From Parcubacteria group bacterium (GTDB lineage: Bacteria > Patescibacteriota > Minisyncoccia > Moranbacterales > UBA2206): a DNA stretch of 64,000 bases. The translations under genes and the position numbers were made by a program. Shown here in pieces: positions 1 to 64,000 of this stretch. The stretch covers positions 132,939 through 196,938 of the forward strand of contig JBAYLE010000001.1 in assembly GCA_041664225.1 (NCBI GenBank), written 5' to 3'. The first letter of the stretch is position 1. Each line of letters starts with the position of its first letter. The notes below the pieces were generated by a model. That model was not told the DNA's origin. It worked only from the letters and a program-made list of their open reading frames with translations, and searched no databases.

Positions 1-177
1 TGAAGGAATTGTCTGCGGAAGAAGTAAATGTGTTAGCCAAACTTCCTTCGAAAGAGGAATTGCTGGCAAAATTGGTAGGAACATTGAATGCGCCAGTTTC
101 CGGATTCGTCAATGTTATGGCTGGAAATTTGAGAGGATTGGTCAATGTTCTCAAGGCAGTTGTGGATGCTAAATAAG
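1..177 (+). CDS. rplJ: 50S ribosomal protein L10, C-terminal fragment (5' end outside window)
   Basis: Frame 3 reads ...[57 protein letters not shown]. It sits directly upstream of rplL, the canonical L10-L7/L12 arrangement. Confidence 0.6.
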
Positions 178-214
178 CTTAATTAGTAATTTTTTAATAA
201 ATTAATCAAAAAAT

Positions 215-622
215 ATGACAGAAGAAAAAAAGGAAGTTGTAGTTCCGGAAAAATTCCAGAAGCTTGTTTCTGAAATTGAGAAAATGAGCGTTTTGGAACT
301 TTCTGAGCTAGTGAAAGTTCTGGAAGAAAAATTCGGCGTAAGCGCGGCCGCTCCGATGATGATGGGAGCAATGCCAGCTGCTGCCGGCGAAGCTGCTGCT
401 GTTGAGGAAAAGAGCGAGTTTGATGTTGAAGTTGTCAATTGTGGCGCTTCTAAGATCAATGTTATCAAGGTGGTGCGTGAAGTGACCGGACTGGGACTCA
501 AAGATGCCAAAGATTTGGTTGATGCCGCTCCAAAGGTAATCAAGGAAAAAGTTTCCAAGGCTGACGCTGAAGCGATGAAAAAGAAATTGGAAGAAGCTGG
601 CGCAACTGTGACTTTGAAATAA
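215..622 (+). CDS. rplL: 50S ribosomal protein L7/L12
   Basis: 135 aa with an Ala-rich hinge ([19 protein letters not shown]) and the C-terminal domain [24 protein letters not shown]...EAGATV typical of L7/L12. Confidence 0.95.
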
Positions 623-642
623 TATTCCAGATACTTAGAAAA

Positions 643-668
643 CTCTGCTCAAAGCAGAGTTTTCTTTT
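643..668 (+). terminator. Rho-independent terminator after rplL
   Basis: Hairpin ctctgct-caa-agcagag followed by tttTcttttt, 20 nt after the rplL stop. Confidence 0.6.
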
Positions 669-879
669 TATTTCTCTCTTACTTTTTCTTTCCGCAAGAA
701 AAAGTAACAAAAAGAACTCTCAGCCGGACAAAATTTCCAAACAAATTCTGCGCTCGCAAGCTAAAAGTTCACGGCTGCTTCCGCCAGGGACGGAATCAAG
801 GAACTTTTCAAACGCTCGCTCTCTTGAATTTTGGAGAAATTTTGTAGGCTGAATAATTTTTTTATTGGCAATAATAATA

Positions 880-1458
880 TCAACTATCCTTTCTTCTTAA
901 AATTACAGCTATTATGAATAGACCGCTTATCAAAATGGGAAACCAGATTTGGGCCAGCCAGGGCGAAGGAATGAGAAAAAGGATATCTTGATCGGCGAGA
1001 GATGATGGCCAGCGGATAGTCAGCCAGAGAAAGACATAGTAGAAAATATCCCAAAAAGCAAAAACCCACAGAAAAATCGCAATACGTTCACGTAAAGCAG
1101 ACGCTACAATGATGGCAATGGCTACCAGCATGACCACTGTGGCTGCTTCTCGGTAAAGTTCAATGGAAAAAAGGAGGGCTGGGATCCGGTCTATAAGTTC
1201 GGGTTTTTGGTAAAAACTCTGAAAATTTACTGAGTCGAGAAGCATTCCATTTTTGAGAGTTAAAAAACCGGTAGCACTGCGCAAATAAACAACCACGGCT
1301 GCTTCCACGAAACCAAAAGCAATCCCAAAAACGCCTGTGACAAAAAGCATCTTCCAGGAGATGCTCAATCCATTTTTCCACGTAAAATAAGCAATAAAAG
1401 GGGATAGTATAAATAAATTTACCCACCAAGGGCTGGCCAAAAGAGAGAAGTTTTCCAT
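880..1458 (-). CDS. hypothetical integral membrane protein
   Basis: 192 aa with several hydrophobic helices; co-directional with and immediately downstream of the PLD/cardiolipin synthase gene. Confidence 0.55.
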   Translation of the reverse strand: MENFSLLASPWWVNLFILSPFIAYFTWKNGLSISWKMLFVTGVFGIAFGFVEAAVVVYLRSATGFLTLKNGMLLDSVNFQSFYQKPELIDRIPALLFSIELYREAATVVMLVAIAIIVASALRERIAIFLWVFAFWDIFYYVFLWLTIRWPSSLADQDILFLIPSPWLAQIWFPILISGLFIIAVILRRKDS

Positions 1459-1518
1459 ATTTTTATTACAAGCCGTAAAGACTTTTCTTTTTCATGAAAA
1501 TCTATTGTTAACGGATAC

Positions 1519-2607
1519 TTATAAAATTGGACGGAACAGTTTTATCACAGCCAATATCAGATAATCGATAGCTTTCATTTTATATTTTTGCGGGCGAAAC
1601 AGCTCTGCTTCGCTTTTCCACTCGTCAACCGTTTTTCGCAGTTCTGTGATAAGGTCATTTTCTTCAAAAAATATGCCAGCCTCGGCATTTAAGTTGAAAG
1701 ACAGGTAGTCGATATTCTGAGAACCGACCAGGCCGATTTCTTCATCAATGAGCATGATTTTGGCGTGGTTCATAACGGGCGTCAGGAAAAAATTGATGCC
1801 GGTGGGTGAAAGGTTGTACATATAGCGATGGTTGATTCTGTCCACGAAAGGCAAGTCGGTTTTTTTGGGAATAATAATTTCCACTTTGATATTTTTTTTC
1901 ACTGCATTATCCAGTAGGGCAATCAGCCAGCGCGGGGGAGCGAAGTAGGGAGTGACGATACAAATGCTTTTTTTGGCTTGATAAATTTTTTGGCGGTATT
2001 GGTCTTTGAGGGAGTGGATATTTCGAAAGGGCGAGTATTCAACAAGCCAAAAGCGGAATTTAGCGGAAAATAATTTTTCTCGGTATTTTAATATTCTCTT
2101 ATCTTTTCCGCCAGCCATGGCATAGGTGTAGGCGAAAGATTTGATAATTCTTTTGACAACTCGCCCATGAAGGCGCAGCTGCAAATCTTTCCATTGGGAA
2201 AAACTTTTACCGATATTTACCCCTCCTAAAAAGGCCAGCCTCTCATCAACAATCAAAATCTTACGATGGATATGGCGCAACCAATGGCTAAAAAAAATGA
2301 ATTCCACCCCCGCTTCGTGCAGGGCTTTGACGGATTCTTTTTTAAGATCGGAACTGCCAAAAGCGTCGGCGACAATGATAATCTGAACGCCTTCTCGAGC
2401 TTTTTGTTTAAGCTTGCCGATAAAATCATGGCTTCCAGACGTGTCATCCAGAAAAATATACATCTCGATGTAGATGGATTTTTTAGCCTGGTCAATGGCC
2501 TCCAACATCGCGTCCCAGGCCTTCCAAGAAGTTTTATAAAGTCTATATTTCATTGTTTCAAGTATACAATACAATTTTTGTTTTAGCATGTTTCTTGAAA
2601 AATACAA
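1519..2607 (-). CDS. cls: phospholipase D family protein / cardiolipin synthase-like (two HKD motifs)
   Basis: Two HxKxxxxD motifs (HRKILIVDERLAFLGGVNIG and HAKIMLIDEEIGLVGSQNID). The track start is a TTG; the true start may be an internal Met. Confidence 0.8.
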   Translation of the reverse strand: MYFSRNMLKQKLYCILETMKYRLYKTSWKAWDAMLEAIDQAKKSIYIEMYIFLDDTSGSHDFIGKLKQKAREGVQIIIVADAFGSSDLKKESVKALHEAGVEFIFFSHWLRHIHRKILIVDERLAFLGGVNIGKSFSQWKDLQLRLHGRVVKRIIKSFAYTYAMAGGKDKRILKYREKLFSAKFRFWLVEYSPFRNIHSLKDQYRQKIYQAKKSICIVTPYFAPPRWLIALLDNAVKKNIKVEIIIPKKTDLPFVDRINHRYMYNLSPTGINFFLTPVMNHAKIMLIDEEIGLVGSQNIDYLSFNLNAEAGIFFEENDLITELRKTVDEWKSEAELFRPQKYKMKAIDYLILAVIKLFRPIL

Positions 2608-2645
2608 AGAGACACCGTGGTGGTGCCTTTAAAATTCTGCACAAA

Positions 2646-2785
2646 GTTGGGGAGGAGGGATTTTCGCCTTGTCCGCCACGGCGGACTCGTTGTCCTGGGC
2701 AGCGCCAAATGCTCGTTCGCGTTTGTCGGCGTTCGACCGCGCCGCGGCGGCTGGTCTCACTGCTGCCCATTCGAATCCCTCTCAT
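2646..2785. other. GC-rich (~65-70% GC) structured element bounded by inverted copies of the tRNA-Gln 3' end; candidate ncRNA or integration remnant
   Basis: 2646-2662 (GTTGGGGAGGAGGGATT) is identical to 2832-2848, the tRNA-Gln 3' end. 2770-2783 (TTCGAATCCCTCTC) repeats the tRNA T-loop and 3' stem in inverted orientation. The two ends can form a ~9-bp closing helix around internal GC-rich hairpins (GUCCGCC-ACG-GCGGAC; GGGCAGC...GCUGCCC). Confidence 0.3.
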
Positions 2786-2817
2786 AAGAAAAATAAAAAA
2801 GCACTCTTGCGAGCACT
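2786..2817 (-). terminator. Rho-independent terminator downstream of tRNA-Gln (minus strand)
   Basis: Minus-strand hairpin AGUGCUC-GCAA-GAGUGCU (7 bp including G-U pairs, GNRA loop) followed by UUUUUUAUUUUUU. The plus-strand version is much weaker. Confidence 0.5.
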
Positions 2818-2832
2818 TTTTTTATTTTCCTG

Positions 2833-2904
2833 TTGGGGAGGAGGGATTCGAACCCCCGCATGCTAGGACCAAAACCTAGTGCCTTACCGCTTGGCTACTC
2901 CCCA
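2833..2904 (-). tRNA. tRNA-Gln (anticodon TTG)
   Basis: Manual cloverleaf: acceptor UGGGGAG/CUCCCCA, anticodon stem CUAGG/CCUAG with loop UUUUGGU (anticodon UUG), T-arm GGGGG-UUCGAAU-CCCUC, discriminator A. CCA is not encoded. Confidence 0.9.
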
Positions 2905-2909
2905 AAGTA

Positions 2910-4598
2910 TTATTCTTTCACGACCTTGCCACCCATAATTTCCATGGCTGAAGCAAGGAGGGAATTTTGTTCTCCTGGTTTTTCTTCCTTTTTCACTTCT
3001 GTTTTGATGCCAGCTTCTTTATTGGTGACAGTTTTGAGTGTTATTTTCGACCCAAGAATTTTACCAAAAACATCTTCAACCGTCAATCGATTAGCTGGGT
3101 CGTTAAGTTTTTGTTTGTAAAAATCATATGGTGTGGCTAGGGTTATGACATTATTTTCAGCGGAAACAACCTGGCAGCCAAAAAGTAGGGCTTGCAAAGA
3201 ATGGTTAAGTGGCTTAACGGCTTCCAAAATTTTATTCCAATTGCTCTGAACATCATAAGTCAAAATTTGCTTATGATTTTTGTCTGTCGTTTTATTTTCT
3301 GGCTGCTCCATTGTTTCTTGTTTGGCCGAGTCTTTTGAATCTTGGTCATTGTTCGCCGCGGCGGATTGAATTTGTTTAGGATTTAGCCCCGAGTACTCGG
3401 GATCGGATTTAGGATTTTGTATGTTGATATCATTATTTGCAACGCTTTTATTGGATTGTTGCATGTTATATGCTTCATGTTTCATGATAGGAAAGGTATG
3501 CGTTGCTTTGATAATGGCAATTTCCAATGGCAGTTGCGGCAGCATAGATGAAGAAATTTTTCTTTGCGCGTCCATAAAAAGATTAATAGCGATGATTATT
3601 TTTTGTAGCTCGGTCTTTTTTGATTGTTCAATCATTTTTTCAATCTGCTCACTGGTAATTTCATACGCGAAAGAAGACCTGAGTTCCGGGCTGATCTTGA
3701 GGAGCATCAGTTGGCGCAGATAATTGACGAGGGATTTATTGAACACCTCCAGATCATAGCCATCATTCAAAAGATTATTTATTTTTTGAATAGCACCGGT
3801 CGAATCTTGATTGACAATCATCTCAGCAATTTCAAAGGCTTGTGTGCGGTCGGTGGTGCCCAAAATTTCCTCAACTTCTTTGATGGTGATGTTTTTATCT
3901 TCCAGGGCAATAACTTGTCCGAGCAAGGACTCCGCGTCGCGCATTCCGCCTTCGGCACTGAGCGCAATCATTTCCAATGAAGCCACATCAATTTTAATTT
4001 TTTCGTTTTTAGTGATGAGGATCAGTTTTTCGATAATATTTTGTATAGGCAGGCGTGCGAAATCAAAGCGCTGGCAGCGACTCAGGATGGTTTCCGGAAC
4101 TTTGTGGATTTCAGTGGTGGCTAGGATAAAAATAACGTGAGAAGGCGGTTCTTCCAAGGTTTTTAGAAGTGCGTTAAAGGCTCCGGCCGAAAGCATATGT
4201 ACTTCATCGATGATATAGACTTTGTATTTCAACGATGTCGGCGGCATGGCGATTGTCTCGCGCAATTCGCGTATATTGTCCACGCCAGTGTTGGAAGCGG
4301 CGTCGATCTCGATTATGTCTAAGGACCTGCCATCATTTATCATTTTGCAGACTGGGCAAGTTTCACAAGTGATTGCGTCTTTGGTATGCTCGCAGTTTAC
4401 GGTTTTGGCAAAAATCCGGGCGATGGAAGTTTTACCGGTTCCGCGCGGTCCTGTGAAAAGATAGGCTTGACCGACACGATTATTTTTTATGGCATTGGTA
4501 AGTGTTTGAACAATATGGCGCTGTCCAATTATTTCGGAGAAATTTCGGGGGCGATATTTACGGTAAAGGGTTGTTGATTCCATAGTCTTAGATTTCAA
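2910..4598 (-). CDS. dnaX: DNA polymerase III subunit gamma/tau
   Basis: N-terminus LYRKYRPRNFSEIIGQ, Walker A GPRGTGKTS, zinc module CETCPVC, and the SRC motif (ILSRCQRF). Confidence 0.95.
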   Translation of the reverse strand: MKSKTMESTTLYRKYRPRNFSEIIGQRHIVQTLTNAIKNNRVGQAYLFTGPRGTGKTSIARIFAKTVNCEHTKDAITCETCPVCKMINDGRSLDIIEIDAASNTGVDNIRELRETIAMPPTSLKYKVYIIDEVHMLSAGAFNALLKTLEEPPSHVIFILATTEIHKVPETILSRCQRFDFARLPIQNIIEKLILITKNEKIKIDVASLEMIALSAEGGMRDAESLLGQVIALEDKNITIKEVEEILGTTDRTQAFEIAEMIVNQDSTGAIQKINNLLNDGYDLEVFNKSLVNYLRQLMLLKISPELRSSFAYEITSEQIEKMIEQSKKTELQKIIIAINLFMDAQRKISSSMLPQLPLEIAIIKATHTFPIMKHEAYNMQQSNKSVANNDINIQNPKSDPEYSGLNPKQIQSAAANNDQDSKDSAKQETMEQPENKTTDKNHKQILTYDVQSNWNKILEAVKPLNHSLQALLFGCQVVSAENNVITLATPYDFYKQKLNDPANRLTVEDVFGKILGSKITLKTVTNKEAGIKTEVKKEEKPGEQNSLLASAMEIMGGKVVKE

Positions 4599-4667
4599 AT
4601 AATTAAGAGCACCCTTTGGGTACCCCTAATAAGTTGTATTTCTTCACTCATTGTAGCATACAAAAAA

Positions 4668-4689
4668 CCGCTCGAGAAGAGTGGTTTTT
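4668..4689 (-). terminator. probable terminator downstream of the GtrA-like gene (A-run/T-run flanked, near bidirectional)
   Basis: Hairpin ccgctc-gagaa-gagtgg flanked by aaaaaa and ttttt, ~20 nt beyond the stop of the 4706..5359 gene. Confidence 0.4.
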
Positions 4690-4705
4690 GCTACGTAAAA
4701 GCTGG

Positions 4706-5359
4706 TTATTTTTTGAAAACTATAAACTTATAGCCCAGGAAATTCCAAGCTAGTCCGATTATGCTGCCGGCCATGGCTCCTATTAGTGCCCATTGGTCTA
4801 TCCCTAATCCTCCGAACGGATGGATTGCACGGAATACATAAGAGGCCACAATAACATTGATAAGGAATCCAATAATACTAACCACGAAAAATTGTAGAAA
4901 CTCGGTGCTGGCTTTTTTTTCTGAATCAGCTGAAAATGTCCAATATTTGTTCCAATAATAACTGTTGACATTGGCAAGTATGAATGAAACGCTTTTATAG
5001 AATGAATAGGCTGTAAGGCCAACGAAGACGACGACAGAAGATTCAATCTGAAAGAGCGCTCTAAAAATAAAGATCAATAAAGCTAGAATTCCCAGATCAA
5101 CCAGCGTATTAAGCACTCCAATGATTGCAAACTTAGCTATTTGCCAGATAACTGCAATTTTTTTAGAGATATAATAAGCAATTACCAGCCCGAAGGGTGT
5201 AGCGATAATAAAAAAAGGCACAGTTATAAGGGCAAAACGATCAAAAAGTTCAGGCTTGGCTGCTTTCAAAACAGGCAGAAACAAGAGTCCGATTAAGAGG
5301 CCGGCGAGCACGCTGAGGGCGTAATCCTTTTTTGTGACTACGGTTGCATTTGCCTCCAT
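4706..5359 (-). CDS. GtrA family membrane protein (polysaccharide synthesis/translocation associated)
   Basis: The C-terminal half (GVLNTLVDLGILALL...NSYYWNKYWTF...) resembles the GtrA-like fold; multiple TM helices. Confidence 0.5.
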   Translation of the reverse strand: MEANATVVTKKDYALSVLAGLLIGLLFLPVLKAAKPELFDRFALITVPFFIIATPFGLVIAYYISKKIAVIWQIAKFAIIGVLNTLVDLGILALLIFIFRALFQIESSVVVFVGLTAYSFYKSVSFILANVNSYYWNKYWTFSADSEKKASTEFLQFFVVSIIGFLINVIVASYVFRAIHPFGGLGIDQWALIGAMAGSIIGLAWNFLGYKFIVFKK

Positions 5360-5365
5360 ATTTCT

Positions 5366-6133
5366 TTATAGATCAGTTTTATTAAGTTCTTTTTTTAACT
5401 CTTCCAAATCAGGCGCCCATTCGTCAAAAATGGAAGTATCCGGTTTGCTGGTTATGGAGTGGGCGATATTTTCTGTGTCATCGCGCAAACCTTTGTCGTG
5501 GGATAGGTTTTGGCGGAAGGTGTCATTTTCTCTAGCTTTTTGAATGACATTCTCAATAGAACCCCAATCAGAATCAATATCGCGCGGGGTCACTAGCGTT
5601 ACTTCATCTCCTGGCTCTACTTTGAAGTAGGTGATTGATGCCAATAAAACCCGATAGGGCTTGCCATCAGCAATAATAAAATAGTTTCCATCGGTATCCT
5701 GATTAACTATTCCAAGCAGCCTTCTTCTTTCAACCGGTCCGATTTGCTTGTAAATGAAAGAACCTTCTGACGTAATCGTCAGTTTCAACATATCTCCTTC
5801 GATAAGCTTTGATTTAGAAGCGTAATTAGCGGGAACAGGATATTGCTTTCCATCGTTCCCAATCATGATTTGTCCGTCAAAAGTTCCTTCAATGATTTTC
5901 CCATCCTCTCCATCTTCCATCGTTTTTCTTTTCCTTCCGACTTTTTTCTTTCCTTCCAATTGAAGAAGCATGGCTTTCGCGCCTTGGATGGTTTTCTCAG
6001 CGCTTTGGATCATTTCACGCAAAGCCTGAATTTTTTCAGGACTATTTTCGTTTTTTTCTTCGGTCATTTTTGTTTTTTGAATTTGTTTTTGTTTGCTCCC
6101 CATACGGGGAAACTCAACATCTAAATTATACAA
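5366..6133 (-). CDS. hypothetical protein
   Basis: 255 aa, charged N-terminus and a beta-rich middle region, no recognisable motif. Several in-frame Met starts, so the start is uncertain. Confidence 0.45.
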   Translation of the reverse strand: MYNLDVEFPRMGSKQKQIQKTKMTEEKNENSPEKIQALREMIQSAEKTIQGAKAMLLQLEGKKKVGRKRKTMEDGEDGKIIEGTFDGQIMIGNDGKQYPVPANYASKSKLIEGDMLKLTITSEGSFIYKQIGPVERRRLLGIVNQDTDGNYFIIADGKPYRVLLASITYFKVEPGDEVTLVTPRDIDSDWGSIENVIQKARENDTFRQNLSHDKGLRDDTENIAHSITSKPDTSIFDEWAPDLEELKKELNKTDL

Positions 6134-6293
6134 TAGAAACCAAGAACTTGCAAAGCTGTGGATAAGTCTCTTGGCAAGCTTTAATTTGCAATATCAAAAG
6201 GCATTTTCATCTGGGTTTTCTTGTTTTATTTGTATTATGCTATAAAGTAAAAAGACAGTCTGCTGGTTAAAATATGCAGACTGAAGAAAAAGC

Positions 6294-6818
6294 ATGACAG
6301 AAATATTATTGACCACTTTGATCATCATGGTTGTCCTCGCGATTACAATTCCTACACTGTATGGTTTTATGATTGGAGCGCCGATTCTTTTTTCGCCGAA
6401 AAAAGTTATCAAAGAAGTTTCAAGGGTTGTCGAATTCAGGAGGGGAGAAAATTTTTATGATTTGGGCATGGGCAGCGGCAGGTCTCTGATTGCTGCCGAT
6501 AAATTAAATCTGAATGTTACAGGTTTCGAATTGTCTCCTGTTATATATTGGCTTGCAAAATGCAATTTGTTTTTTAGAGGAGTAAAAAAAGCTAATCTAT
6601 GTCTGCGTAATTTTTACAGTCAGGATTTGTCTCAAGCGGATATAGTTTTTTGTTTTTTGACTCCGAAGGCGATGGAAAGATTAAGACCGAAATTTGAAAA
6701 GGAATTGAAGATCGGAACTCGTGTAATTTCTTATGCTTTCAGAATAAATGGTTGGGAGGAATATCAGATTCTGGATTCCGTTCCCCCTGGCAAAATATAT
6801 ATTTATGTGATGGAATAA
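6294..6818 (+). CDS. class I SAM-dependent methyltransferase with N-terminal TM helix
   Basis: Motif I DLGMGSGRSLIAA (GxGxG) after an N-terminal hydrophobic helix; 174 aa. Confidence 0.55.
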   Translation: MTEILLTTLIIMVVLAITIPTLYGFMIGAPILFSPKKVIKEVSRVVEFRRGENFYDLGMGSGRSLIAADKLNLNVTGFELSPVIYWLAKCNLFFRGVKKANLCLRNFYSQDLSQADIVFCFLTPKAMERLRPKFEKELKIGTRVISYAFRINGWEEYQILDSVPPGKIYIYVME

Positions 6819-6824
6819 TTATAT

Positions 6825-6895
6825 CGGGCTGTAGTATACCGGTAGTACGCGTCCATGGGGTGGATGTAGACCGGGTTCGATTCCCGGCAGCCCGA
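6825..6895 (+). tRNA. tRNA-Pro (anticodon GGG)
   Basis: Acceptor CGGGCUG/CAGCCCG, anticodon stem CGUCC/GGAUG with loop AUGGGGU (anticodon GGG), T-arm CCGGG-UUCGAUU-CCCGG. Confidence 0.85.
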
Positions 6896-6908
6896 CAAAG
6901 GTAATTTT

Positions 6909-6981
6909 GCGCTTGTAGCTCAGTGGATAGAGCGTCTGGTTCCGGTCCAGAAGGCCGCAGGTCCGATTCCTGCCAAGCGCA
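6909..6981 (+). tRNA. tRNA-Arg (anticodon CCG)
   Basis: Acceptor GCGCUUG/CAAGCGC, anticodon stem UCUGG/CCAGA with loop UUCCGGU (anticodon CCG), T-arm GCAGG-UCCGAUU-CCUGC. Confidence 0.9.
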
Positions 6982-6994
6982 CTAAAAAAAACAA

Positions 6995-7065
6995 GGGCCT
7001 ATAGTATAGTGGTAGAACGGTACATTCGCATTGTACAGGCGGCGGTTCGATTCCGCCTAGGTCCA
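6995..7065 (+). tRNA. tRNA-Ala (anticodon CGC)
   Basis: Acceptor GGGCCUA/UAGGUCC with the G3:U70 alanine identity pair, anticodon loop UUCGCAU (anticodon CGC), T-arm GGCGG-UUCGAUU-CCGCC. Confidence 0.9.
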
Positions 7066-7090
7066 CAAAATAAATAAAATTTTAAATTTT

Positions 7091-8452
7091 ATGAATAAAA
7101 ATACTACAGAAGCCATTAAAAAAACTTCAAAAATAATTGATGCCTGGCTTCCGCTCAAAATCAAATATGACAACACTCCGGGTTTGTCCGTGGGTATAAC
7201 TTACAAGGGCAAGCTCGTTTATAAGCGAGGTTTCGGCTATGCCGATCAAGAAGCAAAAATTTCTGCAACTTCGAAGACATGTTATCGCATCGCCTCTATT
7301 TCAAAGACATTTACTTCGATTTCCATTTTTCAGCTTGCTGAGAAAAGCAAACTTAGGCTTGACGATAAGGTGGTAAAATACCTTCCATGGTTTAAAGTCG
7401 AGCGTAATAATAAAAATACGGACGGCATAACGATCCGTCAGCTCTTATCCCATACGGCTGGAGTTTTTAGAGACGGCAATTCGCCGCATTGGGAAAATGA
7501 CAAATTCCCAGATCTGGAAAAAATGAAAAAATCAATAGTCGAGGAAATGTTAGTATTTAAAAATCCAGCTAAATTCAAATATTCAAATTTTGGCTTTGCG
7601 ATTTTAGGTAAAGTTATCGAAGCTGCCAGCGGTATGCCGTATGAGCAATATATGCGGGTGAATATATTGGACAAATTAGGAATGAAAAACACAGCTTCTG
7701 ATTTTGATGTAAAATTTGAAAAAAAATTAGCGAAAGGTTATTCCCGTGATGTTCCGGGTGAGAGAAAAAAAATATTTAAAAACACTAGAACCAATGCCTA
7801 TGCTTCTGCCGCGGGTGTTCTTTCCAATGTTGAAGATCTGGCTAAATATATCTCAGCCTGGTCTTCTCATAAAAACGGGTTAGTAAGCGGGAGATCAAAA
7901 AAAGAAATGACGAGAGAATATAGCAGAGCAAGGGGCAAGGACGAATTTTATGGTTTTGGATTTTATGTCAATAGGATAAAGAAAAGAAAAATTGCGGGGC
8001 ATGGCGGGGGATTTCCTGGTTTTGTCACAAAAATAGGACTGGACGTAAAAAATGATATCGGGGTAATTGTTCTTGCAAATACGAATGACAGCGCCGCAGG
8101 TCTCATACATACTGGAATTTTTGAATCTATATATAAATTTCTAGATAGTAAAAATTACTTGACTGGAAGTGAATTGAAAAATGCAAAAAAATATGAAGGT
8201 GTTTATCGTTCGAGGTGGGACGATGCAGTTGTTGTCGGTACGGGTAAAGCCTTAACCGTTTTTGATTCAAAAACTAGTTCTCCTCTTGAAGAAGAAACAT
8301 ATCTTGTTCCAGCTGGTAAAGATAAATTCATCATTAAAACAAAATTTAATTTTGACGCGCCGGGCGAGTTCGCCAGGTTCATGACAAAAAGAGGCGGTAA
8401 AAAAGCCTCGATTTTAGTGTGGGGTTCCACGCCGCATAAAAGGATAAAATAA
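7091..8452 (+). CDS. serine hydrolase, beta-lactamase/D-Ala carboxypeptidase (class C-like) family
   Basis: SxxK (ASISKTF) and YxN (YSNFGF) motifs, plus a C-terminal beta-rich domain. Confidence 0.8.
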   Translation: MNKNTTEAIKKTSKIIDAWLPLKIKYDNTPGLSVGITYKGKLVYKRGFGYADQEAKISATSKTCYRIASISKTFTSISIFQLAEKSKLRLDDKVVKYLPWFKVERNNKNTDGITIRQLLSHTAGVFRDGNSPHWENDKFPDLEKMKKSIVEEMLVFKNPAKFKYSNFGFAILGKVIEAASGMPYEQYMRVNILDKLGMKNTASDFDVKFEKKLAKGYSRDVPGERKKIFKNTRTNAYASAAGVLSNVEDLAKYISAWSSHKNGLVSGRSKKEMTREYSRARGKDEFYGFGFYVNRIKKRKIAGHGGGFPGFVTKIGLDVKNDIGVIVLANTNDSAAGLIHTGIFESIYKFLDSKNYLTGSELKNAKKYEGVYRSRWDDAVVVGTGKALTVFDSKTSSPLEEETYLVPAGKDKFIIKTKFNFDAPGEFARFMTKRGGKKASILVWGSTPHKRIK

Positions 8453-8552
8453 AATTTGACTAATGGTCTAAATCTGCTAAATTACATTCCAGTCAGCATG
8501 CAATGCCATGTAAACAAAAAATAAAACTTGTTCTTGAGGAGGTGAAGAAAAG

Positions 8553-8798
8553 GTGGTTGAAACGATTGAAGAGAAGGTGAAAGAAATCATCGCAAAACAA
8601 CTCGGCGTTAATGCGTCCGATGTTGTGCCTGAAGCATCATTCGTTGAAGCTCTTGGCGCTGATTCACTGGACACAGTGGAACTCGTCATGGCGTTTGAAG
8701 AAGAATTCGGGATTGAGATTCCGGATGAAGACGCAGAGAAAATAGTTACAGTGGGGGGTGCTATCGCGTATATAGCCGATAAAAAGAAACAACAATAA
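8553..8798 (+). CDS. acpP: acyl carrier protein
   Basis: [26 protein letters not shown] phosphopantetheine-attachment motif. GTG start preceded by an AGGAGG RBS. Confidence 0.9.
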
Positions 8799-8903
8799 TA
8801 GCGCCTGAATTTTTTGTAGCCGTTAGTGACAATTTTTCAAAAAACACTACACGGCTCTTTTTTTGCCAAAAAGAGAATAAGCTGTGGATAAGTAGAAAGG
8901 ATA

Positions 8904-8928
8904 ATGGCTTAAGCAAGCCATTTTTTTT
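8904..8928 (+). terminator. Rho-independent terminator downstream of acpP
   Basis: Hairpin atggctt-aagc-aagccat followed by tttttttt. Confidence 0.6.
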
Positions 8929-8953
8929 GTTTTCAAAAAGCTTGAGGTTTGTG

Positions 8954-8982
8954 TTGACCGATGTATTGCGGTGGAGTAGAAT
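8954..8982 (+). promoter_or_regulatory. sigma-70-type promoter upstream of mraZ (Pmra candidate)
   Basis: TTGACC - 17 nt - TAGAAT, about 70 nt upstream of mraZ. Confidence 0.5.
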
Positions 8983-8990
8983 AGAGACAA

Positions 8991-9016
8991 GTGATAAAAA
9001 AGTGGGGGAAAGTGGT
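8991..9016 (+). promoter_or_regulatory. putative MraZ operator (three GTG-N direct repeats at a 10-11 bp period)
   Basis: GTGAT..GTGGG..GTGGT at a ~10-11 bp period between the promoter and the mraZ start codon. MraZ proteins are known to bind GTGGG-like direct repeats at a 10-bp period. Confidence 0.3.
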
Positions 9017-9051
9017 AAATTAAAAATAAAACACTTCCCGCCTTTGGTTTT

Positions 9052-9486
9052 ATGCTCATCGGAGAATACCAACATTCTATTGATCCAAAAAAAAGATTGG
9101 CGGTACCAAGTAAATTTAGAAATGAGCTTAAGAACAAAGTTGTAGTGACGCGCGGTCTGGATAAATGTTTATTTGTTTATCCAATGAAAGTGTGGGAAGA
9201 GTTGGCTGGAAAATTGGGTACGCTTCCGGTGGGAGAAGCAGCGACGCGCAGTTTTATTCGTTTGATGCTGGCGGGCGCGACTGATGTTGAAGTTGACAAA
9301 CAAGGAAGAATTTTAATCCCAGATTATCTCAAAATTTATGCCGGGCTTAACAAAAATGTAATTGTGGCCGGAGTGTATAATCGTTTAGAAATTTGGGATG
9401 AAAAAAGGTGGGCGGTTTATAAAAAGAATGCTGAAAAAAATACGGATGAAATCGCGGAGCAACTTGGAAAATTGGGGGTATACTAA
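9052..9486 (+). CDS. mraZ: transcriptional regulator MraZ
   Basis: 144 aa with two SpoVT/AbrB-like halves (SIDPKKRLAVPSKFR ... VDKQGRILIPDYL). Confidence 0.9.
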   Translation: MLIGEYQHSIDPKKRLAVPSKFRNELKNKVVVTRGLDKCLFVYPMKVWEELAGKLGTLPVGEAATRSFIRLMLAGATDVEVDKQGRILIPDYLKIYAGLNKNVIVAGVYNRLEIWDEKRWAVYKKNAEKNTDEIAEQLGKLGVY

Positions 9487-9506
9487 AAATTTAAATTTGC
9501 AGACGA

Positions 9507-10451
9507 ATGATTACTCATAAGCCGGTTTTACTTTTAGAAAGCATAGCGGGACTTAATTTAAGAAAAGGAGCAACTATTGTGGACGCCACTCTGGGGGGAG
9601 GCGGACACAGTCGGGAAATTTTAAAAATAATTGGAAGAGGGGGCAGACTGATCGCGATTGATCAAGATAGGGCGGCGATAGAAAATTTCAATCCCGAGTA
9701 CTCGGGACAATTGCCGTCAGAAGTTGGTAACGTAGTTTTAGTTAAAGACAATTTTTCGAAACTAGAAAATATTTTGGGGGGCCAGGGAATAAAATCGGTG
9801 GATGGGATTTTAGCTGACCTCGGATATTCCTCGGCGCAACTGGAAGATGAAAGTTATGGAATGAGTTTTTTGAAAGACGCTGAACTTGATATGCGATTAG
9901 ACAAAGAAAATGCATTGACGGCTAAAAAAATCATCAATGAATATAGCCAAGCGGATTTGGAAAGAATAATCAGGGACTATGGGGAAGAGAAATTTGCAAA
10001 AAACATTGCCAAAAAAATAATTGAACGAAGAAAATCAGTTTCGATAGAAAAGACAATTGAATTAGCTGAGATTATCAATCAAGCAATTCCGGAAAGATAC
10101 AGGCATCAGAAAATTCATCCGGCTACACGAACATTTCAGGCGCTCCGTATCGAAGTGAACAAGGAATTGGAAAATCTCGAGAAATTTATTCCGGTGGCGA
10201 TCAATGTTTTGAGTCCGGGAGGCAGGTTAGCCATAATCTCATTTCATTCATTAGAGGACAGAATTGTTAAAAATATATTCAGGGAGAATGCTAGGGGATG
10301 CATTTGCCCGCCAGACTTTCCAAGTTGCCTTTGCGGGCATCAGGCGAAAGTAAAAATAATAACAAGAAAACCGATTGTTCCGGGCGCAGAAGAAATCGCA
10401 GAGAATCCAAGAGCAAGGAGCGCCAAGCTCCGGATCTGCGAAAAAATATAA
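9507..10451 (+). CDS. rsmH: 16S rRNA (cytosine1402-N4)-methyltransferase
   Basis: HKPVLL, DATLGGGGHS and DLGYSS motifs. Confidence 0.95.
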   Translation: MITHKPVLLLESIAGLNLRKGATIVDATLGGGGHSREILKIIGRGGRLIAIDQDRAAIENFNPEYSGQLPSEVGNVVLVKDNFSKLENILGGQGIKSVDGILADLGYSSAQLEDESYGMSFLKDAELDMRLDKENALTAKKIINEYSQADLERIIRDYGEEKFAKNIAKKIIERRKSVSIEKTIELAEIINQAIPERYRHQKIHPATRTFQALRIEVNKELENLEKFIPVAINVLSPGGRLAIISFHSLEDRIVKNIFRENARGCICPPDFPSCLCGHQAKVKIITRKPIVPGAEEIAENPRARSAKLRICEKI

Positions 10452-10570
10452 ACGCTTTGCGCTTGGAATTGCTTCACTCGCCCCAAATGAAAGTAAACTT
10501 TCGCTTGTGGGCTCGCTAGCAATTATAAAAACAAACAAACAAATTAATTTTCAGGGGGAACTGAAAATAA

Positions 10571-10969
10571 ATGTCAGTAGTTTTAGCCAGAAATTGGGGA
10601 AACAGCATTGCTGTTAAACGTAGAGCCGCGGCAGAAGGCAAGGTTTTTGTGTTGAAAAAATCAACGAGGCTTGCTGTTATGGATGGGCAGACCAGCCTCA
10701 ATGCGATTATTTTCGTGATGATCGGGTGCGTAATTTTTGCCGGAGCTGTTTATCTGTATCAGGTAAATAATATTACGATCAAGGGTTATGAGATCAAGGA
10801 AGTTGAAAATAAAATTAAAGATCTAGAGAAGGAAAGTCAAAAGCTCAAAATCAGGGAAGTGGAATCCAGGTCGATGTACAATATTGAAAAAGCCACGGAA
10901 GATCTTAATCTGGTAAATTCCGCTAACGTTTCTTACGTTGAAATGAAGGGCCCGATGGCCATGAAATAG
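10571..10969 (+). CDS. FtsL-like cell division protein (small bitopic coiled-coil membrane protein)
   Basis: Sits between rsmH and ftsI; one TM helix followed by coiled coil. The start is probably an internal Met. Confidence 0.4.
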   Translation: MSVVLARNWGNSIAVKRRAAAEGKVFVLKKSTRLAVMDGQTSLNAIIFVMIGCVIFAGAVYLYQVNNITIKGYEIKEVENKIKDLEKESQKLKIREVESRSMYNIEKATEDLNLVNSANVSYVEMKGPMAMK

Positions 10970-11064
10970 CAGGCTTTAATTTTCGGATGCTTTAATTTAT
11001 CAGAAGGAGGTTCGGTTTCCCTCAGCCTTTGCAGACTGTAAGGCCCGAACCTTTATGAATTTAA

Positions 11065-12996
11065 ATGGCGAACTTGACCAAAAACAGAAACTATAAAATA
11101 GGGAGCAGGTGCGCGATGAAAAAAGACGGCGTTGAAGTTTGCAACAATCGCCGGATATCGGTGTTGCTATTTTTTATTTTAATAATAATAGTGGCTGTTA
11201 TTTTCAAATTATATTCTTTGCAAGTACTTTCTTATGATTCATACAAGGCCTTGGCGGATGGCCAGCACACCTTATTTCAGGAATTGGTGCCTAAGCGCGG
11301 AGAAATATTTTTGAAAGATAAAGACAATTTATATCCAGTGGCCGTGAATCGCGAGACTAAGATGGCTTACGCTGTGCCCAAAGAAATCGAAAATATTCCG
11401 GAAACGGCGCGCTCGGTGGCTGCTGCCTTGCAAGTTGACCAAAGTGAGATGATGGCTAGATTCAGTAAATCGGAAGATATGTATGAAGTCATAAAGCACA
11501 AGCTGGGTGATGAAGAGATTGAAAAGATAAACAATTTAAAATTGAAGGGAATCCATTTAGCGGATGAAAGCTACCGATATTATCCTTCCGGGGAATTGGC
11601 AGCGAACGTTCTGGGTTTTGTAGGCTGGAAAGATAATGATTTCGGCGGCAGATATGGGGCAGAAGCATATTTTGATTCGCGGTTGAAGGGGGAAGAGGGG
11701 GAGATAACGCAAAGCCGAGATGCCTCCGGCGGCGGTGTGTTGATAAGGGGCAAAAATTTAGTGCAAGCCAGGGATGGCGATAATGTCATACTCACGATTG
11801 ATCATAGCGTGCAATACGAAACAGAAAAGCTCTTGAAAGCCGCAATTGAAAAAAACAATGCGGATAGCGGCTCTATAATTGTTATGGAACCTCAGACCGG
11901 GCGTATCCTAGCGATGGCCAATTATCCCACATTTGATCCAAATAATTACACCCAGGTAGAAGACATCTCGGTTTACAGGAACACGGCGATAAGCGACGCA
12001 TATGAGAGCGGCAGTGTTTTCAAGGCGATAACTATGGCGGCTGGGCTGGATAACGGATCTGTCAACCCGGACGCGACTTACAAAGATACCGGAGTCGTTA
12101 AAGAGGCAGGATACACAATCCAAAATTCTGACAGAAAAGCCAACGGTATCCAGACAATGACCCAAGTTTTAGAAAAATCACTGAATACGGGGGTTATTCA
12201 CGTGGAGAAATTGGTGGGCAATAAAAATTTTGCAGACTATGTGAAACGCTTCGGTTTTGGAGAATCAACCGACGTTGATCTTGTAGGGGAAGCGAGTGGT
12301 AATTTAAACAATTTAAAAAATTTAAAAAGCAATATTCAATTCTTCACTTCCGCCTTTGGCCAGGGCATCACTGTTACGCCAATTCAGCTGGCGACTGCCT
12401 ATAGCGCCATAGCCAATGGAGGAGTTTTGATGAAACCGCAAATAGTTGATAGAATAGTGAATCCCAATGGAAGCGAAGAGAATTTTCAGCCACAGGAAGT
12501 CAGACGGGTTATCTCTGAAAAATCAGCAACTTTATTAGTACAAATGCTCCGAAGTGTGGTGACTATTGGACATGGGAAAAGGGCGGATGTGCCTGGATAT
12601 CTGGTGGCTGGGAAAACTGGAACCGCCCAGGTGGCTAGTTCTGAGGTTCGGGGCTATGTGGAAGGCATAAACATCGGATCGTTTGCCGGGTTTGCGCCAA
12701 TGAACAATCCGCGCTTTACTATTTTAGTCAGAGTCAATAATCCAAAAAGCGTTGATTGGGCAGAATCAAGCGCGGCGCCGGCTTGCGGGGAACTTATGAA
12801 ATTTTTATTGGATTATTACAATATAGAACCAACAGAACAATATACGCAGGCGGATTTGGATAAATTCAATATGACGCATAATCTAAGTGATTATTTTATC
12901 AAGAATCCGGACGATGATGAAAATCTGACTGTGAACGCGATAACCAATCCGACTTCTGCCAAAGCCGAAGATCCTAAGAAAAAAAAGAAGAAATAA
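11065..12996 (+). CDS. ftsI: penicillin-binding protein 2/3 (peptidoglycan D,D-transpeptidase FtsI)
   Basis: N-terminal TM, SxxK (SVFK) and KTG (KTGTAQ) motifs. An alternative start at 11116 (MKKDG...) is possible. Confidence 0.9.
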   Translation: MANLTKNRNYKIGSRCAMKKDGVEVCNNRRISVLLFFILIIIVAVIFKLYSLQVLSYDSYKALADGQHTLFQELVPKRGEIFLKDKDNLYPVAVNRETKMAYAVPKEIENIPETARSVAAALQVDQSEMMARFSKSEDMYEVIKHKLGDEEIEKINNLKLKGIHLADESYRYYPSGELAANVLGFVGWKDNDFGGRYGAEAYFDSRLKGEEGEITQSRDASGGGVLIRGKNLVQARDGDNVILTIDHSVQYETEKLLKAAIEKNNADSGSIIVMEPQTGRILAMANYPTFDPNNYTQVEDISVYRNTAISDAYESGSVFKAITMAAGLDNGSVNPDATYKDTGVVKEAGYTIQNSDRKANGIQTMTQVLEKSLNTGVIHVEKLVGNKNFADYVKRFGFGESTDVDLVGEASGNLNNLKNLKSNIQFFTSAFGQGITVTPIQLATAYSAIANGGVLMKPQIVDRIVNPNGSEENFQPQEVRRVISEKSATLLVQMLRSVVTIGHGKRADVPGYLVAGKTGTAQVASSEVRGYVEGINIGSFAGFAPMNNPRFTILVRVNNPKSVDWAESSAAPACGELMKFLLDYYNIEPTEQYTQADLDKFNMTHNLSDYFIKNPDDDENLTVNAITNPTSAKAEDPKKKKKK

Positions 12997-12999
12997 ATT

Positions 13000-14301
13000 A
13001 TGTCAAAATTGAAGTTGTTGCAAAAAATGCTACGAATCATGGCAATCTTGGTGTTAAAAAAGTATGATCCCAAGATTGTCAGCGTGACCGGTTCGGTCGG
13101 AAAAACTTCCACCAAGGAGGCTATTTTTACAGTGCTAGCCAGCCAGTTCAGGGTCAGGAGAAATGAAAAAAATTATAACAATGAGATTGGGATTCCGTTG
13201 ACCATCATCGGCGCCAGCAGCGGGCAGAGCTCATTTCTCGGATGGCTGGGAGTTTTTTTGAAATGGATCGGGGTTATGATTTCACCCTTGGAATATCCGG
13301 AAATATTAATCTTGGAAATGGGCGCAGACCGTCCCGGCGATATCGAATATTTGACCGGCTTTATCAAATCGGATGTCGGTATCATAACGGATGTGTCTCC
13401 CAGCCATATTGAATTTTTTAAAAGCTTAGAAGAAATCAGCAAAGAAAAAGGGACGTTAGTCAAAAAGTTGGATGAAAAAAGTTTAGCAGTCATCAATATA
13501 GATAATTCTAACGTCGCCAAACTTAAAGAACAAATAAGGGCCAATCTATTAACAATCGGTTTTTTGGAGGAAGCTGAAATGCGCGCGACTGATCCGGCTT
13601 TTGTATACGCGGATGAAAATAATCATGATATCAAGGGCCTGAGTTTTAAGCTTAATTATAAAGGCACGACCATACCGGTGCGTTTGAATAATGTTTTAGC
13701 CAAGCATCAGATTTACCCGGCTCTGGCCGCCGCCGCTACGGGTATTTGGTTCCAGCTCAATCTGGTGGAAATCGCAGCGGCGCTGGAAAATTTTGCGTCG
13801 CCATGCGGACGACTGAATCTGATTTCGGGGATAAAAAATTCTTTGATTATTGACGATACGTATAATTCTTCGCCCACTTCCGCAATTGCCGCCTTGGATG
13901 TTCTGAAAGAAATAAAGGACAAAAGAAAAATTGTGGTTATGGGAGACATGTTGGAATTGGGCGCGGAAACTGAAAGGGGACACAGAAATATCGCGAAAAA
14001 ATTTCTGGAAGTTAAGGGTAATATTTTCTTGGGGGTCGGGCAGAGGATGCAGTTTGCGATTGAAGAAATTTCCAAACATAATTTTCCCAAAGACAATATA
14101 TTTTCATTTTGTAATCCGATGGAAGCCGGTAAAAAATTACAGGAAATCGTCCAGCCTGAAGATCTGATTCTAATCAAAGGTTCACAAGGCATGCGTATGG
14201 AAAAAGTGGTGGAAGAAGTCATGGCTCAGCCGCAGAAAGCCGACGAACTGCTGTGCCGGCAGAATGAGGAATGGAGAAATATTCCATTCAAGGAGGTATA
14301 A
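13000..14301 (+). CDS. murF: UDP-N-acetylmuramoyl-tripeptide--D-alanyl-D-alanine ligase
   Basis: P-loop GSVGKTSTKE, NYNNEIGIP and IDDTYNSSP motifs. Confidence 0.85.
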   Translation: MSKLKLLQKMLRIMAILVLKKYDPKIVSVTGSVGKTSTKEAIFTVLASQFRVRRNEKNYNNEIGIPLTIIGASSGQSSFLGWLGVFLKWIGVMISPLEYPEILILEMGADRPGDIEYLTGFIKSDVGIITDVSPSHIEFFKSLEEISKEKGTLVKKLDEKSLAVINIDNSNVAKLKEQIRANLLTIGFLEEAEMRATDPAFVYADENNHDIKGLSFKLNYKGTTIPVRLNNVLAKHQIYPALAAAATGIWFQLNLVEIAAALENFASPCGRLNLISGIKNSLIIDDTYNSSPTSAIAALDVLKEIKDKRKIVVMGDMLELGAETERGHRNIAKKFLEVKGNIFLGVGQRMQFAIEEISKHNFPKDNIFSFCNPMEAGKKLQEIVQPEDLILIKGSQGMRMEKVVEEVMAQPQKADELLCRQNEEWRNIPFKEV

Positions 14302-14324
14302 TATTTTCTTGTTTTGTTTTTATG

Positions 14325-14345
14325 CCCGCGCTTTGCGGGTTTTTG
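14325..14345 (+). terminator. Rho-independent terminator after murF
   Basis: cccgc-gcttt-gcggg hairpin followed by tttttg. Confidence 0.5.
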
Positions 14346-14389
14346 ATATTTCAGCTAAAATAAGCCTATGTAATTTATAAGTTTTTGTT

Positions 14390-15457
14390 ATGGGAAAGTT
14401 GGTTGAGCTCGAAGATTTCAAGAAGAAAATTGATATTGAAATTGAGAAGTATTTAAATCGGATTATTCATGAAACAAAAAAGCGTGATGCCTTAATGGCG
14501 GAAGCGGTTAAATATGTAAAGAAAATGACATTGGCTGGAGGCAAAAGGCTCCGCCCAACTCTTATGTATTATGGTTATCTTGCAGCCAATGGCAAAGAAA
14601 AAGAGAAAATGATCAAAGCCGCGGTGAGTATCGAGCTCATTCATATGTTTTTACTGATTCATGATGACATTATGGATCAGGATGATAAGCGACATGGCCT
14701 AGATACCTTGCATATTAAATATAAAAAATTAGGCAAGAGAATTTTCAAAAATAGGGGCCTAGATCATTTTGGCAATTCGATGGCCATCATTATTGGCGAT
14801 ATGGTAGGAGCATTGGGCAATCAGATAATTTTTGAATCGCAGTTCAAGGCGGAACTGGTTATACGGGCGCTTGCTAAGCTACAATCTATTGTTTCGATGA
14901 CGGTCATTGGTCAGTCGCAAGATTTGTACATTGAATACAGAGGTCGGGCCAGTGAGAAAGAAATTCTGTCTATGTATGAAAACAAAACTGCCAAATATAC
15001 AGTGGAGGGTCCATTACATCTGGGCGCGATTTTGGGCGGAGCTCCGGAAGCGGTAACTGCTGGCCTGAGCCGTTATGCTATTCCGCTCGGTATTGCCTTT
15101 CAGATCCAGGATGATATCCTGGGAGTTTTTGGGCATGAAGAAAAATTGGGGAAAAAAATTGGAGCGGATATTATTGAAGGCAAGCAAACGCTGCTAGTGG
15201 CCAGAGCCAAAAACAAGGCTAACGCCAAACAACAAAAAATTTTAAATGAACTTTTGGGCAAGAAAAATTTAACCGGAAATGATATAAAAGATTTTCAAGA
15301 TGTCTTGAAAGAAACCGGCTCGCTCGATTATGCGAAAAATTTATCCTACGAGCTTGTTCTAAGGGCCAAGCGCGAACTTCAAAAAATTAAAATAAATCCA
15401 GAAGCTAAAAATTTTTTGAATGACATTGCCGACTATATGATTGAAAGGGAACTATAG
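14390..15457 (+). CDS. polyprenyl diphosphate synthase (FPP/GGPP synthase family)
   Basis: First and second Asp-rich motifs LIHDDIMDQDD and FQIQDDILG. Confidence 0.85.
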   Translation: MGKLVELEDFKKKIDIEIEKYLNRIIHETKKRDALMAEAVKYVKKMTLAGGKRLRPTLMYYGYLAANGKEKEKMIKAAVSIELIHMFLLIHDDIMDQDDKRHGLDTLHIKYKKLGKRIFKNRGLDHFGNSMAIIIGDMVGALGNQIIFESQFKAELVIRALAKLQSIVSMTVIGQSQDLYIEYRGRASEKEILSMYENKTAKYTVEGPLHLGAILGGAPEAVTAGLSRYAIPLGIAFQIQDDILGVFGHEEKLGKKIGADIIEGKQTLLVARAKNKANAKQQKILNELLGKKNLTGNDIKDFQDVLKETGSLDYAKNLSYELVLRAKRELQKIKINPEAKNFLNDIADYMIEREL

Positions 15458-15482
15458 GCAGTTTGTAGTTTTTAGATTAATT

Positions 15483-16538
15483 ATGATTAAGAGGAGAAAA
15501 ACCAAGAAAATTAAAGTCGGAGACATTTTTATCGGCGGGGATAACCCGATTGCTGTGCAATCCATGTGCAATACCGATACGCGCGATGTCAAAAAAACCG
15601 TGGTGCAGATCAAACAGTTGGAAAAAGCCGGCTGTGAAATTGTGCGGCTGGCTATTCCGGACATGGTTGCGGCTAAGGCCATAGGAAAAATAAAAAAACA
15701 AATAAAAATTCCTTTGGTCGCTGACATTCATTTTTCAGCTGATTTAGCACTGGAGGTAATGCGGCAGGGAATTGATAAGTTACGAATAAATCCGGGCAAT
15801 ATCGGTTCAATCGATAAGATAAAAATGGTTGTCTGGGAAGCAAAAAAAAGGAAAATTCCAATCCGCATCGGTATCAATAGCGGTTCGCTCGGAAAAGAAA
15901 TTTTGAAAAAATACAGGGGCAAAGTGACGGCGGAAGGCATGGTGGAGTCAGCGATGCGGCACATCAAGATTCTGGAAAAATTAAAATTTTACGATATCGC
16001 GGTTTCGCTTAAGGCTTCAGATATCGAACGGACAGTCGAAGCTTATAAATTATTATCCAAAAAAACAAAATATCCGCTGCATATCGGCATCACCGAAGCC
16101 GGAACTATTTTTCGCGGTACGATCGTGTCGTCAATCGGCCTGGGCCATCTTTTATACAATGGTATTGGGGATACGATCCGGGTTTCCTTGACGGCAGATC
16201 CAGTGGAAGAAGTGCGGGTGGCTTGGGAAATTTTGAAATCGCTTGGCTTGCGGAAAAGAGGGGTTACGGTGACAAGTTGCCCGACTTGCGGCCGAACTGA
16301 AATTGATCTGATAAGCTTAGCTAAACAGGTGGAAGCAGAAATGGCTAATTTTAACAAAGATATACATGTGGCCGTGATGGGTTGTGTGGTAAATGGACCA
16401 GGTGAAGCTCGAGAAGCTAATCTGGCTATCATTGGGGGAAAAAAAGCCGGATTAATCATGAAGAATGGCGAAATACTAAAGAAGGTCGATGAAAATAAAT
16501 TACTAGCGGAATTTTTGAAAGAAGTGAAAAAATATTAG
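15483..16538 (+). CDS. ispG: 4-hydroxy-3-methylbut-2-enyl diphosphate synthase (flavodoxin)
   Basis: IGGDNPIAVQSMCNTDT, a TIM-barrel region and a C-terminal 4Fe-4S CPTCGR motif. The start is chosen at MIKRRK to avoid overlap with the upstream gene. Confidence 0.9.
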   Translation: MIKRRKTKKIKVGDIFIGGDNPIAVQSMCNTDTRDVKKTVVQIKQLEKAGCEIVRLAIPDMVAAKAIGKIKKQIKIPLVADIHFSADLALEVMRQGIDKLRINPGNIGSIDKIKMVVWEAKKRKIPIRIGINSGSLGKEILKKYRGKVTAEGMVESAMRHIKILEKLKFYDIAVSLKASDIERTVEAYKLLSKKTKYPLHIGITEAGTIFRGTIVSSIGLGHLLYNGIGDTIRVSLTADPVEEVRVAWEILKSLGLRKRGVTVTSCPTCGRTEIDLISLAKQVEAEMANFNKDIHVAVMGCVVNGPGEAREANLAIIGGKKAGLIMKNGEILKKVDENKLLAEFLKEVKKY

Positions 16539-16589
16539 TAATTTGGAGTCAATTTTGTAGTTGCTTTTTTATCGTTTTCAAGTTAAAAT

Positions 16590-17309
16590 TTGTTTATGTC
16601 AAATCAAATCACAAGTATTCCTAAACATGTTGCCATAATTCCTGACGGCAATCGGCGTTGGGCAAAAAATAATGGATTGAAGCCTTGGGAGGGCCATGAA
16701 GAGGGCGCCAAAAACACAGAAAAATTGGTCAGATTTGCTCTGGAAAATGGAATCGATTGCATTACGTTCTGGGGTTCCTCGCTGGATAATCTAACTAAAA
16801 GGCCCCTGAGAGAAAGGCAGGCGCTTTTGGATATTTATTCGCGATATTTCGAAAAATTGATAGGGGGTAAGGAAATACACGAGCAGGAAGCGCGGATAAA
16901 TATTATTGGCCGGTGGGAAGAACAACTTCCGGAATCATTAAAAAAAATTTTAAAAGAGGGCATAGAAAAGACCAAAAATTATAAAAAGAAAATTTTGAAT
17001 TTCATGCTGGCTTATGATGGCGACGATGAAATGATTCGGGCCATCCAAAATATCATAGATAATTGCGAAAAGGGAATGGAGATAACCGCGGAAGTCGTCA
17101 AGGAAAATCTGATGACCAAGGATATCCCCGCAGTGGATTATTTGATCAGGACTGGCGGAGAACCGCATTTAAGCGCCGGATTTATGATGTGGGACACGGC
17201 AGACGCCCAGTTGTATTTTTCTGAGAAGATGTATCCCGATTTCGGAACTTCGGAATTTCAAGAAGCATTGGAAGAATACGCGAGGAGACAAAGAAGGTTC
17301 GGAGTATAA
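16590..17309 (+). CDS. uppS: isoprenyl transferase (undecaprenyl diphosphate synthase)
   Basis: HVAIIPDGNRRWA and FWGSSLDN motifs. Confidence 0.9.
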   Translation: MFMSNQITSIPKHVAIIPDGNRRWAKNNGLKPWEGHEEGAKNTEKLVRFALENGIDCITFWGSSLDNLTKRPLRERQALLDIYSRYFEKLIGGKEIHEQEARINIIGRWEEQLPESLKKILKEGIEKTKNYKKKILNFMLAYDGDDEMIRAIQNIIDNCEKGMEITAEVVKENLMTKDIPAVDYLIRTGGEPHLSAGFMMWDTADAQLYFSEKMYPDFGTSEFQEALEEYARRQRRFGV

Positions 17310-17334
17310 ATCGTAAAATAAATTTTGTAATATT

Positions 17335-18447
17335 ATGAAAAAATACCTGCTTTTGACACTGCTGGTTCTAATTTTTCCAGCTTTAGTTTTTGCTCAGACG
17401 GAAAAGAAGAAGGCCATTTATTTTTATAGCAATACCTGCCCGCATTGCCTGCGCGTTGAAAAATATTTTGAAGACAATGGAATTTTTGAAAAATATGACA
17501 TTAAAAAAATCGAAACAAGTTCTGCGAAAGAGTTCGATTATCTCAATGAGTTTTTTGATGCTTTCGGCATAGTCGCGGACAAACGGGGATATCCAGTTGT
17601 TTTTTTTGATGACAAAATAATTATCGGAGACCAGCCGATCATTGATAGTTTTGTCAGTGAAATTGAAACGGTTGCTGCCGCAGACTTTCCAGATCCGGTT
17701 TCTTTAAAAAAAAGTTTTTCGGAGCAGAATAACAATGATGTCAATAGCGCGATAAAGGAGGACAAAGAAACATCAGTGGCCATCCCCGTTCTTTTGGGAG
17801 CAGCGCTTGTTGATGCAATAAACCCGTGTGCTTTTGCGGTTCTTATTTTGCTTGTTGCTACAATTATCGCATCTCAAAGCAGAAAAAAAGCCCTGTTGGC
17901 CGGACTTCTTTTTTCTTTTTCAGTTTTTATCTCCTATTTTTTAATGGGGCTTGGTCTTTACAGCGCTATTGGGGCGTTTAATCTGCCTAAAATAATTTCA
18001 ATTATCGTAGGAATCGTCGCGATTATTTTGGGGCTGGCCAATTTGAAAGATTTTTTCTGGTACGGAAAAGGTTTTGTTATGGAGGTTCCCTTTAGCTGGA
18101 GGCCGAGACTCCAGTCTTTGATAAAAGGAGTGACTAGCCCGATTGGAGCTTTTGGAACAGGATTTTTGGTAAGCCTATTTTTGCTTCCTTGCACAAGCGG
18201 ACCGTATCTGGTTATTTTAGGACTTATGGCGAAAAAGACGGAAATGGCGAAAGCCGTTTCCCTTCTGCTCTTATACAACATTATCTTTATCATGCCCATG
18301 ATTATCATAACCCTCGCTATGTATTTGGGGGTAAGGGCGAAGAAGCTGGAGGAATTTCGCCAAAAAAATATCAAAGTTTTGCATTTAATCGCTGGCGCAG
18401 TGATGCTTTTTATTGGGGTGTATCTTCTGTATGAATGGCTTAAATAA
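17335..18447 (+). CDS. thioredoxin-like (CPHC) domain fused to a DsbD/CcdA-type transmembrane thiol-disulfide transporter
   Basis: Signal peptide, then a Trx-fold with CPHC, then a polytopic domain with conserved Cys in NPCAF and LPCTSGP. Confidence 0.7.
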   Translation: MKKYLLLTLLVLIFPALVFAQTEKKKAIYFYSNTCPHCLRVEKYFEDNGIFEKYDIKKIETSSAKEFDYLNEFFDAFGIVADKRGYPVVFFDDKIIIGDQPIIDSFVSEIETVAAADFPDPVSLKKSFSEQNNNDVNSAIKEDKETSVAIPVLLGAALVDAINPCAFAVLILLVATIIASQSRKKALLAGLLFSFSVFISYFLMGLGLYSAIGAFNLPKIISIIVGIVAIILGLANLKDFFWYGKGFVMEVPFSWRPRLQSLIKGVTSPIGAFGTGFLVSLFLLPCTSGPYLVILGLMAKKTEMAKAVSLLLLYNIIFIMPMIIITLAMYLGVRAKKLEEFRQKNIKVLHLIAGAVMLFIGVYLLYEWLK

Positions 18448-18477
18448 TTAACTAGTAATTAATTTTTATATAAAGTT

Positions 18478-18792
18478 ATGGAAATAATATTTACCGATCA
18501 AAATTTTGATCAAGAAGTTATTAAAAGCGATAAGCCGGTGCTGGTGGATTTTTGGGCGCCATGGTGCGGACCTTGCCAGATGATGGGGCCGATTATCGAG
18601 GAATTATCCAAAGATATGGAAGGTAAAGCGAAAGTCGGTAAGCTTAATGTCGATGAACATTCTGAAACGGCGCAAAAATTCGGTATAATGTCCATTCCGG
18701 CACTTAAAATCTTTAAAGATGGACGGGTTGTTAAAGAATTTGTAGGGGTACAAAATAAGGATGTTTTGAAAGAAGCACTGGAAAAAGCTTAA
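18478..18792 (+). CDS. trxA: thioredoxin
   Basis: WAPWCGPCQ active site; 104 aa. Confidence 0.92.
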   Translation: MEIIFTDQNFDQEVIKSDKPVLVDFWAPWCGPCQMMGPIIEELSKDMEGKAKVGKLNVDEHSETAQKFGIMSIPALKIFKDGRVVKEFVGVQNKDVLKEALEKA

Positions 18793-18808
18793 TTATTTTT
18801 TATATACT

Positions 18809-19726
18809 ATGGAAAAGATATATGATTTGCTCATAATCGGTGCCGGTCCGGCTGGTTTGGGAGCGTCTATTTATGCATCGCGCTATAAATTGGATCACGT
18901 TGTGCTGGGTGATGAAATCGGGGGACAAGTAGTGGAGGCTTCAGAAATTGAAAATTGGGCAGGAGAAGTTTCGATTCCCGGAAAAACGCTGATGGAAAAA
19001 TTCCAGCATCACGCGCATCATTTGGGGGCTAAAATTATTCAATCTGATGTCTCATCCGTTTCTAAAACCGATGCAGGATTTGAAGTAGTGGCGGGAAATG
19101 AAAAATATTTGGCCAAAACTATTATTCTAGCTTTAGGCATGAAAGCGCGCAAAATGAATGTGCCGGGCGAAGATAAGTTTGTGGGTAAAGGCGTATCGTA
19201 CTGCGCGACTTGCGATGCGATGTTTTTTCGCGGGAAAGACGTGGTGGTAGTCGGCGGGGGAGACGCGGCGGCGACGGCGGCGATTCATCTCAGTGAATTC
19301 GCGAGGAAAGTTTCTCTTCTTTATCGTGATGCCTCCAATTGGGAACCTTCTTGGGAAGAGCAACTGGACAAATTAAATGTAGAAAAAATTTCTTGCACGA
19401 ATATCAAAGAAATAAAAGGAGATCAGAAAGTGACGGGGATTGTTTATGAAATTGCCGATGGAGAAAAAGAACTTTCTGTTCAAGGAGTATTTATTGAAGT
19501 TGGTACAACGCCGGGCGTGGCGGTGGCACAAAGTTTAGGCGTGGCTCTGGATGAACAAAGTTATATTATTGTTGACCAGACGCAAGCGACAAACATTGAA
19601 AATGTTTACGCGGCGGGCGACGTCACCACCGGCTCCAACAAATTCCGCCAAATTATTACCGCTGTGGCCGAAGGGGCGGTGGCGGCCGGAAGTTTGTATC
19701 GGAAGTTAAAACTTACGAAAAAATAA
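18809..19726 (+). CDS. trxB: thioredoxin-disulfide reductase
   Basis: FAD site GAGPAG, redox CATCD, NADPH site GGGDAA. Confidence 0.92.
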   Translation: MEKIYDLLIIGAGPAGLGASIYASRYKLDHVVLGDEIGGQVVEASEIENWAGEVSIPGKTLMEKFQHHAHHLGAKIIQSDVSSVSKTDAGFEVVAGNEKYLAKTIILALGMKARKMNVPGEDKFVGKGVSYCATCDAMFFRGKDVVVVGGGDAAATAAIHLSEFARKVSLLYRDASNWEPSWEEQLDKLNVEKISCTNIKEIKGDQKVTGIVYEIADGEKELSVQGVFIEVGTTPGVAVAQSLGVALDEQSYIIVDQTQATNIENVYAAGDVTTGSNKFRQIITAVAEGAVAAGSLYRKLKLTKK

Positions 19727-19727
19727 T

Positions 19728-19947
19728 ATTTCCACTTTCTTTTGGCAGCAAAAGAAAGTGGAGAAAAAAAACTGCCGGCACAGGCTCGTGCTGGCTGAAT
19801 TTCTAATCTGGCTCGCTAAAATTTATACGCTCGCGGCGAGCTATGATAAATTTCTTAACGTTCGCCAGCTTGAAATTCAGAAATGCACTTCGCAATGTGC
19901 GGGAATCTGGTTTGATTACCAAGAAGTAGAATATTTCGCATGCTCGA
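19728..19947. repeat. copy A of a ~220-bp structured repeat family (two copies in window)
   Basis: ~90% identical to 52300-52519. Contains a perfect 12-bp hairpin ccactttctttt-ggcagc-aaaagaaagtgg, then gccggcac-aggctc-gtgctggc, then the long-range pair ctgaatttc...gaaattcag and further hairpins. Confidence 0.6.
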
Positions 19948-20036
19948 TTTATTTATAAAGTTAGTTTTTTTGAAAAATAAAAAGACCACCAAACGCTGAT
20001 TATACGAGCGAGTGGTGGCGGATACTGGATTCGCAG

Positions 20037-20219
20037 CTATTTTTTGAGATAATTGATTGCTGCTGTGAGAGAGATAAGTCCGCAAAGAACTGCTAATCCT
20101 CCACAAACGGAGTTCATCGCAAAGCCGGAAAATATTGCTGTTAAGACAAAGCCAATGATGATTCCTTTTGCTTCGTTTTCGATTACCATCCCAACATCTG
20201 TCGGTCTTTTGTATGGCAT
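20037..20219 (-). CDS. hypothetical small membrane protein (60 aa)
   Basis: ATG preceded by AGGAGA; MPYKRPTDVG... followed by two hydrophobic segments. Confidence 0.35.
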   Translation of the reverse strand: MPYKRPTDVGMVIENEAKGIIIGFVLTAIFSGFAMNSVCGGLAVLCGLISLTAAINYLKK

Positions 20220-20374
20220 ATTATTCTCCTTGTAAGGAAATTTTTGCATAGAATAACGCTGTACTCCATGATCTGTTATTATACTCCAAAACAACCCAAA
20301 AGTCAATAACTGGTGTGTAATAGATAAATTTTGCTTTAAATAAGCTTAAAAATAGCACAAAAGAAAAAAAGATT

Positions 20375-21505
20375 ATGAATTCGATAGAATTATCCAAAAA
20401 ATTAGGAGGGAAAATTGAAGTTAGAAGTAAGCAGAAACTGACTAAGCAGAATCTGCCGGTTTTGTATACGCCGGGGGTGGCGGATGTTTCCATGGCCATC
20501 GCGAAAAATAAAAAATTGGCTTTTGAGTATACAATTAAAAAAAATACGGTGGCGGTGATTTCGGATGGCAGCGCGGTTTTGGGTTTGGGCAACATCGGGC
20601 CGGAAGCGGCTTTGCCGGTAATGGAGGGAAAGTGTTTACTATTCAAAGAACTGGCAGGCGTGGATGCATTTCCGATTGTGCTTGCGACGCAGGACACGGA
20701 AGAAATAATCAAAATTATAAAAGCCATCGCGCCGACATTTGGCGGAATAAATTTGGAAGATATTTCAGCGCCGAGATGTTTTGAAATTGAGGAGAGATTA
20801 AAAAAAGAATTGGACATCCCGGTTTTTCATGATGACCAGCATGGGACGGCGATTGTGGTCTTGGCGGGGCTTATTAATGCTTTGAAAGTTGTCAAGAAAG
20901 ATATTAAAAAAATAAAAATAGTGATTTCCGGCGCTGGCGCGGCGGGCATCGCGATTACTAAACTTTTGATAAAATACGGCGCCAAAAATATTATTTTAGT
21001 CGATAGCCAGGGGATAATCCACAAAGAGCGAAAAATCGGCATGAATATGGCGAAGGTGGAAATTGCGCATCTTACCAATCACAAAGGACAAGGCGGCACG
21101 CTTCGCGACGCTTTGGCTGGAGCAGATGTTTTTATCGGCGTTTCGGCGCCGAATATTTTGACCAAAGACGATGTGCGGAAAATGAATAAAAAGCCCATTG
21201 TTTTCACTATGAGTAATCCAGTTCCGGAAATCAGCCCCGAAGAAGCCAAGAAGGGCGGAGCTTTTATTGTTGCTACTGGCAGTTCAAAATATCCCAACCA
21301 AATCAATAATGTCCTGGTGTTTCCGGGAATTTTTCGCGGGGCGCTGGACACACGAACGAAAAGGATAACCGACGAGCACAAATTAAAGGCGGCCAAGGCT
21401 ATTGCCGCTCTGGTCAAAACGCCAACTTGTGATAAGATAATACCAGAAGCATTAAATAAACAAGTGGCAAAAAAAGTTGCCAGTGTGTTTAAAAAACAAA
21501 TATGA
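20375..21505 (+). CDS. NAD(P)-dependent malic enzyme
   Basis: PVLYTPGVADV, malic-enzyme N-domain motifs and the NAD site GAGAAG. Confidence 0.85.
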   Translation: MNSIELSKKLGGKIEVRSKQKLTKQNLPVLYTPGVADVSMAIAKNKKLAFEYTIKKNTVAVISDGSAVLGLGNIGPEAALPVMEGKCLLFKELAGVDAFPIVLATQDTEEIIKIIKAIAPTFGGINLEDISAPRCFEIEERLKKELDIPVFHDDQHGTAIVVLAGLINALKVVKKDIKKIKIVISGAGAAGIAITKLLIKYGAKNIILVDSQGIIHKERKIGMNMAKVEIAHLTNHKGQGGTLRDALAGADVFIGVSAPNILTKDDVRKMNKKPIVFTMSNPVPEISPEEAKKGGAFIVATGSSKYPNQINNVLVFPGIFRGALDTRTKRITDEHKLKAAKAIAALVKTPTCDKIIPEALNKQVAKKVASVFKKQI

Positions 21506-21942
21506 AAATTTATAAACAAAACATAGAAATAAAAAGCACCAGTCAGATGGAGTTTGTTGATATCACTAATCAGGTTGATGAAGTGGTTTCCAGCTCTGGC
21601 ATCAGAGAAGGCCAGACTCTGGTTTACTCCCCTCACACTTCGGCCAGCATTGTCGTGAATCACAATGAGCCGATGCTGATCCAGGATTTTATGCGGATTT
21701 TGTACAGACTGGTGCCGGTGAGCGACCGTTATTCCCACGACTTATTTGAAATCGGACGGTCAAAAACATCTGACGGACGGAGCAATGGCCACTCGCACTG
21801 CAAAGCGATGCTTTTGGGAGTGAGCGAAACAGTGCCAGTTGAAAAGGGCAAACTGTTGCTAACAGAGAAGCAAAATATCTTCATGGTAGAAATGGATGGA
21901 GCTCGAACCAGGAATATTATCGTTCAAGTTATTGGATTATGA
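21502..21942 (+). CDS. YjbQ/UPF0047 family secondary thiamine-phosphate synthase-like protein
   Basis: YSHD...NGHSH motifs characteristic of YjbQ. Confidence 0.7.
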   Translation: MKIYKQNIEIKSTSQMEFVDITNQVDEVVSSSGIREGQTLVYSPHTSASIVVNHNEPMLIQDFMRILYRLVPVSDRYSHDLFEIGRSKTSDGRSNGHSHCKAMLLGVSETVPVEKGKLLLTEKQNIFMVEMDGARTRNIIVQVIGL

Positions 21943-22556
21943 GCAAATTAGTCAATGATCTGATACAAAAAGGTTATCTCAAAAGCGATTCGATTATCGA
22001 CGCATTTTCCGAAATCAGCCGGATGGAATTTGTCCCGAAGGAATTAGAGTTGGAAGCCGAGGAGGATATCGCTTTGCCAATTGGGTATGGGCAGACTATA
22101 TCACAACCGTTGGTGGTGGCCTTTATGTTTGAACTTCTGGAGCCGCAAAAAGGACAAAAAATATTGGATATTGGCAGTGGATCAGGTTGGACAACTTCGC
22201 TATTGGCTTATGTAGTGGGGACAGAAGGCAATGTAATCGGCATTGAGAGAATAAAAGAACTTAAGGATTTTGGAGAAAAAAACGCGGACAAATTTGGCTT
22301 TGTTAAGAAAGGCATTGCGGAATTTGTTGGCGGCGATGGTAGTTTGGGCTTTCCTGAAAAAGCGCCCTATGATCGAATTTTAGTGTCAGCAGTTTCATAT
22401 GAAGTGCCGGAAGTCTTGAAAAATCAATTAAAAGTAGGCGGAAAATTAGTCATGCCGATTCGCAACAGCATAATTTACCTTGAAAAGAAAGGAGAAAATG
22501 ATTTTTACAAGGAAGAATTTCCCGGCTTTTATTTTGTGCCATTGGTCATAAATTAA
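21939..22556 (+). CDS. pcm: protein-L-isoaspartate O-methyltransferase
   Basis: GQTISQP and DIGSGSGW motifs. Confidence 0.85.
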   Translation: MSKLVNDLIQKGYLKSDSIIDAFSEISRMEFVPKELELEAEEDIALPIGYGQTISQPLVVAFMFELLEPQKGQKILDIGSGSGWTTSLLAYVVGTEGNVIGIERIKELKDFGEKNADKFGFVKKGIAEFVGGDGSLGFPEKAPYDRILVSAVSYEVPEVLKNQLKVGGKLVMPIRNSIIYLEKKGENDFYKEEFPGFYFVPLVIN

Positions 22557-22575
22557 ATATATTTTTTTTAAATAA

Positions 22576-23583
22576 ATGTTAAGAAGAATGATAATTGCAG
22601 CAGCGGTGGTGGTTGCCTTGATCGGCAGTCTTTTTTATTTTAATCACCAGGTTGGTTTTTCGCACGGAAGTTATACGCAGAATAAGATTTTTAAAATTGT
22701 TAAGGGTGATGGCAATACTACAGTCGGAAAAAATTTGGAAAAAGACGGATTAATTTCTAATGATTGGTATTTTTATTATTATGTCCGCTCACACGGCCTT
22801 TTAAGCAAGCTTTATCCGGGTGAATATCTTTTGAGTGGCAATATGACTATTCCGGAAATTGCGGCTATCATTACTAACCCCCAAAAAGTTTATGAGCGAG
22901 TTACTTTCATCGAGGGCTGGACCGCCAAACAATTTGCGGAAGAATTGAGCAGCTATGGTTTTGGCGGCGATGCTTTCTTGGCTTTGGTTAAAAATCCGCC
23001 GGCTGAAATTGTTTCTCAATTTAAGGTTTTTTCCGACAAACCGAAAGACGCGGCACTTGAAGGTTATCTTTTCCCTGACACTTATTATTTTTCCAAAGAA
23101 GCGACTCCAGAGGGAATTCTCAAAAAAATTCTTCAGAATACAGACACACAGTTGAGCACAGATATTTCTAGCATCGCCAAAGCACAAAATAAATCGCTTT
23201 TTCAGATTTTGATTATGGCCAGTATCATTGAAAAGGAAGTGAAGACTGATGCGGACCGAGTGCTAGTCTCTGGAATTTTTTGGAACCGAATCAAGATTGG
23301 GCAAGCTTTGCAGAGCGACGCGACTCTGACCTATATTTTAGGTGACAAAGACGCGGCTCACAGTGGAGCGCAGTTGGCGACTGATTCTCCGTATAATTCC
23401 TACCAAAACAAGGGTCTGCCGCCCGGGCCGATTTCCAATCCGGGGTTGGCTTCGATCATCGCGGCCATCCATCCGCAAGACTCGGCCTATAATTATTTTT
23501 TAAGCGACCTAAAAACTGGTCAAACAATTTTTTCCAAAACATACGACGAACATCTGGTGAACAAAGCGAAATATGGATTATGA
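22576..23583 (+). CDS. mltG: endolytic murein transglycosylase MltG (YceG family)
   Basis: N-terminal TM, then LFPDTYYF, SIIEKE and LQSDATLTY motifs. Confidence 0.9.
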   Translation: MLRRMIIAAAVVVALIGSLFYFNHQVGFSHGSYTQNKIFKIVKGDGNTTVGKNLEKDGLISNDWYFYYYVRSHGLLSKLYPGEYLLSGNMTIPEIAAIITNPQKVYERVTFIEGWTAKQFAEELSSYGFGGDAFLALVKNPPAEIVSQFKVFSDKPKDAALEGYLFPDTYYFSKEATPEGILKKILQNTDTQLSTDISSIAKAQNKSLFQILIMASIIEKEVKTDADRVLVSGIFWNRIKIGQALQSDATLTYILGDKDAAHSGAQLATDSPYNSYQNKGLPPGPISNPGLASIIAAIHPQDSAYNYFLSDLKTGQTIFSKTYDEHLVNKAKYGL

Positions 23584-24518
23584 AAAAACTAAATGGGGTA
23601 ATCAGTGCTCAGCAATTTGACCGAGAAACACTCGAGGCGGTTTTTTTGATTGCTGATGAAATGAAAAAAAATCCTGATCCGGAACTGCTCAAAGGTAAAA
23701 TCATGGGCAGTCTTTTTTATGAACCCAGCACGCGTACTCGCTGGAGTTTTGAGATTGCCATGCTGAAGCTGGGAGGCCTGTGTATCAGCACGGAAAGTGC
23801 GGGAATTTTTTCTTCGGCTGCCAAGGGAGAAAGTTTGGAAGATACGATCCGCGTTCTTAGCGGATATCCGATTGATTTGTTGACGCTTCGCTACAACAAA
23901 AAAGGCGGAGCGGAGCGAGCCGAAAAATTTTCTCGCGTGCCCGTGATCAATGCCGGCGATGGCAATGGGCAGCATCCGACGCAGGCGCTTCTCGATCTCT
24001 ATACGATTCGACAAAAATATCCAAAGATCAGCGGACTAAAAATCGCCATGATGGGCGATTTAGCCAATGGGAGAACGGTAAGGTCGCTGTGCTATTTTTT
24101 GGCGAAACATTTTCCGGACAATGAAATTTATTTTATTTCGCCCGAGGCAGTCAAAATGCAAGATGATATCAAGGAATATTTGGACAAGCACGGCGCGAAG
24201 TGGCAAGAGCTTTTTGAAATTACACCGGAGATTATTGCGAAAATGAATGTTATTTATCAGACGCGCATTCAAAAAGAAAGATTTCAAGAAAATATCAGTC
24301 TTTTTGAGGAAGTTTCCAAGGCGAGTGAAATGTTTATGATTGGCGAGGATTTTGTCGAACAAATGGACAAGGATGGGATAATTCTCCATCCGCTTCCGCG
24401 TATCAATGAAATCGCTTATGCTGTGGACAAAGATCCGCGCGCTTGTTATTTTCAGCAAGCCTGGAACGGAGTTTATGTCCGCATGGCCCTACTTAAGATG
24501 ATTTTGATCGGATATTAA
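23580..24518 (+). CDS. pyrB: aspartate carbamoyltransferase catalytic subunit
   Basis: STRTR, HPTQALLD and HPLP motifs. It lies in a pyrimidine-gene neighbourhood, convergent with pyrK-pyrD and pyrC. Confidence 0.8.
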   Translation: MKKLNGVISAQQFDRETLEAVFLIADEMKKNPDPELLKGKIMGSLFYEPSTRTRWSFEIAMLKLGGLCISTESAGIFSSAAKGESLEDTIRVLSGYPIDLLTLRYNKKGGAERAEKFSRVPVINAGDGNGQHPTQALLDLYTIRQKYPKISGLKIAMMGDLANGRTVRSLCYFLAKHFPDNEIYFISPEAVKMQDDIKEYLDKHGAKWQELFEITPEIIAKMNVIYQTRIQKERFQENISLFEEVSKASEMFMIGEDFVEQMDKDGIILHPLPRINEIAYAVDKDPRACYFQQAWNGVYVRMALLKMILIGY

Positions 24519-24536
24519 CTTTTGGAAAAAAATTCA

Positions 24537-24562
24537 GGGCTTGCGTCGCGGCGCAAGCCCTG
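24537..24562. terminator. bidirectional terminator between convergent pyrB and pyrK-pyrD
   Basis: 10-bp GC hairpin agggcttgcg-tcgcgg-cgcaagccct with U-rich runs on both strands. Confidence 0.6.
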
Positions 24563-24588
24563 TGTGTTTCTAGTTTCTGTAGAAATAG

Positions 24589-26379
24589 CTAATAAAGAAC
24601 AACTTTTCCAACCAGGTCCTTGATGTTTGAGACTTTGTGATATTTTACAAAGTCTTTGAGTCCCTGGCAGATTTCTCTGAAGATCTTCGGATTCTTGAAA
24701 GAACCAGTTCCGCACTGGACAGCGCTGGCTCCAGCCAGAATATAATTCATGGCGCTTCGGGCATCGGTTATTCCTCCAATTCCGATGATTGGCAGTCCCA
24801 GTTCGGCTTGGGCGACCTCAAAGACCTTGAGAACATTAATCGGCAATATTGCTGGGCCGGAAAGACCTCCAGTATTGCCACCGAGGCATGGCCGCAGAGT
24901 ATACGGGTCGATTAACATCCCTGGGTAGGTATTAGCGATTGATAGCGCGTCTGCCCCTCCGTTTAATGCTCCAAGCGCAATAGCTGCTATATCCTGAGCT
25001 TTGGGTGAAAGTTTGACAATAAGATATAGTCCCGGCGCGCTGTCTCGTACTTCGCGAACAACTTCACGTGTTGATTTGGTATTTAGAGAAAAAATCTTTC
25101 CTCCTTCTTTGTTGTTTGGGCATGAGATATTGACCTCGATGAATTTGAAGCCGGCTTTTTCAAGGGCCGCTGCCAGATCTACGAACTCCTTTACGGAATT
25201 GCCGCTGATGTTGAGTATGACTTTTCGGCCAGTTTTTTGGATCATGTCAATAATCATAGGGGCAATTGACAGGAACTCCTCGAGCCCCATGTTTTTGAGT
25301 CCGATGGAGTTGAGCATGCCTGAGGGAGTTTCGCATATTCTTGGACCCTTGTTTCCTTGGCGTCTAAGTGTTGTCAGTCCTTTAAATACATGAGCGCCGA
25401 TTCCGTATTCATCAGTAGGCCCGTTGTTGATACTGTCGAGCACATAGCATCCGGAGGCTGTCATTATAGGGAAATCGAGTTCTAAATTAAGCGACTGGCC
25501 CCAGAGTTCTGTTTTGAGCGGGTCTATTTTTTTTGCTCCGATCCTCTCTTCTGATGATTCAATTGTTATTTTGGGCGGTATGAGTGCTTTCCAGTCTATT
25601 TCGGAAGCATTGAAGAATGGTCCTTCGGTGCACACGCTCTTATAAATCTTATTGCCAGCCTCGTCTTTCTGTGTGGTCGGAATATCGCATCCCATGCAGC
25701 TTCCAATTCCGCAGGCCATCATCTCTTCGAGAGAAACATAACACTGATTTTTGTATTCTTCACAAATCTCGGCGACTTTCTTGAGCATTGGCCTTGGACC
25801 GCAGGCGATTACCACAGACTGACCAGCATCTTCTTTGAGTGCATCTTCCAATAGATGTGTCACCAGATTTCTTTCACAGAGAGCATCTTCACAGATAGTC
25901 TGAGTGGAACAGGTTTTGGCGTTAAAACGCCATTTGCAAAATAACTGGCCTTCGTCTTTGCCTCCGAAAAGCGCAAGTGTTTTTATGACCATTTCGTCAA
26001 GTTTTTTGGCGATGGGCATTAGGGCTGCGATACCAGTTACTCCGCCGACAAGAATAACCCTTTTCCATGATTTTTCCGCGGCAAATGGTTTGCCTAGCGG
26101 TCCGATGAGCTTGATCTTATCTCCCTCTCTCAGTTCCGATAACTTTTTAGTATTTTCACCAACAACCTTAATATAAAAAGTTATTTCATTGTCTTTGCAA
26201 TCAGCCGCAGTAAATGGTCGGGGCATTTGTGAGGATGATTCGGGGATGATCTTGTAAAACTGACCAGCTTTCGGTTTTTGCTTTTCGGCCCAAATTACCA
26301 ATTCGTAAATTCTCGAGCCAATCTGAGTTTCTCTATTTGATATTACTTCTGTAGTAAAAAACTTTCTTTTTTTCTTCAT
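24589..26379 (-). CDS. pyrK-pyrD: fused dihydroorotate dehydrogenase electron-transfer subunit (PyrK) and catalytic subunit (PyrD, class 1B)
   Basis: N-terminal FAD/NAD domain with the 2Fe-2S motif CGIGSCMGC. The C-terminal DHODH TIM barrel has GLKNMG, NISCPN and IGIGGI motifs. The start is set at MKKKRKFF (26379), which is preceded by an AGGAGG RBS. Confidence 0.85.
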   Translation of the reverse strand: MKKKRKFFTTEVISNRETQIGSRIYELVIWAEKQKPKAGQFYKIIPESSSQMPRPFTAADCKDNEITFYIKVVGENTKKLSELREGDKIKLIGPLGKPFAAEKSWKRVILVGGVTGIAALMPIAKKLDEMVIKTLALFGGKDEGQLFCKWRFNAKTCSTQTICEDALCERNLVTHLLEDALKEDAGQSVVIACGPRPMLKKVAEICEEYKNQCYVSLEEMMACGIGSCMGCDIPTTQKDEAGNKIYKSVCTEGPFFNASEIDWKALIPPKITIESSEERIGAKKIDPLKTELWGQSLNLELDFPIMTASGCYVLDSINNGPTDEYGIGAHVFKGLTTLRRQGNKGPRICETPSGMLNSIGLKNMGLEEFLSIAPMIIDMIQKTGRKVILNISGNSVKEFVDLAAALEKAGFKFIEVNISCPNNKEGGKIFSLNTKSTREVVREVRDSAPGLYLIVKLSPKAQDIAAIALGALNGGADALSIANTYPGMLIDPYTLRPCLGGNTGGLSGPAILPINVLKVFEVAQAELGLPIIGIGGITDARSAMNYILAGASAVQCGTGSFKNPKIFREICQGLKDFVKYHKVSNIKDLVGKVVLY

Positions 26380-26390
26380 TTTGCCTCCTA

Positions 26391-27476
26391 TCAGTTTTTT
26401 GGGAACAACAATTTTGATCCGTTCCATGGGTTTAAAACTATTTCATTGTTATATTGGATGTCATCGACCCGTTCTTCAAGCTCGTATTCAACTAACTCAT
26501 TCGAAACGGGAATCTCAAGAAATCTGCTGGCGTTGAATGATAAGAGATTTGCAACCTGTTCATCAGAAAGACCGAGTTGGTGGGCGAGGGTGCAGATGAC
26601 AGCGACCATTTCCTGATTAGAGGGTAAGCCCCCGAGCATTTGAAGTAGCTTTTCTTCCTTTGTGTGGTTAGCGTTGTCAGAACTGATAATAATCAGAGGA
26701 TTATCCAGGGCCAGAAGGCTGATCAAAAACAGACGATGTTTGGATGGGCGCAGATTATTGAAGCACTTGTAGAAAACCGGATCAATGTTTGGGTTCCAGT
26801 TTGTCCGGTCGGCATCGAACCAAAGATAATGTGGACATAGCTCCAAAACTATTTGCATGCCTTGTCTTTGGGCTTCCAAGATAATCATGGCGCTCTCAAT
26901 GCAAGAGACATGGCAGATAATGATTTTCACGCCTGGAACTTTGCGTGCCAGAGAGATTATTTTTCTCACATATGACACTTCGGCTTCAATGGGGTTGCCC
27001 TTGAGGCGTGCGATAATGTATGGGTCATCGCAGTGGCAGGCTATCGCCTTGTTTACTGCTCTGGCCATATACATGGCTCCGAGGATCGTATGATCATACA
27101 TTACGCCAATTGTTCCCGTGGTTACAGATGTTCCGTCGTCTTTCTTGGGGTAGACTTTGCCGCCGAGAATCCAAGGTATTTCAAGAGCTTTTTGAAATTC
27201 ACCCGGGTTGTAATCTGTCAGACCGAACCACAGGTACTGTGGCGGTAAATCAAATTCAATCTGCGCGTCAGTTTGTAGCCCGTGATATTCCGTACAGGCA
27301 GGAACGGAAGTAAGCGGTTCGATAGTATTAGGCATGGCGGCCGAAATTGAAATCAGCCCGCGCTTGGCTTCCAGCATCGTTTGTCGAACAGTTGTTTTGC
27401 TTCTCTGTTTGAGGTCACGTTTGTGACAGTGAAGGTCGATAAGATCTTTTGGAAAACGTCTTTTAATTTTTTTCAT
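26391..27476 (-). CDS. pyrC: dihydroorotase (amidohydrolase family)
   Basis: DLHCH metal-binding motif and an amidohydrolase fold. It is adjacent to and co-directional with pyrK-pyrD. Confidence 0.75.
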   Translation of the reverse strand: MKKIKRRFPKDLIDLHCHKRDLKQRSKTTVRQTMLEAKRGLISISAAMPNTIEPLTSVPACTEYHGLQTDAQIEFDLPPQYLWFGLTDYNPGEFQKALEIPWILGGKVYPKKDDGTSVTTGTIGVMYDHTILGAMYMARAVNKAIACHCDDPYIIARLKGNPIEAEVSYVRKIISLARKVPGVKIIICHVSCIESAMIILEAQRQGMQIVLELCPHYLWFDADRTNWNPNIDPVFYKCFNNLRPSKHRLFLISLLALDNPLIIISSDNANHTKEEKLLQMLGGLPSNQEMVAVICTLAHQLGLSDEQVANLLSFNASRFLEIPVSNELVEYELEERVDDIQYNNEIVLNPWNGSKLLFPKN

Positions 27477-27593
27477 CCAGAATCTCCTTTTCTTTCTGAT
27501 ATTCTATAAAAACCTCATCGAGGTTTTATTTTTAAAAGAATCTTCAAAACTGTCTTAACTTTTTCTAGCACACTAATTTAAAAGCGCCAACCC

Positions 27594-27623
27594 TTGACAA
27601 AAACCAATGATATGTGCTAATCT
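27594..27623 (+). promoter_or_regulatory. candidate sigma-70 promoter for the 27643 gene
   Basis: TTGACA - 18 nt - TGcTAATCT (extended -10-like). Confidence 0.3.
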
Positions 27624-27642
27624 AATTTGACATAAATTTAAA

Positions 27643-28728
27643 TTGTTTAACGTTTTTAAAAATATGGAAAATACGCCAAAAACAAGCCAAAATCAGGAAG
27701 GGAAGACCAGTTTTTTTGACTTGGCTAATAATTTGTTGTCTGCTGAATCCGGAAGAGCGCAAGAAATCGTCAGGATGCGATTTGGTCTGGCGCAGGTTGA
27801 ACCGCAAACACTGGAAAAAATTGGCCGAGAAAATAAAATTACGCGCGAAAGGGTGCGGCAGATAATTGGCGATGTGCTTAAGCGCCTGAAGCAAAAAAAG
27901 AACGAAGCTGATTTTAAAGTAGCCGAAGATAAGATTGTTTTTACAATCGGGAACAATAATGGTATAATGGAAGAAAGTAAACTGATAGAAAAATTAAGCA
28001 GTGGCGAATATAAAGAAGCCAATGCAGTTGCTCTTTTTGGGGCGTTATCAGAGAAGATCGTTATTTTTGAAAAAAAAGGCGAGATAAGAAAATCCTGGGC
28101 TGTTTCAAAGGATGTTTTGGGTAAGGTTCAAGATGTCGAAAGTATAGCTAAGGAGATATTTGGAAAAGAAAAGAAATTACTGACTGATGACGAAATTGTT
28201 GAAAAAATCGGCCAGCGTCTGGCAGAAAAGAAAGCGGCCTTTTCCAGAGAGCAAATTTTGAATTATTTGGCTGTTTTGGCAGATGTCCAAAAAAATAAGT
28301 TTGGCAAATGGGGGATAGCTGGTTGGAAGGAGATTAATCCGAAAGGAACCCGTGAAAGAATATATTTGATTCTTAAAGAAAAACGAGAACCACTGCACTT
28401 TACTGAAATTGCAAAACTTATTGATCAATACGGTCTTAGCAAAAGAAAAGCCCATCCCCAGACCGTGCATAATGAATTGATCAAGGACGAACGATTTATT
28501 TTGGTGGGCCGAGGCATTTATGCTCTAAAAGAGTGGGGTTACAAGCGAGGGACTATTCAAGAAGTGTTGCGTGACATCCTAGATAAGAGCCAAAAATCAT
28601 TGACCAAGGAAGAGATTTTAACGGAGGTCATGAAACTTAGAAAAGTGAAGAAAGCAACAGTCATGATCAACTTGAATAATTCAAAAATTTTTGAAAAAGC
28701 CAATAATGCCTATACGATAAAGAAGTAA
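27643..28728 (+). CDS. putative transcription factor: sigma-70 region-4-like HTH (N-terminal) plus HARE-HTH/RNAP-delta-like winged helix (C-terminal)
   Basis: The N-terminus (RMRFGLAQVEPQTLEKIGRENKITRERVRQI) matches the sigma70 region 4 pattern. The C-terminus (PLHFTEIAKLID...DERFILVGRGIYALKEWGY) matches the HARE-HTH pattern. Confidence 0.5.
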   Translation: MFNVFKNMENTPKTSQNQEGKTSFFDLANNLLSAESGRAQEIVRMRFGLAQVEPQTLEKIGRENKITRERVRQIIGDVLKRLKQKKNEADFKVAEDKIVFTIGNNNGIMEESKLIEKLSSGEYKEANAVALFGALSEKIVIFEKKGEIRKSWAVSKDVLGKVQDVESIAKEIFGKEKKLLTDDEIVEKIGQRLAEKKAAFSREQILNYLAVLADVQKNKFGKWGIAGWKEINPKGTRERIYLILKEKREPLHFTEIAKLIDQYGLSKRKAHPQTVHNELIKDERFILVGRGIYALKEWGYKRGTIQEVLRDILDKSQKSLTKEEILTEVMKLRKVKKATVMINLNNSKIFEKANNAYTIKK

Positions 28729-28790
28729 TACTTTCCGGAGGTAACTGAAAACACAAATAAAATTCAAACTTTGCAACGTCAAAGACAAAC

Positions 28791-30062
28791 ATGAACAATA
28801 TTTTAGACGTATTTAGCCAATTTATACCAATCTTTCAAGCGCTGTCTCAATTCTGGTGGATTATTTTACCAGTGCTTTTGTATTTTATGTTTGAACAGCT
28901 TTGGATGGATTTTGTTATAGAATTTTCCAAAGATGCCTTTTTTGCCAAGCTGCAATGGACATATTTGGAAATTATCCCGCCCAAAGATATCGAGAAGGGC
29001 CCAAAGGGATTTGAGTCTTTGTATCAGGGCATTGCCGGTGTCGTGGTTACAATCGTTCCTCTGGATAAGTACTTAAATGGAACCCTCATGGACAGGTTCA
29101 GTTTTGAGATTGTGGGCGAAGAGGGCGTGATGCATTTTTATGTGCGCACCCAAAAGAAATTTAGAAATTTGATCGAAGCACAGCTTTACGCTCAATTCCC
29201 AGGCACGGAAATTGTTGAGGTTGAAGATTACACTCAAAAATTCCCCAAAACCGTTCCCAACAAGGACTGGGATTTGTGGGGGGCGGATATTATGTTTGCG
29301 GAGCCAGACGAACTTCCGATAAAAACCTATGACAAATTTGAAGAGGATATCACCGGCACTATGATTGACCCATTGGCGGCGATGGCGGAAGTCATTGGCA
29401 CTCTGGGCCCAGGACAGCATATCTGGTTGCAATACGTACTTGACCCTCAGCCTGAACTATGGAAGAAAGATGAAGCCCATAGAAAAATAATTGATCAGCT
29501 GGCGAAAAAAACGGAAAAGAAGGAAATGAATTTTTTTGACCACCTGATTGATGTTTTTTCGAATTTATTTAAGGCACTTTCCGGTCCGGTGGAATTCGCG
29601 TCGGCGGAAAAAAATGAAGACCAGCCACTGGAATTCAAATTGACGCCTGGAGAAAAGGAAGCATTAAAAGCGACAGAAGAGAATTTTATGCACAATTTTT
29701 TTCGAGTCAAGATGCGGCTTATAATTTTGGGTCGGCGGGAGGTTTTTGACAAGACCTTTATCACCGCTTTTTTTGGAACAATAAAACAATTCAGTGATTT
29801 GAATCTGAACAGTTTTAAGCCGGAAGATGCCAGCAAAACTTATGCTTATTATTGGATGCACAAAGAACGGTTGGTTTACCGGCAGAGAAAGATTTACCGC
29901 CGCTATCGCGACCGCGATATGACAGGCAAAACTATTTACATGTCTTCTAAGGAACTGGCGACTGTTTGGCATTTCCCGAATATGGAAGTTCAGGCGCCAT
30001 CGCTTACGCAGGTGCAAGCTAAGCGCGGTTCTGCTCCGGCTAATTTGCCCGTCGGGGAATAA
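28791..30062 (+). CDS. hypothetical membrane protein (2 N-terminal TM helices plus ~350-aa soluble domain)
   Basis: Hydrophobic N-terminus; immediately upstream of, and probably translationally coupled to, the TrwB/VirD4-like ATPase. Confidence 0.5.
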   Translation: MNNILDVFSQFIPIFQALSQFWWIILPVLLYFMFEQLWMDFVIEFSKDAFFAKLQWTYLEIIPPKDIEKGPKGFESLYQGIAGVVVTIVPLDKYLNGTLMDRFSFEIVGEEGVMHFYVRTQKKFRNLIEAQLYAQFPGTEIVEVEDYTQKFPKTVPNKDWDLWGADIMFAEPDELPIKTYDKFEEDITGTMIDPLAAMAEVIGTLGPGQHIWLQYVLDPQPELWKKDEAHRKIIDQLAKKTEKKEMNFFDHLIDVFSNLFKALSGPVEFASAEKNEDQPLEFKLTPGEKEALKATEENFMHNFFRVKMRLIILGRREVFDKTFITAFFGTIKQFSDLNLNSFKPEDASKTYAYYWMHKERLVYRQRKIYRRYRDRDMTGKTIYMSSKELATVWHFPNMEVQAPSLTQVQAKRGSAPANLPVGE

Positions 30063-30071
30063 ATAAAATCC

Positions 30072-32078
30072 ATGGCTGAAATTAATTTTTTTGCAAAAAC
30101 AAACTTTCGAAACCAAGAGCGCATTTTTGGCATTAAGCGTGATGACCGGCGGCGGCACATGTATGTGATCGGGAAGACTGGCATGGGTAAATCCAATATG
30201 CTAGAAAATATGGCTATCCAGGATATCCGCAATGGCGAGGGTGTTTGTGTTGTCGACCCGCATGGCGAATTCGCGGAAAAGATGCTCAGGGCCATACCTT
30301 CAAATCGAATCAATGACGTTATTTATTTCAATCCGTCAGACTCGGAATTTCCTATCGCTTTCAATATTTTGGAAGCAGTAGATGAGGACAAGAAAAATCT
30401 TATTGCCTCCGGCATGATGGGCGTTTTCAAAAAGATATGGCCGGACGTCTGGAGCGCGCGGATGGAATATATTTTAAATAATACTATTTTAGCACTGCTT
30501 GATTATCCCGGTTCGACGATGCTGGGAGTGAATCGTATGATGGCTGACAAGGACTATCGCAAGCGGGTGTATCCGAAAATCAAGGATCCGGTGGTTAAGT
30601 CTTTCTGGCTCAATGAATTTGACAAGTGGGATGATAAATTCCGCAAGGAAGCCGTGGCGGCCATCCAAAACAAAGTTGGACAATTTTTGTCATCCTCTGT
30701 TATCCGCCATATCGTCGGCCAGCCGAAATCAGCTATTGATATGCGCGACATCATGGATAATCAGAAAATCTTGATTATCAATTTATCAAAAGGCCGTATC
30801 GGGGAAGATTCAATGCGGCTTTTGGGTGGCATGATTGTTACCAAAATCCAGCTGGCAGCCATGGGCCGCGTAGAGATACCTGAAGAAGAAAGAAAGGATT
30901 TTTACCTGTATGTTGATGAATTCCAGAATTTTGCTACGGAATCGTTCGCCAATATTTTGTCAGAAGCCAGAAAGTACAAATTAAATTTGATTTTAGCCCA
31001 TCAATATATCAACCAGTTGATTTTTGACAGCAACACGACAGTGCGCGACGCGGTTTTTGGAAATGTGGGTACTATTATTTCCTTCCGGGTCGGTGCGGAA
31101 GATGCCGAGCATTTGGAAAAAGAATTTGATCCAGTTTTTTTGATGAATGATATTGTTAATCTTTCCAAGTATAATATTTATTTGAAATTGATGATTGATG
31201 GGGTGGCGGGCGATGCTTTTTCGGCCGCCTCTTTGCCGCCGTTGGATTTGTCGGATACGAAGGAAAGCGAAGAAAAGGTTATCCGCATTTCGCGCGAACG
31301 TTATGGAAAAAATCGTGCAGAAGTGGAAGATCGTATTGCCCGCTGGAGCGGTATGATAATGGAGGACACGGATGACGTGATAATTCATAAAGTAGAACCC
31401 GTTCGCAATGTTGTACCGAATATTGTAGTTGTGCCAAAAACTAAAAAAATTGTGGGCGATTCTGATTTGATCAATACTGTGCCGCCAGTCATCAAAGTTG
31501 TTCCGAAAAATCCCAAACCGGTGAGCGATGCCATTGTGGTTGAACCGGTTAAGCGGGCTGCGGTAGTCCAAAACGAAGTTGTGGATACTGCGAAAGATTC
31601 AATTATTATCACAGAAAAATCCAACATTGAACAAAAAGAAAAAAAAGAATTATATGAAACACTTTGCGATACTTGCGAACAAAAGATTTATGTTCCATTC
31701 AAGCCTGATCCAAATCGGCCGGCTTTTTGCAAGGAATGTCTGAAAGATTATCAGCGAGCGCTGGCGAAAGCGCGCAACCCGCAAGTCGCGAATGACCAAC
31801 AACAGCCGGTGAATAATCGACCTGCCCGCAATGTTGCGCATAGCGCTACGGGCGGACAACAACTAATAGTGGTAAAGAAACCCGAGACAGTTAAGTCAAG
31901 CGCAAGAGAAGAAGTGCGCAAGGTGTATGTTCCTCAAGATAAGCCCATGAGTTTGTCGCAAATGTCACACATTGCGCCGAAAAAATTTAAAGCGGTCAGA
32001 CAAAAGCCGCAGGTCAATCTGAATGATGTCAGGGATTTGATCAATAAGACGAAAAAAGATGATAGCAAACAAAATTAG
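30072..32078 (+). CDS. TrwB/TraD/VirD4-like P-loop NTPase (type IV coupling protein-like AAA domain) with C-terminal zinc ribbon
   Basis: Walker A VIGKTGMGKS, then VCVVDPHGE (the DPKGD-like motif of coupling proteins) and Walker B FYLYVDEFQNF. The C-terminus carries CDTCEQK...CKEC. The protein has no TM domain of its own. Confidence 0.6.
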   Translation: MAEINFFAKTNFRNQERIFGIKRDDRRRHMYVIGKTGMGKSNMLENMAIQDIRNGEGVCVVDPHGEFAEKMLRAIPSNRINDVIYFNPSDSEFPIAFNILEAVDEDKKNLIASGMMGVFKKIWPDVWSARMEYILNNTILALLDYPGSTMLGVNRMMADKDYRKRVYPKIKDPVVKSFWLNEFDKWDDKFRKEAVAAIQNKVGQFLSSSVIRHIVGQPKSAIDMRDIMDNQKILIINLSKGRIGEDSMRLLGGMIVTKIQLAAMGRVEIPEEERKDFYLYVDEFQNFATESFANILSEARKYKLNLILAHQYINQLIFDSNTTVRDAVFGNVGTIISFRVGAEDAEHLEKEFDPVFLMNDIVNLSKYNIYLKLMIDGVAGDAFSAASLPPLDLSDTKESEEKVIRISRERYGKNRAEVEDRIARWSGMIMEDTDDVIIHKVEPVRNVVPNIVVVPKTKKIVGDSDLINTVPPVIKVVPKNPKPVSDAIVVEPVKRAAVVQNEVVDTAKDSIIITEKSNIEQKEKKELYETLCDTCEQKIYVPFKPDPNRPAFCKECLKDYQRALAKARNPQVANDQQQPVNNRPARNVAHSATGGQQLIVVKKPETVKSSAREEVRKVYVPQDKPMSLSQMSHIAPKKFKAVRQKPQVNLNDVRDLINKTKKDDSKQN

Positions 32079-32250
32079 ATACGATAGTAAAATTCCCACC
32101 CATGTAGGTTTTATCTTCTTGCTGGTTTTTGGTTTGATTGTGGCTTTTATTACAATCAGGATGGGAGATAAAATAATTCAAGGCGCGCCTAATTCAAAAG
32201 CGCTTAGCGAAAATAGGCAATTGCAGCAGATGATTGAAAATACGAAATAA
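32059..32250 (+). CDS. hypothetical small membrane protein (63 aa)
   Basis: Overlaps the end of the ATPase gene; one TM helix; followed by a terminator. Confidence 0.35.
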   Translation: MIANKIRYDSKIPTHVGFIFLLVFGLIVAFITIRMGDKIIQGAPNSKALSENRQLQQMIENTK

Positions 32251-32260
32251 GAACACAAAA

Positions 32261-32290
32261 ACAGCCGGAATTTGGATGGCTGTTTTTTTG
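32261..32290 (+). terminator. Rho-independent terminator closing the 27.6-32.3 kb cassette
   Basis: acagcc...ggctgt hairpin followed by ttttttt. Confidence 0.55.
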
Positions 32291-32325
32291 TTTACTTTAT
32301 GAGATTTTTATAATAATATTTACTT

Positions 32326-33423
32326 ATGGTTAAAAACAACAAAAAACGGGTGATTGTTGGGATGTCGAGCGGGGTAGATTCGTCGGTGGCGGCGGCGCTA
32401 CTCAAAAAACAAGGCTATGATGTCGTGGGCGTCTTTATGCATTTTTGGAAAGAGCCGACGCAGGACAGTTTGATTGAAAATAAATGCTGTTCTTTGGAAT
32501 CGTTTGAAGACGCGCGCAAAGTCTGCCAGATTTTAGGTATTCCGCTTTACACTGCCAACGCGGAGAAAGAATTCAAAAAAGAAGTGGTGGACTATTTTTT
32601 GTCTGAATACGCGGCCGGCCGGACACCCAATCCGTGTGTCGCTTGTAATGAACACATAAAATTCAACGTGCTTTTTAAAAAAATGCTAGAAATGAAAGGG
32701 GATTTTGTTGCTTCTGGACATTATGCTATCAAGAAGCAAGAAACAAAAAACAAGCAGCAAATAGTATACAAATTATTTCAAGGCAAGGATGAAGAAAAAG
32801 ATCAGTCTTATTTTTTATACAACTTCAATCAAAAACAACTGGCGAGAATTTTATTTCCAGTGGGCGGTTATAAAAAAGCACAAATCCGGGCAATGGCCAA
32901 GAAGATGAAATTGCCGGTTTTTAATAAAGATGATTCACAGGGGCTTTGCTTTACTCCGGAAAAATATCCGGAAAACTTTTTACGTCGAAATTTAAAACTC
33001 AAAAAGGGCAAAACACTGAATACTGCCGGAAAGATTGTGGGGACTCACGAAGGTTTGCCACTCTATACTATCGGCCAAAGGCGAGGCATCAACATCGGCG
33101 GAGACGGGCCGTATTATGTCGTGGATAAAGATATAAAAAAGGACATTCTGATTGTCACTAATGATGAAAAAGATCCGGCGCTTTTTCGCAAAGATATGGA
33201 GGTAAAAAAGGTGAATTGGATTATTTCAGAGCCAAAATTACCGGTTAAAGTATGGGTCAAAAACCGCTATCGTCATCCGGCCGTTTCTGCTATAATAAAG
33301 CCAAGGAAAGGCGAAATTTACCCAGTTGAATTCGCTGAACCGCAACGGGCAATCTCGCCGGGCCAATCGGCAGTGTTTTATAATTCCAAAGGAGAATTAT
33401 TGGGCGGGGGCAGGATAGTTTAG
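32326..33423 (+). CDS. mnmA: tRNA-specific 2-thiouridylase
   Basis: PP-loop VGMSSGVDSS and CVACNEH motifs. Confidence 0.9.
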   Translation: MVKNNKKRVIVGMSSGVDSSVAAALLKKQGYDVVGVFMHFWKEPTQDSLIENKCCSLESFEDARKVCQILGIPLYTANAEKEFKKEVVDYFLSEYAAGRTPNPCVACNEHIKFNVLFKKMLEMKGDFVASGHYAIKKQETKNKQQIVYKLFQGKDEEKDQSYFLYNFNQKQLARILFPVGGYKKAQIRAMAKKMKLPVFNKDDSQGLCFTPEKYPENFLRRNLKLKKGKTLNTAGKIVGTHEGLPLYTIGQRRGINIGGDGPYYVVDKDIKKDILIVTNDEKDPALFRKDMEVKKVNWIISEPKLPVKVWVKNRYRHPAVSAIIKPRKGEIYPVEFAEPQRAISPGQSAVFYNSKGELLGGGRIV

Positions 33424-33454
33424 GAATATTTAAATAATTTTTTAATTAATTCTC

Positions 33455-33940
33455 TTGGAAATAAATTTGGAGGTTTATGCAAGAGAAAAGAAAAAAAGCA
33501 TGAAATCACGAGAAAATTATCAACTATCGCCAGAAGAAATAGAAAAAGCAGAGGATAATATGTCGGAAACGGAAAAAAGGTTATCTGAAATTAGAAATGT
33601 AAGTGTGGAAAATTTTAAAAGAAATACCGGTAAAAGTGGCATGTTGAACCTGCTGAATAAAGAGATGCCACGAATTGGAGATTTTAATGTGATAATGAGT
33701 AAATGGAAAATAGCGGGAGAAATTGAGGGTCATCAGATAGAATTAGTAGCTGATGCTGATCATGAAGATAATGACAGATTTTATAATTATAGAGGTCTAA
33801 TAGATGGAAAAGAATTAACAATGGAGGACGCCCAAATGCTTTGGGAGAAATATCATGCTTTCGCAGAAAAACTGAATCTGGAAGAAGAAGAGCTAAAAAA
33901 GCGTGCCCGGACAGAGAATGCGCTAAAAGACGTCCTTTAA
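33455..33940 (+). CDS. hypothetical protein (N-terminus paralogous to the next gene)
   Basis: ENYQLSPEEIEKAEDNMSETEKRLSEIRN aligns to ENYQPTLGEVEDAKENMTEKEKKSSEVRE of the downstream ORF. Confidence 0.45.
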   Translation: MEINLEVYAREKKKSMKSRENYQLSPEEIEKAEDNMSETEKRLSEIRNVSVENFKRNTGKSGMLNLLNKEMPRIGDFNVIMSKWKIAGEIEGHQIELVADADHEDNDRFYNYRGLIDGKELTMEDAQMLWEKYHAFAEKLNLEEEELKKRARTENALKDVL

Positions 33941-33965
33941 GGGTTATATTTGGGGAAGTAAAATT

Positions 33966-35108
33966 ATGGAATCACCAGAAAATTATCAGCCAACTCTCGG
34001 GGAAGTAGAAGATGCGAAAGAAAATATGACAGAGAAAGAAAAGAAAAGCTCGGAAGTCAGGGAGCAAAATTGGGAGCAGCAACAGCCACCGTGGGAAGAT
34101 TTTGGTGATAATGTTGATGAAAAAGGCTATAGAAAACCGCCAAAACCAGAAGATGAGAAAAAGATGAGGCAGAGAATCGTTGAATTAGGAGAGCTTTTTA
34201 AGGACGCTGATTTTAAATGGCATCTCGATGGTGCTATCAATATTTCATTAATGAAAGGCGAGTTTATCGGTGTCCATAAAGATGTTGATATTTCCGTTGA
34301 AAAGGCGGAGCTTTCAAAGCTAGACGATCATTTGGGGCAAAGGGGTTACGGACTATTTATTTCTTATCTTCCGAAAGGATCTGAAAATAAAATTTTGCGC
34401 AGAGTCGGAGCGGAAAATTTCGAAGTAACGACCGACGAAGCATTACAAATTGCGGCAATTGATGAAAATGGAAAATTAAAACAAGATAGGGAATTGAATT
34501 TTATCGACGTGCATATTATCAAGCGGAATGAAGATGGGGTTCAGCTAAGCAAGCACGGTAATGGCGTAGGATTGCCGCAAAGATGGTCCGAATCCCAGAC
34601 AACGGAATTTAAATCTGAAAAAATCAACTTGGCTCATCCCGCAGAAATTGCCTATTTCAAGTTGTGGCAGGAAAGAAATTACGATCTGACTGATTTACAT
34701 AAATTAGCGGAAAGCGGCAAATTAACCAATGAAGACATCAGTGAGGTTGAAAATATTATTGAAAAGGAATTTATTGAAAACAAAAAAAGAGGAAAGCATG
34801 GGATGGAAGATGTGGCTATTGAAATTACAGCGAATATGTCTGCGGATGAAATTTTAAATATTTTTTCCAAAAATCCAATTTTCAAGAGTGGTGTTGAAAA
34901 TTGGAGAGAAGTATTCAGTGAATTTACTGAAAAAATTGCGGAAAGTAAAGATAAATCTGCTGAGTTTATGTTTAATTTAGGTTTAAAATTTTTTAACGAG
35001 GAGGGCAGAAATAATATAATTCGGCAAAAGATTAAAATAGTCAGGCAGTGGATAAGGGAAGCGGAAAATTTGCAAGAAGTTCGTGACAAATTAAAAAATA
35101 ATTTATAA
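33966..35108 (+). CDS. hypothetical protein with Lnu(A)/ANT(2'')-like minimal nucleotidyltransferase core
   Basis: KWHLDGAINISLMKGEFIGVHKDVDISV matches the W-LDGG-x-G-x-H-x-D-I-D pattern of lincosamide / aminoglycoside-2'' nucleotidyltransferases. Long N- and C-terminal extensions. Confidence 0.45.
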   Translation: MESPENYQPTLGEVEDAKENMTEKEKKSSEVREQNWEQQQPPWEDFGDNVDEKGYRKPPKPEDEKKMRQRIVELGELFKDADFKWHLDGAINISLMKGEFIGVHKDVDISVEKAELSKLDDHLGQRGYGLFISYLPKGSENKILRRVGAENFEVTTDEALQIAAIDENGKLKQDRELNFIDVHIIKRNEDGVQLSKHGNGVGLPQRWSESQTTEFKSEKINLAHPAEIAYFKLWQERNYDLTDLHKLAESGKLTNEDISEVENIIEKEFIENKKRGKHGMEDVAIEITANMSADEILNIFSKNPIFKSGVENWREVFSEFTEKIAESKDKSAEFMFNLGLKFFNEEGRNNIIRQKIKIVRQWIREAENLQEVRDKLKNNL

Positions 35109-35119
35109 TTTTCCAATTT

Positions 35120-35419
35120 ATGCAAAATTTTTCAAATGATGATGCTAGCCAAGATGATGATGGAAAAGCAACTGCGCAGGACAAGGCCAGGCGAAAAAGC
35201 GAAATTCAGCGGGAAACAATTATGATTGAATCTGACTATCGAAAACTGGCTAATGAAAAAGCCAGTCTGGATATGGAAATCCGGCAGCTTAAAAAAGATG
35301 AGGCGCACATTAAGATTAACTTGCAAGAAAAACAGGCGAGGTTGGGCAAGGTTGAGTTCGAACTCTTACAACTGGATACGAATCTGAAAAGCCTAAAAAA
35401 GAAATTAAACTTGTTATAA
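35120..35419 (+). CDS. hypothetical coiled-coil protein
   Basis: 99 aa, heptad-rich. Confidence 0.4.
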   Translation: MQNFSNDDASQDDDGKATAQDKARRKSEIQRETIMIESDYRKLANEKASLDMEIRQLKKDEAHIKINLQEKQARLGKVEFELLQLDTNLKSLKKKLNLL

Positions 35420-35465
35420 TTTCGATTCCAAATAAATGGTTTTATAATTATTAAATTTTTAAAAT

Positions 35466-35738
35466 ATGTCACAATCAAAAATTGAAGACATTTTGGAAGA
35501 AGTTGTGAGGGGCAATGAAAAAGTGGAAAAATTGAGCGGTCGTTTTCACGCGGTTGAAAGTGAAATTGATAATATGGCCGGGAAGCCGGAAGCGGATTTA
35601 GATAAAATTTTACGTCGAGCCAAAGAACTTATTTACAGAGTCTTTGATGGTTATCATAGCAGTTTTTTGGACAGCAAGTGGTCTGGAATAGAAGATAAAA
35701 TAGAAAAAAACCTGAAAGATTTGAAAAATAATTTATGA
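35466..35738 (+). CDS. hypothetical protein
   Basis: 90 aa; its stop overlaps the alaS start (ATGA). Confidence 0.4.
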   Translation: MSQSKIEDILEEVVRGNEKVEKLSGRFHAVESEIDNMAGKPEADLDKILRRAKELIYRVFDGYHSSFLDSKWSGIEDKIEKNLKDLKNNL

Positions 35739-37648
35739 TCGCGCAGGAACTTCGTGAAAAATATTTGAAATTCTTTGAGTCGAAGGGACACACGATTATT
35801 CCTTCGGCTTCTTTGATTCCAGAAGGTACTGATCCTTCCGCCTTATTTATTACTGCGGGTATGCATCCTTTAGTGCCATATTTGATGGGAGAAAGCCATC
35901 CTGGGGGTGAGCGATTAGTCAGCGTTCAAAAGTGCATCCGGACAGATGATATTGAAGAGGTGGGGGATTCAACGCACAATACTTTTTTTGAGATGTTGGG
36001 CAACTGGTCATTGGGAGATTATTTTAAAAAAGAATCGATAGAATGGAGTTGGGAATTTTTAACTTCAAAAAAAGGATTAGGATTAAATCCAAAGAAAATA
36101 GCCGTTTCTGTTTTTGCCGGTGATGAGGACGCACCCAAAGATGAAGACGCAGCGAAAATTTGGCTTGAGGTTTCCAAATCGGAGCTTGAGGGCAGAATTG
36201 ATTATTTGCCAAAAGCAAAGAATTGGTGGGGTCCGGCTGGAATCACAGGACCATGCGGTCCGGACACAGAAATATTTTATTGGGTTGGCGATGGTCAAGT
36301 TCCGGAAAAAATTAATCAGGGAGATTTAGCTGAACATCCGCACTGGGTTGAGATTTGGAATAATGTTTTCATGCAATACAATAAAACTGCTGAAGGAAAA
36401 TATGAACCTTTAAAACAAAAAAATGTGGATACAGGAATGGGGCTGGAAAGGACTCTGGCGATAATCAATGGCGGGGATGATATTTATCAAACAGATTTAT
36501 TCCGACCGATTATTGAAAAAATTGAAAAAATATCCGGCCGTAAATATGAAAAAAAATTGAAAGAATTTAGAATTATTGCGGATCATCTTAAGGCGTCAGT
36601 TTTTGCAATTAATGACGGCGCAAGTCCATCCAATAAATTGGCGGGATATATTGTTCGGCGGTTGATCCGACGGGCGATTGTAAAAGCGCATCAGTTAGGC
36701 ATCAATGAAAATTTTTCTACCAAAATTGCGGAAAAAGTTTTTGGCATATACGACGGAGTCTATGAATTCAATAAGGAAAATATAATTCAGGAATTAGAGA
36801 AAGAAGAAAATAAATTCAAGAATATTTTAACTGATAAAAAAATTGCAAAAATTAAAAATGAGGAACTTGAAGAAAGATATAAAATATTATTTAAAGCGAA
36901 TGCGCTTATGTCTGGGATGACAAAAGAAAAAGCGGATAAATTATTAACAGAGAAGATTTTAACAGAAAGTACTCCAATTACTGCCTCGGCTTTTAAATTA
37001 GAATCTTCCTATGGATACCCTCATGATTTGTTTTTTAATGAATTATTTAATAAGCTTGATTTAGGCGAGGAGGAAAAAAAATGTTCGGGTAAAATATTAG
37101 AAGATAAATATCTAAACGAGGACTTTAAAAAACACCAAGAACTTTCACGTACCGCGTCATCAGGAATGTTTAAGGGCGGGCTGGCGGACGCGGGGGAAAT
37201 GACGGCGAAACTGCATACGGCCACCCACTTGCTTTTAGCGGCTTTACGGGAGGTTTTGGGATCCCATGTTTTTCAAAAAGGGTCAAATATTACGGCCGAA
37301 AGACTGCGCCTAGATTTCGCCCACAATGTGAAAATGACACCGGAAGAGCTTGAGAAAGCCCAAAATATGGTCAATGATATGATCCGCGAGGACGTGCTGA
37401 TCGCTTGCGATGAGATGAGTGTGGACGAAGCTAAAAAAGCCGGCGCGGTAGGAGTTTTTGAGGCAAAATACGGCGACAAAGTGAAAGTTTATACAATAGG
37501 CCCTTCGACAAGCTCAGGGTCGGCTTTCAGCCGGGAAATTTGCGGCGGCCCGCACGCCAAATCCACCGGCGAGCTTGGGCATTTTAAAATTATGAAAGAA
37601 GAAGCCTCTTCCGCTGGTGTGCGGAGAATCAAGGCGGTGTTAGAATAA
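35735..37648 (+). CDS. alaS: alanine--tRNA ligase (short form lacking C-terminal C-Ala/DHHA1 region)
   Basis: KCIRT-DIEEVGD, HNTFFEMLGNWSLGDYFK and the editing-domain HxxxH motif (HTATHLLLAAL); only 637 aa. Confidence 0.9.
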   Translation: MIAQELREKYLKFFESKGHTIIPSASLIPEGTDPSALFITAGMHPLVPYLMGESHPGGERLVSVQKCIRTDDIEEVGDSTHNTFFEMLGNWSLGDYFKKESIEWSWEFLTSKKGLGLNPKKIAVSVFAGDEDAPKDEDAAKIWLEVSKSELEGRIDYLPKAKNWWGPAGITGPCGPDTEIFYWVGDGQVPEKINQGDLAEHPHWVEIWNNVFMQYNKTAEGKYEPLKQKNVDTGMGLERTLAIINGGDDIYQTDLFRPIIEKIEKISGRKYEKKLKEFRIIADHLKASVFAINDGASPSNKLAGYIVRRLIRRAIVKAHQLGINENFSTKIAEKVFGIYDGVYEFNKENIIQELEKEENKFKNILTDKKIAKIKNEELEERYKILFKANALMSGMTKEKADKLLTEKILTESTPITASAFKLESSYGYPHDLFFNELFNKLDLGEEEKKCSGKILEDKYLNEDFKKHQELSRTASSGMFKGGLADAGEMTAKLHTATHLLLAALREVLGSHVFQKGSNITAERLRLDFAHNVKMTPEELEKAQNMVNDMIREDVLIACDEMSVDEAKKAGAVGVFEAKYGDKVKVYTIGPSTSSGSAFSREICGGPHAKSTGELGHFKIMKEEASSAGVRRIKAVLE

Positions 37649-37665
37649 AGCAATACAATTTTAGG

Positions 37666-37694
37666 TTGTTATATTTCTCAATTTATTCTATAAT
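37666..37694 (+). promoter_or_regulatory. sigma-70 promoter upstream of the ftsA-like gene
   Basis: TTGTTA - 17 nt - TATAAT. Confidence 0.45.
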
Positions 37695-37789
37695 AAAGGC
37701 ATAAAACAAAAAAACGCGCCTGATGGCGCTAGAAATTTTAAATGGGAATTTTTTCCAAAATTTTAGGTTCGGGGGGATCAGGAGATTAC

Positions 37790-39007
37790 ATGCTTTCATT
37801 AGATATCGGAACGGAAGTTGTTAAGGCCTTGGTTTTTAAGATTGATAAAAGTTCCGGCAGCGGGGTGGTCAAGGGTGTGGGCAAGGTCAGGCAGAATATG
37901 GGTAACATGCAAAGTGGAGCCGTTTCTGATATTGCCGGTGTAATTGAAAGTTCCCGACAGGCAATTGAACTAGCGAGGACGATGGCAGGAATAAAAAAGG
38001 TGGAGAAAACTATCATTGGTATTGCCGGTGAATTGGTGAAGGGCACTACGACAACGGTGCATTATGAAAGAATTCGGCCGGAAGTCAGGATTGATCTGCC
38101 AGAACTAAAAAATATTATCCAAAAGGTCCAATGGAAAGCGTTTGACCGCATTCGGCAGCAATTGGCCTGGGAAACTGGGCATAGTGAAATCGAAGTCAAA
38201 CTTATCAATGCTGCCATAATTGATGTTCGGATAGACGGTTACCGAGTCACAAATCCGGTCGGTTTTCAAGGCCGAGACGTTTCTATCGCAGTTTTCAATG
38301 CCTACGCACCAATGATTCATTTGGGCGCGCTACAGACAATCGCAGATGAATTAAAATTGGAGCTTATCAGCATCGCGGCCGAGCCCTACGCGGTTGCGCG
38401 TTCTATGGGCATCGAAGATGTTTTGGATTTTAATGCTGTTTTCATCGATATCGGCGGCGGAACGACAGATATCGCCGTAGTCAGGAATGGCGGGTTGGAA
38501 GGCACAAAAATGTTTGCTTTGGGCGGTCGCGCTTTTACGAAAAGATTGGCGCAAGAATTAGGTGTCGCGTTTGAAGAAGCTGAGATATTAAAAATTAAAT
38601 ATGCCGAAGGCAAATTAGGCAAGGATGTCAGCCTGAAAATTGAAAGCATTCTGGAGGATGATTGCGAGGTTTGGCTGTCGGGAGTGGAACTGTCACTATC
38701 CGAATTTGCCGACTCAGATCTTCTGCCGAATAAATTTTTCTTATGCGGAGGCGGCTCTGGGTTGCCTGGTATAAAAAATGCCTTGCTCTCGACAAAATGG
38801 ACCAAAAATTTGCCTCTAGCGAAAACCCCACAGGTTAGCTTCTTGCAACCCAGGGACGTTGTGAATATAATTGATGAAACAGGCGCGCTTAAAGATCCTC
38901 AGGACGTAACTCCGATGGGGCTTGCCAATTTGGCACTGGATATTTTCGGCGAAGAGAAAGTCATGGCTGGAATTTTAAGGAGGGCGGTAAAAATGATTCA
39001 AAAATAA
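37790..39007 (+). CDS. ftsA: FtsA-like actin-family ATPase
   Basis: LSLDIGTEVVKALVF, FIDIGGGTTDIAVV and FLCGGGSGLPG motifs, with a C-terminal amphipathic helix (GILRRAVKMIQK). The start is set at MLSLDIG, preceded by AGGAGA. Confidence 0.7.
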   Translation: MLSLDIGTEVVKALVFKIDKSSGSGVVKGVGKVRQNMGNMQSGAVSDIAGVIESSRQAIELARTMAGIKKVEKTIIGIAGELVKGTTTTVHYERIRPEVRIDLPELKNIIQKVQWKAFDRIRQQLAWETGHSEIEVKLINAAIIDVRIDGYRVTNPVGFQGRDVSIAVFNAYAPMIHLGALQTIADELKLELISIAAEPYAVARSMGIEDVLDFNAVFIDIGGGTTDIAVVRNGGLEGTKMFALGGRAFTKRLAQELGVAFEEAEILKIKYAEGKLGKDVSLKIESILEDDCEVWLSGVELSLSEFADSDLLPNKFFLCGGGSGLPGIKNALLSTKWTKNLPLAKTPQVSFLQPRDVVNIIDETGALKDPQDVTPMGLANLALDIFGEEKVMAGILRRAVKMIQK

Positions 39008-39008
39008 T

Positions 39009-41000
39009 ATGCACCAAACATTTTACATCGATATTGACGAAGAGATAACCTCGATAGTTGATCGTCTGCGCAAGGCTAAGGCGCGGGAGGTTATCATTGT
39101 CGTTCCTAAGCGAGCCCTGCTCATTCAAAGTATCGTGAATCTAAAGCTGCTGAAGAAAGAAGCGGATAATTTCAAAAAGAAGTTGATAATCGTAACTCAG
39201 GACAAGCTTGGCAAACTGCTGGTAGAAAAAACCGGCATTGATGTTCAGCAGAAATTAGATGAGATCGAGGGGGAGGAAATGATTTCACCGAGTACCGACA
39301 ACATGGGCAATGGCATCAATGTTGAAATAGATGACTCTCTGGATGAGCCGAGAATTAAAGCTAAAAATAGGCTGGAAACGATGGGATCATCTGAATATTT
39401 TGAAGAAGTGCCGAAAAAAATGAATTCCAGAATTGCTGTGGGCTCGGAACATGCTGAAGAGTATTTTGAAAAACCGGCAAAATCTGAAGAAAAGATTGTG
39501 AATAGGGAGTTGGTAACCGAAATAAGCGCGGATATAAAAAAGAGTAACAGAAAGAAAAAATCCGCAACCTTTGATATTGTAAAAAATGTTGACATACAAC
39601 AGGCCGGCGTTTCTGATTTTTCCACAGTAGGGGAAACAATAGATAATTTTAGTGCCGCGGATCTTAAAAGAACGAATGAAACAATTGTCAGAAAGAGAGG
39701 AATTCCCCATGAGTCTGAAAATTCAGAGTTGAAAAACAGCGGTAAGTTAGGAAACTTTTTTCAAAAAGAAAAAACTGTGAAAAGCAGATCGCAAGAAGTC
39801 AGAATGGATTATGGAAATTTCAATTTGTCTGGAAAATTCTGGAGATACTTTGCTATTTTTGGTTCAGTCGTGGCGTTGATTATCATATTTTCCGCGGCGT
39901 ATCTGTATTTGCCCAAGGCGGATATAAAAATTTTTGCTAAAACTAAGTCTCACTCAATAGACGCCCAGGTAAAAGGGGCTGTTAATCAAACGACAATTGA
40001 TTTTGATAATCAAATGATTCCGGTAAAAATCATTTTGGCTGAAGATCAAAAAACAGAAAATTATCCAGTGACCGGGAATAAATCAGCTGCAAATCAAAAG
40101 GCTCGCGGAATAATTACGATTTATAATGAATTCAGCAGCAGCCCTCAACCTTTAGTAGCAACGACTAGATTCCAAACCTCGGATGGCAAAATATTCAGAT
40201 TAATTAAGGCTGTCACAGTTCCAGGAGTCGCCAATATTGGTGGTGAGACAAAGCCTGGAGCTATCGAGGCGGATGTCGTTGCAGATGAGGCTGGTGATAC
40301 ATACAATATTGATCCTGCTAGTTTTACCATCCCAGGTTTTAAAGACAGTGGAAATGATAAATTTACAAAGATTTATGCCAAATCATTCAAAGCAATGACT
40401 GGGGGAGGTAAGAGCGGAGGCGTAGCCAAGGCGATTGTGGCCAGCGATATAATTAGCGCGAAAAATAAGGCGCTAATGGACCTCACCCAATCATTGAAGC
40501 AAAAATTAAAAAATTCTGCCGATGAAGGAGCAGTAATTTTGGATGACGCTTTTAATATAGGAGACGCTACTTATGCGGTATCTAATTCAGAGGGCGAAAT
40601 AGTTGATAATTTCAGCGTGACAGTTAAAGCGAAGGCCAGTGCGCTGGTATTTGATGAAAAAGATCTGCGAAATATTATTGGTAAAGATATAGCGAAAACC
40701 GGTTCTGGTAGCGATCGAATAGATGAAAATTCATTGTCTTTGCAATTTGGCAAATCAGATGCTGATTTTACAAATAGCACAATTTTAATTCGCGTAAATG
40801 CGTCAGGAAAAATCAATCCAAATATCGATCTGGAAAATTTGAAAAAAGGAATACTGGGTAAAAGCGAGGATGATTTCAAGGCTTATCTGAAGACTTATCC
40901 CGCGGTGGAAAAAGCAGAAATAAATTACTGGCCAGCCTTTTTGACTGGCAAAATACCGGCCTATGAAAGCCGAGTAAGTATCGAGCTTGACAATAATTAA
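39009..41000 (+). CDS. hypothetical large membrane-anchored protein (663 aa), partner of the FtsA-like gene
   Basis: Soluble N-domain, a single TM (YFAIFGSVVALIIIFSAAYLYL), then a ~370-aa extracytoplasmic beta-rich region. Its start overlaps the ftsA stop. Confidence 0.5.
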   Translation: MHQTFYIDIDEEITSIVDRLRKAKAREVIIVVPKRALLIQSIVNLKLLKKEADNFKKKLIIVTQDKLGKLLVEKTGIDVQQKLDEIEGEEMISPSTDNMGNGINVEIDDSLDEPRIKAKNRLETMGSSEYFEEVPKKMNSRIAVGSEHAEEYFEKPAKSEEKIVNRELVTEISADIKKSNRKKKSATFDIVKNVDIQQAGVSDFSTVGETIDNFSAADLKRTNETIVRKRGIPHESENSELKNSGKLGNFFQKEKTVKSRSQEVRMDYGNFNLSGKFWRYFAIFGSVVALIIIFSAAYLYLPKADIKIFAKTKSHSIDAQVKGAVNQTTIDFDNQMIPVKIILAEDQKTENYPVTGNKSAANQKARGIITIYNEFSSSPQPLVATTRFQTSDGKIFRLIKAVTVPGVANIGGETKPGAIEADVVADEAGDTYNIDPASFTIPGFKDSGNDKFTKIYAKSFKAMTGGGKSGGVAKAIVASDIISAKNKALMDLTQSLKQKLKNSADEGAVILDDAFNIGDATYAVSNSEGEIVDNFSVTVKAKASALVFDEKDLRNIIGKDIAKTGSGSDRIDENSLSLQFGKSDADFTNSTILIRVNASGKINPNIDLENLKKGILGKSEDDFKAYLKTYPAVEKAEINYWPAFLTGKIPAYESRVSIELDNN

Positions 41001-41160
41001 ATAACTGCTAAAATAGTTAAAGACATTACAAAAAGGAATATTTTAGCTTAAATAGAGGGAAATCTCGAGCTTCAAGAACTAGGATTGATTTATACTTCTG
41101 AGGTCGATTCCTCAGAAAATCTCCGTCTATTTTTTTGTTTGCTAAATAATTTAATAATGC

Positions 41161-41382
41161 ATGTCCAATAATAAAGAGTTAGTTAAATTAGAAGGAGTAG
41201 TCGAAGAAACGCTGCCAAGCACGACTTTTAAAGTGCGCTTGGATAACGGGCATATAATCTTGGCTCATATATCCGGCAGGATGCGAGTTAACTATATCCG
41301 GCTTCTTCCGGGGGATCGAGTTTTGGTTGAAATGAGCCCCTATGATCTAACTAAAGGACGAATAACTCAACGATTAAAATAA
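41161..41382 (+). CDS. infA: translation initiation factor IF-1
   Basis: 73 aa with the S1-like fold signature [30 protein letters not shown]. Confidence 0.92.
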
Positions 41383-41495
41383 TGAAAGTCAGAGCATCCG
41401 TCAAAAAAATTTGTGATAAATGCAAGCTTGTTAAGAGAAAAGGCAAGCTTTTTGTTGTTTGTTCCAATCCGAAGCACAAACAAAGACAGGGCTAA
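41382..41495 (+). CDS. rpmJ: 50S ribosomal protein L36 (not in ORF track, 37 aa)
   Basis: [37 protein letters not shown]; its ATG overlaps the infA stop (TAATG). Confidence 0.85.
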
Positions 41496-41514
41496 CACAT
41501 AACGCAAACATTTT

Positions 41515-41901
41515 ATGTTAAGAATCGCCGGGGTAAATGTCCCAGATGAAAAACGAGTAGAAATTTCTTTAACCTATGTTTATGGCATAGGACCTGCAAC
41601 TGCGGGAAAAATTTTGGACGAACTGGAAATATCCAGAGACAAAAGAACTAAGGACCTATCGGATACCGAACAGAATAAAATTCGCGAGTATGTTGAGAAG
41701 AAAATCCGAGTTGAAGGAGAGCTTAAACATGAAATCAGATCAAATGTAAAACGCCTGAAAGAAATCAGTGCTTATCGGGGTATCCGCCATCAGAGAGGGC
41801 TTCCAGTCAGGGGGCAAAGAACCAAGACAAACAATCGGACGATTCGTGGCAATGTAAGAAAGACTATGGGCAGCGGAAGAGTGAAGACGGAAAAGACTTA
41901 A
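41515..41901 (+). CDS. rpsM: 30S ribosomal protein S13
   Basis: [26 protein letters not shown]... Confidence 0.95.
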
Positions 41902-41942
41902 AAGACGCTCGGATACATTTTTATTTTTTAAACTAATATTGC

Positions 41943-42413
41943 ATGGCTGAAGAAAATGTAAAAACTGAAGAGATAAAAAATGAAACAGAGGTGAAATCTG
42001 AGGCTTCTGAGTTGGAAAAAGGAGCTGTCGAGGAAGCAAAGAAAAAAGTCAAAAAAATAAAGAAACAAATTCTAAAAGGCAGAGCGGTTGTTAAATGCAC
42101 CTATAATAATACGATCGTCAGTATCGCGGACATCAATGGAAACATCCTGGGTTGGGCATCTTCGGGGCTTTTAGGTTTTAAGGGAGCAAAAAAAGCCACT
42201 CCTTATGCCGCAACACAAGTGGTTGGAAATGTGAGCGAAAAAGTCAGGAAGTACGGCCTGAGAGAGCTGGAAGTTTTTGTCAAAGGTGTCGGGTCCGGAC
42301 GGGAGGCCTCAATTCGAGCATTGGCTAATAATGGTTTTGAATTACTGATGATCAAGGATGAAACGCCGATCCCGCATAACGGCTGCCGGCCGAAAAAACC
42401 AAGACGAGTGTAG
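41943..42413 (+). CDS. rpsK: 30S ribosomal protein S11
   Basis: ...TPYAATQVVGNVSEK...GVGSGREASIRAL... Confidence 0.95.
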   Translation: MAEENVKTEEIKNETEVKSEASELEKGAVEEAKKKVKKIKKQILKGRAVVKCTYNNTIVSIADINGNILGWASSGLLGFKGAKKATPYAATQVVGNVSEKVRKYGLRELEVFVKGVGSGREASIRALANNGFELLMIKDETPIPHNGCRPKKPRRV

Positions 42414-42535
42414 CACTCGGATACATTTTTATTTTTTGCGGGGAGCCCCACCGACAATTCTGTAAATCGCTCAAGGAAGAGACCCCTATGCAAAAAACAA
42501 AAAGTATCCTCGCTTAAATAATTTCATAAAGAAAC

Positions 42536-43171
42536 ATGGCAAGAGATATAAATGCAAAATGCAGAAAGTGTAGAAGGGCTGGGGAAAAGCTTTTTCTTAA
42601 GGGTGATCGCTGTTTTACTCCAAAATGCGGCGTGGTTAGACGCGCGTACGCTCCGGGGGCTCATGGTAAGAAGATGACAAAAGGCAACAAGAGCGAATAT
42701 GGGATGCAACTTGCCGTTAAACAGAGAATTAAGCGGATCTATGGAGTGTTAGAGAAACAATTTAGGAAGCACTTTGACGAGGTTAGAAACAAGCCGGGCG
42801 TGGTCGGAGATCTTCTCTTGGCGAGATTGGAACGCAGACTGGACAATGTCGTGTATCGTATCGGTCTTGCGGCTTCGAGGGCTCAGGCCAGACAATTAGT
42901 CAACCACGGTCTCATCAGCCTAAACGGCAGAAAAATGAGTATTCCTTCTGCTGAAGTAAAAATTGGCGATTTAATCTCAATAAATTCGTACAAGAAAAAC
43001 AAGAATTATTTTAAAAATTTGGAACAGATAATCAAAAACAAAAAGGATTTTCCAAGTTGGATCAGTTTTGACGCGGAAAAAATCGAAGGGAAAATTATAA
43101 ACAATCCCACAAAAAATGATGTGGAGATCAACGTTGATGCCCAAGTGGTTGTTGAATATTATTCTCGTTAA
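42536..43171 (+). CDS. rpsD: 30S ribosomal protein S4
   Basis: N-terminal CRKCRRAGEKLFLKGDRC zinc-like motif and an S4 domain. Confidence 0.95.
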   Translation: MARDINAKCRKCRRAGEKLFLKGDRCFTPKCGVVRRAYAPGAHGKKMTKGNKSEYGMQLAVKQRIKRIYGVLEKQFRKHFDEVRNKPGVVGDLLLARLERRLDNVVYRIGLAASRAQARQLVNHGLISLNGRKMSIPSAEVKIGDLISINSYKKNKNYFKNLEQIIKNKKDFPSWISFDAEKIEGKIINNPTKNDVEINVDAQVVVEYYSR

Positions 43172-43249
43172 ACATCTTTAATTTTAATAATTAATAAATG
43201 TCTTTTGCGCAAGCCTGCCTGACGGCAGGCGAGCAAAACAATTAAAAAA

Positions 43250-44230
43250 ATGCAATCAATAACACTTCCTCATAAGCCAAAATTCATCAGTGTTGACGGA
43301 AAAACCGGTAAATTCGAAATCGAAGGATGCTATCCAGGCTATGGGACAACTTTGGGAAATGCATTAAGAAGAGTGCTTTTATCCTCGCTTTCTGGCTCCG
43401 CCATAACTGCGGTTAAGATTACGGGGGTGACCCATGAATTTTCAACCATTCCGAACGTCCTTGAAGATGTAATTCAAATTATTTTGAATTTGAAGCAGGT
43501 GAGATTCAAATCCTTCAAAGAAGAAACTGTGAAAGTTTCTTTAAAAGTAAAAGGCGAAAAAGTCGTTACCGCTAGTATGATTGAATGTTCGGCGGACGTA
43601 GAAGTTATAAACAAGGAGGCACATATTGCGACGATTACTAATCCAAAGGGTGAATTGGAAATTGAATTCGAAATAAATAATGGAATCGGTTATGTTCCGG
43701 TTGAACAACAGGAAAAGAACGGAAAAGAAATCGGCGTTATCGCCGTTGATGCGATTTATACTCCCATCAGAAGAGTGAATTATACTGTGGATAACATGCG
43801 CGTAGGCAAACGAACCGATTTTGAAAAAATTACTTTCGACATTGTTACTGATGGCAGTGTTACTCCACAAGAAGCTTTTTCTAAAGCCGTCCAAATATTA
43901 GTTGATCAATTTTCCGCTATGGGCGATCTTGAGAAGATGAAATCGGAAAAGGAAGGAGAGAAAGAAGAAAAAGTGGAGAAAGAAGTCAAAAAGGAGGCGG
44001 TGACGGCAGTGGAAAAGGAAGATCCTAAAAAAATCGAAGTCACGCAGCTCAAGAGCCTTTCTACTAGAACTCTGAATGTCTTGGAAAAGAACAAGGTGGC
44101 TACGGTAGGAGAAATTGTCAAACTGACCGAATTGCAGTTGGGCAAATTGGAAGGTATGGGTGCCAAGGGCGTAAAGGAAATCAAAAAGGCAATCGGAGAT
44201 TTCGGATTAAATTTGAAAGCAGAAAAATAA
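43250..44230 (+). CDS. rpoA: DNA-directed RNA polymerase subunit alpha
   Basis: N-terminal dimerisation domain; C-terminal alphaCTD (LSTRTLNVLEKNKVATVGEIV). Confidence 0.95.
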   Translation: MQSITLPHKPKFISVDGKTGKFEIEGCYPGYGTTLGNALRRVLLSSLSGSAITAVKITGVTHEFSTIPNVLEDVIQIILNLKQVRFKSFKEETVKVSLKVKGEKVVTASMIECSADVEVINKEAHIATITNPKGELEIEFEINNGIGYVPVEQQEKNGKEIGVIAVDAIYTPIRRVNYTVDNMRVGKRTDFEKITFDIVTDGSVTPQEAFSKAVQILVDQFSAMGDLEKMKSEKEGEKEEKVEKEVKKEAVTAVEKEDPKKIEVTQLKSLSTRTLNVLEKNKVATVGEIVKLTELQLGKLEGMGAKGVKEIKKAIGDFGLNLKAEK

Positions 44231-44257
44231 AATATTCGAGAAATTTAAACTAATGTT

Positions 44258-44632
44258 ATGCAACACTTAAGAAAAGGAAGAAAATTTGGACGGGTGAAAA
44301 ACCAAAGAGAGGCGATGTTAAAAACTCTCTTAGGCAGTTTAATAATGGAAGAAAAAATTGAAACTTCTGAAGCCAAGGCCAAAGAAATCAAGGGGATGAT
44401 CGACAAGATTGTAAATAAGGCCAAGCAGACCCAGATTGATTCGCCAGCTGGCGGAAAAAAACTTGCGGCCATTCGTGATTTGGGCAACAGGATACCAGCA
44501 GCTGCGGTGAAAAAGATGACGGGAGAATTTTTAAGCAAGTTTTCCGGGCGCACTAGCGGGTACACCCGAATCATCAAATTGAGTCCAAGACAGAGCGATA
44601 GCGCGCGAATCGCGATAATTGAATTCGTGTAG
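44258..44632 (+). CDS. rplQ: 50S ribosomal protein L17
   Basis: MQHLRKGRKFGRVKNQREAMLKTL... Confidence 0.9.
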   Translation: MQHLRKGRKFGRVKNQREAMLKTLLGSLIMEEKIETSEAKAKEIKGMIDKIVNKAKQTQIDSPAGGKKLAAIRDLGNRIPAAAVKKMTGEFLSKFSGRTSGYTRIIKLSPRQSDSARIAIIEFV

Positions 44633-44660
44633 CGCCTCGCTAAAATTATTATATAAAATT

Positions 44661-45062
44661 ATGAATAAGAAGTCAGTTCAAAGAAAATACCACCTATTTG
44701 ACGCAGAAGGCAAAACGCTGGGCAGGTTAGCGACCCAAATAGCAGTAGTTCTCCGCGGTAAAAATAAAATTGATTTTACCCCGCATATTGATGCCGGTGA
44801 TTTCGCTGTAGTTATCAATACTGATAGGATAACAGTTACGGGGAATAAAATGGAAGGAAAAATTTATCATCACTTCAGCGGTTATCCTGGCGGCATTTCC
44901 TCGATCAACCTGAAAGACCAGCTAAAAAAAGACTCACGGAAAGTGATTGAAGCGGCTGTCACCGGGATGCTTTGCAAAAACAAATTGCGAGACAAGATGC
45001 TGAAGAGATTGCTGACTTATAAAAACGCCGAACATAAGCACAAAATTGATATAACACACTAA
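44661..45062 (+). CDS. rplM: 50S ribosomal protein L13
   Basis: MNKKSVQRKYHLFDAEGKTLGRLAT...; start set at the second Met of the track ORF. Confidence 0.9.
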   Translation: MNKKSVQRKYHLFDAEGKTLGRLATQIAVVLRGKNKIDFTPHIDAGDFAVVINTDRITVTGNKMEGKIYHHFSGYPGGISSINLKDQLKKDSRKVIEAAVTGMLCKNKLRDKMLKRLLTYKNAEHKHKIDITH

Positions 45063-45070
45063 ATATTATT

Positions 45071-45526
45071 ATGGCTGTTAAAAAAGTTAAAGAAGAAACA
45101 ATAAAAAAAGAAGAAACCAAATTGCCGGACGGCGAGTATTTTTATGCGGTTGGGAAAAGAAAGACTTCCATAGCGCAGGTTAGAATTTATCTTGCTTCAA
45201 AGGCGCCACAAGGCGTTGTGGTGAACGGCAGAAATCTCGATAAATATTTTACTCTGGAAAGACTGCAAGCCACGGTTAGCGCTCCATTGGTAGCAGTTGG
45301 CCAGGAGGGCAAGACCGATGTAATCGTAAAGGTGGTTGGCGGTGGAATTACTGGGCAAGCAGAAGCAGCCAGACTTGGAATCGCCAGAGCCTTGGTCAAA
45401 TTTGACAATACTTATAAAAAGACTCTGCGCGATCTCGGATTTATGACTAGAGACTCTCGAATAGTTGAACGTAAGAAGCCAGGCTTGAAAAAGGCCAGGC
45501 GGGCTCCGCAGTGGGCAAAACGATAG
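45071..45526 (+). CDS. rpsI: 30S ribosomal protein S9
   Basis: ...GGGITGQAEAARLGIARAL...KKPGLKKARRAPQWAKR. Confidence 0.95.
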   Translation: MAVKKVKEETIKKEETKLPDGEYFYAVGKRKTSIAQVRIYLASKAPQGVVVNGRNLDKYFTLERLQATVSAPLVAVGQEGKTDVIVKVVGGGITGQAEAARLGIARALVKFDNTYKKTLRDLGFMTRDSRIVERKKPGLKKARRAPQWAKR

Positions 45527-45559
45527 TAACTGTCTATATAATATTCTCGGATATAATCA

Positions 45560-45587
45560 AAAAACACCTCTTGAGGTGTTTTTTTAC
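45560..45587. terminator. bidirectional terminator between rpsI and the convergent PEGA-domain gene
   Basis: aaaaaa-acacct-cttg-aggtgt-ttttttt. Confidence 0.65.
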
Positions 45588-45624
45588 AACCTTTTTTGCC
45601 GTTAAAAGAAGATTGGAAGAGCTT

Positions 45625-47220
45625 TTATTGCTGGGCTGGCGGCGGGAAAAGTCCCAGAAAACCGCCTGGCTCCGGAAAGGTGATGGAATAGATGTCGGAG
45701 GCGTTTTTTTCTGAGTCAGTGAAAAATAGGCGTTCCAGATAATTGTTATAAACTATTGAGGGTGATGCCGTATTGGTCTTTAGAAGATCCATGGAAACCC
45801 TGTGATCGCGCGCGTCTAACTCGATAATTTTTGTGTATTGACCGGTGTTGAAAATAACATGCTCATAATCCTTGAACCATTGCACGTTTCTTATTTGATC
45901 TGAATAACGAGTAATGTCCTGAACTTCATTTTCAAATCTTTCCGGTTGGACGCTCCACTGGCGTAGGAAATAAGTGGAGATTCCATTGTCAGTCCAGAAA
46001 AGCAGTTTTTTTCCATCATTGGAAAACTGCATGCCGGAAACGTTGCTGCCAAGTTTCCTAAAATAAGTGTTCAGATCTCCGCGATTAAAAATATAGAGAT
46101 TTTTATTGGTATTTAGAAACGCGATGCGCATGTCGTCAAAAACAATTAGCTTGTTGTTGGGCGAGCTCAACTCTTCTGGAAAATTATTAGTAATTTGCGT
46201 GAGGCCGGACTTGCCGTCTAAATTGGTTCGAAAAACTAGCTCAGTCGGCATCTGGGTGTAATAAATGCCGGTTTTAGATATGTCAAAGCTCGAAACATTG
46301 TCAGCAATCCTTGTTGGGTCAGTCTGGTCGTTAATATTGGCTCTATAGAGCGAATATTCGCTTAAAAAGAAGAGATAATTTTTATCCCGCGGATCCCAAC
46401 GTACATTTTTCAGGTCGTTTTTGTTTACGATATCGTTGAGATTAAGAATATTCTTGTTGTCAGGATTGCCGATAAAATAAGCGTTTTCAGTTTTTGTTTC
46501 CGTTGCTGGGGCACTATCTTTTGCTGTTGTAATTTTTTCAGACGCTACTTTTTCTGGTGTGGCGGCAAGTGTTCTTTTCAGTGGAATTGAAATGTAGTCA
46601 CCATTGGGCGACCACTCTATATTTTCCTCACGGGAATCATCCGTAAATTGCCAGCCTGGAAAAGAAAAGGCGCTAGAAATAGTCTTGTCATTGATGCTGA
46701 TAATCTTGATCGTCGAACCTGAATCATCTGATTTTACAAACGCTATAAAGTCGTTTTTGGGAGAAATAAAAAATTTATCAATTCCGCCGGTGGCATAAGG
46801 CGTATGACTATAGTTATTTTTGACCAAAAGTATGTTCCAAAATTCGGTGGATATGCCGCTGTGGACTTCGGTGTTTTTGCGCCAGGTCTGAAAGCCGTCG
46901 GCGGAAACAGTCAAATCATAACTTTTAGGAAGCAACCCTGTGATATTATTGGAACTGTTGATCCTGTCTGTCTGTTTTGAGGGCTCAGGTTCTCCATCGA
47001 TATACACATTAAAGTTTTGCGGATTAGTTTTCAGTGTGATGGTTCCGCTATGCACAAAAACGCCGTGCTGAAAATCAAAACGGTATCCCCATGCGTTCAT
47101 AACGATAATGGGCGCTACTACTAAGAATATCGCCACTAAACTCCAAAAAAATATCTTTCTCTTAAGCTTTTCCATGAGTTTTCTGGTAATTATAAACCAA
47201 TGCGAACATACGAATATCAA
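45625..47220 (-). CDS. membrane-anchored PEGA-domain protein with beta-propeller-like (TolB/WD40-like) repeats
   Basis: N-terminal TM, a PEGA-like segment (TLKTNPQNFNVYIDGEP...DLTVSADGFQTWRK), then a long beta-rich repeat region. Confidence 0.5.
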   Translation of the reverse strand: MIFVCSHWFIITRKLMEKLKRKIFFWSLVAIFLVVAPIIVMNAWGYRFDFQHGVFVHSGTITLKTNPQNFNVYIDGEPEPSKQTDRINSSNNITGLLPKSYDLTVSADGFQTWRKNTEVHSGISTEFWNILLVKNNYSHTPYATGGIDKFFISPKNDFIAFVKSDDSGSTIKIISINDKTISSAFSFPGWQFTDDSREENIEWSPNGDYISIPLKRTLAATPEKVASEKITTAKDSAPATETKTENAYFIGNPDNKNILNLNDIVNKNDLKNVRWDPRDKNYLFFLSEYSLYRANINDQTDPTRIADNVSSFDISKTGIYYTQMPTELVFRTNLDGKSGLTQITNNFPEELSSPNNKLIVFDDMRIAFLNTNKNLYIFNRGDLNTYFRKLGSNVSGMQFSNDGKKLLFWTDNGISTYFLRQWSVQPERFENEVQDITRYSDQIRNVQWFKDYEHVIFNTGQYTKIIELDARDHRVSMDLLKTNTASPSIVYNNYLERLFFTDSEKNASDIYSITFPEPGGFLGLFPPPAQQ

Positions 47221-47276
47221 TTTGTATTCTAGCTTTTTTGGGGCTTTTTGTCCAGTCCAAAATGCACAGTCTAAAT

Positions 47277-47305
47277 GTTGACATTCAGATGATAATGAGA
47301 TATAC
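47277..47305 (+). promoter_or_regulatory. sigma-70 promoter for rplU
   Basis: TTGACA - 17 nt - TATACT, about 30 nt upstream of rplU (coordinates +/-1). Confidence 0.5.
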
Positions 47306-47334
47306 TATTTTATGTAACTATTAGATGATTTATT

Positions 47335-47643
47335 ATGTTGGCGATTATCAAAACTGGCGGAAAACAGTATAAAGTAAAAGAAGGGGACAAAATTAGAGTA
47401 GAAAAAATTGAGGGTGAGGAGGGAAGCAAAATCACCTTTGATGAAGTGTTGTTTTTGGGTGATGAAAAAGAAGTCAAGGTCGGAACTCCAGTGGTTAAGG
47501 GCGCCAAAGTTGAAGGCAAAATCTTGAAAACCTCAAAACAAAAGAAAGTGACCGGTATTAAGTATAAGGCCAAAAAAAGATATAAGGTCAAATTTGGTCA
47601 CAGGCAGACGATGACAGAAGTGGAGATTACCAAGATCGCGTAA
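47335..47643 (+). CDS. rplU: 50S ribosomal protein L21
   Basis: MLAIIKTGGKQYKVKEGDKIRVEKI... Confidence 0.95.
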   Translation: MLAIIKTGGKQYKVKEGDKIRVEKIEGEEGSKITFDEVLFLGDEKEVKVGTPVVKGAKVEGKILKTSKQKKVTGIKYKAKKRYKVKFGHRQTMTEVEITKIA

Positions 47644-47666
47644 TATTTAGAAAAAAGAATTATTTG

Positions 47667-47692
47667 AAAAGCACCCAGGAGGTGCTTTTTTT
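47667..47692 (+). terminator. Rho-independent terminator after rplU
   Basis: gcacc-cagga-ggtgc followed by ttttttt. Confidence 0.65.
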
Positions 47693-47694
47693 GG

Positions 47695-47726
47695 ATAAAA
47701 AAGCCGGAGGTTGGATGTCCCTCCGG
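47695..47726 (-). terminator. Rho-independent terminator for the 47740..48045 gene (minus strand)
   Basis: ccggagg...cctccgg hairpin followed on the minus strand by cttttttatcc. Confidence 0.5.
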
Positions 47727-47739
47727 ACTTGTGACTGTC

Positions 47740-48045
47740 TTATATCCCGATACTGTCTAGGATATATTTTTTTGTGAAGATGGAATCTTTAGGGAGCGCT
47801 TTCCCTTTTCTCCCTGTTGGCATGGGATCCAGGCCAGTCACACCTCTTTTTAAAGCTCTGGCTAACTGTGGCTGGCTATCCTGTACTGGTCCGAAAAGAT
47901 CATCATAAAGTCTTTCTGCAGCATTATGCACCTCTTCATATTCCCCGAATCCTATATGATCCGGATTACCGTCCCATGGGTGTATCCTCCTTAAGCAGTC
48001 TTCCGCGGTGGGTTCTTTCACTTTCTTTTTCTTAGTATCTGCCAT
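47740..48045 (-). CDS. hypothetical protein (101 aa)
   Basis: MADTKKKKVKEPTAEDCLRRIHPWDGNPDHIGFGEYEE...; it has its own terminator. Confidence 0.4.
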   Translation of the reverse strand: MADTKKKKVKEPTAEDCLRRIHPWDGNPDHIGFGEYEEVHNAAERLYDDLFGPVQDSQPQLARALKRGVTGLDPMPTGRKGKALPKDSIFTKKYILDSIGI

Positions 48046-48145
48046 TTTTGGCCCTCCCTCAAGAATTTATTATGGACAAGGCAAAATATTCTAAAAATTA
48101 AAACACTCAACCTTGATCAGAATTGTATTTTTAATGAACTGTCTA

Positions 48146-48739
48146 TTATACCAGTTCTCGGCGATTTGTCAAGGCCGCGGAAAGGGTGGCTTCGTCAGCG
48201 TATTCGATGTCGCCGCCGGTGGCCAAGCCCTTGGCTAGGCGGGATATTTTGATTGGTACGTTTAAATCTTTGATTTGTCGCTTTAAATAGAGCGCAGTCG
48301 CGTCGCCTTCAGTGGTCGGATTGGTAGCTAGAATTATTTCTTCGGTTTTTTCCTTTTGTATTCTATCCATCAGTTCAGAAATTTTCAAATTCTGACTGTC
48401 GGTTCCGGAAAAAATTACTCCGCCCAGCACATGGTATAGTCCTTTGTAAACCCCGGTCTTTTCGATCGAGATTATATCCAGGGGCTCTTCGACGACGCAG
48501 ATAGTTTTTTGGTCGCGATTTGAATTTTTGCAGATTTCGCAAAGACCGTCTTCAGAAATATTAAAACATCTCCGGCAGCTTTTGAGATTTTTCAGTTCCT
48601 CCAGGTTTTTGGCAAATTCTTCTAGCTTGCCATTGTCTTGTTTGAATAAAAACAAAACCAACCGTTCGGCCATCTTGGGGCCGACGGAAGGGAGGGATGA
48701 AAAGTTTTCTATCAGTTTTTTGAAAGATTTTGGGTACAT
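48146..48739 (-). CDS. recR: recombination protein RecR
   Basis: HhH LPSVGPKMAERL, the C4 zinc finger CRRCFNISEDGLCEIC and a Toprim domain. Confidence 0.9.
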   Translation of the reverse strand: MYPKSFKKLIENFSSLPSVGPKMAERLVLFLFKQDNGKLEEFAKNLEELKNLKSCRRCFNISEDGLCEICKNSNRDQKTICVVEEPLDIISIEKTGVYKGLYHVLGGVIFSGTDSQNLKISELMDRIQKEKTEEIILATNPTTEGDATALYLKRQIKDLNVPIKISRLAKGLATGGDIEYADEATLSAALTNRRELV

Positions 48740-48742
48740 AGT

Positions 48743-50104
48743 TTAATCGGTGTGCGCTCGCTCGAGCGATTTGAAAGTGGTTGAGTTCTCATTGAAGTAT
48801 ACCGAAATTTTACCAACCGGTCCATTTCTGTGTTTGGCGATAATAATGTCTACGATATTTTTGTTTGGAGTATCGGGTTTTTCGCGGTCTTCACGATAGA
48901 GGAACATCACGATGTCTGCATCTTGTTCGATTGATCCTGATTCGCGCAGATCGGAAAGTTTTGGAATTTGCGGGCTCCTGGATTCAACGGCGCGGGACAA
49001 CTGGGAAAGGGCGATAATCGGAATATTTAACTCGCGCGCCAGCTGTTTCAACGACCGGGAAATTTCGGAAATTTCGTTGACGCGATTGTCGCCACTACCA
49101 CCGCGTCCCTCCATAAGTTGTAGATAATCGACAATAATCAATCCGACATTGTGTTCGGCTTGCAGGCGCCGCGCCATGGTGCGCATTTCCATAACATTAG
49201 CACTGCCGGCGTCATCGATGAAAATCGGAGCTTCTGAAAGGACTCCCATCGCGTCGCCGATCCTTTGAAAATCATCATCGCCGTCGCCTGATTTGAGTCT
49301 CCCGGTGCGCAAGCGCCACAAGTCCACGCCGGATTCGGCTGCGAGCATCCTGTCGATCAACTGGTCGGAGGACATTTCCAACGAGAATATGCCTACCGGA
49401 ATTTTTTGTTGAGTGGCAATTTGACGGGCGAGGTCCAAGGCCAGCGTGGTTTTACCGATGGAAGGGCGCGCCGCCAGAATTACTAAATCCGATTTTTGAA
49501 AACCGGCCAGAATATTATCCAGATCGGGAAAGCCGGTCGGAATGCCGCGCAATTTATGGTCGCCCTTATGCAGTTCATCGATACGGTTAAAAGCAGCTTC
49601 CAAAATTGATTTTATCGGTACAAAATCCTGCTTGATATATTTTTGTGAAACTCCAAACAATCGCTGTTCAGCTTTATCCAGGATTTTTTCCACATCTTCC
49701 GATTCATTGTAGCCAAGCTCTACGATCTCGCTGGCGGCTTCGATCAATTTACGCAGTGTTGATTTTTTCTGGACTACCTTGGCGTAATGGACGATGTTGG
49801 AAGAAGAAGGAATGGTGTTGACCAAGGAAGTCAAATAGCTTGATCCGCCGATTTTTTCCAATTGTTTTTTTTCTTCCAATCGGTTGGAAAGTGAAAGAAC
49901 GTCGATCGGTTCGCGCTGTTCGTACAATTCCACCATCGCTTCGTAGATCATATTATGGTCGTCTTTGTAAAAATCGCCGATGCGGATCAAATTCGCGATT
50001 TTGATAATGGCGTCTTTGTCCAACATCAAAGCGCCCAGGACGGATCGTTCAGCGTCGATGTTTTGCGGCGGGACTTTTATATTGTCGACTTCGCTTTTGG
50101 CCAT
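48743..50104 (-). CDS. dnaB: replicative DNA helicase
   Basis: GIPTGFPDLD and Walker A ARPSIGKTT, in a RecA-like DnaB C-domain. Confidence 0.92.
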   Translation of the reverse strand: MAKSEVDNIKVPPQNIDAERSVLGALMLDKDAIIKIANLIRIGDFYKDDHNMIYEAMVELYEQREPIDVLSLSNRLEEKKQLEKIGGSSYLTSLVNTIPSSSNIVHYAKVVQKKSTLRKLIEAASEIVELGYNESEDVEKILDKAEQRLFGVSQKYIKQDFVPIKSILEAAFNRIDELHKGDHKLRGIPTGFPDLDNILAGFQKSDLVILAARPSIGKTTLALDLARQIATQQKIPVGIFSLEMSSDQLIDRMLAAESGVDLWRLRTGRLKSGDGDDDFQRIGDAMGVLSEAPIFIDDAGSANVMEMRTMARRLQAEHNVGLIIVDYLQLMEGRGGSGDNRVNEISEISRSLKQLARELNIPIIALSQLSRAVESRSPQIPKLSDLRESGSIEQDADIVMFLYREDREKPDTPNKNIVDIIIAKHRNGPVGKISVYFNENSTTFKSLERAHTD

Positions 50105-50184
50105 ATTAGTTTATTAATTATATCAGCTTCAAAATCAAAATCAACATGGAGTAAGACCCAATTTATGCAGGGCTTGTGAACATA

Positions 50185-50213
50185 TTGACATAAAACTTTA
50201 AATATGCTATTAT
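50185..50213 (+). promoter_or_regulatory. consensus-like sigma-70 promoter (TTGACA-17-TATTAT) with a ~130-nt structured leader
   Basis: Perfect -35 TTGACA, 17-nt spacer, -10 TATTAT. Several small hairpins lie between the -10 and the ATG at 50348. Confidence 0.6.
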
Positions 50214-50347
50214 CAGCCGTTGCATATGCGCCCTTAGGCGTGTAGCAAAACCCATTAGAACAAGGGGGTAAAACTTGTTTAGGATGCCTGCTTCGCAGCT
50301 TCCGCAGTTCTTAAGATCTGGCGTCGCCAGAGAAGGAGGAATTAATT

Positions 50348-51148
50348 ATGTTGCCAAAGGATTATTTATTGGAAGTAAAAGGAAAAAATCAAGTTACTCT
50401 GGAGGCAAGAAGTACGGCTCTAATTGCTCTTATTGCCATTACTCCCAATGTAAGGTCAAGCGTTCCAGCTGACAGAACAGGAAATGGTTTTGTGTATGTG
50501 CCCTCAATAAGTTTTTTTGTGGAAGAGGGAAAAAGAGGACTGATCGCTCTTCGAGCGAATCCGGACAAAGGCAGTTCCATAGACATGATTGTTTCTATTG
50601 AAAACGATTGGGCGGAAACGAGCGTGGACATCGGTCACCACTGGAAACCATCGTTAGATAGGATTGGGCAAGCAGCAAATTCAGGAATTGTGGTAAATAT
50701 TGATGGTATTTTCTATACGTCAGATATTTATTACACAAAGAAAGATAAAAGGATTGTCAATAACGCAAACCTTCTTCTGACTTATCTTAACAAGGAAGTT
50801 CCTGCACAAGCCATCATTGATGTGGCCTGTGACGAAGTCCGCGAATCCGATGCTCTTACCGAAGCGGCGGAGCTGCGGAAGAAAGTCGAAAAATCGGAAA
50901 AGCGGATTCAGAAATTAAACAAGTCACAAGAGGAACTGTGGAGTGAATTATTAAAGAGAGGAGAATTAGTTTCAACTACAGAAAAGGGCCTTAAGGAAGC
51001 TCTTGAAAAGATCGAGAAACTTCGGGCAAGCAGGCTCAAGTTCGATGAGATCATCAATGGGTTACTCGATCCGCATAAAAACAAGCCATGGTGGACAAAG
51101 AGGCTTGGAGAAATCGGAGATATCAGAGAAAAAGAATTTCTTATTTAG
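50348..51148 (+). CDS. hypothetical protein (266 aa; N-terminal beta-rich domain, C-terminal coiled coil)
   Basis: No recognisable family. Strong promoter and RBS GAAGGAGG. Confidence 0.5.
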   Translation: MLPKDYLLEVKGKNQVTLEARSTALIALIAITPNVRSSVPADRTGNGFVYVPSISFFVEEGKRGLIALRANPDKGSSIDMIVSIENDWAETSVDIGHHWKPSLDRIGQAANSGIVVNIDGIFYTSDIYYTKKDKRIVNNANLLLTYLNKEVPAQAIIDVACDEVRESDALTEAAELRKKVEKSEKRIQKLNKSQEELWSELLKRGELVSTTEKGLKEALEKIEKLRASRLKFDEIINGLLDPHKNKPWWTKRLGEIGDIREKEFLI

Positions 51149-51227
51149 CGAAATTTATAGCAGGTTCGCAGCCGCGAACCTGCTCTCCCCCAAAGAAAGG
51201 AGGAATTCAATGAAAATTCCCAAATAA

Positions 51228-51268
51228 GACCCTTTGCGCGTAATGCGGAAGGGTCCTTTTATTTTTTT
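51228..51268 (+). terminator. Rho-independent terminator (plus strand)
   Basis: gaccctt...aagggtc hairpin followed by cttttattttttt. Confidence 0.45.
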
Positions 51269-51285
51269 AAATATAAACATACATG

Positions 51286-51327
51286 GGCACAAAACAAAAT
51301 ACTACCATTCAAGGTTGAATGGTAGTA
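51286..51327 (-). terminator. Rho-independent terminator for dus (minus strand)
   Basis: 12-bp hairpin actaccattcaa-ggt-ttgaatggtagt followed on the minus strand by attttgttttg. Confidence 0.5.
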
Positions 51328-51342
51328 TACGAGAATACGAAG

Positions 51343-52293
51343 TTAGTAATTTTTTAGAATACTTTTTATTTCAGCAACGCTTTTGGCTTGGACCAGCTGG
51401 CGGCGGAGGTCGGAAGCGCCGGGGAAGCCTTTGATGCCCCAGGCCAGATGCTTTCTGATTTCAAACATTCCTAAATATTTCTTGTCTTTCCAAATCAATT
51501 CAGCATGTTTGATGAGTACTTTTTTAATTTTTTTAAAATCATACTCGGTATATTTTCCAGATTTTATAAGTTCTTTAATTTGCGCAAATATATATGGTCT
51601 ACCCCAAGCTCCGCGGGCGATGCCGAGGCCGTCGAGCAGGGGATACTCCTTTAATATTTTTACTGCTTCTTCTGGCGTGTTGATTCCACCATTAGCCAGA
51701 ACAATTTTATCCGGAATAATCTTTTTTATTTTTTCTACTATTTTAAAATCAACTTCGCCGTGGAAACTGCCTTCATAAGTTCGGCCATGCACCATCACGG
51801 CGGAAAAGAGGAGATCTTTGACATCTTCAATAAAATCAAGAGCAGTGTGTTTTTTAATGCCGGCACGGATTTTGAGGGAAACTGGCAGATCGGTATTTTC
51901 GCAAACGGCCATGATAATTTTTCTGGCCAATTCTTTTTGTGGCATCAGGGCGCAGCCGGAACCGTGGCCAAAAACCTTTTTGTCTGGACAGCCGAAATTT
52001 ATATCGATGCCGTCCGGTTTTATTTTTTGAGTTATGATTTGTGTGGCTTTGGCGAAATGAGCTGGCTCTTTGCCGAAAAGCTGAATGACGTAGGGCCGTT
52101 CTATTTTTTTAAATCTCACTAACCTCAAGGTTTTTTGCGGCTTGAAAAAAAGCGCTGAGACGCTGGCCATTTCGCTGTAAACAACATCTGCTCCATGTTC
52201 TTTGCAGATCTGCCGGAAAGCGCTGTCGGTGATGCCGGCCATGGGTGCCAGAGCTAAAATCGGTCTGGGTAATTTTTTCCAAAAGTTTTTCAT
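51343..52293 (-). CDS. dus: tRNA-dihydrouridine synthase
   Basis: ALAPMAGITD, DINFGCP and the catalytic Cys region. The start is set at MKNFWKK (52293); the longer track ORF runs into the repeat element. Confidence 0.85.
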   Translation of the reverse strand: MKNFWKKLPRPILALAPMAGITDSAFRQICKEHGADVVYSEMASVSALFFKPQKTLRLVRFKKIERPYVIQLFGKEPAHFAKATQIITQKIKPDGIDINFGCPDKKVFGHGSGCALMPQKELARKIIMAVCENTDLPVSLKIRAGIKKHTALDFIEDVKDLLFSAVMVHGRTYEGSFHGEVDFKIVEKIKKIIPDKIVLANGGINTPEEAVKILKEYPLLDGLGIARGAWGRPYIFAQIKELIKSGKYTEYDFKKIKKVLIKHAELIWKDKKYLGMFEIRKHLAWGIKGFPGASDLRRQLVQAKSVAEIKSILKNY

Positions 52294-52299
52294 GTTTTT

Positions 52300-52519
52300 G
52301 TTTCCACTTTCTTTTGGCAGCAAAAGAAAGTGGAGAAAGAAAACTGCCGGCACAGGCTCGTGCTGGCTGAATTTATAATCTGGCTCGCTAAAATTTATAC
52401 GCTCGCGGCGAGCTATGATAAATTTCTTAACGCTCGCCAGCTTGAAATTCAGAAACGCACTTCGCTATGTGCGGAGATATTTTATTATTGAAAAAAGACG
52501 CATATTTCACATGCTCGAG
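52300..52519. repeat. copy B of the ~220-bp structured repeat family
   Basis: ~90% identical to 19728-19947 in the same orientation. It starts ~7 nt upstream of the dus start codon on the opposite strand. Confidence 0.6.
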
Positions 52520-52546
52520 TAATTTTTTGAAATTTGATATTCAAGG

Positions 52547-52714
52547 TTACTCCGATATTTTGATGTCTCCCTCCGGGGTTTCTTCAACTTTGTATCCTAA
52601 CGCTTCTATTTCTTTTTCCAGGTCTTTTACCTTGTCTTCAGGAGTTTTTTCTCCGTCAGCCGGCGGGTTATTGTCATCGCAAGCGCAATGTCCGCATCCG
52701 CATGAATGTCCCAT
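52547..52714 (-). CDS. possible small Cys-rich protein (55 aa, not in ORF track)
   Basis: MGHSCGCGHCACDDNNPPADGEKTPEDKVKDLEKEIEALGYKVEETPEGDIKISE. It sits ~20 nt downstream of cysS on the same strand. Confidence 0.3.
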   Translation of the reverse strand: MGHSCGCGHCACDDNNPPADGEKTPEDKVKDLEKEIEALGYKVEETPEGDIKISE

Positions 52715-52733
52715 ATTTTTATTTCTTCCCGCC

Positions 52734-54158
52734 TTAGCGGGCAGGTTTGATTAAATAATTATTATCCTTCAAGTCCTCGATAGTGTATCCCAGTTCGGCG
52801 ATTTTGTCACGCAAATCATCGGAAGCCTTGAAATCTTTTTGAACGCGTGCCGTCTTTCTTTCCTCAGCCAAAGCCTTTATATTTTCTGGAATCGCAGATG
52901 TCTCGGGCAATATTAACCCGAAAACTTTATTTATTTTTTTCCAGAGCGCAAGGATATTTTTTACTTCTGCCACGTCCAGCTTATTCTCTGCCAAAAACTT
53001 ATTGGTTTCTGTGATTAATTCGTACAAAACACTTAAGGCCAATGGCGTGTTAAGATCATCGTCCATTGCTTTTTCAAAGCTCTCTTGATATTTTTTGATA
53101 TCGATTTTTTCTACTTCCGCAGCAACTTTTATTGTCTTGAGACTATTAACAAAATCCGAAATACGTATAAGATTAGATTGAGCTTGTTCCATTATTTCCC
53201 AAGTAAAATTCATCTGACTTCGGTAATGCGAAGATAAGACAGCTAGACGCAGAATTGTCGGAGCATATCCTTTTTCTTTTATATTTTCCAAGGTATAAAA
53301 ATTGCCTTTGGATTTTGCCATTTTTTCGCCGTCGACCAAAAGATGCCGACAGTGAATCCAGTAATTTACAAATTTTTTTCCAGTGGCGCATTCAGTTTGA
53401 GCGATTTCTGCTTCATGATGGGGAAAAATATTATCCTCTCCACCGGTGTGAATATCAATCGTATCGCCCAGATATTCAGTACTCATGGCGCTACATTCTA
53501 TGTGCCAGCCGGGATAACCCAAAGACCAGGGAGATTCCCACTTGAGAAGGTGCTTTTCAGGAGCTTTGAGCCAAAGCGCGAAATCCCAGGGGTTCTTTTT
53601 ATCTGGATGCTCTTCGAGACGCGCGCCAACTTTTAAATTTTCCAAAGTATTGCCGGAAAGTTTGCCGTAATCAGGAAAAGACGTAACATCAAAAAAAACA
53701 TTACCATTTTTTTCATAAGCGCAGCCTTTTTGAATCAGCGTACTGATTATTTTTATCATTTGCGGGATGTGAGCAGTGGCGCGCGGAAAAAAATGCGCCG
53801 GTAGGATATTCATTTCATCTTCTGTGCTATGGAAGTATTCCTCGTAAAATTTTGCGATTTCCGCCGGTGTCTTTTTTTCGGTCAGGGATTTTTTGAGAAA
53901 TTTATCTTCGCCAGAATCCCCCTGGCCAATAGTATCTTCAGTCAAGTGTCCAACATCAGTAATGTTTTTTATCATGCGCACTTCATATCCAAGATATTCC
54001 AAGTAACGTCGAGCGGTGTCAGACATCAGATAGGAGCGGATATTTCCAATATGAATGAAATCATAAACTGTCGGCCCACAAACATACATCCCGACCTTGC
54101 CGGGATTGATCGGTTTAAATTCTTCTTTGGATTTGGTTAAGGTGTTATAAATCTTCAT
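52734..54158 (-). CDS. cysS: cysteine--tRNA ligase
   Basis: HIGN (HIGH-class) and KMAKSKGN (KMSKS) motifs; Zn-binding Cys residues. Confidence 0.95.
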   Translation of the reverse strand: MKIYNTLTKSKEEFKPINPGKVGMYVCGPTVYDFIHIGNIRSYLMSDTARRYLEYLGYEVRMIKNITDVGHLTEDTIGQGDSGEDKFLKKSLTEKKTPAEIAKFYEEYFHSTEDEMNILPAHFFPRATAHIPQMIKIISTLIQKGCAYEKNGNVFFDVTSFPDYGKLSGNTLENLKVGARLEEHPDKKNPWDFALWLKAPEKHLLKWESPWSLGYPGWHIECSAMSTEYLGDTIDIHTGGEDNIFPHHEAEIAQTECATGKKFVNYWIHCRHLLVDGEKMAKSKGNFYTLENIKEKGYAPTILRLAVLSSHYRSQMNFTWEIMEQAQSNLIRISDFVNSLKTIKVAAEVEKIDIKKYQESFEKAMDDDLNTPLALSVLYELITETNKFLAENKLDVAEVKNILALWKKINKVFGLILPETSAIPENIKALAEERKTARVQKDFKASDDLRDKIAELGYTIEDLKDNNYLIKPAR

Positions 54159-54520
54159 GAATTAATTTTTTTCTGGATAAATATGCCAAAAAACAGGCCC
54201 ATGATAAATCCTATAAAAGTTACATAAAGTAATCCAAATCCCCACATGTCCCCGATAAATTCATTATTTTTCAAATCAATATATAGCCAAAACGAGTTAA
54301 TACTCAGCCCAATCAAGGCGAAAAGAGACATGCACTCTATTATTATAAACACAGGATTGTTGTTTTTTCTCCTACTAATTAAATATAAATAGAAAAATAA
54401 AAACAGAGGCATTATCACTGTGTATCCTCTGAATGAATCAATTAAAAAAAAGTCGATGTAAAAACCCAAAGAAAAAGTTATAATTATTGTAAATTTAAAT
54501 CTCATTATAACATCCAGCAT
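54155..54520 (-). CDS. hypothetical small membrane protein
   Basis: 121 aa, 3-4 hydrophobic helices. Its stop overlaps the cysS start. Confidence 0.4.
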   Translation of the reverse strand: MLDVIMRFKFTIIITFSLGFYIDFFLIDSFRGYTVIMPLFLFFYLYLISRRKNNNPVFIIIECMSLFALIGLSINSFWLYIDLKNNEFIGDMWGFGLLYVTFIGFIMGLFFGIFIQKKINS

Positions 54521-54524
54521 AGAT

Positions 54525-55433
54525 TTAGAGCCATTTTTTTATTTTAAACAGAGCCATCGTAAGTAGGGCGATTAAAAGCATGATTAAAGCATGAATCCAA
54601 AATCCATGTGGATTTCTGCCAAAAGGAATGTCGGCGCTCATGGCCAGAATATTAGAATATACGGTAATGGGGAGGAAAATCGCGGAAAAAATCGTCAAAA
54701 CTTTCATGGTGAGGTTCAGTTTATTGGAAAGCAAGGAATTATTGGTTTCCTCCAAAGACTCCACGGTTTCCTTGGAACTTTCCAGCCCGTTCCAGACGCG
54801 GATATTGGTGCCGATCAAATCTTGAAAATATGGACGCAAAGTGTGATCGATGAAACGAAACTCTCTTTGCGCCAATGATTCAATGACGGAGCGCTGCGGC
54901 TTGAGGGTGCGACGAAAATTGAGGATATCCCGTTTGACGACGGAAATTTCAAATACCATTTCCTTTTCATGTCCGGCGAAAATTTCTTGTTCAACATAAT
55001 CCAATTTTTGGGAGATATGGTCCAGTTTAGGAAAACAAGATTCCAAAAGCATCTCAATTATGCTGTGCAGCAAGGCGGCTGGCGAATGAGCCATTTTTTC
55101 TTCGCATAGATTTTTGTCGTCTTGTAAATTATTGAAAAATTCGGTCAGTTGCCAAATTTCTTTGTCGTGAGATGTTATCAAAGCGTCCTTAGTAATTACA
55201 ATATCCAGCTCGCCAGGGTAGGTTGTGCGCAAAGTCGTGTCAAATAAAGGAATATGGATAGCTAGATAAAGGCAAGTGTCATATTCAACTGCCTTAGGAC
55301 GCAATGTTGGGGTGGATAATTCTTCCACGACAATCGGATGCAAAGAATATTCTTTTTGTAGCTCGATGACTGCGTCAGCATCAGGCTCGGCAAAATCTAT
55401 CCATTTAAATTTGCTTGATTTGATTTCTTGCAT
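54525..55433 (-). CDS. CorA-family divalent cation transporter homolog with variant signature (AMS in place of GMN)
   Basis: CorA-like cytoplasmic domain and two C-terminal TM helices (LTIFSAIFLPITVYSNILAMSAD...). The canonical YGMNF motif is replaced by LAMSAD. Confidence 0.7.
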   Translation of the reverse strand: MQEIKSSKFKWIDFAEPDADAVIELQKEYSLHPIVVEELSTPTLRPKAVEYDTCLYLAIHIPLFDTTLRTTYPGELDIVITKDALITSHDKEIWQLTEFFNNLQDDKNLCEEKMAHSPAALLHSIIEMLLESCFPKLDHISQKLDYVEQEIFAGHEKEMVFEISVVKRDILNFRRTLKPQRSVIESLAQREFRFIDHTLRPYFQDLIGTNIRVWNGLESSKETVESLEETNNSLLSNKLNLTMKVLTIFSAIFLPITVYSNILAMSADIPFGRNPHGFWIHALIMLLIALLTMALFKIKKWL

Positions 55434-55521
55434 AAGTTTATTTTATGAATTGACGTATTCTAATTGTACCAACAAAAGCTGAATTTGACAAAAAAAACGC
55501 GGCGCTGTTAAGATAAGACAT

Positions 55522-55764
55522 ATGGCGAAGCAAATCGTTTTATTTTTAATAAGGATTTATCAAAAGACGCTTTCTATTGACCATGGCCCTTTGCGCAAAT
55601 ATGTGCTCACCGGAACTTGCCGTTATTATCCGACTTGTAGCGAATATACCCGCCAAGCCGTTGAGCGCTTTGGAGTTTTCAAGGGTATTTGGCTTGGCTC
55701 AAGAAGAGTGCTTCGTTGCCATCCTTGGCACGAGGGCGGAGTTGACCCAGTTCCGGAAAAATAA
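55522..55764 (+). CDS. yidD: membrane protein insertion efficiency factor YidD
   Basis: CRYYPTCSEY motif; 80 aa. Confidence 0.85.
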   Translation: MAKQIVLFLIRIYQKTLSIDHGPLRKYVLTGTCRYYPTCSEYTRQAVERFGVFKGIWLGSRRVLRCHPWHEGGVDPVPEK

Positions 55765-55834
55765 TAAAAGACAGCATAAAACATGCTGAATATTTTCTAA
55801 ATTTGTTTTTTTACAAAAGAAAGGAGGTGAAGCA

Positions 55835-56038
55835 ATGAGTAGAGGATCAGGGCTTGGTTTGGGTTCGGATAGTCTTATTGAAGAAATAAAAAGATTCAGC
55901 GTGCTTCCTACCAGCGTTTGCTCGGGAGGAGATCTCTCGGTTGTGAATCCCGTTGTCGTGGCGAAAAAGAAAAAACGAAAAGAAACCGTACTAACAGTCG
56001 GGAAATGCCCGATGTTTGATGGGCGTTCGTCTGACTGA
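55835..56038 (+). CDS. hypothetical small protein (67 aa)
   Basis: Near-perfect SD AAAGGAGGTG 5 nt before the ATG; Gly/Ser-rich N-terminus; followed by a long-range hairpin at 56046-56098. Confidence 0.4.
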   Translation: MSRGSGLGLGSDSLIEEIKRFSVLPTSVCSGGDLSVVNPVVVAKKKKRKETVLTVGKCPMFDGRSSD

Positions 56039-56169
56039 ACGGTGAAAGGGATTGCTTTGTATATCGCAGCACTGATGTGCGCGAGACAGAGCAATCCCTT
56101 TAATTTTGGCTAAATTTAAGGGCATTGGTGAAATAGTTGACAGGATGATTTGTAGTAGTAAAATAGCAA

Positions 56170-56196
56170 TTAGCACTCGGACTTGACGAGTGCTAA
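56170..56196. promoter_or_regulatory. CIRCE operator (HrcA binding site)
   Basis: TTAGCACTC-N9-GAGTGCTAA, a perfect match to the CIRCE consensus, overlapping the hrcA promoter. Confidence 0.85.
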
Positions 56197-56210
56197 TGGG
56201 GTGCTATAAT
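56183..56210 (+). promoter_or_regulatory. sigma-70 promoter of the hrcA-grpE-dnaK operon
   Basis: -35 TTGACG lies inside the CIRCE spacer; 16-nt spacer; extended -10 TGcTATAAT. Confidence 0.6.
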
Positions 56211-56216
56211 ACAAAT

Positions 56217-56954
56217 ATGAATACTCGGCAACAAAAAATTCTTTCCGCTGTGATTGAAGATTATACAAATACAGCCATCCCGGTAGGCTCGAATGTTTTG
56301 GTGGAAAAATATAATTTCAAGATCAGCCCGGCTACGATCAGAAACGATATGGTCCAACTGGAAAAAGAGGGCTATCTGCATCAGCCGCATATCAGCGCGG
56401 GCAGGATTCCGACGGACAAAGGCTATAAATATTTCGTGGAAGAAATGATGGGCGACACCGAACTAACTTTAGCCGAACAGAAAAAATTGCAAGCGGAACT
56501 TTTAAAAATGAAAGCCCAGCACAATCGCTTGTCGCGTACCACTGCCAAACTGCTTTCGTCTTTTACCGGCAACCTGGCTATCAGTGGTCTTGAAAAAGAT
56601 TTTTCCGAATTTGGCATCCGCGAACTTTTGGAACAGCCGGAATTCAAAGAAATCGACGCATTTTGCAAAGTGGCGGAAGCGCTGGATTATATCGATGAAA
56701 ATATCGACACGCTTCTCAAGGGCGTGAAGCCGGGGGAAACCAGAATTTTCATCGGCAAGGAAAACCCGATTAAAGAAATTTCCAACTGCTCGATGGTCAT
56801 CTCTCCCTACCGGACCAAAAAGGGCGAAAAAGGCGTCTTGGCCATCATCGGGCCAAAGCGCATGCAATATGCCAAGAACAAATCATTGATCAACTACATG
56901 AAGAAGCTTTTGGGCGCGTCGTCTGTGGTAATATTAATAATCAGTCATTTATAA
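56217..56954 (+). CDS. hrcA: heat-inducible transcription repressor HrcA (short form)
   Basis: N-terminal winged HTH (ISPATIRNDMVQLEKEGYLHQPHISAGRIPTDKGYKYF). The start is set at MNTRQQK because the longer track ORF overlaps CIRCE and the -10. Confidence 0.85.
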   Translation: MNTRQQKILSAVIEDYTNTAIPVGSNVLVEKYNFKISPATIRNDMVQLEKEGYLHQPHISAGRIPTDKGYKYFVEEMMGDTELTLAEQKKLQAELLKMKAQHNRLSRTTAKLLSSFTGNLAISGLEKDFSEFGIRELLEQPEFKEIDAFCKVAEALDYIDENIDTLLKGVKPGETRIFIGKENPIKEISNCSMVISPYRTKKGEKGVLAIIGPKRMQYAKNKSLINYMKKLLGASSVVILIISHL

Positions 56955-56973
56955 TTGGATATTTAAAAATAAT

Positions 56974-57543
56974 ATGACCAAGAAAAAAGAAAAAGAAGAA
57001 GACATCATCGAACAAAAGGATATCGAAAAAGAGGCTGCAGAAGAGGTCGGCCGGGTTGAAAGCGAGGAAGAAATTGAAAAAATCGATAAAAAGGTTCACG
57101 AGGAACTCATAAAAACAGCCGATAAGTATCTGGACAATTGGAAACGCTGTCAAGCGAATTTCGAAAATTACAAAAAACGCCAAGTGAAAGATTCGATGGA
57201 TTTGATCCGCTATTCTAACGAAAATTTAATTATGCAAATTATTCCGGTGCTGGACAATTTCAATGCTTCGCTTGCGCATGTGCCGGAAGACAAAAAAGAC
57301 AATGCCTGGGTTACGGGCATAACCTACATCAAAAAACAATTGGAAGATATTTTGAAAAATAACGGAGTGGATGAGGTTGAAGTTAAAGCCGGCGATAAAT
57401 TTAATCCGGAAATTCACGAAGCTATCAAACAAGAATCAGAAAAAGACGGACAGGAATTTAAAAATAAAATTATGAAAGTTGCGCAAAATGGCTATAAAAT
57501 TAATGGCAAGGTAATCCGGCCGGCGCGGGTAGTAGTCGAGTAG
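56974..57543 (+). CDS. grpE: nucleotide exchange factor GrpE
   Basis: Coiled-coil N-terminus and a GrpE C-domain (ENYKKRQVKD...ILKNNGVDEVEVKAGDKFNPEIHEA). Confidence 0.9.
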   Translation: MTKKKEKEEDIIEQKDIEKEAAEEVGRVESEEEIEKIDKKVHEELIKTADKYLDNWKRCQANFENYKKRQVKDSMDLIRYSNENLIMQIIPVLDNFNASLAHVPEDKKDNAWVTGITYIKKQLEDILKNNGVDEVEVKAGDKFNPEIHEAIKQESEKDGQEFKNKIMKVAQNGYKINGKVIRPARVVVE

Positions 57544-57550
57544 TTATTTG

Positions 57551-57579
57551 AAAAATAAAAACCCCAGACATTTCTGGGG
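57551..57579 (-). terminator. Rho-independent terminator for the antisense small gene (minus strand)
   Basis: ccccag-acattt-ctgggg hairpin followed on the minus strand by tttttatttttc. Confidence 0.5.
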
Positions 57580-57641
57580 TATCGGGCGCGATAAATTTCT
57601 AAGTCTTATGTGAAAGAATATTAATTGTATTCGCGCTTGAG

Positions 57642-57887
57642 TTACATGATTTTGTGATTGGAGAGATGGTACTCGTGGTGCATGGGTATGTCGATTTTGT
57701 AAGTTGCGGCGAGCGAAGGCACTTTTTTGAGCTTGCGCTTCGCAACTTTCAGTAATCTTTCGAGTTCACCGATTATACCCCGCAGAAGCTTAATTGCGCT
57801 TCTGCTTAGTTTACTGGTTTTCTCCTCGATGTATTCGGAAATCTTTTTGATCAACTTTTTTACGTCGTCTGGTCTTAAACTCTTCAT
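57642..57887 (-). CDS. hypothetical small helical protein (82 aa) encoded antisense within the grpE-dnaK intergenic gap
   Basis: MKSLRPDDVKKLIKKISEYIEEK... It has its own TTGACA-17-TGcTAATGT promoter (57944-57972, minus), a GGAGAG SD 7 nt before the ATG, and a terminator. Confidence 0.5.
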   Translation of the reverse strand: MKSLRPDDVKKLIKKISEYIEEKTSKLSRSAIKLLRGIIGELERLLKVAKRKLKKVPSLAATYKIDIPMHHEYHLSNHKIM

Positions 57888-57943
57888 GCAGAGTCTCTCC
57901 TTCTTATTTTTTTGACTTGTTTGTAAGAACGCCCGATAGAAAA

Positions 57944-57972
57944 ACATTAGCACAAACAGGCCAATATGTCAA
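57944..57972 (-). promoter_or_regulatory. sigma-70 promoter for the antisense small gene
   Basis: On the minus strand: TTGACA - 17 nt - TGcTAATGT. Confidence 0.45.
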
Positions 57973-58087
57973 GTTATTCTTTCAGCCACTTATCCACATA
58001 GGTGATTGAAATAAATAATTTATAAATTAATTAAGTTTCTAGTCGAATAGTCTGTGAACTGTTGACTGTGAACTAAAAACCAATCAT

Positions 58088-60016
58088 ATGGCAAAAATAC
58101 TCGGAATCGATCTGGGCACGACCAATTCGGCGATGTCAGTCGTCGAGGCGGGCAGTCCGATCATCGTTGAAAACAAAGAAGGCAACCGGACCACGCCTTC
58201 GATGGTGGCGATCACCAAAACCGGTGAAAGACTAGTCGGACTTTTGGCGAAGCGCCAAGCAGTTACTAATCCGACCAACACTCTGTCTTCGATCAAGCGT
58301 TTGATTGGAAGGCATTTTGAAGATGCGGAAGTGCAAAGAGATTTGAAATTGCTACCGTATAAAATTATCAAAGCTAATGGCGGAGTGAAAGTGGAAATGG
58401 GCGGCAAAGAATATACCCCGCAAGAAGTTTCGGCCATGATTCTTTCCAAACTCAAAGCAGATGCGGAAGAAAAATTAGGCGAAAAAATTACCGAAGCCGT
58501 GATCACAGTGCCGGCCTATTTTGACGACTCGCAAAGAAAGGCGACCAAAGAGGCAGGAGAAATCGCAGGTTTCAATGTGCGCCGCATCATCAACGAACCG
58601 ACAGCGGCGGCGCTGGCCTATGGTTTCAATAAAAAGAAAGATGAAAAAATTGCCGTTTACGATTTGGGCGGCGGGACTTTTGATATTTCCATTTTGGAAG
58701 TTTCCGAAGACACGGTGGAAGTGAAATCGACCAACGGCGACACGCACTTGGGCGGTGATGATTTTGATCAAGTTATTATTCGTTGGATCATTGATGAATA
58801 TAAAAAACAAGAAGGTGTCGATTTGTCCAAAGACCCATTGGCTCTGCAAAGAATCAAAGAATCAGCCGAAAAAGCCAAGATTGAACTTTCAACCGCGATG
58901 GAAAGCGAAATCAATCAGCCATTTATCACCGCGGATTCTTCTGGCCCAAAACATTTGGTGATGAAAATTACGCGCGCCAAGCTCGATGAATTGGTAGGTG
59001 AATTGGTCAAGAAAACGTTGGAGCCGACCAAGAAAGCTCTGGAGGATGCAAAACTAACGGTAAAAGATATTAACGAAGTTATTTTGGTGGGCGGGATGAC
59101 CCGTATGCCGTTGGTCATCAAAGTCGTCGAAGATTTTTTTGGCAAGAAACCAAACATCACAGTGAACCCGGATGAAGTGGTAGCGATTGGCGCGGCCATC
59201 CAAGGTGGCGTGCTCCAAGGCGATGTGCGCGATGTACTTTTGCTGGATGTTACTCCGCTAACTTTGGGCATTGAAACGATGGGCAGTATTCGAACACCGA
59301 TTATTGACCGCAATACGACGGTGCCGGTTTCCAAGGCGCAGACTTTCTCCACCGCGGCTGACAATCAACCGTCCGTTGAAATTCATGTTCTGCAAGGCGA
59401 GCGGGAAATGGCGGCTGACAACAAAACCCTCGGACGATTTATTCTGGATGGCATTCCACCATCTCCGAGAGGCATTCCGCAAATCGAAGTAACATTTGAC
59501 ATTGATGCTAATGGTATTCTTTCCGTCAAAGCCAAAGACAAAGCGACGGGCAAGGAACAATCGATCCGCATTGAAGCTTCGACCGGACTTTCTAAAGATG
59601 AAGTGGAGCGCATGAAAAAAGATGCGGAAGTGCACGCGGAGGAAGACAAAAAAAGAAAAGAATTGATCGAGGCGAGAAACTTGGCTGACAATCTGGTCTA
59701 CACGACGGAAAAGGCCATGCGCGACGCCGGCGACAAAATTACGGCTGACGAAAAGAAGCCGGTCGAGGAAGCGATTACTGAACTCAACAAAGTCAAAAAT
59801 AGCGACAATCTGGAAGATATCAAATCCAAGACCGAAGCTCTGTCCCAAGCAGCCCAAAAGATAGGCGAAAAGCTCTATAAGGCCGCCCAAGACGCTTCTA
59901 CTGCCCAAGGGGCAAATCAAGGCCCAGAAGGCACGCCAAGCGCCGAAAACCCGCCGAAAGAGGGCGATCAGCCAAAAGAGGCCGATACAGAAAAACCGGA
60001 GGATAAAAAAGAATAA
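58088..60016 (+). CDS. dnaK: molecular chaperone DnaK (Hsp70)
   Basis: [18 protein letters not shown] and [11 protein letters not shown] motifs; 642 aa. Confidence 0.97.
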
Positions 60017-60024
60017 CTTCAAAA

Positions 60025-60053
60025 AGAGCGGGGGATTTTCTCCCGCTCTTTTG
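60025..60053 (+). terminator. Rho-independent terminator after dnaK
   Basis: agagcggg-ggattttct-cccgctct followed by tttt. Confidence 0.7.
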
Positions 60054-60060
60054 CAAATTT

Positions 60061-60840
60061 ATGGAAATATTTTTAGCATCATTGGCAATATTTTCTGGGT
60101 GGATAATTTTCCGTTTGAATATGATTTCTGAACGGGGGAAAATTATTAATTCGCTGGAAGCAATTTTAAATGTTACAAAAGAATGGTTTGCATCTTCTTA
60201 TCCAAAAGATATTGATAAGAGTGAATGGTTTGATCCACAGAGGTATGTTTTTAAGGTTGATTTTTCGATACTCCCAAATATAATTAACAGTAATCTAGTA
60301 AGTCGCGAACTAACTGTTCAGCTTACATATTTTATACAATTAATAACAAGATTCAATCAGAGTATTAACCAATTTAGCGATTATGTATTTTCTGATATAG
60401 ATTTATACAGAAAGGCAAAGGATTTTTATGATGGAAAGGACTTTGAAAATAAAAAATTTGTAGATTGTTACAATGAGTTAGATAAACTTAAAAATGAAAT
60501 AATCACAAACAAAGAGGTCTCAGGCGAACGGATTTTAATAATGGAAGAAAAGAAGAAGTTGCTATTCTATATGAATAACTGCTATTTTTTTAAAAAAAGT
60601 ATACACACGGCAACTATTGGGGAAATGGGTCATTATGGAGATGATAAATTTCCGCATCTAAACAAGTGCTTTCATAATATAATCACTTTAGTGATATGTG
60701 AGAAAAAAAATAACAAAGGTTTTTTTAATGACGATTTTCGATACATGATTGGCGATTTAATATTTTTGTTAATTCCAGCGATAATTATTTTAGTTTTAAT
60801 ATTTGATTTTGCATGTCAAAGTAAGGTTTGTTTATTGTAA
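60061..60840 (+). CDS. hypothetical membrane protein (AT-rich gene)
   Basis: N- and C-terminal TM helices; noticeably lower GC than the surrounding genes. Confidence 0.45.
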   Translation: MEIFLASLAIFSGWIIFRLNMISERGKIINSLEAILNVTKEWFASSYPKDIDKSEWFDPQRYVFKVDFSILPNIINSNLVSRELTVQLTYFIQLITRFNQSINQFSDYVFSDIDLYRKAKDFYDGKDFENKKFVDCYNELDKLKNEIITNKEVSGERILIMEEKKKLLFYMNNCYFFKKSIHTATIGEMGHYGDDKFPHLNKCFHNIITLVICEKKNNKGFFNDDFRYMIGDLIFLLIPAIIILVLIFDFACQSKVCLL

Positions 60841-60877
60841 CACTTGCTTTTACGCAAAAAAGTGGTAGGTTTATTTT

Positions 60878-61348
60878 ATGAACCAACAAAACCAAATTTT
60901 TTCAGGAGTTGCTGTTATTATAGAAAATAAGAAAGGAGAGTTGCTATTGCATCTAAGGGATGAGAATGCTCCATATATGAAAAATCAATGGTGCTTGTTG
61001 GGTGGACGGATTGACAATAAATCCCAGGAGACACCAGAGCATGCTGCTGCGAGGGAGATTAATGAAGAAATTGGCATTGTTGTTAATCCAAAATCGTTGA
61101 AATTATTCAAAGAAATTATCTTGAAAGATGGGGCTTCTAAGTCTTATATTTTTCATACCATACTTAATCTAAGTAGTGATGAAATTAAATTAGGAGAAGG
61201 AAAGGAATTTAGGTTTTTTCCAAAAAGAGAATTGTTGGACATGCTAAAAAAATTGGAATATACAAATTCATTTCTCGAAGTTCTAACTGAATTTGTAAAA
61301 TTAAAACAATTAAATTTATCATCATCTACATCACGCATAAAAATCTAA
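60878..61348 (+). CDS. NUDIX hydrolase
   Basis: Nudix box GGRIDNKSQETPEHAAAREINEEIGI (GX5EX7REUXEEXGU). Confidence 0.8.
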   Translation: MNQQNQIFSGVAVIIENKKGELLLHLRDENAPYMKNQWCLLGGRIDNKSQETPEHAAAREINEEIGIVVNPKSLKLFKEIILKDGASKSYIFHTILNLSSDEIKLGEGKEFRFFPKRELLDMLKKLEYTNSFLEVLTEFVKLKQLNLSSSTSRIKI

Positions 61349-61369
61349 AAGAAGCCAAAAAAACAGATT

Positions 61370-61389
61370 GGCTTTCAGGCTTGACTTTT
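61370..61389 (+). promoter_or_regulatory. copy 1 of a repeated 20-mer GGCTTTCAGGCTTGACTTTT (contains a -35-like CTTGAC)
   Basis: Exact 20-mer also at 62340-62359. Both copies lie upstream of small genes that have strong SDs. Confidence 0.35.
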
Positions 61390-61477
61390 ATCAAAAAAGG
61401 CCTAACAATAAAGTCTCTGGCCATAGATATTTTTTTACAATAATGTCTCAAAAATACCGTGAAAGGGAGGGGCAGTT

Positions 61478-61942
61478 ATGAAGAAGACAGCGTTAACTCA
61501 GGAAGAATACGAGTTTCTTCTTCTGATGTCAGCAAAACCGAGAACAGAAGAGGGAAAAGGTCTAATGAGTGCAGCTTTGAAAGAGTACTTTGAGAAAATC
61601 AACTGGGACAGTTTGGCAAGAACGCCGATGGTCGAAGATGATGACCAAAGAAGGCAAGCTGAAGAGTTTGTAGGTCCCTGTGATTTCTCGGATGGGGCAG
61701 AAAAAGTAACTCTCATGATTGACGATTCGGCAAACTGTACGGAGGCAGTTGAGCTTTTAAAGGAATGTGGTGTTCCTTTCGAAATCTCACCCTCTTCCTC
61801 GGAAAACTTGCCATGCGCCAGGTATAAAGACGAATTATACTGTGGCTTGCCGGATATCCGATTGCTTCTCGAGGGGCTTGGTTTTGGGGATAAGGCAAGG
61901 GCGCGTTGGGATCGCATGAATGCCGAAGCACTTGCAACATAA
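61478..61942 (+). CDS. hypothetical protein (154 aa)
   Basis: SD AGGGAGG; acidic with several Cys; no family recognised. Confidence 0.5.
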   Translation: MKKTALTQEEYEFLLLMSAKPRTEEGKGLMSAALKEYFEKINWDSLARTPMVEDDDQRRQAEEFVGPCDFSDGAEKVTLMIDDSANCTEAVELLKECGVPFEISPSSSENLPCARYKDELYCGLPDIRLLLEGLGFGDKARARWDRMNAEALAT

Positions 61943-61975
61943 ATCAGGAAGTCTAAGAGGGACATAAAAAAGGAG

Positions 61976-62254
61976 GTGCATATGCCCTTTAATTTAAAAG
62001 AGAAAGCTCGAGGCTTAGAAGGTGTGGTGGATGAATTTCTTATAGCGGTAAGGCCCCAAGACGAAAATAGCGCCAGGGTTATAAGAGATATTATCGCCAC
62101 ATACTGTGCTCCCCATAGTACAACGAGATATGAGAAAGCGCTTCTGAAAAGTATCGTAACCCTATCCCCTAAATCAAGAAATCTTCTTAAGCTGCTCGTT
62201 GAGCGCGGGATGAACGAAATTAAGGAGGAGATGACTCAGGATAAAGTCATCTAA
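61976..62254 (+). CDS. hypothetical protein (92 aa)
   Basis: SD AAGGAGGTG; followed by the terminator gagggg-N10-cccctc-T-run (62276-62304). Confidence 0.45.
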   Translation: MHMPFNLKEKARGLEGVVDEFLIAVRPQDENSARVIRDIIATYCAPHSTTRYEKALLKSIVTLSPKSRNLLKLLVERGMNEIKEEMTQDKVI

Positions 62255-62339
62255 AAAGACCAGTTGTTATACGACGAGGGGCTGAAACAAACCCCTCTTT
62301 ATTTATGCTAAAAATCCTATTAACCTTTTTATAATAATC

Positions 62340-62359
62340 GGCTTTCAGGCTTGACTTTT
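62340..62359 (+). promoter_or_regulatory. copy 2 of the repeated 20-mer GGCTTTCAGGCTTGACTTTT; TTGACT-17-TAATCT promoter-like
   Basis: Identical 20-mer. Here TTGACT is followed after 17 nt by TAATCT, and a local palindrome GGCTTGA-CTTT-TCAAGCC is present. Confidence 0.35.
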
Positions 62360-62425
62360 CAAGCCTTTTATGATAATCTGATTTGAATTCGAAATCATTC
62401 GAATATCAAATCTTCGGAGGTGGAT

Positions 62426-62746
62426 ATGTCTGCTTCAAAAATTAAATCAATCGAAGCTGTTGGAATTGATCTGTTGGCCCTGAAAACTGCAACTGGTTTC
62501 TGTAAGGAAATCACACTCAGGATCGGAAACAAAGGCGAGGCGGTGGCTTCGGATTTAATCCATGCCATCTGGAAAGAAAAAATGGATGCCGTGAATGTTG
62601 GCATTCTCCTCAGGCTTTTAGGCGCTGGATATTCGCACAAGCTCGTAGAGAAGACCAAAAAATTCGTGGAAAAAAATGGCGCCTATATGATGCCCGAGCA
62701 ACTTGAGATTGCGAAGAGGCTATGCACAGGAGCCTATATCATCTGA
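62426..62746 (+). CDS. hypothetical protein (106 aa)
   Basis: Start set at the ATG 5 nt after SD GGAGGTGG (the track ORF begins at the preceding in-frame GTG). Followed by the terminator ggggttgg-N8-ccaacccc-ttttttt (62763-62794). Confidence 0.45.
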   Translation: MSASKIKSIEAVGIDLLALKTATGFCKEITLRIGNKGEAVASDLIHAIWKEKMDAVNVGILLRLLGAGYSHKLVEKTKKFVEKNGAYMMPEQLEIAKRLCTGAYII

Positions 62747-62810
62747 ATGTTGAGAGAAAAACGGGGTTGGAAATTGATCCAACCCCATTTTTTTATGCTA
62801 AAATAGATCT

Positions 62811-63302
62811 ATGAGTATAAAAGCTGTTATTGGCGATTATAAAATTTTTTTAGAAAAAATTTTTAGCAACTTGAAAAGTGCCGGTTTTGAGATTGGCGAA
62901 TTTAAAGAGCTGGATCATATCGGATATCGGGTTGAGAATCTGGAAAGATATTATGAATTAAAAAAGTCGCTGGCGGAATTTTGTGAAAAAATTTCCGACA
63001 AAGAATTTGCCGGGCGACCAGTTTTGGTTTGTAAATTAAAAGAGCCTTTAAATTACGGTGAATTTAAAATCGAAGGTATCGAAGTCTTGGCGCCGAAGGA
63101 AGATAATAAATTCGAAGAAGGACTGGAGCATGCGGAATTTGTCACAAAAACTACTCTTCCTGAATTTCTAGAGAAACATAAAAACATAACATTCAATTTG
63201 GTTGCGTATGACAGAAAAGAAAATCCGGAACTTGTTTTAGAATTTGAAAATTGTGCGGTAAAATTTCACGAACAAAGTTTATTGAGAGTAAGGGGAATGT
63301 AA
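62811..63302 (+). CDS. hypothetical protein, possibly VOC (glyoxalase/bleomycin-resistance) fold
   Basis: Weak resemblance in LDHIGYRVENLERYYEL. The extended -10 TGcTAAAAT ends ~5 nt before the ATG, suggesting a leaderless mRNA. Confidence 0.35.
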   Translation: MSIKAVIGDYKIFLEKIFSNLKSAGFEIGEFKELDHIGYRVENLERYYELKKSLAEFCEKISDKEFAGRPVLVCKLKEPLNYGEFKIEGIEVLAPKEDNKFEEGLEHAEFVTKTTLPEFLEKHKNITFNLVAYDRKENPELVLEFENCAVKFHEQSLLRVRGM

Positions 63303-63322
63303 GTAATTTTTGGAAATTAATA

Positions 63323-63350
63323 AAAGGCGGGAGTTCTTCCCGCCTTTTCT
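63323..63350. terminator. bidirectional terminator between the convergent VOC-like and GNAT genes
   Basis: aaaa-ggcggga-gttct-tcccgcc-tttt. Confidence 0.6.
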
Positions 63351-63361
63351 GCGATCTCGTT

Positions 63362-63793
63362 TCACAGTTCGAAACGATATGCGTTTGTGTCTCTCTTTTT
63401 CGCGCCCATCGAGAGATAGAGCTTGTTGGCCCTCACTCTTTTGGGATTACTTGTAAGCTCGACGTGGCTCATTTTCAATTCTTTTGCTCTCTTGAGAGCA
63501 AGTTTTATGAGTTTCGTCGCGATGCCTCTGCCCCAGTAATTCTTGTCAACAACGATATCTTCGAGCGTTCCGAAAAATCCGGTTGGCTTCCAGATTTTGG
63601 TAAGTGTTGCCATGCCGATGTTTTTTGTTGTGTTGGCATCGATGGCGATAAAAAGAACACAGTTTTCCATAACTGTCGCCAACTCCAGATGAGAAATTTG
63701 TTTGGCTTTTGGCGAAAGCTGTGAGAGCAGCTTGTTTACGTCGAGGCAAGATGTTTCAGCTGGCACATTTTCAAAAAATTTGATCCCCTTCAT
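63362..63793 (-). CDS. GNAT family N-acetyltransferase
   Basis: Motif A VVDKNYWGRGIATKLIKLALKRAKE; RBS AGGAGGTG. Confidence 0.8.
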   Translation of the reverse strand: MKGIKFFENVPAETSCLDVNKLLSQLSPKAKQISHLELATVMENCVLFIAIDANTTKNIGMATLTKIWKPTGFFGTLEDIVVDKNYWGRGIATKLIKLALKRAKELKMSHVELTSNPKRVRANKLYLSMGAKKRDTNAYRFEL

Positions 63794-63932
63794 TACATCA
63801 CCTCCTTTCGTAATGGGATAAATTATCGTAATATATTTTTAAGAATAAGTCAAGCATTTATTTTTTTAAATTGATTTTTTTGAGTATTCTTACTAGAATA
63901 AAGTTATTGCAACATATTAAAGAAAAAACAAT

Positions 63933-64000
63933 ATGATACAACTATTTGAAAACGATCTTGAGGAAAAAGATCTGGAGAATATAAATAAATTATTGTACCA
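63933..64000 (+). CDS. hypothetical protein, 5' fragment (continues beyond window)
   Basis: ATG at 63933 reads MIQLFENDLEEKDLENINKLLY... with no stop before the window end. Confidence 0.25.
   Translation, partial: MIQLFENDLEEKDLENINKLLY

Follow-up and report, generated by a model that had tools for sequence, protein, structure and literature searches.

Introduction

[quoted passage not shown] The unit also contains a 29-aa 'protamine-like' open reading frame (ORF), tpr. The rtT RNA has been known since 1991; its function is unsettled, and it is regarded as specific to enterobacterial tRNA-Tyr operons. Another kind of RNA derived from E. coli tRNA operons, of the 3'ETS-leuZ type, consists of short Hfq-bound sponges cut from operon spacers or trailers. 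Published work describes the rtT RNA as arising incidentally when the tyrT operon is processed and considers a role in the stringent response possible (PMC2965389, PMC3318445, bioRxiv 10.1101/2024.07.17.603846). In Klebsiella, RtT RNAs have been annotated beside tRNA-Tyr and are expressed (PMC4147364), and rttR is missing from some E. coli strains (PMC3318445).

We analyzed a 64-kb stretch of DNA with a GC content of 40.9% (hereafter, the window), in which a GC-rich block lies downstream of a tRNA-Gln gene. At the sequence level, this block resembles RtT in every structural respect that we tested and, judged by the covariance model, is not a member of RF00391, the Rfam family of RtT. We consider it rather probable that the block, at positions 2646–2785, is an RtT-like tRNA-trailer element on the minus strand, which is the strand of the tRNA-Gln gene. 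Below, we document its architecture, the recurrence of this architecture in other lineages, and the conservation of the copies found in Nitrospira.

Layout of the Locus

Read along the minus strand, the order at the locus is dnaX, tRNA-Gln, a terminator-like hairpin (T1), the block, a second terminator-like hairpin (T2), and cls (Table 1). The tRNA-Gln gene starts 5 nt after the stop codon of dnaX. By our reading of the sequence, the stem of T1 includes two G·U pairs on the minus strand, which correspond to A·C mismatches on the plus strand. In the left arm of the block, 12 nt (2770–2781) are the exact reverse complement of the T-loop and the T-stem 3' strand of the tRNA. The right arm begins 169 nt past the tRNA end, with a repeat period of 186 nt; within it, AAUCCCUC pairs with the left arm and CUCCCCAAC remains as a 3' tail. 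T2 follows 17 nt past the element, upstream of the cls promoter region. The promoter and terminator scan found no promoter for the element on either strand.

Table 1. Features of the dnaX–cls locus in the window, listed in minus-strand order.
Feature	Position	Strand	Remarks
dnaX	4598–2910	minus	Gene order at the locus
tRNA-Gln(UUG)	2832–2904	minus	ARAGORN and Rfam; no CCA encoded
Spacer between tRNA-Gln and element	2786–2831	minus	Contains terminator-like hairpin T1 and a U-run
T1, terminator-like hairpin	2822–2795	minus	Terminator scan; fold −18.3 kcal/mol
GC-rich block	2785–2646	minus	Left arm, core, and right arm
Left arm, AUGAGAGGGAUUCGAA (minus-strand reading)	2770–2785	minus	Begins 50 nt past the tRNA end
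Core, 107 nt, 0.68 GC	2663–2769	minus	Predicted long stem GGGCAGC/GCUGCCC around two hairpins, then GUCCGCC-GUG-GCGGAC
Right arm, AAUCCCUCCUCCCCAAC (minus-strand reading)	2646–2662	minus	Exact copy of the final 17 nt of the tRNA-Gln gene
T2, terminator-like hairpin with U-rich tail	Hairpin 2628–2610; feature 2600–2628	minus	Terminator scan
cls, PLD-type cardiolipin synthase gene	Starts at 2553	minus	After T2

An arginine-rich ORF of 75 codons runs over the block on the minus strand (2558–2785), starting with ATGAGA just ahead of the left arm, and recalls the tpr ORF of the E. coli RtT unit. As no ATG is present at the corresponding place in the Nitrospira and Eubacteriaceae copies described below, this ORF is probably a by-product of the GC-rich sequence.

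Repeats, Composition, and Folding

The first-pass annotation had described a GC-rich, structured block bounded by a direct and an inverted copy of the tRNA-Gln 3' end, and this observation is real. The 17-nt direct repeat (2646–2662 and 2832–2848, GTTGGGGAGGAGGGATT) is exact, with 0.24 matches expected in the whole window at up to three mismatches. The inverted copy turned out to be shorter than first described: it is exact over 12 nt (2770–2781, TTCGAATCCCTC, against 2841–2852) and not over 14 nt (2770–2783), and some of this match carries little weight, TTCGAA being self-complementary. The ends of the block form a helix of 8 bp (2655–2662 with 2774–2781), with two to three further pairs beyond a bulge, in agreement with the closing helix of about 9 bp proposed earlier.

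The 100 nt at 2664–2763 have a GC content of 0.69, which is the maximum of the 64 kb and upholds the description of the block as GC-rich; the second-highest peak of the window, at about 19.2 kb, falls inside an ORF. The GC content of the 107-nt core was 0.68, compared to 0.59 for the tRNA. All hairpins named in the annotation are present; folding alone does not set the block apart, as z-scores of −1.7 to −2.5 against dinucleotide shuffles, for either strand, are not clearly beyond chance at such a GC content. The fold energies of the two strands were −58.1 and −60.9 kcal/mol, with no strand preferred. In the window copy, the stems are perfectly Watson–Crick paired and there is one zero-loop palindrome, CGCCGCGGCG.

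The block sequence is identical in two further assemblies, one from JGI and one from ENA, and is therefore not an artefact of a single assembly. The annotation had been unable to match it to SRP RNA, tmRNA, RNase P RNA, or a known riboswitch. An Rfam search matched only the tRNA here, at the gathering score as well as, over 2450–3000, at E ≤ 10. ARAGORN and Rfam also ruled out that the block holds a tmRNA or a second, degenerate tRNA.

Comparison with the RtT RNA of E. coli

Behind tyrV of E. coli K-12, GGGGAAGGAT is located at +59 and is the reverse complement of the T-loop end, the T-stem 3' strand, and the first acceptor bases; AATCCTTCCCCCACCACCA is located at +159, with a period of 178 nt. 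RF00391 matches four E. coli units, arranged in tandem, at 133–138 bits. Its consensus includes a closing helix as in the build found in the window, an unpaired ccaCCACCA tail, and a multi-helix GC-rich core, and the annotated 3' end of the rtT RNA falls at the CCA of the first unit.

The element in the window likewise comes immediately after a tRNA gene and shares its strand. It ends in an exact copy of 17 nt from the 3' end of that tRNA (19 nt in E. coli), and the direct copy begins at the AAT of the T-loop in both cases. The closing helix involves a 5' segment with complementarity to the 3' strand of the T-stem and to the first bases of the acceptor, an unpaired 3' tail of 8–9 nt is left over, and the core is again GC-rich, about 100 nt long, and composed of several helices, with a period of 186 nt vs. 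178 nt in E. coli. Presence among close relatives is patchy both for the element in the window and for E. coli rttR (PMC3318445).

Several characteristics separate the two. The partner in the window is tRNA-Gln(UUG), on the same strand in the orientation of the copy, rather than tRNA-Tyr, and the host is a bacterium of the candidate phyla radiation rather than an enterobacterium. A single unit is present in the window, whereas the E. coli units are in tandem. In addition, the spacer in the window has a terminator-like hairpin, the left arm copies the whole T-loop as well, and no CCA is encoded. The core is unalignable, and RF00391 matched the window neither at the gathering score (45 bits) nor, over 2450–3000, at E ≤ 10. 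Like the RNAs of the 3'ETS-leuZ type, the element would be a by-product of tRNA-operon transcription released by tRNA processing enzymes; unlike it, those RNAs have no copy of a tRNA 3' end and no closing helix built from one.

Recurrence of the Build behind Other tRNA Genes

We estimated the background rate of duplicated tRNA ends by taking the final 32 nt of each of 49 tRNA predictions (approximately 45 distinct genes) and looking for copies of it up to 450 nt away. A tRNA was counted as having both copies when its own 3' region recurred downstream in inverted orientation over 12 nt or more and in direct orientation over 16 nt or more. Both copies were found in four independent lineages, within a small sample skewed toward the surroundings of dnaX, from which almost all loci had been taken: the window, two Nitrospira loci with tRNA-Ser (L033 and L046), and a locus of Eubacteriaceae (a Firmicute), also with tRNA-Ser (L077). 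Duplicate assemblies (L084 and L085) repeat the case of the window.

Table 2. Position of the tRNA-derived copies and length of the core in five lineages (nt).
Locus	Inverted copy	Direct copy	Period	Core
Window, tRNA-Gln	+50	+169	186	107
L033 (Nitrospira), tRNA-Ser	+74	+190	206	100
L046 (Nitrospira), tRNA-Ser	+66	+184	200	101
L077 (Eubacteriaceae), tRNA-Ser	+58	+187	204	112
E. coli, tyrV	+59	+159	178	90

The shared build (Table 2) consists of an inverted T-arm copy at 50–74 nt, a folded GC-rich core of 90–112 nt, and a direct 3'-end copy at 159–190 nt. The inverted copy is antisense to the T-loop, the 3' strand of the T-stem, and the first bases of the acceptor; it pairs with the direct copy as a closing helix, and 8–9 nt are left as an acceptor-type 3' tail. 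The arms match the adjoining tRNA in every lineage, and the GC content of the core exceeds that of the locus in five of five. A terminator-like hairpin is present in the spacer between tRNA and element in the window and in L077. Aligning the lineages left the closing helix alone in common, with no shared core fold and the cores of all five unalignable, and the class thus rests on its build and not on demonstrated homology. No mobile genes were found flanking the L077 copy.

The two Nitrospira loci with the build share three conserved islands, namely tRNA-Ser, the element, and the SRP RNA, while the spacers between them are unalignable. Within the element, three pairs are fully compensatory, all in one hairpin, and changes from G·U to G–C slightly favor the tRNA strand (41 vs. 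39 pairs; −62.8 vs. −58.7 kcal/mol). In two further Nitrospira loci (L067 and L079), tRNA-Ser is separated from the SRP RNA by about 95 nt, without an element. The conservation of the Nitrospira copies between unalignable spacers, together with their compensatory changes, is comparative evidence that the build is functional.

Weak Rfam matches to sX4 and to plastid families on the Nitrospira and Eubacteriaceae loci were rejected as driven by tRNA-Ser itself. The matches to sX4, a Xanthomonas sRNA, scored 25–27 bits (E about 1e-3; L033:3408–3589 and L077:1086–1271) and cover tRNA-Ser together with the trailer sequence that precedes the left arm. Since the sX4 model pairs CCCCCC of the tRNA with a downstream GGGGGG, Xanthomonas may hold a related arrangement.

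Two other loci are of interest for the sequences that follow their tRNA genes. In Candidatus Uhrbacteria of the candidate phyla radiation (L019:5765–6100), dnaX and tRNA-Gln are followed by two tandem units of about 82 nt. Both units open with CGGACAGGGAT, which is antisense to the 3' strand of the T-stem and the beginning of the acceptor, and both close with an incomplete direct copy that has ATCCCTG, or a sequence resembling it, at its beginning (ATCCCTGG, then ATGCCTGG). These units may be related to the build in Table 2 in a shorter and degenerate form. In a member of Nitrospiraceae (L039:3485–3570), a long near-perfect hairpin starts within the CGCCA 3' end of tRNA-Ser (CGCCATTCGACTCGCAGCAAGC ... 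GCTTGCTGCGAGTCGAATGGCG), a different mode of pairing a tRNA 3' end with its trailer.

The Locus in Relatives

Syntenic contigs of relatives were fetched via homologues of DnaX and cls. The DnaX of the window is 100% identical to an NCBI protein labelled 'Parcubacteria group bacterium', and its next relatives are Moranbacteria-like. A search of genome contigs with DnaX yielded only relatives with identities of at most 51% over the best segment and at most 38% over the full length. L082, with a DnaX 83% identical to that of the window, has the order GtrA, dnaX, terminator, tRNA-Gln, cls. Its tRNA-Gln (4037–4111) matches that of the window at 100% over 75 nt and has the opposite orientation with respect to dnaX and cls; neither the GC-rich block nor the duplicated 17-mer is present in this contig. 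The tRNA-Gln of L087 (DnaX 85%; 2571–2643) is 92% identical to that of the window and inverted as in L082. No tRNA follows dnaX in L083, L094/L095, and L096 (DnaX 73–75%), and in the contig with the closest cls (89%) only 102 nt separate dnaX and cls. L082 and L097 become homologous to the window again from 2589 onward, within the promoter region of cls; ahead of the cls start codon, they share only about the last 36 nt with it, and T2 is absent.

In L081 (DnaX 87%), tRNA-Gln is oriented as in the window and is directly followed by the gene of a 524-aa large serine recombinase. This region (L081:4716–6806) encodes Resolvase, Recombinase, and Zn_ribbon_recom domains on the opposite strand and runs into the tRNA-Gln 3' end. 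A 135-nt inverted repeat with 98% identity (4800–4934 and 6577–6711) flanks the recombinase gene, duplicating its last ~45 codons on the far side, where they are followed by a different C-terminal tail. The region could be an invertible or integrated element at tRNA-Gln.

The block was absent from relatives at 83–87% DnaX identity, and the element of the window is a singleton. Relatives without the block exist, but none of them shows the empty-site arrangement tRNA-Gln, T2, cls. Taken together, these arrangements indicate that the block is lineage-specific and that the locus is highly variable. The tRNA-Gln gene itself seems to flip or move here, being inverted in L082 and L087 and missing in the more distant relatives; a simple inversion between repeats did not reproduce the arrangement of L082.

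The terminator hairpin of dnaX in L083 (4787–4803, GTCTGCCGTGGCGGAC) matches a hairpin of the window core (2671–2687, GTCCGCCGTGGCGGAC) at 94% over 17 nt, on the same strand relative to dnaX; this match may be chance or may hint at the origin of part of the core. A Logan assembly with an identical DnaX (L086, 100%) is uninformative on the element: its contig stops 30 nt into tRNA-Gln, as would be expected if another genome in the sample had the same tRNA sequence.

Searches for Other Copies and for Mobile Genes

No second copy of the 107-nt core was detected in the window or in the 88 sequences compared. Against phage and plasmid collections, BLAST with the core returned chance matches only, in high-GC organisms. 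When two exact 19-mers of the core were compared to viral contigs, the result was nothing or one chance match, and the 17-mer of the tRNA 3' end matched a tRNA-Tyr and one chance site in the same kind of contigs. A core 19-mer had three matches in metagenome contigs, a set that does not include the source contig and is thus a weak negative. All three were at the 5' end of a CDP-alcohol phosphatidyltransferase-like gene on contigs with a GC content of 55–59%, and we judged them to be chance. The concatenated six-frame translation of the block yielded nothing at E ≤ 10 among 5.8 billion protein clusters, which speaks against the block being a piece of a known gene and against related elements having been annotated as spurious ORFs.

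A Pfam scan of 880–23583 identified housekeeping families only, with no integrase, recombinase, or other mobile gene or fragment thereof. According to the gene calls of the duplicate assembly L084, only ribosomal protein genes lie between the left side of the locus and the window start. No homologue of the L081 serine recombinase was found anywhere in the window, and a link between the block and that recombinase was dropped.

Alternative Explanations

The first-pass annotation had read the duplicated tRNA 3' end as a footprint of site-specific integration, a claim that our results do not support. We consider it unlikely that the block is a DNA-level scar of integration or other recombination at the tRNA-Gln 3' end, with the 17-nt repeat as an att core and the 169 nt as a remnant in which nothing is functional now. 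As in att duplications, an exact direct repeat of the tRNA 3' end, with copies 186 nt apart, flanks an insert, runs from the T-loop to the exact conserved end of the gene, and leaves the tRNA intact; such a repeat is what a crossover in the T-loop would be expected to leave where a tRNA gene serves as an integration site. The locus is moreover a rearrangement hot-spot, as judged from the inverted tRNA-Gln in L082 and L087 and its absence from L083, L094, and L096; the large serine recombinase gene of L081 abuts the tRNA-Gln 3' end; and the block is absent from all relatives and has a foreign-looking GC content. The GC content of the element, above that of the tRNAs, also speaks against the RtT-like reading, as the element could be foreign DNA. 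Against a scar, there is no integrase, remnant, cargo, or foreign gene in or beside the repeats, either in the Pfam scan or in the six-frame search, no homologue of the L081 recombinase in the window, and no empty site recovered from the relatives, and the repeats are only 169 nt apart. Integration does not leave an inverted T-arm copy, and a scar explains neither this copy nor a spacing matched in four other, unrelated lineages. The equivalent block in Nitrospira is conserved with compensatory changes, and the E. coli equivalent is a known transcript in tandem units. As a caution, a duplicated tRNA 3' end beside a tRNA gene does not by itself prove integration.

The arms might instead belong to a small DNA element and fold as a single-stranded DNA hairpin that mimics the double-stranded tRNA target, with a recombinase acting in trans to insert or maintain it, which we regard as quite improbable. 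Analogues of such a folded-hairpin site are integron attC and the folded attP of CTX-type phages, in which, by analogy, two inverted arms about 60–140 nt apart fold to mimic a double-stranded target. The order of inverted arm, about 100 nt, and direct arm fused to the chromosomal flank would be one of the junctions expected from IMEX and integron mechanisms; the arms always match the neighboring tRNA, the stems in the window are perfectly Watson–Crick paired up to and including the zero-loop palindrome, and presence varies among relatives. In contrast to attC and CTX attP(+), the arms are derived from the tRNA rather than from a fixed consensus, and no linked recombinase was found in any of the five lineages. 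Only a single copy per genome region was seen, with no second copy of the core, the RNA-type substitutions from G·U to G–C in the Nitrospira copies point to pairing at the RNA level, and the E. coli unit is known as RNA. A regulatory 5' leader of cls, which the annotation had also offered, or a plus-strand small RNA ended by T1 is very improbable. In favor of such a reading, cls follows the block on the same strand; T1, bordered on either side by A- and T-runs, could terminate transcription of the plus strand; and the hairpin CAAAUGC/GCGUUUG has a G·U pair on the plus strand only. The leader is rejected, as T2 is a minus-strand terminator located between the element and cls, and conservation with L082 and L097 begins only in the cls promoter region, at 2589, the cls homologues of these two contigs keeping the promoter-proximal 36 nt without such a block; the block was thus neither continuous with a cls transcript nor conserved upstream of cls homologues. 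A plus-strand RNA is countered by the two A·C mismatches in the T1 stem on that strand, by a scan without a plus-strand promoter, and by the E. coli equivalent being read on the tRNA strand. The small structured ncRNA that the annotation had listed as a further option fits best, given that other tRNA genes are followed by the build too and that the RtT RNA of E. coli is its counterpart.

Proposed Working and Implications

As an RtT-like trailer RNA, the element would be transcribed by read-through of T1 from dnaX and tRNA-Gln, or from an unrecognized promoter, and transcription would end at T2. Because T1 is fairly strong and has a U-run, read-through may be low. We infer the strand, transcription, processing, and any function of the element in the window; for transcription from the minus strand, we draw on the E. 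coli precedent, the weak strand signal in Nitrospira, and T1 and T2 both being minus-strand terminators. The RNA would close on itself through its 5' antisense segment (T-loop, T-stem 3' strand, and first acceptor bases) and its 3' copy of the tRNA end, leaving an acceptor-strand tail of 8–9 nt. Since its 3' end is that of a tRNA, it would presumably be trimmed and given CCA by tRNA 3'-maturation enzymes.

The left arm is also able to pair with the real tRNA 3' region over 12 perfect bp, and this pairing might affect the folding or maturation of the upstream pre-tRNA or titrate enzymes that act on tRNA 3' ends. In a modelled read-through transcript (2596–2904, minus strand), the minimum-energy fold pairs the tRNA 5' acceptor strand with the downstream copy of the acceptor 3' strand, and the real tRNA 3' region and the left arm pair via an 83-nt imperfect palindrome centered on T1. 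The pairings in this model suggest an effect on pre-tRNA folding or 3' maturation, which is speculation.

The main interest of the locus is the hint that RNAs of the RtT kind are far more widespread than RF00391 suggests. A tentative and somewhat unlikely extension is that RtT exemplifies a widespread class of trailer RNAs, present from Proteobacteria to Nitrospirota, Firmicutes, and the candidate phyla radiation, in which every member corresponds to the tRNA that it follows (Tyr, Ser, or Gln). Members of the class would originate when a tRNA 3' end is duplicated both directly and in inverted form, and would act on 3'-end maturation or pre-tRNA folding, for example, as a decoy or timer. If the build truly recurs behind tRNA-Gln and tRNA-Ser in distant phyla, the questions become how the units are made and what they do to tRNA maturation or the stringent response, and both could then be addressed by comparative genomics, beyond one E. 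coli locus.

Follow-up and report, generated by a model that had tools for sequence, protein, structure and literature searches.

A family of structured, non-coding, multicopy intergenic elements in Candidatus Moranbacteria with a candidate triple helix at one end

Element copies in the window and in relatives

The window, which here denotes the whole 64,000-nt stretch of DNA analyzed, contains at least three copies of an intergenic element of ~175–200 nt. Copy A (19728–19947) lies between the trxB stop codon (19726) and the terminator (19983–20020) of a small ORF on the minus strand, with 5 nt from the trxB stop codon to the start of the copy. Copy B (52300–52519) lies between a zn-ribbon ORF/cysS and dus, all on the minus strand, and is 10 nt from the dus start codon on the opposite strand. 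The two copies are 94–97% identical. A repeat search of the window aligned 19729–19917 with 52301–52489 at 94% identity over 189 nt without gaps, the stretch from helix P1 through helix P4 (described below) is 97% identical, and past P4 a weaker but real likeness extends out to 19947 and 52519, closing with a common 17-mer, ATATTTCRCATGCTCGA, that ends at 19947 and 52518. Five substitutions separate the copies in 189 nt (a/g, c/a, t/c, t/c, and a/t), none of them adenine-specific. This pair is the sole long repeat in the window, and chance is excluded as an explanation of the likeness because the covariance-model E-values of the copies are ~1e-59. A first-pass annotation of the window had described two related intergenic stretches of ~220 bp, one following trxB and one beside dus on the other strand, and in these respects it was accurate.

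The number of copies was underestimated in that description, which treated the element as a two-copy sequence. A covariance model built from 11 type 1 sequences (R1) first located a third, diverged copy at 675–880, directly behind the rplL terminator. This copy C (671–874) starts 9 nt past the terminator and belongs to a second subtype, type 2, for which a second covariance model (R2) was built; it scores 47 bits with R1 and 218 bits with R2. Copies A and B are both type 1, and copy A scores 226 bits with R1 (E 1e-59). Additional members were found with a degenerate 24-nt pattern representing the segment common to the window and a partial copy in the relative L004 (loci other than those in the window are given L numbers). 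A scan of JGI metagenome contigs with this pattern returned 20 matches, of which 17 are clear homologs and three are chance matches. Covariance-model matches are present in the window and 12 other contigs, and R1 also found second copies in L070, L079, and L088. About 17 further members are present in relatives and metagenome contigs, and the copies belong, with high confidence, to a genuine and previously uncatalogued family of structured, non-coding, multicopy elements that includes two subtypes and spans several species.

All members apparently derive from one subclade of Candidatus Moranbacteria, and the family seems restricted to near relatives of the window organism, which is represented by a MAG of this group (Parcubacteria, CPR). 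R1 and R2 find no member in ~45 other Moranbacteria loci (0.9 Mb in total), and the 10 kb upstream of the window contain none. Three exact patterns matched nothing in viral contigs, and blastn comparisons with phages and plasmids were equally negative. At 63 trxB loci of GTDB genomes, blastn matched only a half-element in L004, and R1 and R2 matched nothing. Two weak covariance-model matches, at 37673–37773 and 45517–45623, are ordinary terminator hairpins.

Structure and covariation

The element is highly structured, as had been proposed, and all four helices named in the first-pass annotation exist (P1, P2, P3, and P4). P1 (19732–19761 in copy A) is a 12-bp hairpin with arms CCACTTTCTTTT and AAAAGAAAGTGG and the loop GGCAGC (19744–19749); 98% of its cells are paired, and five of the 12 pairs exhibit compensatory changes. 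It is followed by a homopurine tract, AGAAAAAAAA (19762–19771), which is U-rich in the minus sense, mirrors the P1 purine arm, and is a candidate third strand of a triplex; the family consensus is AGAAAGAAAA, from which copy A departs by a G>A change. The adjoining CTGCC (19772–19776) pairs with GGCAG of the P1 loop (19744–19748), with 98–100% of cells paired, and in L073 both sides are changed (GGCGC/GCGCC). These patterns support a predicted pseudoknot between the P1 hairpin loop and CTGCC. P2 (19778–19791) is the hairpin GCAC-AGGCTC-GTGC, in place of which L075 has the compensatory GTCCCG...CGGGAC. The annotation had drawn an 8-bp hairpin here, of which only the inner 4 bp, GCAC/GTGC, are conserved; the outer GCC overlaps the pseudoknot partner CTGCC.

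The core rod (19795–19880) consists of P3 (19795–19803 with 19872–19880), P3a (19808–19812 with 19864–19868), P3b (19819–19826 with 19846–19853), an apical hairpin (19829–19841), and a conserved internal loop, CTTAACGYTCG (19854–19864). Compensatory changes occur in two pairs of P3, two of P3a, and four of P3b, and in the apical stem too, and the sequence TTAACGCTCG within the rod is common to both subtypes. P4 (19885–19900) is the hairpin GCAC-TTCGCAAT-GTGC, followed by a T-run in many family members; it is invariant within type 1 and covaries in L095 (CCGC/GCGG) and L079b (GCGC/GCGC). The 17-nt motif ATATTTCGCATGCTCGA at 19931–19947 is homologous to the 3’ strand of the type-2 outer helix, has no 5’ partner in copy A, and is probably vestigial; the same motif stands after a Y1_Tnp gene in L004. 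A reading of this downstream 17-mer as a promoter was rejected, given that it is the counterpart of a helix strand. The corresponding parts of copy B are P1 at 52304–52333, the tract at 52334–52343, the pseudoknot partner at 52344–52348, P2 at 52350–52363, P3 at 52367–52375 with 52444–52452, P4 at 52457–52472, and the motif at 52502–52518.

Type 2 elements lack P2 and P4, and their body is closed by a 15-bp outer helix, TCAGCC..CAAAATTTC with GAAATTTTG..GGCTGA, that is nearly wholly rewritten in L088a and L078. Copy C contains P1 at 679–707, the tract at 708–717, the outer helix at 720–725 and 729–737 with 836–844 and 847–852, P3 at 743–748 with 826–831, and a T-run at 857–863. Modules have been exchanged between the types: two type-2 members, L070b and L088a, contain the type 1 apical hairpin, and L095 is a type 1/type 2 hybrid.

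Covariation was scored for type 1 on a structure composed of the annotated helices plus the pairing of the P1 loop with CTGCC (54 pairs, 588 cells). Standard pairs occupy 94.6% of the cells in the plus sense and 96.6% in the minus sense, and 19 of the 54 pairs exhibit compensatory change on both sides. For type 2, 97% of cells are paired and compensatory changes are found in 12 of 47 pairs. In neither type do any of 500 shuffles reach the observed values, and when type 1 partners are slid by 1–3 columns, pairing falls to 35–44% (30–46% with the controls for both senses taken together). Both strands of copies A and B also fold better than dinucleotide shuffles, with z of −5 to −6. RNAalifold indicates that P2 and P4 may pair together as a long-range closing helix resembling the type-2 outer helix. 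The changes in L075 back a local P2, those in L073 back the long-range P2/P4 form, and a switch between the two is possible.

Genomic context and persistence

The elements are located in intergenic gaps close to terminators, beside trxB, rplL, dus/cysS, topA, relA, comEC, uvrC, hrcA, and the genes for a CCA-adding enzyme and a MurJ-like flippase, which are housekeeping genes without functional relation; the earlier statement that no neighboring gene is consistently associated with the element therefore holds for the wider family. The flanking genes are convergent (copies A and C, L071, L086, and L088) or in tandem in either orientation, and never divergent. Tail-to-tail pairs of elements are present in L088 and L079, and four contigs (L003, L101, L081, and L085) end in or at an element, a pattern expected of repeats, which break assemblies. 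No transposase, TnpB, or reverse transcriptase gene is present in the annotated neighborhood of any copy. Terminal inverted repeats and target-site duplications had not been seen in the first-pass annotation either, and the comparison agrees: the ends are not complementary and the flanks contain no direct repeat.

Comparisons of orthologous sites provide evidence on the age of the copies. The cysS-zn-dus site of copy B is filled in the window and in L087 (type 1), L095 (hybrid), and L097 (type 2), and it is empty in L094 and L098; the species in which it is filled share only 59–77% identity in the flanking proteins. At one locus, the element sequence is conserved more strongly than the flanking proteins. 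The trxB-malic site of copy A is filled in the window and L075, contains a Y1_Tnp gene in L004, L005, and L092, and is nearly empty in many other genomes; in L004 the Y1_Tnp gene lies directly against a type-2 half-element. Upstream of hrcA, L079 has a pair of elements and the window has none. Because four species have an element at the copy B site and two have one at the copy A site, the copies are not simply recent insertions. Copies A and B are 97% alike and only 78% and 84% identical to their own positional orthologs, which therefore points to homogenization within the genome.

A candidate triple helix

On the plus strand, the purine tract that follows P1 mirrors the P1 purine arm. Read in the minus sense, this arrangement becomes a U/C tract, UUUUCUUUC, located 5’ of the hairpin CCACUUUCUUUU-GCUGCC-AAAAGAAAGUGG. 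The U/C tract matches the P1 purine arm in parallel register, which fits a triple helix because Hoogsteen U.A-U and C+.G-C triples need this register. All eight sequence variants would allow 7–9 consecutive canonical U.A-U/C+.G-C triples in it, and other registers give 4–7. Across these variants the internal G of the purine arm occupies five different positions or is absent, and each of its shifts is matched by the Watson-Crick C and by the tract C, a three-way covariation. Variants that are asymmetric disfavor antiparallel Watson-Crick pairing of the tract. We know of no DNA mechanism that maintains mirror repeats, and a three-stranded structure is thus the simplest explanation. A purine-motif triplex formed by plus-sense DNA would produce the mirror-repeat pattern equally well. 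Judged from these substitution patterns, the chances that the element end forms a triple helix are about even.

Comparison with known families

The first-pass annotation had suggested an Rfam/Infernal comparison. With Rfam 15 (4227 models), nothing in the window except tRNAs reaches the gathering threshold, and the regions around copies A and C and six member loci yield only sub-threshold, hairpin-type matches (E 0.001–10) when the thresholds are relaxed, so that the element matches no Rfam 15 family.

Several known types of element were considered and rejected. A MITE does not agree with the missing terminal inverted repeats, with P1 not being complementary to P4 or the outer helix, and with flanks that carry no direct repeat. 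A REP/REPIN-RAYT system would share its palindromes with the flanks of the cognate Y1 gene; the Y1_Tnp genes of relatives are flanked by CTTAGAC-N7-GTCTAAG, and this palindrome is missing from both the window and the element. A TnpB omega-RNA is not indicated, as no tnpB adjoins and the 3’ end is a local 12-bp hairpin. For 6S RNA, a single rod with a large central bubble that is encoded by one or two genes per genome, there is no Rfam 6S match, an extra terminal hairpin domain is present, and at least three copies occur in 64 kb. Template and variable repeats of a diversity-generating retroelement are not supported either; the differences between copies are not confined to adenines, and no reverse transcriptase gene is present in the annotated neighborhood. 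The type-2 apical region GGAAGCAGCC (minus sense) has a 10-nt resemblance to SRP RNA domain IV; an SRP-like reading was rejected as coincidence, there being no Rfam SRP support and the region being absent from type 1.

Among intergenic repeats, the element resembles REP/BIME/REPIN, ERIC, Correia/NEMIS, RUP, BOX, and bcr1 sequences in being multicopy, intergenic, and mostly located at gene ends or in convergent gaps, and it shares with REP-type repeats the occurrence in either orientation relative to neighbors, the subfamilies, the modular variants, and the assembly breaks. Unlike them, it is a multi-helix rod with a pseudoknot and conserved unpaired loops rather than a simple palindrome or a hairpin of terminal inverted repeats, its orthologous copies are kept across species, and it has no target-site duplication. 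A complex conserved fold obtained by comparative analysis, sometimes with several copies per genome, also describes HEARO, GOLLD, ROOL, and raiA RNAs; in contrast to these, the element matches no Rfam 15 model and has no association with IscB, phages, or tRNA clusters.

Proposed function and alternatives

The reading that we favor, to which we assign a probability of roughly 0.45, is that the element encodes, on the minus strand, a multicopy small RNA whose 3’ end is capped by a triplex or pseudoknot. The RNA would be read from the minus strand of the window and would fold as a single strand. Its body would be a rod formed by the outer helix or P4/P2, followed by P3, P3a, P3b, and the apical hairpin, with the internal loop CGAGCGUUAA. 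The cap would comprise the U/C tract and then the 12-bp P1 at the 3’ end, and the tract would lie against the P1 purine arm, AAAAGAAAG, as a third strand in parallel Hoogsteen orientation; the P1 loop of type 1 elements would in addition pair with the GGCAG just upstream of the tract to generate a pseudoknot. Such a cap might protect or define the 3’ end of the RNA, a stabilizing role that we propose tentatively, and the conserved loops of the body, notably CGAGCGUUAA, may bind a partner. As to how the copies spread, we infer that duplication or mobilization could have carried them into terminator-proximal gaps of housekeeping genes, and that gene conversion would homogenize them within a genome. 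The first-pass annotation had offered a choice between paralogous small-RNA genes and a small mobile or repeat element, and both alternatives are retained here as candidates.

Several observations bear on which strand folds, and together they make the minus strand somewhat the more probable one. First, when both are scored on the 54-pair structure, the plus sense contains 5 G.U and 17 A.C/C.A cells and the reverse complement 19 G.U cells; the minus strand is favored because of these 19 G.U against 5, and the covariation score is likewise higher on the reverse complement than in the plus sense. The plus strand was assumed in the first-pass annotation, and the wobble-pair counts and the triple-helix register speak for the other strand. 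The wobble excess could partly come from strand-biased mutation. Second, at the dus and relA sites the element is inside minus-strand operons, 9–11 nt before the start codon. Third, copy C and L079a have a canonical plus-strand terminator immediately in front of P1, which makes plus-sense read-through unlikely there. Folding energy was set aside as an indicator of strand. Of 19 members, 16 fold more stably as the minus strand, yet the z values are equal (−6.2 vs −6.3), and the difference carries no weight because it is compositional, the shuffled controls being equal. The member loci contain no consistent −35/−10 promoter on either strand. Terminator-like structures are flagged on both strands, P4 and its T-run on the plus strand of copy B and P1 with AATATTATTT on the minus strand of copy A; these stems are weak or AT-rich, and the T-tracts are missing from some copies.

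It is possible, with a lower probability than the minus-strand reading, that a plus-sense RNA is produced, either as a 3’ UTR element of the upstream gene or as a 3’-UTR-derived small RNA. Such an RNA would begin with a 5’ H-type pseudoknot, in which GGCAG pairs with CUGCC and the A-rich linker lies in the P1 minor groove, and which could block 5’-to-3’ decay; it would end at P4 or the outer helix, which together with the U-tract would act as a weak intrinsic terminator. Five loci (copy A, L077, L078, L082, and L088b) have P1 located 2–6 nt past the stop codon of a plus-sense gene that is read in the same direction, and of 14 independent loci, 11 have a gene end on the P1 side. In most copies the plus strand carries a T-run past P4 or the outer helix, as at the P4 flagged in copy B, and in L077 a strong canonical plus-strand terminator directly follows P4. 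Classical H-type pseudoknot topology and loop lengths would also be a better fit in the plus sense; the minus-sense pseudoknot has 0–1 nt with which to cross the minor groove of a 5-bp helix and is sterically strained. A plus-sense RNA would, however, contain the 17 A.C mismatches against 5 G.U pairs, and there is no room for a promoter before P1, nor is one conserved. At the dus, relA, and hrcA sites, the gene upstream is transcribed divergently, and P1 is preceded by a strong terminator at copy C and L079a. In type 2 the U-run is 4–6 nt past the helix, too far for a canonical terminator, and mirror symmetry of the linker is needless for minor-groove contacts.

Less probable again is a non-autonomous selfish element of the IS200/IS605 PATE or REPIN kind that is mobilized as single-stranded DNA in trans by an HUH/Y1 transposase. 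Selection would then act on structure at the level of the single-stranded DNA, and this reading is compatible with those that invoke RNA. A mobile element would account for a multicopy family in one lineage, for the patchy occupancy of orthologous sites, for the wobble bias on one strand, for the tail-to-tail pairs, and for the assembly breaks. Absence of terminal inverted repeats and target-site duplications is expected of IS200/IS605, and these features and the subterminal hairpins fit PATEs; structured ends and a length of ~120–200 nt are further shared traits. The omega-RNA scaffold combines a triple helix with a pseudoknot, formed between the 5’ region and the 5 nt that immediately precede the guide, and tnpB adjoins it (PMC10097598). 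The Y1_Tnp genes in the trxB-malic gap of L004, L005, and L092, with half a type-2 element abutting in L004, place a Y1-domain gene at the locus of an element in relatives. On the other side, no transposase is found near any copy and the neighbors are all housekeeping genes. The 74 kb of this genome that were searched contain no tnpA; in contrast to IS200/IS605 elements, neither tnpA nor tnpB is nearby and there is no Rfam IS605-orfB match. The Y1_Tnp palindromes are unrelated to the element, the borders contain no conserved target motif such as the 4–5-nt target found next to the left end of PATEs, structural constraint extends over the whole element and not the ends alone, and copies at the same site are kept across species despite the divergence of their flanking proteins to 59–77% identity.

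A cis-regulatory leader (riboswitch or attenuator) of the following minus-strand gene, dus or relA, was rejected as very improbable. P1 does end 9–11 nt ahead of the start codon at the relA site and, in four species, at the dus site, but this position is offset by copies A and C, L071, and L086, which lie between convergent genes with no following gene on either strand, by L073, L077, L078, and L082, which are antisense to the dus/relA arrangement, and by convergent, tandem, and antisense contexts whose neighbors have no common function. A small protein gene is counted as refuted: copies A and B do contain an open frame with a GTG start (66 aa in A, ~52–53 aa in B), but its translation meets stops within 16–35 codons in seven of nine homologs, a 1-nt indel separates nine of the 11 type-1 members from the copies in the window, other indels measure 1, 2, 4, and 5 nt, and substitutions are compensatory for helices rather than synonymous, all of which confirms the earlier view that the embedded ORF is not a conserved protein.

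Relation to known triple helices

The minus-strand small RNA with a 3’ cap has its closest parallels in two groups of triple-helical RNAs. ENE/MALAT1 RNAs terminate at the 3’ end in an A-rich tract, which the triplex shields from decay. As predicted from its sequence, the minus-sense element would have the same order as ENE/MALAT1/PAN, with a U-rich Hoogsteen strand, a U-rich Watson-Crick strand, and a 3’ A-rich tract, and it would contain stacked U.A-U triples with a third strand parallel to the purine strand. The predicted 7–9 stacked U.A-U triples with a C+.G-C interruption are similar in length to those of MALAT1. The differences concern both hosts and connections. Known ENE hosts are eukaryotic or viral lncRNAs and plant and fungal transposon RNAs, whereas this element is bacterial; its U-rich strands are joined by a 4–5-nt turn and a 4-bp extension rather than a stem-loop, and a 6-nt loop, pseudoknotted in type 1, connects its A-rich strand with the duplex. 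H-type triplex pseudoknots, such as those of telomerase RNA, SAM-II, and preQ1-II, are similar in the pairing of a hairpin loop with a flanking strand and in a homopolymeric linker that lies along the groove of the neighboring stem, and both stems of the element covary. In contrast to these, the element has a longer stem (12 bp) and a longer linker (10 nt), no association with ligand-type genes, and, in type 2, no loop pairing.

The element may, though this is doubtful, be a bacterial counterpart of ENE/MALAT1, that is, a small RNA ending in a genomically encoded 8–9-layer triplex (U.A-U/C+.G-C), locked by a pseudoknot in type 1, whose 3’ end would be shielded from exonucleases. If so, it would mark the first description of a long triplex cap in the major groove for bacterial RNAs other than riboswitches. 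To our knowledge, long RNA triple helices have so far been a eukaryotic and viral theme. The bacterial triplexes listed in a 2026 review are those of riboswitches and group II introns only (PMC13541005). The three-way covariation of purine arm, Watson-Crick strand, and tract represents a concrete way into the question of whether such helices cap bacterial RNAs.

CPR bacteria have very small genomes, and we know of almost no non-coding RNAs described from them beyond the universal ones. An element present in several copies per 64 kb, conserved, and homogenized is likely either to be useful to its host or to be a selfish element that has done unusually well in a streamlined genome. The models R1 and R2 can be used to annotate the family, and the element may explain the recurrent assembly breaks in Moranbacteria MAGs.

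The trxB-malic gap in relatives

In several relatives, trxB is followed by a gene for a 220–223-aa product with a weak Y1_Tnp domain (L004 10922–11656, L005 10967–11691, L092 10925–11649 and L029 11135–11640). The palindromes are 21 nt long, CTTAGAC-N7-GTCTAAG, and occur both on the flanks of the gene and, in frame, inside it, where they encode LGHPMSK, LRHPMSK or LRPPRSK. Their stems covary between genomes. A further copy lies within the dus coding region of another compared locus (L087, 990–1010), which suggests in-frame insertion into genes, reminiscent of the Rickettsia palindromic elements.

The gap, which holds copy A of the element family in the window, also contains a short ORF, predicted to encode a membrane protein and followed by a terminator of its own (window 20037–20306, minus strand; L004 11790–11990). 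The window, L004 and L075, whose contig is the ortholog of the copy A locus, each have a different version of this ORF, and the gap is therefore a turnover hot spot. In L075 (reverse complement, 1–140), no more than the last ~130 nt of trxB are present, with unrelated AT-rich sequence in front of them; either trxB is truncated or the contig is chimeric.

Partial and interrupted type-2 elements

Immediately after the Y1_Tnp gene and its palindrome, L004 carries a type-2-like half-element, the 3’ portion (11668–11735; ttaacgctcgttcacttgaatttatagcataATATTTCACATGCTCGA), which looks like the remnant of an older element cut by insertion of that gene and palindrome. A type-2 copy in L088 (7192–7402, minus strand) contains an insertion of 16 nt that forms a perfect palindrome, TCCGCCAGCTGGCGGA; it lies within the linker that follows P1, the 12-bp hairpin, and breaks the putative third strand of the candidate triple helix.

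Other features of the window

Upstream of hrcA, a CIRCE operator (TTAGCACTC-N9-GAGTGCTAA) and a TTGACA/TAAAAT promoter occupy positions 56147–56197, an arrangement that is the same in the related locus L079. A direct repeat of 83 nt (33494–33576 and 33960–34042; 71% identical) lies at the 5’ ends of two neighbouring ORFs, which are probably tandem paralogs.

Follow-up and report, generated by a model that had tools for sequence, protein, structure and literature searches.

In a four-gene operon of an ultra-small CPR bacterium, a Parcubacteria/Moranbacteria-like MAG, the second and third genes (g2 and g3) each encode, as natural fusions indicate, one half of a single protein divided by gene fission. 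On balance it is probable that the pair represents a split member of a Patescibacteria-wide family combining DUF8128 with a VirD4/TrwB-like ATPase, which would assemble as a membrane motor and most likely work with a T4SS encoded elsewhere. The operon, g1 to g4, is co-directional and lies between a strong, conserved sigma-70-type promoter and an intrinsic terminator (Table 1), with 62 nt from g1 to g2, 9 nt from g2 to g3 and a 20-nt overlap of g3 and g4. An earlier sequence-only reading had described just such a tightly spaced block with a 3' overlap, and its ORF positions were confirmed. It also held that this is not a conventional conjugative system, and that judgement stands, as a search of the 64-kb window for relaxase, VirB4 and pilin genes found none and its remaining content is housekeeping. 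The flanks of 160 split loci likewise hold no T4SS, relaxase or pilin gene. The neighbours are pyrimidine-synthesis, mnmA and alaS genes, GC content is normal, and synteny is vertically inherited.

Table 1. Features of the operon, numbered by position in the window, i.e., the whole 64-kb stretch of DNA that was analysed.
Feature	Position	Strand	Basis
Sigma-70-type operon promoter	27594..27623	+	Sequence read and conservation among orthologous loci
Second TTGACA, candidate operator	27629..27634	+	TTGAM box conservation
g1, 354 aa	27664..28728	+	ATG at 27664 chosen by two independent gene callers
g2, 423 aa	28791..30062	+	PF26449 on record for identical protein; family alignment; AF2 model
g3 ATPase module, residues 1-440	30072..31391	+	Pfam, PDB sequence matches, fused CPR homologues
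g3 C-terminal tail	31392..32078	+	zf_Tbcl_2 and TIGR04272 matches; conservation profile
g4, 63 aa	32059..32250	+	Homologous small ORFs directly 3' of g3 in relatives
Intrinsic terminator	32257..32290	+	Hairpin core CAGCC 32262-32266 / GGCTG 32278-32282, then T7

The case for a split protein comes from relatives in which both parts occur on a single chain. The 824 positions of phrog_5156 are matched by g2 at 77-366 and by g3 at 407-814, and gp156 of Bacillus phage G (825 aa) is a DUF8128-ATPase fusion, with whose N-terminus the g2 family aligns at 94.9% probability in hhalign. Most of the 120 gp156 homologues, which are largely from CPR and 725-1000 aa long, carry PF26449 together with PF10412/PF01935/PF02534, and for 105 of them BLAST finds separate matches in colinear order, first to g2 and further on to g3. 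The ATPase half of the fused CPR proteins is 50-60% identical to g3, and the junction aligns residue by residue, with ...ELAxxxHFP...APANLP closing g2 and INFFAKTNFRN...DRRRHxY.GKTGxGKS opening g3. These findings bear out the proposal that the upstream gene completes g3, and the natural fusions suggest that the two products reassociate. The fused forms, known from other Patescibacteria and Bacillus phages, are annotated in NCBI as 'type IV secretion system DNA-binding domain-containing protein'. They differ from the protein described here not only in being encoded by one gene, since the split lineage also adds a linker, a zinc finger and a terminal peptide tail; it often has a sigma-r4/HARE-HTH gene upstream as well, and a sub-lineage has g4. 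A fused, T4SS-adjacent subfamily of 728 aa differs further in having no N-terminal TM helix.

The complete g3 (30072-32078, 668 aa) begins with a P-loop NTPase that is T4CP/TrwB-like and contains an all-alpha insertion; GKTGMGKS (residues 34-41, nt 30171-30194) forms Walker A, and Walker B is the YLYVDEFQ motif. It is matched in Pfam by TrwB_AAD_bind (1.4e-13), DUF87 (4.4e-9), T4SS-DNA_transf and TraG-D_C, and its closest solved relatives by sequence are TrwB and DotL, while its matches to VirB4 families are weaker (AAA_10, E 0.039; P-loop_TraG, E 0.02). A TM segment was looked for in g3 and none was found. The tail runs through a variable low-complexity linker, a CxxC-x17-CxxC treble-clef zinc finger (residues 525-558, nt 31644-31745; zf_Tbcl_2 5.9e-9, also in NCBIfam), a second variable linker and a conserved peptide, SLSQM..APKKFK (residues ~627-640, nt ~31950-31991). 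All 120 split-form homologues of g3 have the zinc motif, and no fused protein does. The sequence-only reading had been right to see in g3 a coupling-protein-like ATPase with no membrane segment of its own and a zinc domain past a low-complexity linker, and the domains it named for g1 and g3 were all matched in Pfam/NCBIfam.

The membrane segment of g2 is a single N-terminal hydrophobic helix (~residues 20-45), not a polytopic domain, and is followed by a cytoplasmic DUF8128 (PF26449) and a conserved motif, ELATxxHFP; the protein closes with APxNLP, likewise a conserved peptide. The stand-alone g2 family has 2652 representatives at 50% clustering. For the AF2 model of g2 (pLDDT 72), the 13 best PDB matches are TrwK/VirB4 (E 1e-6 to 2e-4), with the next at E ~1e-2, and in BFVD the model matches phage gp156 (2.6e-17) and the VirB4-like gp155 of phage G (2e-7). 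Sequence profiles do not connect DUF8128 with the VirB4 N-domain, the link being confined to the ATPase halves, and the resemblance of the two domains is one of predicted structures only. The suggestion that g2 is the missing coupling-protein N-domain holds insofar as g2 supplies the N-terminal part, as in the natural fusions, but it does not hold for the canonical two-TM domain, g2 being one TM helix plus ~370 aa of DUF8128 with a predicted VirB4-N-terminal-like fold. The family is already on record, as a T4CP to which Pfam DUF8128 is joined by fusion or by pairing, and such proteins have been counted among thousands of 'orphan T4CP homologues' in Patescibacteria (PMC12102498).

Among known systems, the pair can be set beside the T4CPs (VirD4/TrwB/TraD/DotL), with which it shares the motor and its insertion, the best g3 matches, a C-terminal half that superposes on TrwB at TMt ~0.6 in the model of a fused homologue (P0275, pLDDT 90.3), and the presence of some fused orthologues beside T4SS genes. 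It differs from them in the placing of DUF8128 on a separate single-TM gene, in the zinc-finger tail and in having no relaxase or T4SS nearby. The two-part plan of an N-terminal domain of ~400 aa followed by a RecA-like ATPase is that of VirB4/TrwK; VirB4 is alone among the top PDB matches of the predicted g2 fold, and the full-length fused model is colinear with TrwK, with 890-936 columns aligned with VirB4. In contrast, the N-terminal part has no sequence-level similarity to VirB4, the ATPase half scores higher against T4CP families, and in CPR T4SS clusters the bona fide VirB4 is another protein. The HerA/FtsK superfamily (HerA, FtsK/SpoIIIE and the archaeal Ced ATPases) has in common with g3 the ASCE P-loop fold of a likely ring-shaped translocase, the DUF87 match and the HerA structures among the fold matches, and NCBIfam CedD gives a weak match over the g3 Walker A region. 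There is, however, no HAS-barrel, FtsK gamma or Ced partner gene, and g3 scores far under the family cut-offs (35 bits for CedD, against 600).

Gene order was followed in close relatives and in a distant set of 80 metagenomic loci, in which g2 is ~30-35% identical. Among 80 species-level genomes, g1-g2-g3 are colinear in every one that could be assessed; mnmA and a 99-aa coiled-coil gene persist in the close set as well, and because that whole neighbourhood is syntenic, close-set synteny alone is weak evidence. At the distant loci g3 follows g2 in 58 of 69 (~84%) and g1 precedes g2 in ~42 of 70 (~60%), with the control neighbour mnmA kept in 10 of 80. Of 69 close loci, 30-32 have a g4 homologue directly 3' of g3, in most cases with an overlap of 8-14 nt, and none of 40 distant loci has one. 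The cassette proposed earlier is real in its genes, promoter and terminator and not invariant in its membership: the g2-g3 pairing is retained at most distant loci, that of g1 with g2 in part, and g4 belongs to a sub-lineage. The last is, as first described, a small TM protein. It is single-pass, with a basic N-terminus, a TM helix at ~residues 15-34 and, outside the membrane, a short tail that is conserved (GxKI..AxNSxAF), and would be a lineage-specific membrane subunit that is translationally coupled to g3. The terminator beyond it was also upheld, with a hairpin (~32257-32282) and T7 folding at -17.5 kcal/mol in RNAfold; it is missed by a simple scan because the hairpin loop is long, and a comparable one follows g3 in only 24 of 68 orthologous loci.

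The promoter-like region with two TTGACA was likewise found to be real. The first is the -35 element (27594-27599), separated by an 18-nt spacer from the -10 hexamer TAATCT (27618-27623), which with the TG at 27615-27616 is part of an extended -10, TGTGcTAATCT (27613-27623). Upstream TTGACA is no chance match: 68 of 71 orthologous loci have it ahead of g1, as against 7.7% of background windows; the orthologous consensus is TTGACAAA-N-TGTGcTAATAT, with a TG-extended -10 in 60 of 74. The second TTGACA starts 5 nt past the -10 hexamer, about where transcription is expected to begin, and its TGACA core aligns with a conserved TTGAM box 3 nt past the -10 in orthologous promoters. Such a box stands 2-4 nt past the -10 in 34 of 59 g1 promoters, compared to 0 of 18 other extended -10 promoters of the same loci, and its conservation does not extend to the distant set. 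This second copy is a candidate operator, to which g1 may bind with its sigma-region-4-like HTH.

The longest ORF of g1 is 27643-28728, and its product has matches to both Sigma70_r4 (2.4e-10) and HARE-HTH (6.2e-10). A sigma-70 region 4.2-like HTH (~residues 20-85, TLExIG..ITRERVRQI) is followed by an uncharacterised middle region (~85-230), a HARE-HTH winged helix (~235-300) and a C-terminal region that is conserved in the family alignment; PDB sequence matches cover sigma region 4 only. Without sigma regions 2 or 3, it is no sigma factor, and it differs from RNAP delta (RpoE), whose model its winged helix matches, in the C-terminal placing of HARE-HTH and the lack of an acidic tail. The uncharacterised ~150 aa joining its two domains sets it apart from both. 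As the first gene of the operon, g1 would encode a DNA/RNAP-binding protein that probably regulates the operon, possibly through the second TTGACA box. Roughly one chance in three may be given to the alternative that g1 stands outside the system, as a general RNAP accessory factor of sigma-region-4/delta-like type merely encoded upstream of a functional unit of g2-g3, with or without g4. Both of its domains derive from RNAP-associated proteins (TRERVRQI is near-invariant in the family, and the delta model scores 39.3 bits against a cut-off of 42), ~28 of 70 distant loci have no g1 upstream of g2, and the small upstream genes of the fused relatives are unrelated to it (0.2% probability in hhalign), all within a close-set region that is syntenic as a whole. 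Yet adjacency of g1 and g2 reaches down to ~30% g2 identity in ~60% of loci, against 12% for mnmA, it is kept even where g3 has moved away (locus L128 and others), and it is g1 that carries the operon promoter with its promoter-specific second TTGAC box.

As to what the motor serves, a patescibacterial T4SS encoded elsewhere in the genome would be the most likely partner, and a T4SS-independent role is nearly as likely. Fused 728-aa orthologues whose ATPase is 50-54% identical to g3 adjoin divergent PrgI / TraC-like / VirB4 / M23 peptidase / T4SS-pilin clusters on three contigs, and ordinary conjugative systems often encode the T4CP far away from virB4 (PMC12102498); both points weigh against an exapted translocase. 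In that alternative, which is somewhat unlikely in its specific form, the split motor would act alone at the membrane, perhaps with g4, as a housekeeping translocase of DNA or RNA with g1 as DNA-binding adaptor or regulator; examples of what it might do are nucleic acid uptake or export, chromosome/nucleoid handling, and epibiont acquisition of host nucleic acids. It accords with the housekeeping setting and inherited synteny of the locus, the very strong conservation of the ATPase half across CPR classes (50-60% identity), the zinc-finger tail gained by the split lineage alone, the presence of g1 as DNA-binding partner, and Berkelbacteria tandem paralogues that adjoin secDF, not a T4SS. Most fused orthologues, like the g2/g3 locus, are not beside T4SS clusters. 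Patescibacterial genomes have about two T4CP homologues each, nearly all away from virB4 (148 of 5,713 are near it), the T4CP homologue of Ca. Southlakia epibionticum is non-essential while its T4SS is essential, and exaptation was raised by the authors of that survey themselves (PMC12102498). Against it, no channel component for an autonomous translocon was identified, g2 and g4 having one TM helix each. An anti-phage defence module or ICE/prophage remnant with a HerA/VirD4-like ATPase (cf. MADS mad8 and HerA-containing systems) is very improbable: g3 matches PADLOC mad8 (1.9e-18) and several HerA models, g1 matches MzaA through region 4 alone, and Bacillus jumbo and SPO1-like phages carry the fused form, but the defence matches are confined to generic P-loop/HTH modules, g2 has no significant defence match (mad3, E 0.04) and found nothing by tblastn in 50,697 phage records, and the locus, which is found in synteny in virtually all genomes of a large clade, has no integrase, nuclease, methyltransferase or compositional anomaly.

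In the preferred reading of a split membrane motor, g2 would supply the membrane anchor and the VirB4-N-terminal-like domain, and g3 the Walker A/B motor, with its catalytic motifs intact, and the flexible tail. The halves would rejoin at the inner face of the membrane; the peptide at the end of g2 and the first strand of g3 fall in a stretch for which the fused relatives show order. As an oligomer like the TrwB/VirB4 hexamers, the complex would spend ATP on recruiting a macromolecular substrate and pushing it. Nucleic acid or nucleoprotein is the likeliest substrate, and would be engaged via the zinc-finger tail. The operon is a split variant of a widespread family, and no new kind of machine.

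The four open reading frames that the sequence-only reading had drawn as one block (see the table) were all recovered, with gaps of 62 nt (g1-g2) and 9 nt (g2-g3) and a 20-nt overlap of g3 and g4, and the terminator proposed 3' of g4 does fold as a hairpin followed by T7, at -17.5 kcal/mol. The window comes from a Parcubacteria-group (CPR/Patescibacteria) MAG, has unremarkable GC and is housekeeping in content; around the locus lie genes for pyrimidine synthesis, mnmA, alaS, an ftsA-like gene, genes for ribosomal proteins and rpoA, and further dnaB, dnaX, mur/PBP genes and dnaK. Database entries under 'Parcubacteria group bacterium' include proteins identical to g2 and g3. T4SS, relaxase, pilin and integrase genes were sought in the 64-kb window and none was found, in keeping with the earlier remark that relaxase, VirB4 and pilin genes are missing nearby. 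Divergent from g1, beside pyrD-like and pyrB-like genes, lies a 361-aa ORF with no Pfam match at E<=1e-4 and an HxH-type motif (LIDLHCH) near its N-terminus, which may encode a very divergent dihydroorotase.

Features of the g1-g4 locus and of compared loci (window coordinates unless a locus is named)
Feature	Location	Strand	Remarks
361-aa ORF	26391-27476	-	divergent from g1
Second TTGACA	27629-27634		TTGAM box
g1	27664 (start ATG)	+	354 aa; most likely start, chosen by two gene callers
g2	28791-30062	+	ORF
g2 C-terminus	30039-30056		(A/P)PxNLP motif
g3	30072-32078	+	ORF
g3 terminal peptide	31944-31991		g3 residues 625-640
g4	32059-32250	+	ORF; one TM helix
Coiled-coil gene	35120-35419		99 aa; downstream of the cluster
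gp155	L084 (Bacillus phage G 87975-97237) 1220-2869		VirB4-like ATPase; directly upstream of gp156
gp156	L084 2885-5362		fused DUF8128-T4CP; mis-annotated 'MsbA-like'
T4SS cluster	L087 963-5872		patescibacterial
T4SS cluster	L088 1647-7927		patescibacterial
Tandem fused paralogues	L089 2556-8784		Berkelbacteria-like
Tandem fused paralogues	L090 1941-8348		Berkelbacteria-like
Polytopic membrane protein	L098 709-2232		distant set; 13 nt 5' of g2

Profile searches place g3 in the TrwB/T4CP families, as had been proposed for this P-loop ATPase. Residues 23-350 match TrwB_AAD_bind (1.4e-13; 50.9 bits against a cut-off of 20.5), T4SS-DNA_transf (3.3e-8), DUF87 and TraG-D_C; the nearest solved proteins in a search of PDB sequences are TrwB and DotL, and every member of the family alignment keeps the Walker A lysine and the Walker B glutamate. 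As in a type IV coupling protein (T4CP; VirD4/TrwB), a nucleotide-binding domain with Walker A and B motifs homologous to TrwB is present, but the TM domain, typically of two helices, that precedes this domain on the same T4CP chain is not: g3 has no hydrophobic segment, a point already made from the sequence. The anchor is instead one helix on the separate g2 protein, parted from the nucleotide-binding domain by the ~370-aa DUF8128. This N-terminal hydrophobic helix of g2 is followed by a soluble alpha/beta domain, which went unmatched in the local Pfam search because that copy has no PF26449 (DUF8128) model; PF26449 is precomputed for P0001, the database protein identical to g2, and for all 120 homologues listed.

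Sequence comparison indicates that g2 and g3 each correspond to one half of a single protein, and the central idea of the sequence-only reading, that gene 2 completes gene 3, was borne out by natural fusions. Within phrog_5156 (PHROGs, 824 positions), g2 aligns at 77-366 and g3 at 407-814. The best phage relative of g3 is gp156 of Bacillus phage G, a protein of 825 aa whose N-terminus matches the g2 family with an hhalign probability of 94.9%. A search with gp156 led in turn to CPR proteins of 725-1000 aa, from Berkelbacteria, Falkowbacteria, Saccharibacteria, Gottesmanbacteria and others, which combine PF26449 with T4CP/HerA domains, and 105 of the 120 gp156 homologues listed gave separate, colinear BLAST matches to g2 and then to g3. 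The fused homologues are 40-60% identical to the window proteins in the ATPase half and 20-29% in the DUF8128 half, and the alignment of concatenated g2 and g3 with them is continuous through the junction, which reads ...ELAxxxHFP...APANLP(xx) on the g2 side and (x)INFFA(K/R)T..(R/K)N...DRRxHxY.GKTGTGKS on the g3 side.

The split form is found in 80 species-level genomes; a further 80 distant metagenomic loci have it too, without a single fused case, and the best 150 of 2652 representatives from a search of 1.84 billion proteins are all stand-alone, at ~400-600 aa. A frameshifted fused gene, arising as an assembly artefact, can be ruled out, since the split, complete with separate start codons and gaps between the genes, recurs in ~150 independent loci and in at least 150 representative clusters. 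The motif (A/P)PxNLP is invariant at the end of the stand-alone DUF8128 proteins (P0391-P0509). Distant members of this group have an invariant PPxNLP at the extreme C-terminus, placed after a variable disordered insert of 60-170 aa, and in the fused proteins this motif sits in an ordered segment just before the ATPase. A terminal PPxNLP after a disordered insert would fit a docking peptide for which contact with the ATPase has to be kept. The g2 protein would tether g3 to the cytoplasmic face of the membrane, and the pair would form a ring ATPase like TrwB/VirB4.

The split g3 proteins also carry an addition of their own. Their tail comprises two variable linkers, a conserved treble-clef CxxC-x17-CxxC finger (residues 525-558 of g3) and, after the finger and a variable linker, a terminal peptide, SLSQM..APKKFK, which is conserved across 71 orthologues. 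The zinc-finger tail sets the two forms apart, being found in 120/120 split g3 homologues and in none of the fused proteins; it would engage a nucleic-acid or nucleoprotein substrate.

Structure prediction brings in the second ATPase of type IV secretion. The 13 best PDB matches of the g2 model (pLDDT 72.4) are all TrwK/VirB4 of plasmid R388, at E 1e-6 to 2e-4, with the next at E ~1e-2; among viral models, gp156 (2.6e-17) and further fused proteins of Bacillus phages match it, as does the VirB4-like gp155 (2e-7), which Pfam places with P-loop_TraG/AAA_10. As a proxy for the g2:g3 complex, the natural fusion P0275 was modelled with 94 homologues, at high confidence (pLDDT 90.3, pTM 0.82). The model is colinear with full-length VirB4 (TrwK) over 890-936 columns; its C-terminal half alone, the whole of which superposes on TrwB, gives a TMt of ~0.6, and an all-helical insertion lies at residues ~493-603, between Walker A and B. 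The ~400-aa N-terminal domain and C-terminal ATPase of VirB4 thus have their counterpart here in predicted structure only. By sequence the proteins do not class as VirB4, with AAA_10 at E 0.039 (13.4 bits, cut-off 27.5) and P-loop_TraG at E 0.02, and the Pfam search gave no match to CagE_TrbE_VirB. The g2 profile found nothing among PDB sequences, even at E 10, nor did tblastn of g2 against 50,697 phage records, and in profile-profile comparison of the fused family with gp155 and a CPR VirB4 only the ATPase halves align. Since these sequence routes found no N-terminal similarity, the link to the VirB4 N-domain is one of predicted structure, and the family is best described as a T4CP-type motor preceded by a module that, in the models, resembles the VirB4 N-domain.

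The fused relatives differ in their surroundings. The T4SS association expected of a T4CP is seen only for fused orthologues of 728 aa, whose ATPase is 50-54% identical to that of g3 and which have no TM helix; in three contigs their genes adjoin, divergently, genes for PrgI, TraC-like, VirB4, M23-peptidase and T4SS-pilin proteins. Other fused relatives stand in housekeeping contexts, and no association with relaxase or virB4 was found in the 64-kb window or the flanks of 160 split loci. Two Berkelbacteria-like loci, L089 and L090, encode two tandem fused paralogues of ~830 aa and ~930 aa, each preceded by a small unannotated protein (~106 aa, ~175 aa), with secDF downstream on the opposite strand; of the fused relatives, the ~930-aa copy stands nearest to g2+g3. 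Proteins related to gp156 also occur in SPO1-like and CP-51-like Bacillus phages. In the patescibacterial T4SS clusters L087 and L088, a separate 218-aa 'TraC-like' gene (PF26593) precedes the VirB4 ATPase, called in L087 as two ORFs of 387 and 231 aa, so that a division into N- and C-terminal parts seems to be a recurring feature of CPR T4SS ATPases.

Conservation was followed in a close set of 80 species-level genomes (g2 43-75% identical) and a distant set of 80 metagenomic loci (g2 ~30-35% identical). In the close set, g1-g2-g3 are colinear wherever the contig permits the test: g1 is present in 77/80 loci, the three exceptions starting within 300 nt of g2, and g3 in 78/80, the two exceptions ending at g2. 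These loci are broadly syntenic, with mnmA following in about half, and the distant set, where mnmA is kept in only 10/80, is the more informative on gene links. There g3 directly follows g2 in 58 of 69 assessable loci and g1 precedes g2 in ~42/70, several loci (e.g., L128) keeping g1-g2 without an adjacent g3, so that the g1 link is partial but deeply conserved. Co-occurrence of all four genes in relatives, which the sequence-only reading had made a test of the block, extends to g1-g2-g3 in the close set and only in part to g4, whose family was found in 30-32 of 69 close loci, always right after g3 and usually overlapping it by 8-14 nt, and in 0/40 distant loci.

Other small genes share this neighbourhood. 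In a deeper clade without g4 (L049, L065, L068, L071, L073, L075, L078, L079), a different conserved small ORF lies right after g3, with a 35-37-aa core that is a single TM helix, MSFRKWHKKxYxFWVVISVLVVxSMxxFLFAPFFMY. A coiled-coil gene with no Pfam match on record is co-directional 3' of the cluster in 46/80 close loci, directly after g3 in L017, L028, L040, L046 and L070; the distant set has no copy of it. In L098, g1 is replaced by a polytopic membrane protein (SGLAHLAAVSGLHVG) whose sequence, on reading, looks ComEC/Rec2-like, a lone example that may be due to chance.

Both domains that had been read in g1, a sigma-70 region-4 HTH and a HARE-HTH, were matched (Sigma70_r4 and HARE-HTH in Pfam and NCBIfam), and its PDB sequence matches are all to sigma region 4. 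The family alignment has a nearly invariant TLExIG..(I/V)TRER(V/I)RQI and a delta-subunit-like winged helix, with a variable region of ~150 aa between them. A sigma factor of the sigma-70 family needs regions 2 and 4, but g1 has Sigma70_r4 only, and its NCBIfam sigma matches are confined to region 4 and far below the cut-offs (RpoD_Cterm, 48.8 vs 354); lacking region 2, g1 is not a sigma factor. Nor does it correspond to the delta subunit of RNA polymerase (RpoE), for which it scores 39.3 bits on TIGR04567, below the cut-off of 42: delta has an N-terminal HARE-HTH and an acidic C-terminal tail, whereas in g1 the HARE-HTH is C-terminal and the protein end is basic. A literature search on HARE-HTH with sigma found nothing relevant. 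The small genes before fused proteins (106-178 aa) were considered as cut-down versions of g1 and set aside, with one BLAST match at E 0.016 and an hhalign probability of 0.2%.

The g1 promoter consists of TTGACA, an 18-nt spacer and an extended -10, TGTGcTAATCT. Of the two TTGACA that had been read as a promoter region, the first occurs 5' of g1 in 68 of 71 orthologous loci with enough upstream sequence, against 7.7% of background windows, the aligned consensus being TTGACAAA-N-TGTGcTAATAT. The second is conserved in the close set and not in the distant one. It corresponds to a TTGAM box followed by an A-run in the orthologous promoters of L004-L083, 3 nt from the -10 hexamer in most of these and 5 nt in the window. 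Within the close set the box is present in 34/59 g1 promoters vs 0/18 other extended -10 promoters of the same loci, and it is not conserved in distant relatives (1/13). Specific as it is to close-set g1 promoters, it was dropped as a general operator and kept only as a lineage-specific lead. The sigma-region-4-like HTH of g1 may use the second box as its operator. The g1 protein would regulate the operon, possibly through this TTGAC box, whose sequence is like that of the -35 element bound by sigma region 4.

As to cellular role, a coupling ATPase for a T4SS encoded elsewhere ranks slightly first, because some orthologues adjoin T4SS clusters and a T4CP gene often lies apart from virB4. Among 5,713 VirD4-type T4CP homologues in 2,918 patescibacterial genomes, only 148 lie near virB4 (Quinonero-Coronel et al. 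2025, PMC12102498). Close behind comes an exapted translocase that works independently of any T4SS, which is favoured by the housekeeping context of the locus, its near-universal retention and the published finding that in Ca. S. epibionticum the T4CP homologue is non-essential and the T4SS essential; the same study leaves open a T4CP homologue 'exapted for other functions' (PMC12102498). Neither that study nor a T4SS review (PMC12857230) describes the DUF8128 domain, the split form or the sigma-r4/HARE-HTH neighbour, and a full-text literature search found no paper on DUF8128. We think it improbable that DUF8128-T4CP is a distinct, previously undescribed VirB4/VirD4 branch and, in Parcubacteria, a core T4SS-independent nucleic-acid translocation module. 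Such a branch could have kept a VirB4-type N-terminal domain in front of a T4CP-type motor, and its Parcubacteria form could have split in two, gained a zinc-finger substrate-binding tail and become coupled to a sigma4/delta-like DNA-binding protein, giving ultra-small symbionts a module that could serve, for example, in acquiring or exporting DNA or RNA. If true, this would bear on the origin of coupling proteins from VirB4-like ancestors. Anti-phage defence was considered because of PADLOC matches to mad8, HerA and MzaA, and a defence or mobile-element origin is unlikely, as the matches are generic ATPase/HTH ones, the housekeeping context is conserved, and neither the full gene complement nor the variable island-like context of MADS/HerA-type defence is seen at g1-g4.

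Patescibacteria (CPR) make up a large share of bacterial diversity and are host-dependent. Their T4SS was essential in the one strain tested, and thousands of coupling-protein homologues lie away from any T4SS (PMC12102498). The operon structure, domain identities, fission/fusion relation and lineage-specific additions are established. The g1-g4 system is not a new kind of machine; g2-g3 is a variant, split and decorated, of a T4CP-like family that is very common in Patescibacteria. These orphan homologues now have a defined architecture, namely a TM anchor, a DUF8128 predicted to resemble the VirB4 N-domain and a T4CP motor; in a large Parcubacteria clade the protein is made as two polypeptides and has an extra zinc-finger tail. 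Should the N-domain prove homologous to that of VirB4, this would bear on the evolutionary relation of the two T4SS ATPases. Candidate partners, the sigma4/HARE-HTH protein and the small membrane protein, can be named together with a candidate operator, and the natural split marks the domain boundary, predicts a docking peptide (APxNLP) and provides separate genes for interaction, ATPase and DNA-binding assays. The finding brings no new mechanism and sharpens a question of CPR biology.
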